16,059 nt of DNA from Azolla caroliniana. Lineage: Eukaryota; Plantae; Polypodiophyta. The stretch covers positions 1 through 16,059 of the forward strand of contig JBHGNT010000763.1 in assembly GCA_043228905.1 (NCBI GenBank), given 5' to 3'. A program made the position numbers and the translations under genes. A model generated the notes under the pieces. It searched no databases and was not told the origin of the DNA. It worked only from the letters and a program-made list of their open reading frames with translations. This document shows positions 1 to 16,059 of this stretch, piece after piece; the stretch's first letter is position 1, and every line of letters starts with the position of its first letter.

Positions 1-1
1 A

Positions 2-2492
2 AAAGTCTTCTCATGCTTCCCAGATTTGAAGAACCTTGTCAAACGCGAGACCGGAAGAAAGATCAAGTGTCTGAGATTGGATGGCGGGAAAGAGTACTTT
101 TCCAGCCAGTTCACGAGCTATCTTCAGACAAAGGGAATCCGACGGGAATTCTCTTGCAGATACTCGTCGTAGCAGAATGGCATGGCCGAGCATCGAAACA
201 GGACGTTAGTAGCAGTGGCAAGGGAGATGCTTGAGGAGAAAAGCATGCCCAAGTTTTATTGGGCCGAAGAAATTCGGACAGCCGACTACATCCAAAATTG
301 GATATCTGCCTCAATGACAAAGGTGTCGCCGCACGATCTGTATTTTGAGTAGAAGCCTAATTTAGCGCACCTTTGGATGAAAAGCGAAGGAAAATTGATG
401 CAAAATCCGAGAAGTGCATCCTGGTTGGCTACTCGGATGAACAGAAGGGTTATAAGCGTTATAACGCCTGATCGAAAGTGGTCCGAGTTAGCTGAGATGT
501 GGTTTCTGATGAATTGGCATCTTGGTACTTCTCTCCACCCGAACTTGAGCTGATTATTGTAGATGATCCGGTGGAATCTGGAACAGAGAGAAGTGTCACA
601 GAATCCGAATAATCGGATAGTCCAACTTCTCTCTGGATGAGTGAACCGAATCTAGAGTGGTCAACTGGATGATGAGCCGGTGAATAGTTTAAAGACTCGG
701 CCATGCTCTCCCCGTGCAAGGAACCGAGGAGACGGTTCATGCGCCAAGAAAAAGGGAAGAAGAAGATGCTAGAGTACAACACCGACCGAGCCGAGTTGGA
801 TTGGAGTGAATCTGACTCTCACAGGATAAAAAAGGAACCTCTGAGGAAGAGGTCAAAGTCGGCTGAGAAGGCCGCGAAATTGGCGAATCAGGAATTGTGT
901 TGATCCACCCACCAGAAGAACCCCGTGAAGAGGTACGAGTATAATGAGTATATGGCACATCATTATGCGTACATGATGAAGGTGGTGGTAGTGCGTGAAT
1001 CAGAGAGGTATGCAGAAGTGGTGAAGGACGCAAATTGGCGTGCCGCTATGGAGGAAGAGATGCACGCACTCACGGAAAATGAGATGTGGGATTTAGTGGA
1101 CGTACCGACATGAGTGAAGCCGATCGGTTGCCAATGGGTATACAAGGTTAAATACAACACCAATGGCTCCGTCAAAAGGTACAAGGCATGATTAGTGGCC
1201 AAAGGCTACGTGCAGCAACACAACATCGACTACGATGAGACGTTCACGTCGGTCGCGAAGATGACGACCGTTCGTGTCCTGCTTGCGGTGGCAACGACGA
1301 AGGGGTGACATCTACATCAAATGGATGTGAAAAGTGAGTTCCTACAAGGTGATCTTGAGGGACAAGTATACATAGTTCAGCCCCCCGGATTTCAATTCGT
1401 TTATGGACTAAAGCAAGCCCCACGTGCTTGGAACGTGAAGATCACGCAGCGACTGCGTCGGATGGGGTTTTCCGTGTCAAAGCCAGATTCTTCACTCTTC
1501 ATCTGGCAAGGTTAGAACCGGCCGGTTAGTATTTTATTTTATTTTGATGATTTAGTCATCGCCGGCACCGACCCGGATGAAATCAACCGCGTCAAGTCCG
1601 AACTTGCAGCATCATTTGACATGAAGGATCTTGGGAACCTTAATTACTTCCTCGGGATCGAAGTGATCCACAACCCCGGAGGCATACTGATAAGCCAACG
1701 GCATTATGTGCTGAGTATGCTCTTCAAATTTGGTATAATGGAATGCAAATCTGTTTCGACTCCATTGGACCGAAATGTGAAGCTTTGCCCTGACTCTATA
1801 ACGGCATGCGACCCGAAAAGGTTTTGACAGATAGTTGGAAGCCTCATATATCTGACAATCACCCAACCGGATCTCAACTATCCGGCCACACTAATTAGTC
1901 AACTTATGGCACATCTAACCTTGGAGCACATTCAATGCGCGAACCAAATACTGAGGTACGTCAACGACACTATGGACAAGGGGTTGCTATATCGGACTGG
2001 TGTAGCCGGACAGCTTGTCAGCTACACGGATGCCGATTGGGCTAGAAATGCTTGCGACCTCAGGTCTACATCTGGAGATGTGTTTTCACTAGGAAGCGCC
2101 GCTGTCTCCTGGAGTAGTAAAAAGCAACCGATAGTAGCATTGTCGAGCACAAAGACTGAGTACAGAGGAGCGGTTGTTGCAACGTGTGAAGCCAAATAGC
2201 TCCTGAAGGATCTGCGAGTGGAGGTGTCTGATCCAACGATGATCTATTGTGACAACCTCAACAACATCCAATTGGCAAAGAATCCCATCTTGCATGCCTG
2301 GACTGAGCACATTGAGGTGCCCTATCATTTTGTTTGAGAGCGCGTTCTCTCCGGTGAAGTGGAACTGTCACATGTTTCGACAGATCGGCAGGTGGCTGAT
2401 ATCTTCACCAAACCCCTCGGCTTGGACAAGTTGCAGCAATTTTCCGGTGCACTAGGTGTGCAATACCTCAATATGCCACACTTGAGGGGGAG
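2..2492 (+). pseudogene. pol: Copia pol pseudogene: integrase core/C-terminus, reverse transcriptase, RNase H, with many stops and frameshifts
   Basis: Manual translation and ORF track. Integrase: IKCLRLDGGKEY, QNGMAEHRNR, KCILVGYSDEQKGY. RT: WRAAMEEEM, QMDVKSEFLQGDL, YGLKQAPRAW, FYFDD, MKDLGNLNYFLGIEV. RNase H: YTDADWA, SWSSKKQPIVALSS, QVADIFTKPL. Confidence 0.95.
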
Positions 2493-2924
2493 TAATGAAA
2501 GGAGGAATGAGAAAGACGACCGAAAAGATGAGTCGAAAACTAATTTCGACTTCGGCCCGACTCATGAAGTTGGAATGCATGGGACTCGGAAGCCGAGACC
2601 AGACGTAGGGGGAGCCACCAAAATGGAGAGCCCAATTCGGAGCCAACCGAAAGAGGGGGAGGCAAAGCCGGAAAGGCCGAGACACGGACTGAGAGCTCTA
2701 GAAATCGGAGTCGAGTTGGAGACAACTAGCTCTGTTAAGGAAGAAGACGAATCGGAGATAGCCGATTCGGTCGGTAGTAGAAATGAATTGAATGTACCCG
2801 ATTCAATCATAATGTTAGATTCGGAGGAGCCGAATCTACGATGGGCCAAGCGGACAAAAAAGGCAGCCAAAGCCGACGCTTTACAGAGGAGCCAACAGGG
2901 CCAGGGGCGCTAGCACCGCGACAG

Positions 2925-3398
2925 TGTTAAGAGTCTATTACTAATCAATAGACCAAATCAAGTAAAAAGGAAGAAAATAGATTGGATAGAAGAACCCGTT
3001 CCACCCGACCACCCCCGAGCTATGATCTAGACATAGCCAACCTACCACCGACGTCCCATACCGCCGGATATTAGGATGACTAATACCTTGGAAGAGATAA
3101 ACACGATCGTCGAGACGAAAGCCTAGCCCGCACCACCGGTGTCTACGACAGCAGCCTTCCGACGTGATGATCCCTATGAGGGTAGCTAAGCTTCATATTT
3201 ATACCTTTTCTTAGGCCCCTTGAATAGATGTGCCTTTCTAAAAGGCTCTCTATTCATTGGTTGTCTAAATCATGATAGTGCATGCACATATCATTCATTC
3301 TATCCAATCATTAGTCCCCTTTTTAATAATAGTGAACATACCCTTCACTAATGTAAATATTAGTGACCTACCCTCACCAACGTTATGTGTACATAACA
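2925..3398 (-). repeat. 3' LTR of element A (474 bp)
   Basis: TGTTA...TAACA termini; matches 10124-10596 apart from 4 substitutions and one 1-bp indel by eye. Confidence 0.97.
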
Positions 3399-3414
3399 TA
3401 CTCCCCTACTTCAA
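3399..3414 (-). promoter_or_regulatory. Polypurine tract of element A
   Basis: The minus strand reads GAAGTAGGGGAGTA immediately before the 3' LTR; the pol TAG stop (3406-3408) lies inside it. Confidence 0.85.
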
Positions 3415-6400
3415 AAGATTGCACTCTTGCAATATAAAGTGAGGAAATTGTGCCTTAAGCGAATGCTCGCGTTCCCATGTGGCATCATCAATAGGTTTAT
3501 CCATCCATTTGATCTTGAATAGCCGAATCTCTTTAGAACGTAAACGTTTAGTACGAGAATCAAGAATTCGTTCAGGAACATGAGGTTTGTAAGAAAAATC
3601 CTCTAATGTTACAAGATCTTGGATTGTGATGGTGTTATCACCAGAGCCTAAAATTGGTTTTAGACGACTGACGTGAAAAACAGGATGAATACCAACGTTA
3701 CGAGGTAAGGCAAGGTGATAAGCAGATGACCCAACTCGCTTAAGGATTTCAAATGGGCCACAATATCGTGGGGCTAACTTAGCGCACTTGCCCGTAGATG
3801 ATGACGTAGAATCAGTCGGGACACGCAAAAAAACTTTTTGACCAATAGTAAATGCACGAGGACGTCTATCCTGATCAGCATAAAATCGAGCACGATCTTG
3901 AGCTGTCTTGACATTTTCTTTGGCAATATGCAACATTTGGTTCATGTCTTGCAAAAAATTGCGTGTACTGTCTAATGTATCACGATGAATCGTGACATCA
4001 ACTGGGGCACGTGGCTGAAAACCATACATCAACATAAAAGGACTATATCCAGTGGATGTATGTTTAGAGCTATTATAGGCAAATTCTAAGATAGGAAGGT
4101 ATTGCTCCCACTTAGAAGGGGTTTTTGCTACATAAGCTCGAAGCATGTCCTCAATAATTTGATTAACTCGTTCAGTTTGTCCATCAGACTGAGGATGATC
4201 TGCGGAACTCATGCTCAACGTAGTTTCTAGTTTCTTAAAGACCTGAGTCCAAAAGTCACTAGTAAACTTGGAATCTCGATCACTAACAATATCCATCGGT
4301 AATCCATAAAAATGAAATAACTCATCAACAAATTGATAAGCCAATTGTTGAGCGGTTACCGTGGTTTTTGTAGGAATAAATCTAGCTAATTTTGTTAGCC
4401 TGTCAACGACAACCCATATGGCATCATGACCCCTCTGTGTACGAGGTAAACTAACAATAAAATCCATCGAGATACTTTCCCATTTATTGTTGGGAATATC
4501 TAAGGGATGTAAAAGACCAGCAGCTTTAAGTCGTTCCGACTTATTAATCTGACATTGTAAGCATTGAGTTACGTATTTATGCACGTCAGAGCGCATCTTA
4601 GGCCAGAAAAAAGTACACGAGATGAGAACGAGTGTGCGTTGTATTCCAGGATGACCAGCAGATGGTGCATCATGACATTCATGAAAAATTTTCTGTTTAA
4701 CATTTGGTAAATCTGGAACACAAACCTTTCCACTACGGTAGAGCAAACCGTTTGTAATGTGAAAGGTCGCCTTCGAGGGTAGGGTGCTAGTATCGGCATC
4801 TAAACCAGATTCGGCTTTCGTCCAGTATTTTGAGAAATAACTGTCATCAAGGTATTTCCCTCGAAGGTGATCTAAAAGATCAGATTTTATTTCCGTGAAG
4901 CTAAGCATGTTAACTTCTTTAATGCGACTAAGAGCATTAGCAACGGTGTTCATAGAACCCTTGCGATATCGTATGGAAAAATCAAAATCTTGCATAAGGT
5001 CAGCCCAACGGCCTTTACGACCAACAAGATCGGGCTGGTCACAAAAATACTTTAATGATTGATGGTCTGTTGTAACCACAAATTTATTTCCATAGAGATA
5101 GTGCCTCCATGTTTTAAGTGCGTGTATCACCGCAAACAACTCTTTCTCTTGAACCAAATACCGAGATTGAGCAGCATCAAGCTTCTTACTTTCAAAAGCA
5201 ATAGGGTGACCACCTTGATAAAGAACGGCACCAATAGCATAATCACTAGCATCGGTTTCAATTGAGAAAGGCTTAGAAGGGTCTGGTAATAGAAGAGTGG
5301 GAGCCTGACACACATGCTCCTTGAGTGTCTCAAATGATTTGTCAAGTTGTTCATTCCATGAAATTGGTTTGACAGACTTACGTGGATGACCTTTTAAAAG
5401 GTCAGTTAATGGCGTAGTCAATTTGGAATAGTTACGAATTGATTTTCGTAAAAATCCAACAAACCCTAAGAATGATCTAAGTTCACGAATATTACGAGGA
5501 ATGGGCCAAAGTTTAACCTTTTCAATACGAGAAGGTTCAATTTCAACGCCATTTTCTGTAATTAAATGACCTAGGTACACAATAGATTTTTGGAAGAAGT
5601 CACATTTTGAATGTTTTGCATAGAAAGAGTTGTCACGCAACTTTCGCAAAACAAATCGAACATGTTGAACATGATCTTGCAAGGTATGGCTATATATCAA
5701 AATATCATCCAAGAAGACGACAACAAAATCACCGAGTTGATCTCGGAAAACATCATTCATCGCTTGTTGGAATGTGGCTGGAGCATTAGTCAACCCAAAC
5801 GGCATGACTAAAAACTCATAATGGCCATAGCGCGTACGAAAAGCGGTTTTAGGAATATCATCCTCGGCGATGCGAATCTGATGATAACCAGTTCGTAAGT
5901 CAATTTTCATAAAATATCGAGCCCCGTGCAAACGATCAATCAAATCATCGGCACGAGGTAATGGATATGCATTCTTAATTGTCATTTTATTCAAACGGCG
6001 ATAATTGATACACATTCGCCACGAACCTTCCTTCTTCTTGACTAATAGAACTGGCGCACCCCAAGGTGATTTACTATACCTAATGTGGCCCATACTCAAG
6101 TATTCCTTAAGTTGTTTAGCGATCTCATCCTCTTCTAATCGACTAAGTCGGTAAGGTGGAATGCTCACAGGAGCAGCCCCAGGGATGAGTTCAATTTGAT
6201 GGTCCACATTACGTTTAGGTGGTAAAGTAAGCGGTAATTCAGTAGGAAACACATCTTGAAAATCCTCTAAAATAGAGTCGAGTAATCGTTGCTCAAAATG
6301 TGGTAATTGTGTGGCGTCAATATTAAAATAATAAAATTGAACCGCAGGATCAATTACACACGAATAAATTAATGAACTAGAATACTCACTTAAAGATTTA

Positions 6401-6551
6401 GAAGACACAAGTGAATGAGAAGGAAGTTTGGAACATTGAATAAAATGTTTACAATTATTAAGTTCAAATGTGATTGAGTGATTAACCCAATCAATGGACA
6501 AAGAAGGGTTTTTATTAAAAAACCAAGGATATCCTAAAATGACATCTGCGG
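3406..6551 (-). CDS. pol: Element A pol: protease C-terminal end, RT, RNase H, integrase and C-terminal chromodomain (open frame; annotated ORF 3406-6501)
   Basis: Motifs DVILGYPW, SPWGAPVLLVKKK, VMPFGLTNAPATFQ, FLDD, ETDASDYAIGAVL, TDHQSL, integrase HHCC (H..GH..C..C), SMDF, VSDRD, DGQTER, GPF, HPVFHVS and chromodomain PERILDSR...IKW...ATWE. Confidence 0.95.
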
Positions 6552-6640
6552 TGTCGTGCCTTTCGGCTCCGGATCGTTTGCGTGAGTCGGGTGGGAACCG
6601 CTGGGGTTTTGGACTAGGAAGAGGAGAGTTTTAAGGCTAA

Positions 6641-6800
6641 TAAGAATATAAATATGTTGTAAGAAAGAGTTATAGCAAACTCGTGAATCCCACGAGTGTA
6701 TTGTATTAGATTAATCAATATGAATATAAGAATATAAACTTCGGTTGAAAGAGAATGATATAGAATTCTCGTGAATCCCACGAGTATAGTTTATTAATTG
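6641..6800. repeat. Two diverged ~87-bp tandem units in solo LTR B, each with the hairpin CTCGTG-AATCC-CACGAG
   Basis: TAAGAATATAAA at 6641 and 6727; CTCGTGAATCCCACGAGT at 6680 and 6768. Confidence 0.75.
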
Positions 6801-7110
6801 GTGTTTTTTAGAAACATATCCAGTTTCCAAATATTTTTCACACACAATTACATTGTGCTCCCCATCCTTATGTAGTGATGAGGAAGTCTTAGTAATCTAT
6901 GCTTTTTCTCTAACTATAGACCCCATGCTTTTCCTATAGATAGACTATATGCTTTATCTAAAGTGATCATGCTTTTTTCTAACTTGTGCGTTTTTTATCA
7001 TGCACGCTAGATGTGTATGTGTAGCTTTTTCTTTTGTTATGCGTTTTTCTAATGTTTATCCTAGCGTGAATTTACCTTTCTATGTGGGACATCTATGCTT
7101 TAACACTAAT

Positions 7111-7183
7111 GAAATGCTAGTGTAATGGTAAGACATTACATTATTAACATGGAGGTGCAAGGTTCGAATCTTGCCCTATGCAT
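7111..7183 (+). ncRNA. tRNA-like Pol III (A-box/B-box) module in solo LTR B; not a canonical tRNA
   Basis: A box TAGTGTAATGG (7118-7128), B box GGTTCGAATCT (7161-7171), GCAAG/CTTGC stem, T-runs at 7194-7197 and 7220-7225. Confidence 0.6.
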
Positions 7184-7280
7184 GTTCCATTTATTTTGCT
7201 ATTTTCTTCTATTTCTTCATTTTTTATTGAATCTAATACTATATACGTTTTTCACGTAGTGTACAAAATACACTACGACA

Positions 7281-7452
7281 GCGGATTGTAATTTCATAAC
7301 ATGAAAGTCAAGCTTCTCCAAATAAGTATCTATTTGAATTGGCAGTTGACAAACAATGCCACTGATGTATTGAACGTTTCCATTTGCCATGTGAACTTGA
7401 TAGATATGATCACTTGCGTTTATGTGGAGCTCCATTTGCTGTGTGACTCGTA
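7281..7452 (-). pseudogene. Element A protease, central fragment; catalytic D-S/T-G half missing
   Basis: RVTQQMELHINASDHIYQVHMANG...DFHVMKLQSA resembles a gypsy protease after the active site; I found no DSG/DTG motif between gag and this fragment. Confidence 0.75.
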
Positions 7453-8357
7453 GATTTGTCTTGAGGAGGGGTGTTCATTGACTTCCTCTCAAGACGACGA
7501 CAGGTATCCTTTGTGTGGCCCCGCTTCTTGCAATCTGCACAGAAGAGGTTCGGTTTCTTTGAGTCGCGGTCAAGAGTGTCACTGGATTGCTTACGTTTCC
7601 CAATGAACTTGACATTCGGAGTTTTGGCGAACTCAGGTTTATTGTGGTCTTTCTTGGAAGTCCTATGGTATCGCAGCACAATGTTGATGGCTTCCTCGAA
7701 AGTTGTGGGGTCCTTGTCATGGACAATCCAATGATAATCCCCATTGGGAATACCATTCAAAAAACAAGCGACAAACCATTTCTCACCCGTAAGTCCCGAT
7801 TTTTGGATCTGGGTCCGAGCGTGATGCACATAATCCTCGAGAGAGGTAAATGGCTTACTAGACAATGTGAGCAAGTGTTGCGCTTTTTCGGTTTGAGAAG
7901 GTGGATGCAAGAATTGTTTCTTAAAAACATCAACGAAACCTTCCCAAGTTGTGGGTAAGTTTTTTGCGGTCCTTAGGCCACGCCACCAAGCAGCAGCTCG
8001 GCCACCTAACTCACGACCGACATAACCAATTTTTACTGCATCGGGCTTGGGATGAAGCTCAAAGTGAGACTCCCAACGACCAAGCCAAGTGCTAATGGCC
8101 TCCTCAGTTCTTTCTTTCTTATCTCCCTTGAAAGGCGTGACTACGAAGGAAGGTTCACCTTCTTTCTTGGACTCAATAGTTAATTCTTGGAATTTCTTTT
8201 CCAATGCCATATTGGCCTGTCTCATTTCGGCCAATTGATTCAAGGTAGTAGTGAGCAATTGCTCAATAGTGATCTCAGCTTGTGTGCGAGATGCGGATTG
8301 GGGTTGAGAGGTCTCATTTGGAGAGATCGTTCCAACTGCGTTCAAAACTTGTTCCAT
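7410..8357 (-). CDS. gag: Element A Gag (capsid plus CCHC zinc knuckle), 315 aa
   Basis: Coiled-coil N-terminus, PFKGD..WL..WESHF, LGGRAAAWW, TWEGFVDVFKKQF, zinc knuckle CADCKKRGHTKDTC. Confidence 0.92.
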   Translation of the reverse strand: MEQVLNAVGTISPNETSQPQSASRTQAEITIEQLLTTTLNQLAEMRQANMALEKKFQELTIESKKEGEPSFVVTPFKGDKKERTEEAISTWLGRWESHFELHPKPDAVKIGYVGRELGGRAAAWWRGLRTAKNLPTTWEGFVDVFKKQFLHPPSQTEKAQHLLTLSSKPFTSLEDYVHHARTQIQKSGLTGEKWFVACFLNGIPNGDYHWIVHDKDPTTFEEAINIVLRYHRTSKKDHNKPEFAKTPNVKFIGKRKQSSDTLDRDSKKPNLFCADCKKRGHTKDTCRRLERKSMNTPPQDKSTSHTANGAPHKRK

Positions 8358-9349
8358 GATGCACGTTGTGGGTATGCAATAAAATAAGGAGGTTCAGAAA
8401 ATACACAAGCAAAATGAATGCTTGAAATTTTGATTGAAAGAACTTTATCCAAGAAAGTATCTCATGTCTTTACCCCTCTAGACATATGAGATGTGATTCG
8501 AGATCCGATAACTATGGTAACACTATGGTGTTTTAAAAACCATGGGGGAAAACATAGCTAAGATGTATTTCTCAGATCTCTATCTTGAGTAATCATGGCG
8601 GCTCCCCGAGGCTCAACCATGGTTCTTACATCAATGAAATTTCCTAGATAGCCTTATATTAATGCCAACCCATCATGTATTATATGGTCGAGAAAGTGTA
8701 TTACGTGAAAAAACAAGTGCACTCACAAGTAATATTCTAGTCTTGCGAGCAATAAGCAAACGTGATGATAAAATGATAAAATAAGGCACTACTCATAAGA
8801 GTTAAGTAGTGACGAAAACAAGGGTAAAAAAAAAAAAAAAAAAGAACCCATGTGTTACCTACGAAAAAAAAACAATGTCACAAATAAATGGGAAGTGCAA
8901 GGTATGCACATATACATCCCAATATGATTGTTATAACTTGCACAATTGTGACATAAGCCACAATTTGATACAAGTGATGACGGTGTTGTGCGCAAAGATG
9001 TAATACTCAAATCCATGAGTAAAACATCAATAAGGGAACTCATATGGTTTTACTCGTTTTCTAAGGCTTGATGATAAGAGTTAAACCTAGATGACCCGTT
9101 GAAAAAAAAATCGTTCAACAAGCCACTCCATACGAAAAAAATAGTCTACACGTAAAGGTTACATCAAAAGTAAACAATGTAAATACTTTATACACGAAAA
9201 GGAAGTGGAAAAAGGAGAGTTAATTGTGGGCGGGTAAATAATAATTACTAGAAAATCATATAAGTGAAACAATACTTATGAAATTAAAATTTAATTAGAA
9301 TAATCAACAATTAGGTGTATGGAATCAAACATGCCCTAAGATACGAAAC

Positions 9350-9686
9350 CCTAGGGTAGTTGACATGCACCTCCTCAAGACCACCACCTATCCCTAGAAT
9401 CGGCCAAGTAATGGCTAATTAAAGAGGAAAGTGGCATAGGTAAGTGACATATACCTCGTCAAGGCCACATCATCCCTTAGAATCGGCCAATTGATGGCTA
9501 ATTAAAAAGGAAAGTGGCATATGTAAGCTACATATACCTCGTCAAGGCCACATCATCCCATAGAATCGGCCAATTGATGGCTTAATAGAGAGTAGAGTGG
9601 CATAGGTAGGCAACATACACCTCGTCAAGGCCACATCATCCCTTAGAATCGGCCAAGTGATGGCTCAATAGAGGGGAAGAGTGGTA
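9350..9686. repeat. ~4 tandem copies of an 83-84-bp unit in the 5' leader of element A
   Basis: GTGG(CA/TA)T at 9431, 9514, 9597 and 9681; core CCTCGTCAAGGCCACATCATCCC..AGAATCGGCCAA.TGATGGCT. Confidence 0.9.
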
Positions 9687-9697
9687 TACTCAACATC

Positions 9698-9885
9698 ATA
9701 TGCAAAACGGCCATGAGATAAGCGTGTGCGATTAGAGCAAACACGCTCGACCCAATGCACAAGAATAATTATTATCGTAAGAGTTCAAGAGAGGAGAGAG
9801 TGGGATATATATCGCAATATGCAAAAGGCCATGAGTTGAGCGTGTGCGATTAGTGCAAACACGCTCGGCCCGATGCATAATAATA
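9698..9885. repeat. Duplicated ~70-bp unit with a stem-loop in the element A leader
   Basis: ATATGCAAAA.GGCCATGAG...AGCGTGTGCGATTAG.GCAAACACGCTCG at 9698 and 9817; stems AGCGTGT/ACACGCT. Confidence 0.85.
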
Positions 9886-10110
9886 AGTAAAATCGTAGCG
9901 TAGTAGGAGGTAGAAAGAAAGAGAATAAAACGTAATACCAATTTGATTCGACCATAAAGAACGCATAATAGAAAAAGAGAAGAGATCAAAAAAGAAGAAT
10001 ACCGGGTTTAGAGTGTTGTTTTGATCCTGAGAAGAGCATGACGAGCCTTGTTAGATCCCCCTCGCTCACACGCAAAAAACATCAAAACAACAAAAAAATT
10101 GTTAGTAAAA

Positions 10111-10122
10111 GCTCTGATACCA
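10111..10122 (-). promoter_or_regulatory. Primer-binding site for initiator tRNA-Met (element A)
   Basis: Minus strand TGGTATCAGAGC, 1 nt inside the 5' LTR end; this is the classic plant tRNAi-Met PBS. Confidence 0.95.
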
Positions 10123-10123
10123 C

Positions 10124-10596
10124 TGTTAAGAGTCTATTACTAATCAATAGACCAAATCAAGTAAAAAGGAAGAAAATAGATTGGATAGAAGAACCCGTTC
10201 CACCCGACCACTCCCGAGCTATGATCTAGACATAGCCAACCTACCACCGACGTCCATACCGCCGGATATTAGGATGACTAATACCTTGGAAGAGATAAAC
10301 ACGATCGTCGAGACGAAAGCCTAGCCCGCACCACCGGTGTCTACGACAGCAGCCTTCCGACGTGATGATCCCTATGAGGGTAGCTAAGCCTCATATTTAT
10401 ACCTTTTCCTAGGCCCCTTGAATAGATGTGCCTTTCTAAAAGGCTCTCTATTCATTGGTTGTCTAAATCATGATAGTGCATGCATATATCATTCATTCTA
10501 TCCAATCATTAGTCCCCTTTTTAATAATAGTGAACATACCCTTCACTAATGTAAATATTAGTGACCTACCCTCACCAACGTTATGTGTACATAACA
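10124..10596 (-). repeat. 5' LTR of element A (473 bp)
   Basis: Copy of 2925-3398; adjacent to the PBS; followed by TSD GACAG (10597-10601). Confidence 0.97.
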
Positions 10597-10791
10597 GACA
10601 GCAAGGGAGCTGATAAGGGCTGAAGGAGCAGACAAGCGGACTAAGAAGGTTGAAGAGCGTGGAACCAGATGGGTCGAGGAAAGCAGGACTAGACCGGACG
10701 ACGAGCGACCAGGCGAGAGGATGCCAGGTGGAGCTAGAGGAAAGGACTAGCAGACACAAACAGTGTCTCAGTGATCCGACCTCAAGTTGAG

Positions 10792-10803
10792 CTTGAGGTG
10801 GAG
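10792..10803 (+). promoter_or_regulatory. Polypurine tract of the copia element
   Basis: CTTGAGGTGGAG directly before TGTTG, matching the copia TTGAGGGGGAG-TG consensus. Confidence 0.8.
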
Positions 10804-11188
10804 TGTTGAGAGGACAAGCTCAACCGGATCTGGATCAGCTGAATAAGCCAGAGCCAGATCGGTATCCGGAACGGAGAACTAGGTAGGTATCCGGAACCAA
10901 CGGTTGGATCAGAGAGATGGATCAGATTGTAATCGGTAGGCCGTTAGAGGTCTACAATCTTAGCCTAGTACGTAGGTAGATTCCTTGGAGTTAGTGTTAG
11001 TCGCTCGTATGAGCATTGAAGGACTTGTCAGTCCTTTTAGGAACTTTTATAAAAAGTGTTCTATAGGACATTTGTATGTACAAAGAGTTTTTAATGTTTT
11101 GGAATACACAGGTTTTCTGTGTTCTGCTCTAATTCTATCTCTACCATGTAAGGTTTCCATTAAACCTATGTCTGTATTCCTTTGCTAT
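10804..11188 (+). repeat. Copia 3' LTR, left part (truncated here by element C)
   Basis: Starts TGTTGAGA after the PPT; GGATC/CCGGA-rich U3; TATAAAAA near 11048; no CA terminus matching the start before element C begins. Confidence 0.75.
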
Positions 11189-11544
11189 TGTCATGAACAT
11201 CAACTTGAATTTTAGCCTTACGTTCTTGTATAAATATATTTCTCCTAGACAAACTTTAGATTTTAAACCTTTGTATAAAGAGTTGTATATAAGACCGACC
11301 GAGTATGTAAGATTGAGTATGTAAGACTGAGTACGTAAGACTTGGCATGCAAGAATTAATATGCTTGATATTATAGTATGTAAGACTTGGCATGAGCATG
11401 CTTATCATGCTTCACTACATGTATAAAAAGGGTTGATCTCCCTTGTTAACATATAGGAAATCAACACAAGTCATGGAATAGATATTCTTACTCATGGTCA
11501 TCAACTTCCCCATCTCTTTATCTTCCAATTGTTCATCCGTGACA
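11189..11544 (+). repeat. 5' LTR of element C (356 bp)
   Basis: TGTCATGA...CCGTGACA termini; TATAAAA at 11422-11428; gag ATG 45 nt downstream. The partner LTR is outside the window. Confidence 0.8.
11301..11342. repeat. Three tandem 14-bp repeats GAGTAYGTAAGAYT in U3 of LTR C, plus a fourth copy near 11375
   Basis: GAGTATGTAAGATT, GAGTATGTAAGACT, GAGTACGTAAGACT. Confidence 0.85.
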
Positions 11545-11546
11545 AA

Positions 11547-11556
11547 TTGATTTCCT
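11547..11556 (+). promoter_or_regulatory. Self-priming PBS of element C
   Basis: TTGATTTCCT, 2 nt after the LTR, is the exact reverse complement of AGGAAATCAA (11455-11464), 33 nt after the TATA start; there is no TGG tRNA-type PBS. Confidence 0.8.
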
Positions 11557-11588
11557 TCCTTCTTTTTCTTCTTTCTCAATACACTATC

Positions 11589-12554
11589 ATGTTAGAATCA
11601 TCTAGTAACCTTGAGCAAATTTTGGTGGTCTTGCAACAACTCCAACATGAGAATGCCAACTTGCGAAACACCGTCCAAGAACTTCAGGCAACCACAATGG
11701 TCATACCTCACCCAATTATTGACCCTTCTACGACAAAACCCAAGGTTAGCTTGCCAGATAAATTCGATGGAACAAGGTCATGGTTAAAAGGCTTCATCAA
11801 CTAGATCCATCTTATTACTCGTCGTCAGCCCCGACGCTATTCTGATGACTTTCGATGAGTCAGGCTCATCGGCACATTGCTGACAAGACAAGCCCAAGCT
11901 TGGTTTGCCCCTCTGTTGGAGACCTCTTTGCCCCTCTTGACCGACTTCCAAACATTTCTTTATCGAATTCGAAGCAACTTTCGAGGAGACTGACAAATGA
12001 CGAGCTGCACTCAACAAATTATATGCATTACAACAAGGAGAACGTGCGGCATCAATCTATGCATACGAATGGGATGGACAAGCCCTCCTCAATCAATTTT
12101 GTCGAGGATTACGAGGTGAGATAAAAAATCTTTTGCTTAACTTTCTTGAGCCCACATCTTTGAATGAGGCTATTTCCCAAGTTGTGCACTACGATAACCG
12201 TCTCTTTGAGTTCCGGCAAGAGGAACATCCTCACCGGATCCATCCACCTTGGCCAGCCGCTACACAAAGTCACCTATTGTGGTCGACGGCCCCGATTCCC
12301 ATGTCACCCTCCACTTCATCTTCAACTCCTACAATACATTCTAGCTCCCCAATGGAGATCGATCGAGTTCGCTACCGACCATTGACGAACGCGCAACGAC
12401 AACAACGACGGGCCAACAATTTATGTCTCTACTATGGCGGCCTGACCATTTGATCCGCTCTTGCCCAAAAAAGGGACCCCATCAAACACCACATCGTGTG
12501 GATGGGGTTGACATTTTCTGTCAACAGGAAAACTCCAATGTCTAGTTGCAGTAG
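11589..12554 (+). pseudogene. gag: Element C gag pseudogene
   Basis: PKVSLPDKFDGTRS, AQAWFAPLLE, PTSLNEAISQ, PMEID, RRANNLCLYYGG-DHLIRSC (decayed CCHC); several stops and frameshifts. Confidence 0.9.
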
Positions 12555-14778
12555 GGGTTGTGCATCTGGACCACAAGAGTCGACAATTGTGTCAAGGGCC
12601 CAATCAACCAACTGCCTCAACAACAAGCTTCACACTTCCGATCACTCTTCAGTTTCGCTCTGAAGATAAAAGCTTTGTTGGATTCTGGGGCTATGTCGTG
12701 CTTTATTGATATCATGTTTGCACGGACACACAACATTCCAAGCAATAAAATAACTGTCCCGATTCCAGTTGAAGTGATTGACGGTCGAACGCTCTCTTCT
12801 GGTGCAATCACAGATACAACAATTCCCTTGAGTCTCCACATAGGAGGCCACCAAGAAGAAATCATTTTTAACCTCATCACATCACCTCGACATCCTATCA
12901 TCTTGGGGTTATCATGGCTCGAGACTCACAATCCAATCGTGGATTGGCAATCTCGCACCATTAACTTCACCTTGAATTCTTGCCCACAAGCGATTGCTTC
13001 CACTCTTCTTTGAGCCAATGCTCTGCCATTTGTTTGGACGCTTGTTCCGGCGAGGACCACATCAACGGTTGCTCCAATGCCCATTTCTACTCCGGTGAGG
13101 ACTGTGTCAACGGTTGCTCCCACTCATGTTTTGGAGGCAACTCCCGTTTCTGCTCCGGTGAGGACCACGTTAGCGGTCGCTCTGATTCCCATTTATGCTC
13201 TAGTAAGGACCGCGTCAACAGTTGCTCCCACTCATGTTTTGGAGGCAACTCCCATTTATGCTCTAGTGAGGACCGCGTCAACGGTTGCTCCCACTCATGT
13301 TTTGGAGGCAACTCCCATTTCTGCTCCGGTGAGGACCAAGTTAGCGGTCTCTCCCATTTCCTCTTCCGCGAGTACCGTGTCAACGGTTACTCCAATAGAA
13401 ACAACATCGATAGTTACTCCCGCTTCGGCCTCAAAAACAGTTTCCACCCTTGCTCGGGTAAGTGATATAGTGTTGATTGCATCCATTTCTAATTCTAAGG
13501 ACATGGCGGTCATGTCCACTCCAGACATTGCCCTATGTACTAGCTCTTTTCCATCAAAATACAATGACTTCTTTGATGTATTTGAGAAGAAAAAAGTTGA
13601 GCGTCTGCTTGAACATTGCCCATACGATTGTCCAATTGACTTGAAAGATGGTGCTTGTCCTCCTTTTTGCCCTGTCTATGGGTTATCTGAATCTGAACTC
13701 AAGGCCCTCAAAATATATATTGAAGAGAATCTCACAAAGGGATTTATTCGCCACTCAAAATCTCTAGTTGGCTATCCTACCCTATTTGTCAAAAAGAAAC
13801 ATGGAACGTTACGCTTATGTATCAACTATCGCGGGCACAATCGAGTCACTGTTCGAAACCGCTATCCACTACCTCTAATCCCCGAACTCCTCGACCGACT
13901 TCGGGCTAGGTGTATATTCTCCAAAATCGATCTCAGAGGCGCCTACAACTTGGTGCGTATCAAGCATGGAGATGAGTGGAAAACGACATTTCAAACCAGG
14001 TACAAGCATTTTGAATACACAGTAATGCCATTTGGTCTCACAAACATTCATCCAATTTTTCAACATATGATGAATGATATCTTCCGAGAATATCTGGACC
14101 AATTTGTGATCATCTATCTCGACGACATACTTATCTTCTCACAGGACTACATAGAGCACACCAAGCACATCCAACTTATCCTGTCCAAACTTCGGAAACA
14201 TGGACTTTATGCAAAACCTGAGAAGTGTGAGTTTGATCGAACCTCAATTGAATTCCTCAGGTATGTTATTTCATCTGATGGTCTCACTATGGACAAGAAG
14301 AAAGTCGCAACGGTTCAAGAGTGGGAAGTCCCCACCAGGATCAAGGATATGCAATCATTTTTGTGTTTTGCCAACTTCTATCGTCAATTCATTCAAGGAT
14401 TCTCTACATTGGCGCAACCCCTTATAGCACTCACTCAGAAAGATTCTCCTTTTTGCTGGACTCCTACAACCCAACTGGCATTCGAGACACCTAGATCTAC
14501 ACCTAGATCTGACCAAACCATTTATGATCGAAATTGATGCCTCTGACTTCGCCATTGGTGCCATTCTCTCTCAATCAGATAACAATGGGATCCTTCATCC
14601 TGTTGCCTTTTATTCTCAGAAGTTCACACCCCCTGAGATCAACTACCCAGTTTATGACAAAGAACTCTCTGCCATTATTGCCGCCTTTGAAGAAGGGTGT
14701 CCTTACTTGGAGGGCGCCCAACACCGTGTCCAGGTGGTGGCCGATCACAAGAACCTTGTCTACTTCACCACTACTCGC
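12533..14778 (+). pseudogene. pol: Element C pol pseudogene: protease, repeat linker, RT, partial RNase H
   Basis: ALLDSGAMSCFI, PIILGLSWLETHNPIVDW, YPLPLIPELLDRL, KIDLRGAYNLVRI, VMPFGLTN, YLDD, EIDASDFAIGAILSQ, NYPVYDKEL, DHKNLVYF. Confidence 0.93.
13050..13365 (+). repeat. In-frame minisatellite of 45- and 63-bp units between protease and RT of element C
   Basis: Units start at 13050, 13095, 13158, 13203, 13266 and 13329 and encode VRTxSTVAPTHVLEATPxxAx or VRTTLAVxxxPIxAx. Confidence 0.9.
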
Positions 14779-14883
14779 TGTCAGGAACAGTACTGAGACA
14801 GAGAAGGAATCAGTACTAAACGAAGGATTAGTACTATGAGAGGTGTAGAACTTCTTCGAGAGAAGGAAGGAGTGAGCAAGACG

Positions 14884-14896
14884 GAGAGAAAGAGAG

Positions 14897-14937
<41 letters not shown>

Positions 14938-14945
14938 GTGAGTGA
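14884..14945. repeat. Compound (AC)/(AG)15/(GTGA) microsatellite in R/U5 of LTR D
   Basis: Direct reading; (AG)n at 14905-14934. Confidence 0.95.
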
Positions 14946-15163
14946 TGATAAGAAAGATATGTATTATATGAAGAGAATATACAATGGTGGCTAAAAGGCT
15001 TAAGACTGGCGTTGAACCAATTTGGTTCAACATAATGCCTAGTGCCCTCTTTTATAGTGTTTTCAGGAGTAATCCTGAAGCTTCTAGAATGTTCCAGAGA
15101 AATCTGGAATATACACTAATTTCCTATAATAAAATGTAAATGAAAATAATATCCTACGTATTA

Positions 15164-15236
15164 CAATAGATGGTCTAATGGTAAAGAGCTCGACCCATAT
15201 AACCTAAGGTCATGGGTTCGAGTCTTGCCATATCAT
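15164..15236 (+). ncRNA. tRNA-like Pol III (A-box/B-box) module at the U3 tip of LTR D; not a canonical tRNA
   Basis: A box TGGTCTAATGG (15171-15181), AGGTC variable-loop-like segment, B box GGTTCGAGTCT (15215-15225); 44-nt spacing as in tRNA U8 to G52. Confidence 0.6.
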
Positions 15237-16057
15237 GACACTATCCTCCCTTTGAAACGACGAGTGTCACGAGTCGTCTTGGATTGAGGACCCGGTTTGT
15301 GTGGATATTGACGATGGAAGTCTTCAAGAAGAGCACGAGCATTGGTCATATTCTCGATCGGTTCCCAAGTACGTTTGTTGGGACTATAGCCTAGCCAATC
15401 GACTAGATAGTAGAGCTTGTTGCGAACAATCTTGGAATCAAGGATGGCGGCAACCTCGTACTCCGGCCCATCTTCAAGGTCGATCGGGGGTGGAGGTTGG
15501 ATAAGACATCCTGGGATGGTGCTCTCGTGGTAGGGTTCAAGGAGAGAACTATGAAACACCGGATGTATCCGAAGTTGAGGAGGTAGATCGAGACGAAAAG
15601 CGACATCATTAATCTGTCCAATAATACGGAAAGGACCTAATCGCCGATAATCCAACTTCTCACATGGGCGAGTAGTCTTGATGTGTCGTCGTAGCAGCCA
15701 CACCCGATCTCCAATATTAAAACTGGATGGAAGTCGATGACGATCCGCGTAGACCTTGTGTGTTTGTTGAGCTTGCTAAAGATGAGTATATAAATCCGCT
15801 TGTATCTTTCGTAACCGCTCCAAACGATCCTCCGCGCACGGATTTGTGGACACCTCTGGGGTTTCAAGTACACTCCACCGGGGGTGACATCCCGTACAAG
15901 CATAAAATGGCGTAACTTTAGTGGATGCGTGGATAGAGTTGTTATAGGCAAATTCGGCGAAGTGGAGAATATCTGCCCAGTCGTCCTGATGATAACTGAG
16001 AAAGCACCGCAGATACTGCTCCAGCGTTTGATTTGTTCGTTCAGCTTGGCCGTCGGT
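15233..16057 (-). pseudogene. pol: Element D integrase C-terminal half, GPY/F module and classical chromodomain; one in-frame stop
   Basis: TDGQAERTNQTLEQYLR, FAEFAYNN, TAG at 15776-15778, KLDYRRLGPF, IHPVFHSSLL, YEVAAILDSK...YLVDWLGY...TWEP. The stop codon lies inside the LTR. Confidence 0.93.
15241..15255 (-). promoter_or_regulatory. Polypurine tract of element D
   Basis: The minus strand reads CAAAGGGAGGATAG followed by TGTCATG. Confidence 0.8.
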
Positions 16058-16059
16058 TT

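What the first reader, a model, noticed from the sequence alone, without database searches (positions are those of the whole stretch)
7111..7225. A second, unrelated LTR (solo LTR B) carries the same kind of tRNA-like module, here with a Pol III terminator
Seen: A box TAGTGTAATGG (7118) and B box GGTTCGAATCT (7161) 43 nt apart, with D-like (TGT/ACA), anticodon-like (TACAT/ATGGA) and T-like (GCAAG/CTTGC) stems, followed by T4 and T6 runs. It shares ...TAATGGTAA...AGGT.CA.GGTTCGARTCTTGCC with the module in LTR D, although the two LTRs are otherwise dissimilar in length and sequence. Both appear to be antisense within U3 (B's orientation is inferred). Recurrence in two families argues for a selected LTR component rather than a chance SINE insertion. 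High-copy solo LTRs would scatter Pol III/TFIIIC sites across the genome. This is the best candidate here for an undescribed system.
Basis: partly seen in the sequence, partly recalled or inferred. Interest (0 to 1): 0.82.

Follow-up and report, generated by a model that had tools for sequence, protein, structure and literature searches.

The report
Outward tRNA promoter in retrotransposon LTRs
A lineage of intact plant jumping genes keeps the two promoter boxes of a transfer-RNA gene, facing outward at the edge of its end repeats, with no shared RNA fold or stop signal, and a second, likely unrelated repeat carries the same boxes, so they likely serve as a protein-docking site on DNA that would shield the element's own promoter from silent chromatin.

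Summary
The module is real and recurs well beyond this window. Solo LTR B (6552-7280, 4-bp target duplication) and LTR D both carry tRNA-type A and B boxes 43-44 nt apart. The same module lies antisense at the outer U3 edge in 7 metagenome loci. With D these form one integrase clade of self-priming, Tcn1-type chromoviruses, several with intact gag and pol (8 of 8 rows with the LTR held; none in 63 other loci). Boxes and spacing are kept while the spacer is at shuffle level. The cloverleaf shows no covariation, and the terminator is not conserved (first T4 11 to >1000 nt away), so the proposed 85-115-nt structured RNA is not supported. Best reading (0.45): a selected TFIIIC/Pol III assembly site acting on DNA as a barrier or open-chromatin anchor for the LTR's Pol II promoter. 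Binding and function are untested. B's orientation and lineage (Phygy-like by target site) remain inferred. It is not Helenus, which is non-autonomous and sense. Earlier scan notes report promoter boxes in chromovirus LTRs of a fungus-like genome, read there as landing pads; I saw no such insertions here (0 of 7 modules inspected).

The parts
6552..7280 (-). Solo LTR B, 729 bp, TG...CA; strand inferred (about 75%); lineage probably not Tcn1 (Phygy-like target site)
6548..6551 (+). Left copy of the 4-bp target site duplication of B (GCGG, fits NCGN)
7281..7284 (+). Right copy of the 4-bp target site duplication of B
7111..7183 (+). tRNA-derived promoter module of LTR B (tRNA geometry; D- and T-arm remnants)
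   Evidence: (found at E 0.0017 by a profile built without it)
7118..7128 (+). A box of B
7161..7171 (+). B box of B
7194..7225 (+). T4, T4 and T6 runs; could stop Pol III in this copy but are not a conserved part of the module
6868..6875 (-). TATA-like box of B on the minus strand (one mismatch); a rival perfect TATA lies on the plus strand at 6647
14779..15240 (-). LTR D, 462 bp, 3' LTR of a Tcn1-type self-priming chromovirus
15164..15236 (+). tRNA-derived promoter module of LTR D, antisense, ending at the LTR's outer end (A box 15171-15181, B box 15215-15225)
15050..15057 (-). Pol II TATA box of LTR D, 114 nt from the A box, divergent from the module
15008..15018 (-). Inferred R start of LTR D (self-primer, complementary to the site behind the 5' LTR in relatives)
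15241..15254 (-). Polypurine tract of element D
15236..15775 (-). Integrase C-terminus of D: SH3 and group I chromodomain (aromatic cage residues present)
2925..10596 (-). Element A, chromovirus host of B (LTRs 2925-3398 and 10124-10596, 98.9% identical, 5-bp duplication); its LTRs lack the module

Best explanation
The LTRs keep a tRNA-derived A box and B box at tRNA spacing, facing outward at the outer edge of U3, and these likely act as a TFIIIC/TFIIIB (Pol III) assembly site on the DNA that would shield or open the element's own Pol II promoter. Shown: the boxes, their spacing, their position, strand and clade-wide retention in the D lineage, and the loss of a shared fold and terminator. 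Inferred: (1) an ancestor of this Tcn1-type clade captured a tRNA or SINE head into U3, and reverse transcription copied it into both LTRs; (2) TFIIIC binds the boxes and loads TFIIIB onto the AT-rich stretch between the module and the Pol II TATA, 114-243 nt away; (3) in the 5' LTR this complex sits between the flanking chromatin and the Pol II start, where it would block heterochromatin spreading and read-in transcription, which matters to an element that targets heterochromatin by a group I chromodomain and needs an exact 5' end to self-prime; (4) any Pol III RNA is a by-product of variable length; (5) LTR B got the module by transfer of a U3 piece or by a second capture.
For: Spacing is 43-44 nt in 9 of 9 modules, while B box to LTR end ranges 26-120 nt and A box to TATA 114-243 nt. 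Mean pairwise identity over six families: spacer 0.49 vs 0.47 shuffled, upstream 0.55 vs 0.54, A box 0.63 vs 0.51, variable-loop segment 0.72 vs 0.45, B box 0.69 vs 0.46 (the boxes were used as anchors, so only the variable-loop segment is independent of the selection). Module in 8 of 8 rows with the LTR held in one clade (SH-aLRT 98; integrase segments 57-95% identical to the query), none outside. Intact gag and pol frames in L001 and intact pol frames in L003 and L007. Cloverleaf: 49% of cells paired, 214 of 500 shuffles as high, acceptor 41% and anticodon 35%; empty consensus fold. No fixed terminator. The 40 nt upstream are 78-95% AT in 8 of 9 modules against 60-68% for whole LTRs. Precedent outside plants: tDNA barriers need TFIIIC and Pol III and work in either orientation (PMC2040200, abstract); TFIIIC sites curb neighbouring Pol II read-through (PMC4228148, abstract); group I chromodomains bind H3K9me2/3 (PMC3350952, passages).
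Against: No binding, chromatin or RNA data. Some copies are degenerate: L027 A box 7 of 9, and L005 B box lacks the C61 position. The textbook pattern misses 5 of 9 modules because their A box starts TAT, and D-family copies vary at A-box positions 15173 and 15175. The genomic RNA must cross the same site in the 3' LTR, so a strong roadblock would cost the element. Related chromodomain elements (for example L009, L011-L013, L041, L052) do without it. The passages read from a plant barrier review give tRNA-gene and TFIIIC barriers only for animals and yeasts (PMC9540200). D- and T-arm stems are partly kept (59% and 68% of cells), so a small RNA role is not excluded. All seven module loci have neighbouring assembly accessions and may reflect one host group.
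Confidence: 0.45

Rival explanations
1. The boxes drive Pol III transcription of an unstructured antisense RNA from the 3' LTR across the polypurine tract into the integrase end. This RNA pairs with the genomic RNA and feeds siRNA or copy-number self-restraint.
For: Both boxes and tRNA spacing are kept. In three of seven families the first T4 is 452-1026 nt away, and D has none in 834 nt. L003's 991-nt T4-free stretch exceeds the largest gap (645) elsewhere in its last 3 kb.
Against: In four of seven families a T4 comes within 11-40 nt. L001's 515-nt gap is within its ordinary range (max 789). Solo and 5' LTRs would transcribe unrelated flanks.
Confidence: 0.2
2. The module is a mobile landing pad: it recruits TFIIIB, and Ty3-like integrases insert just upstream of it, building nested retrotransposon islands.
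For: Earlier scan notes e1-10420520 and e1-10420559 report this for chromovirus LTR boxes in a fungus-like genome (unchecked). Ty3 targeting of Pol III starts is established (search listing).
Against: 0 of 7 modules inspected have an insertion in the 60 nt upstream of the A box (140-nt U3 read-outs show none for L002 and L004 either). The window's own insertions (B in A's protease region, D in another element's RNase H region) are not next to a module or tRNA gene. The loose ends shown near 7101-7138 and 15157-15189 look like family variants, but only the best few of about 900 and 500 were displayed. A landing pad gives the carrier no obvious benefit.
Confidence: 0.12
3. It is a neutral relic of one ancient SINE or tRNA insertion into the ancestral LTR, passed on by descent.
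For: The single-clade distribution fits one origin. Some boxes are degenerate.
Against: The spacer and upstream sequence have decayed to shuffle level while the boxes, the variable-loop segment and the spacing persist. LTRs of the clade barely align outside a few motifs. The module also occurs in the dissimilar LTR B.
Confidence: 0.1
4. It is a foamy-virus-like U3 cassette making a defined structured small RNA of 85-115 nt.
For: B alone folds with z = -3.4 to -4.0 and D with z = -4.3; B has T4 and T6 runs downstream; D- and T-arm stems are partly kept.
Against: B's and D's predicted folds differ from each other and from a cloverleaf. There is no consensus structure or covariation and no conserved terminator.
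Confidence: 0.08
5. The motifs are bound by Pol II factors, or pair with the transcript's 5' end during reverse transcription, and only look like Pol III boxes.
For: The sense strand of the B box is partly complementary to the R start in D and L001.
Against: In L003 the R start and the self-priming site have changed together while the B box has not followed. Two boxes at exact tRNA spacing plus the variable-loop segment are hard to get by convergence.
Confidence: 0.05

Closest known systems
Helenus / TRIMp3 (Kojima 2024, PMC10886601; whole main text read, plus a supplement passage with Helenus-1_SMo)
   Same: A tRNA-derived sequence inside LTRs with conservation centred on boxes A and B and no functional tRNA; solo LTRs scatter the module.
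   Different: Helenus is non-autonomous (311-1263 bp) and uses the promoter in sense to make its own template (Helenus-1_SMo is sense to its PBS and PPT). Here the carriers are autonomous, keep a Pol II TATA, and have the module antisense at the outer U3 edge. The paper notes that 'not a few LTRs' in Repbase hold tRNA-like sequence but studies only TRIMs.
Cassandra TRIMs (as described in PMC10886601; original paper not read)
   Same: A Pol III promoter from a small-RNA gene carried in both LTRs of a plant retroelement.
   Different: 5S-derived, non-autonomous, sense, with conserved terminators and a shown transcript.
Foamy virus U3 Pol III miRNA cassettes (PMC6950176, passages)
   Same: A Pol III unit in U3 of an autonomous LTR retroelement, some with A/B boxes.
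   Different: Those make a 111-128-nt dumbbell RNA with a terminator. Here neither fold nor terminator is conserved.
tDNA and TFIIIC chromatin barriers of yeasts (PMC2040200 and PMC4228148, abstracts)
   Same: An assembled Pol III complex acting on neighbouring chromatin and Pol II transcription regardless of orientation; this is what the module most likely works like.
   Different: Those are host tRNA genes or ETC sites in fungi. Here the site is carried by the mobile element, is in a plant, and is untested.
Tcn1 chromoviruses and Phygy elements (Neumann et al. 2019, PMC6317226, passages and supplement 5; Novikova et al. 2010, PMC2864245, passages)
   Same: D clade: group I chromodomain, self-priming, T-rich leader, 415-464-bp LTRs. 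B: 4-bp NCGN duplication as in Phygy.
   Different: The passages read mention no tRNA-like module in these LTRs.

Membership tests
Helenus / TRIMp3 | tRNA-derived sequence with boxes A and B in the LTR | tested here: met
Helenus / TRIMp3 | Non-autonomous, short, no coding capacity | tested here: not met
   L001 has intact gag and pol frames; L003 and L007 have pol frames of 1235 and 1183 aa. B is a 729-bp solo LTR whose interior is unknown.
Helenus / TRIMp3 | Promoter in sense orientation, driving the element's template RNA | tested here: not met
   Antisense in D and 7 loci; for B inferred only
Functional tRNA gene | Cloverleaf with acceptor and anticodon stems | tested here: not met
Recent SINE insertion | Own target duplication and tail, few copies | tested here: not met
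   Longest flanking repeat 6 nt (shuffle mean 6.5), longest A run 4; clade-wide presence
Tcn1 chromovirus (element D clade) | Group I chromodomain with aromatic cage | tested here: met
   Pfam Chromo E 5e-14; cage residues visible in alignment A2
Tcn1 chromovirus (element D clade) | Self-priming site instead of a tRNA PBS | tested here: met
   7-12-nt complement between the site behind the LTR and the R start in 4 of 4 loci that hold that junction, co-varying in L003
Tcn1 chromovirus (element D clade) | Placement in the Tcn1 clade with named reference elements | tested here: inconclusive
   The tree holds no named reference; a Batrachochytrium protein is among the homologues at 52%
Tcn1 chromovirus (element D clade) | 5-bp target duplication | not testable with these tools
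   D's other end lies outside the window and no genome is held
Phygy (LTR B) | 4-bp NCGN target duplication | tested here: met
   GCGG against the table; one site only, and Selgy, TatI/II and Galadriel also make 4-bp duplications
Phygy (LTR B) | Non-chromovirus polyprotein and tRNA-Trp PBS | not testable with these tools
   No full-length B element found
Foamy-virus-type Pol III cassette | Conserved double hairpin plus terminator | tested here: not met
tDNA-type chromatin barrier | TFIIIC and Pol III occupancy, and blocking of heterochromatin spread | not testable with these tools
   needs ChIP and reporter assays

The most novel reading that the evidence does not exclude
Heterochromatin-targeting retrotransposons of a non-seed plant carry their own tDNA-type chromatin barrier: an outward-facing TFIIIC/Pol III site at the U3 edge, kept across a whole autonomous lineage and passed to an unrelated gypsy lineage. 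Each insertion insulates its promoter, and the many LTR copies seed TFIIIC boundary sites through the genome, which would be the first element-borne Pol III insulator in plants.
Probability: 0.35. Interest if true: 0.85.

Novelty: new variant of a known kind. Interest (0 to 1): 0.66.

Why it matters
Elements that aim at heterochromatin must still be transcribed there, and how they manage this is open. A built-in Pol III barrier is a concrete answer that a two-base change in a reporter can test. It would also give plants a first tractable test of tDNA/TFIIIC insulation, so far shown in yeasts and animals. It would extend the Cassandra/Helenus idea (Pol III promoter as the element's own engine) to a different use in autonomous elements. 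High-copy LTRs bearing such boxes could shape chromatin boundaries genome-wide and may inflate tRNA gene predictions, as Helenus does in rust fungi.

Tried and rejected
No whole genome is held, so copy numbers, full-length B elements and nested-insertion statistics could not be computed. ARAGORN found nothing in the window or in 15 of 15 loci scanned, and Rfam gave no tRNA match. Scans of viral contigs with the module pattern, the D integrase end and B's terminus found nothing; nor did B's terminus in prokaryote genomes. No RNA holder was listed for the B stretch, which is no evidence on expression. The one guessed-RNA run laid on D gave 6 diverged contigs and was not used. Contig depth peaks over the B module in 4 of 4 runs, but the tool states that contig depth cannot rank parts of a stretch, so I do not count it. 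Strand-skew comparison cannot orient B: the first-to-last difference is the same on both strands, and the absolute T-A skew slightly favours the plus strand. Rejected: a conserved cloverleaf, a conserved terminator, a SINE duplication or tail, and pairing of the B box with the transcript's 5' end. Sequence look-ups in earlier findings were empty, as was one word look-up. Literature searches for a prior description of an antisense A/B module in autonomous plant LTRs returned only Kojima 2024 or unrelated papers; subscription journals and Repbase entries were not searchable. The supplements of PMC7466625 held no matching motif. From recall only: the Supplementary Discussion of Li et al. 2018 (PMC6786969) reports very high tRNA-gene counts in two ferns and suggests hitchhiking with LTR elements. 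That file was too large to read, the other nine had no such text, and it may bear on novelty. The sequence file and main table of PMC6317226 were also too large. Simms et al. 2008 was not held.

Full report
Setting. The window is a nest of LTR retrotransposons. A copia-like remnant is interrupted by element A, a minus-strand chromovirus with LTRs at 2925-3398 and 10124-10596, 98.9% identical, and a 5-bp duplication. Solo LTR B (6552-7280, TG...CA) sits in A's protease region, flanked by a 4-bp duplication GCGG. Empty-site joints 6547->7281 with four shared letters occur in 4 of 4 DNA runs laid. LTR D (14779-15240) is the 3' LTR of another minus-strand element: a polypurine tract and the SH3-chromodomain end of integrase lie to its right. 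Both LTR families are repetitive: 1853-3560 contigs per run were laid on the B stretch and 3061-5021 per DNA run on the D stretch. The host is a plant by the run labels and probably a non-seed plant by its element types.

The observation. An unfitted textbook pattern is expected 0.02 times per shuffled window, and 0 of 2000 shuffles gave two. The stems are weaker than stated. The T-like stem of B needs an 8-nt loop and is absent as such in D, and the anticodon-like stem has 4 of 5 pairs in B but 2 of 5 in D. ARAGORN and Rfam call no tRNA. The T4 and T6 runs exist, but B has 15 T4+ runs on that strand. The last A of the shared string TAATGGTAA is a minority letter in the D family.

Relatives. 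I aligned D's integrase end with 17 of the 120 listed homologues and scanned metagenome contigs. Seventy loci hold at least 150 nt behind the integrase match. Seven of them (L001, L002, L003, L004, L005, L007, L027) carry the module on the antisense strand, just inside the LTR start that follows the polypurine tract; the other 63 do not. A pattern fitted to the modules hits 8 places in 1.21 Mb of both strands, all of them modules (L027 is missed), and 0 in 20 shuffles. The unfitted pattern finds 4 of the 9 modules plus two off-position hits, against a shuffle mean of 0.65. A profile built without B finds B as its best new hit (E 0.0017); without L007 it finds L007 (E 0.00025); without L027 it finds only L027's B-box half (E 0.19). 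On an integrase tree of 81 rows, the 8 module rows (7 loci and D) plus L006 and L018, whose LTRs are not held, form one clade with SH-aLRT 98 (quick search, no bootstrap, no named references). All seven loci have neighbouring assembly accessions, so the host range of the clade may be narrow.

What kind of elements. L001 has intact gag and pol frames, and L003 and L007 have pol frames of 1235 and 1183 aa, so the carriers are autonomous. In 4 of 4 loci that hold the junction behind an LTR, the bases there are complementary over 7-12 nt to the R start, and in L003 both have changed together. This is the self-priming arrangement that Neumann et al. predict for 83% of Tcn1 elements (PMC6317226, passages and supplement 5). 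It fixes orientation and start site: the module lies upstream of the TATA box, in U3, antisense and facing out of the element. D's chromodomain keeps the aromatic cage. B differs. It has no Tcn1 R-start motif, and it has a 4-bp NCGN duplication, which that table gives for 100% of Phygy and 0% of Tcn1 elements; this rests on one site, and other lineages also make 4-bp duplications. B's orientation is inferred at about 75%. On the minus strand it has a TATA-like box with one mismatch, preceded by short degenerate repeats and followed by poly(A)-signal-like motifs and a pyrimidine patch. A perfect TATA also lies on the plus strand at 6647, though many copies diverge from 6619 on. No full-length B element was found.

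What is conserved. Spacing is 43-44 nt in 9 of 9 modules, the tRNA distance, whereas B box to LTR end is 26-59 nt in the D clade and 120 in B. Across six families (near-duplicates L001 and L002 and the cut L004 left out), the spacer and the upstream 60 nt are at shuffle level (0.49 vs 0.47; 0.55 vs 0.54). The A box (0.63 vs 0.51), the variable-loop segment (0.72 vs 0.45) and the B box (0.69 vs 0.46) are not; the two boxes served as anchors, so the variable-loop segment is the independent part of this test. Within the B family none of the 40 best-supported variants falls in 7118-7186, while 7096-7098, 7117, 7187-7188 and 7199-7200 vary (104 more not shown). Within the D family none falls in 15205-15240, but 15173, 15175, 15183, 15199, 15202 and 15204 vary (71 not shown). 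The fold is not conserved: 49% of cloverleaf cells pair, 214 of 500 shuffles do as well, acceptor and anticodon stems stand at 41% and 35%, D and T stems at 59% and 68%, and RNAalifold predicts no pair. The terminator is not conserved: the first T4 behind the B box comes at 11, 18, 22 (B), 40, 452, 530 and 1026 nt (twice), and there is none in the 834 nt held for D. No duplication or tail flanks module B. This is the signature of a DNA promoter element under selection, not of a structured RNA or a fresh SINE.

How it most likely works. Shown: anatomy, strand and retention. Inferred: TFIIIC binds the boxes and places TFIIIB on the AT-rich stretch between the module and the Pol II TATA (78-95% AT in 8 of 9 modules). 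In a 5' LTR this complex stands between the flank and the Pol II start. In fission yeast a tDNA with TFIIIC and Pol III blocks heterochromatin in either orientation (PMC2040200, abstract), and in budding yeast TFIIIC sites limit Pol II read-through (PMC4228148, abstract). Elements with group I chromodomains are thought to insert into H3K9-methylated chromatin (PMC3350952, passages), and self-priming needs an exact 5' end, so both services would pay. Against this: the genomic RNA must cross the same site in the 3' LTR; sister lineages lack the module; some boxes are degenerate; and the passages read from a plant review cite such barriers only for animals and yeasts (PMC9540200). I give it 0.45. 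The rivals are a regulatory antisense RNA (0.2), a landing pad for Ty3-like integrases (0.12; suggested by earlier notes on a fungus-like genome, but 0 of 7 modules inspected have an insertion in the 60 nt upstream), a neutral relic (0.1), a structured small RNA (0.08) and a non-Pol III motif (0.05).

Comparison with what is known. Helenus TRIMs carry tRNA-derived boxes in their LTRs but are non-coding and use them in sense (PMC10886601, whole main text; supplement passage). Two defining features fail here, so this is not Helenus. That paper says in passing that 'not a few LTRs' in Repbase hold tRNA-like sequence and that autonomous partners must use Pol II, which fits the retained TATA here. 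Foamy viruses have Pol III cassettes in U3 but with a dumbbell RNA and terminator (PMC6950176, passages). Papers on Tcn1 and moss retrotransposons mention no such module in the passages read (PMC2864245; PMC7466625). Searches found no description of an antisense A/B module in autonomous plant LTRs. Subscription papers, Repbase notes and two large supplements were out of reach.

Verdict. A real, clade-wide, probably selected tRNA-derived Pol III promoter at the outer U3 edge of autonomous Tcn1-type elements, with a second occurrence in a probably unrelated LTR family. It is a new variant of a known kind. Its function is untested but cheap to test. Interest 0.66.

Noticed in passing
window 15077-15099 (minus strand); L001, L002 and L003 U3: Arrays of alternating GAA/TTC units matching the recalled heat-shock-element consensus lie between the module and the TATA box in D, L001 and L003 (five overlapping matches in L003); absent from L005, L007, L027, B and A.
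   Followed up: partly
window 15008-15035; L001, L003, L007, L027: Self-priming site and R start co-vary across families, a clean sequence-level sign of Tf1-type self-priming in plant Tcn1-type elements; the R start sits in a small palindrome.
   Followed up: partly
L001:1: The contig begins exactly at the predicted R start, which may mark the Pol II start site or only an assembly break at the palindrome.
   Followed up: no
L003:1001-1054 and 6318-6395 (minus): Weak B-box-like matches (E about 0.01) at the same homologous place, between protease and RT, in two tandem related elements 84% alike.
   Followed up: no
L003, L007, L027: An LTR is followed directly by a self-priming site and another gag, as in tandem elements sharing an LTR or in collapsed assemblies.
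   Followed up: no
window 13035-13393: A tandem array of 45/63-nt units encodes a Thr/Val/Ala/Pro-rich spacer between protease and RT in the plus-strand gypsy element that D interrupts.
   Followed up: no
window 9392-9897: The long leader of element A holds three 83-nt repeats and two 118-nt repeats between the PBS and gag.
   Followed up: no
window 6656-6708 and 6744-6796: LTR B has a duplicated unit with a short palindrome next to a poly(A)-signal-like motif on the minus strand.
   Followed up: partly

What the first reader, a model, noticed from the sequence alone, without database searches (positions are those of the whole stretch)
15164..15240. tRNA-like Pol III module built into the U3 tip of a gypsy LTR, in antisense orientation (element D)
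Seen: A box TGGTCTAATGG and B box GGTTCGAGTCT 44 nt apart (canonical tRNA geometry), with CCCATATAACCTAAGGTC between them, loosely like a tRNA-Met anticodon/variable region. The module ends at the LTR terminus and points away from the LTR's Pol II promoter. I see no run of 4 or more T on + from 15241 to the window end, so a Pol III transcript could run more than 800 nt antisense over the PPT, chromodomain and integrase; from a 5' LTR it would read into host flank. Known: Cassandra TRIMs carry 5S-derived Pol III promoters in their LTRs, and TFIIIC-bound B boxes act as chromatin barriers in yeasts. Inference: a captured tRNA promoter used as an insulator against heterochromatin or as a source of antisense regulatory RNA.
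Basis: partly seen in the sequence, partly recalled or inferred. Interest (0 to 1): 0.8.

Follow-up and report, generated by a model that had tools for sequence, protein, structure and literature searches.

The report
Backward tRNA promoter in moss LTRs
The end repeats of a group of protein-coding jumping genes, likely from mosses, keep a back-to-front tRNA-gene promoter while the DNA around it changes, so the element likely docks a host tRNA-transcription factor there to shield its own promoter, though neither binding nor RNA has been shown.

Summary
Confirmed and extended. A box (15171) and B box (15215) lie antisense at the outer U3 tip of a Tcn1-like chromovirus LTR (14779-15240, minus strand). 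The same module, on the same strand with 43-45 nt spacing, occurs in 14 of 80 related loci with 57-77% integrase-tail identity; seven have open pol frames over 1,000 aa. The boxes stay conserved while spacer and flanks are near random. A profile made from phage tRNA genes ranks these modules first. Cloverleaf pairing is not conserved, so selection likely acts on DNA. A second copy sits in an unrelated, Phygy-like solo LTR (7118-7171). Not supported: tRNA-Met identity, a conserved 800-nt antisense RNA, use as a primer. The module is absent from other Tcn1-like clades and from the visible 400 nt of RLG1, so it is dispensable. Best reading: a captured type-2 Pol III promoter kept as a TFIIIC site that protects the LTR's Pol II promoter (inferred, about 45%). 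It differs from Cassandra and Helenus in being antisense and in autonomous elements. This scan noted LTR-borne tRNA-like units before in other, likely fungal and animal, genomes.

The parts
15171..15181 (+). A box of a type-2 Pol III promoter, antisense to the element
   Evidence: 9 of 12 aligned modules match a generic A box with at most 1 mismatch at 43-45 nt, against a shuffled mean of 0.12
15207..15214 (+). conserved pre-B stretch, in register with tRNA variable region and T-stem 5' strand (AGGTC...)
15215..15225 (+). B box, predicted TFIIIC anchor
   Evidence: pre-B plus B 74% mean pairwise identity across 11 families against 31-38% in flanks
15123..15162 (+). AT-rich zone upstream of the A box, predicted TFIIIB site, lying between the module and the Pol II promoter
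   Evidence: 80% AT here; mean 82% in 11 families against 60-61% on either side
15077..15094 (-). array of four alternating GAA/TTC units that looks like a heat-shock element (motif recalled)
   Evidence: sequence; conserved island; such arrays in 7 of 13 LTRs examined
15050..15056 (-). TATA-like box of the LTR's Pol II promoter
15006..15032 (-). conserved motif at the predicted transcript start; predicted self-primer region
14779..15240 (-). 3' LTR of element D, 462 nt, TG...CA
   Evidence: 90% to L001 over 334 nt; LTR boundary in sequencing runs
15241..15253 (-). polypurine tract
15233..15775 (-). integrase C-terminus with SH3-like domain and chromodomain; stop codon lies inside the LTR
6552..7280 (.). 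unrelated solo LTR with 4-bp NCGN target duplication (Phygy-like), inserted in element B's protease; orientation unresolved
7118..7171 (+). second A/B-box module, inside the solo LTR
   Evidence: E 0.0007 to 0.0016 with profiles not trained on it; best hit of the phage tRNA profile

Best explanation
A tRNA-derived pair of Pol III promoter boxes is conserved, back to front, at the outer U3 edge of a clade of protein-coding Tcn1-like retrotransposons, where it likely binds TFIIIC and would shield and open the element's own Pol II promoter. Shown: position, strand, fixed spacing, conservation of boxes but not of stems or spacer, tRNA-like ancestry, AT-rich zone upstream, presence in families with open pol frames. 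Inferred: a tRNA gene or SINE head was captured into an LTR and copied to both ends by reverse transcription; TFIIIC binds the B box and places TFIIIB on the AT zone; on the 5' LTR this complex sits between flanking chromatin and the heat-shock-like array and TATA box, where it would block spreading heterochromatin and read-through from neighbouring elements. Any Pol III RNA would be a by-product.
For: Antisense A+B with at most 4 mismatches in the first 140 nt of the LTR in 11 of 51 related loci with a located LTR start, plus the window; 0 of 52 on the sense strand; 3 of 520 shuffles. Profile hits at E below 0.001 at this site in 14 of 80 loci (10 were training rows); leave-one-out recovers 10 of 12 at E up to 0.006. 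Identity across 11 families: pre-B plus B 0.74, A 0.57, spacer 0.33, downstream 0.31, upstream 0.38. A motif-blind 10-mer scan also picks out the B-box region. A-B spacing stays 43-45 nt while B-to-tip varies 26-59 and B-to-R 200-292. A profile of 22 phage tRNA genes gives modules as its nine best hits in 428 kb. Cloverleaf pairing 52.7% against 50.1% shuffled. Seven positive loci have open pol frames of 1,044-1,235 aa. Known: the B box is the high-affinity TFIIIC site, and tRNA genes and ETC sites are TFIIIC-dependent barriers (PMC12409998); barrier activity is orientation-independent in fission yeast (PMC2040200); TFIIIB and TFIIIC block Pol II (PMC5052057); the chromovirus RLG1 sits in heterochromatic islands (PMC7466625).
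Against: No binding, chromatin or transcript data. The module is absent or decayed in L011 (open pol, 1,075 aa), L015 and L023, in 0 of 36 loci from other record series with a located LTR start, in the window's element B and C LTRs, and, by eye, in the first 400 nt of the RLG1 transcript, so heterochromatic chromoviruses succeed without it. The A box is only moderately conserved: weak in the motif-blind scan, 6 of 12 bases in L008, and L020 and L024 are found only at E about 2 when left out. Within close relatives other U3 zones are conserved about as well. The same complex on the 3' LTR could block the genomic RNA before R. Zone identities were anchored on the motifs, and the families are not independent. 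All barrier evidence comes from yeasts and mammals.
Confidence: 0.45

Rival explanations
1. The module is an active Pol III gene whose antisense RNA is the point: it tunes the element's own expression or small-RNA silencing.
For: The A box is kept at fixed spacing with an AT-rich upstream zone, as a transcribed promoter would be. A T4 lies between B box and LTR tip in 5 of 11 families, which would give a discrete short RNA. The window copy folds stably, z about -4.
Against: RNA length is not conserved: first T4 from +7 to more than +845. The T4 excess is not significant (5 against 2.7 expected, P 0.08). No consensus RNA structure.
Confidence: 0.2
2. A tRNA or SINE relic of which only the B-box region was co-opted for a job unrelated to Pol III, such as a Pol II factor site or an RNA or DNA element near the U3 end.
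For: The pre-B stretch is as conserved as the B box although it is not part of the minimal motif; the B core is near-palindromic; the A box is weaker.
Against: The A box is retained in register far above chance. Distance to the LTR tip varies. The conserved columns are those of tRNA promoters.
Confidence: 0.17
3. A neutral passenger: an old tRNA or SINE insertion carried along in the LTR.
For: Missing in sister families and other clades; several copies have decayed boxes.
Against: Spacer and flanks have fallen to 31-38% identity while the boxes have not; a like module recurs in an unrelated LTR, where read cover peaks at the B box in 3 of 3 runs with broad cover.
Confidence: 0.1
4. A self-made landing pad or primer: the module attracts Pol III-targeting elements, or its RNA primes reverse transcription.
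For: Earlier scan notes describe LTR-borne Pol III boxes as insertion sites in other genomes (unchecked).
Against: No insertion was seen in front of either window module or in the aligned modules. The sequence after the LTR pairs for 9-12 nt with the R-start region in 4 of 5 loci and for at most 5 nt with the module, which is ordinary Tcn1 self-priming.
Confidence: 0.05

Closest known systems
Helenus TRIMs (TRIMp3; Kojima 2024, PMC10886601; main text parts 1-4 of 6 read, plus searched passages and supplement hits)
   Same: tRNA-like sequence in the LTR, conserved around boxes A and B, not a functional tRNA, not the primer.
   Different: Helenus is non-autonomous, 311-1263 bp, and is proposed to use Pol III to make its genomic RNA; in Helenus-1_SMo the boxes are sense. 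Here the boxes are antisense, at the U3 tip, in elements with long open pol frames and a separate TATA promoter. The paper notes that not a few Repbase LTRs hold tRNA-like sequence but analyses only TRIMs.
Cassandra and Ajax TRIMs (as described in PMC10886601)
   Same: Pol III promoter captured in an LTR and conserved at the promoter motifs.
   Different: 5S-derived type-1 promoter; Cassandra transcription starts in it and makes the element's RNA; non-autonomous.
Tcn1 chromoviruses of mosses and club-mosses (PMC2864245 and PMC6317226, passages and supplement rows); P. patens RLG1 (PMC7466625, passages and supplement file 2 part 2)
   Same: Chromodomain integrase, self-priming without a tRNA PBS, LTR of about 400-460 nt.
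   Different: No Pol III module is mentioned in the passages seen. The visible 400 nt of RLG1 differ from this LTR and show no module by eye.
tDNA and ETC chromatin barriers (PMC2040200 abstract; PMC12409998 and PMC5052057 passages; PMC4228148 abstract)
   Same: A/B boxes acting through TFIIIC and TFIIIB on neighbouring chromatin and Pol II transcription is the proposed mode of action.
   Different: Those are fixed host loci in yeasts and mammals, shown by experiment; here a mobile element would carry its own, and nothing is shown.

Membership tests
tRNA gene | Cloverleaf with conserved stems and anticodon loop | tested here: not met
   (0 genes in 60 of 80 loci scanned)
Type-2 Pol III promoter | A and B boxes at tRNA-like spacing, above chance | tested here: met
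Type-2 Pol III promoter | AT-rich upstream zone | tested here: met
   described for land-plant tRNA genes in PMC13578239
Type-2 Pol III promoter | Conserved oligo-T terminator | tested here: inconclusive
   5 of 11 against 2.7 expected; absent in the window copy
Type-2 Pol III promoter | TFIIIC or Pol III occupancy and transcription | not testable with these tools
   only contig data were offered
Helenus / TRIMp3 | tRNA-like sequence inside the LTR | tested here: met
Helenus / TRIMp3 | Short, non-autonomous, non-coding internal region | tested here: not met
   integrase-chromodomain ORF abuts the LTR; open pol frames in 7 positive loci
Helenus / TRIMp3 | Promoter oriented to transcribe the element | tested here: not met
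   antisense in all positive loci
Tcn1 chromovirus | C-terminal chromodomain with aromatic cage | tested here: met
   Pfam Chromo E 5e-14; cage residues Y, W, Y read from the translation (cage positions recalled)
Tcn1 chromovirus | Self-priming site instead of a tRNA PBS | tested here: met
   9-12 nt complement to the R start in 4 of 5 relatives; element D's own 5' end is outside the window
Tcn1 chromovirus | 5-bp target site duplication | not testable with these tools
   only one end of element D is in the window and no genome is held
Tcn1 chromovirus | Placement with reference Tcn1 elements in an RT-RH-INT tree | not tested
   trees held no named references; one named homolog is a Batrachochytrium protein at 52%
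Phygy (solo LTR 6552-7280) | 4-bp NCGN target site duplication | tested here: met
   CCGC on the minus strand at both ends; defined in the supplement of PMC6317226
Phygy (solo LTR 6552-7280) | Phygy polyprotein and tRNA-Trp PBS | not testable with these tools
   solo LTR; no internal part recovered

The most novel reading that the evidence does not exclude
Autonomous gypsy retrotransposons of one moss group, in at least two unrelated lineages (Tcn1-like and Phygy-like), have each taken up a backward tRNA promoter as a built-in TFIIIC insulator, so that a heterochromatin-seeking element carries its own anti-silencing barrier and seeds thousands of TFIIIC sites across the genome.
Probability: 0.3. 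Interest if true: 0.85.

Novelty: new variant of a known kind. Interest (0 to 1): 0.62.

Why it matters
How chromodomain retrotransposons stay expressed after landing in silent chromatin is open. A portable TFIIIC site at the LTR edge is a concrete, testable answer, and related families with and without it give natural controls. It would also extend LTR-borne Pol III promoters from small parasites that use them for their own RNA to full elements that use them for something else, and would predict very many non-tRNA TFIIIC sites in a plant genome.

Tried and rejected
ARAGORN and Rfam found no tRNA in the window or relatives. No whole genome is held and the loci could not be searched as genomes. 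Viral contigs gave no relatives by protein or module pattern. A solo-LTR end pattern gave 55 phage matches, none extending by BLAST, and none in prokaryotic genomes, so the solo LTR's orientation stays open; the flank seen fits the NCGN target motif and does not tell direction. BLAST of modules against phages gave only E 2-8 matches, used just to fetch tRNA genes. A B-like match at L003:1020 lies in pol coding sequence and is chance (E 0.19). The window's long hairpin is not significantly conserved (51 of 500 shuffles as high). One guessed-RNA contig overlapped the solo module but ran past both sides: no evidence of a Pol III RNA. The first tree was a quick tree because the careful search did not finish, and L043 was left out as frameshifted; the second kept 64 rows with a best segment of at least 330 aa and lacks element D, L008, L010, L016, L043 and L050. 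Element D does not match the visible part of RLG1.

Full report
Observation. A strict pair occurs twice in the window and in 0 of 500 simulated windows. They lie in a 462-nt LTR on the minus strand (14779-15240) that follows a polypurine tract and an ORF with SH3-like and chromo domains, so the module is antisense at the outer U3 tip. It is not a tRNA gene by ARAGORN or Rfam and folds as a long hairpin. Contigs of four public DNA runs under four organism codes cover it as they cover the rest of the LTR, so it is a family trait, not a one-off insertion.

Host and element. No genome is held. A chromodomain, self-priming and a nested solo LTR with a 4-bp NCGN duplication point to the Tcn1 and Phygy lineages, which PMC6317226 reports from mosses and club-mosses and from Physcomitrella (passages and supplement rows). 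A moss host is therefore inferred, not shown.

Conservation across families. An alignment of the integrase tail fetched the best 80 of 541 confirmed metagenome loci; selection was by protein only. In the first 140 nt of the LTR, a generic A+B pattern with at most 4 mismatches was found antisense in 11 of 51 loci with a located LTR start and in the window, on the sense strand in 0 of 52, and in 3 of 520 shuffles. For 29 loci the LTR start was not found or was cut short. A profile from 10 relatives hit this site at E below 0.001 in 14 of 80 loci and twice in the window. Left out in turn, 10 of 12 modules were recovered at E up to 0.006; L020 and L024 only at E about 2. Across 11 families, mean pairwise identity was 0.74 for pre-B plus B, 0.57 for A, 0.33 for the spacer, 0.31 downstream and 0.38 upstream (zones were anchored on the motifs). 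Two less circular tests agree. A motif-blind 10-mer scan picks out the tip and B-box region, a GAA/TTC array, the R-start motif and a few shorter patches, but the A box only weakly. Given the B anchor, 9 of 12 rows match the A box with at most 1 mismatch, against a mean of 0.12 and a maximum of 4 in 5,000 shuffles (rows are related, so this is no strict probability). A-B spacing is 43-45 nt while B-to-tip ranges 26-59 and B-to-R 200-292. Seven positive loci carry open pol frames of 1,044-1,235 aa.

Ancestry. A profile of 22 annotated phage tRNA genes returns modules as its nine best hits in 428 kb, the two window copies first (E 0.006 and 0.008). The module profile hits 6 of 29 tRNA genes at E up to 0.1, on the same strand. 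The parent tRNA cannot be assigned; the Met-like stretch is limited to the closest subfamily.

DNA, not RNA shape. RNAalifold finds no consensus pair. The cloverleaf pairs in 52.7% of cells against 50.1% shuffled (56 of 500 as high), and the hairpin is not significant either. What is kept is box sequence, spacing and an AT-rich zone upstream (82% against 60-61%), the layout of a type-2 promoter (PMC12409998 and PMC13578239, passages).

The antisense RNA. The window copy has no T4 for 845 nt from the B box, but 7 of 14 modules have one within 29 nt and the closest sister at +541. The T4 excess before the tip is not significant. A long antisense RNA is thus not conserved. Priming is excluded as far as tested: the sequence after the LTR pairs with the R start in 4 of 5 loci, not with the module.

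Distribution, including results against. On the pol tree the module falls in two separate sub-clades of a well-supported 29-row clade and needs at least three changes. All 14 positives come from one record series (ERZ1034...), where L011, L015, L023 and the short L025 lack it or hold only a decayed B-like trace; 0 of 36 other loci with a located LTR start have it. The window's element B and C LTRs lack it, and so, by eye, do the first 400 nt of the RLG1 transcript (cell cut). It is therefore dispensable for the lineage. Among close relatives other U3 zones are conserved about as well, and L008 has a broken A box.

A second lineage. The 729-nt solo LTR at 6552-7280 shares no BLAST similarity with element D's LTR, yet holds a matching module (E 0.0007-0.0016 with profiles not trained on it). 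Contig cover peaks locally at its B box and at its ends in 3 of 3 runs with broad cover; this is weak evidence, since other tRNA-like sequence can add cover. Its orientation is unresolved.

Mechanism. I commit to a TFIIIC site that protects the LTR's Pol II promoter (0.45). The order along U3 is tip, B box, A box, AT zone, heat-shock-like array, TATA, R start. TFIIIB would sit on the AT zone next to the Pol II activator sites. In yeasts such complexes stop heterochromatin regardless of orientation (PMC2040200, abstract), alter neighbouring Pol II transcription (PMC4228148, abstract) and block Pol II read-through (PMC5052057, passages). Moss chromoviruses are thought to sit in heterochromatic islands (PMC7466625, passages). 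Each of these steps is inferred for this element. A cost is evident: the 3' copy lies in the path of the genomic RNA.

Relation to what is known. Helenus, Ajax and Cassandra carry Pol III promoters in LTRs but are non-autonomous and use, or are proposed to use, them for their own RNA (PMC10886601, parts 1-4 of 6). That paper mentions other tRNA-like LTRs in Repbase without analysing them. Nine literature searches listed no paper on an antisense A/B module in autonomous moss LTRs; most hits were seen only as listings, and passages were also read in PMC2864245 and the sugar beet preprint 10.64898/2026.03.01.708851. The library lacks most subscription journals and Repbase. Earlier scan notes report LTR-borne tRNA-like units in other genomes, one of them backward and judged a passenger; none matched this DNA.

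Verdict. Real, conserved, tRNA-derived; a new variant of LTR-borne Pol III promoters; function inferred. Interest 0.62.

Noticed in passing
window 6552-7280: Solo LTR with 4-bp NCGN duplication splits element B's protease; high-copy in public runs; carries its own A/B module and two copies of a 53-nt repeat with a palindromic core.
   Followed up: partly
window 15077-15094; L002, L020, L050 LTRs: Arrays of alternating GAA/TTC units in U3 that look like heat-shock elements, expanded in L002 and L020; suggests heat-inducible families.
   Followed up: partly
window 15006-15032; L003, L009, L011, L024: The R-start motif and the sequence after the LTR change together across families, a clear case of predicted self-priming; in the window the R-start region is itself a palindrome.
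   Followed up: partly
window 15233-15240: The pol stop codon lies inside the first 8 nt of the 3' LTR, so the PPT is coding; the same holds in several relatives.
   Followed up: no
window 2922-10553: Element B: chromodomain gypsy with 99% identical 434-nt LTRs, a tRNA-Met-type PBS (recalled motif) and a long leader with 83-nt and 118-nt repeats; far from the Tcn1-like rows in the pol tree.
   Followed up: no
window 11190-14778: Element C is related to L011 (LTR 80%); it has a Ser/Thr/Pro-rich tandem repeat between protease and RT (13035-13393), is interrupted by element D in RNase H, and lacks the module.
   Followed up: partly
L013 and L017, downstream of pol: These relatives seem to carry extra coding-like sequence after the chromodomain instead of an immediate LTR.
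   Followed up: no
L137 3391-3423 (phage OK040794.2): The module profile hits an unannotated tRNA-like 3' half between tRNA-Thr and tRNA-Phe (E 0.04).
   Followed up: no
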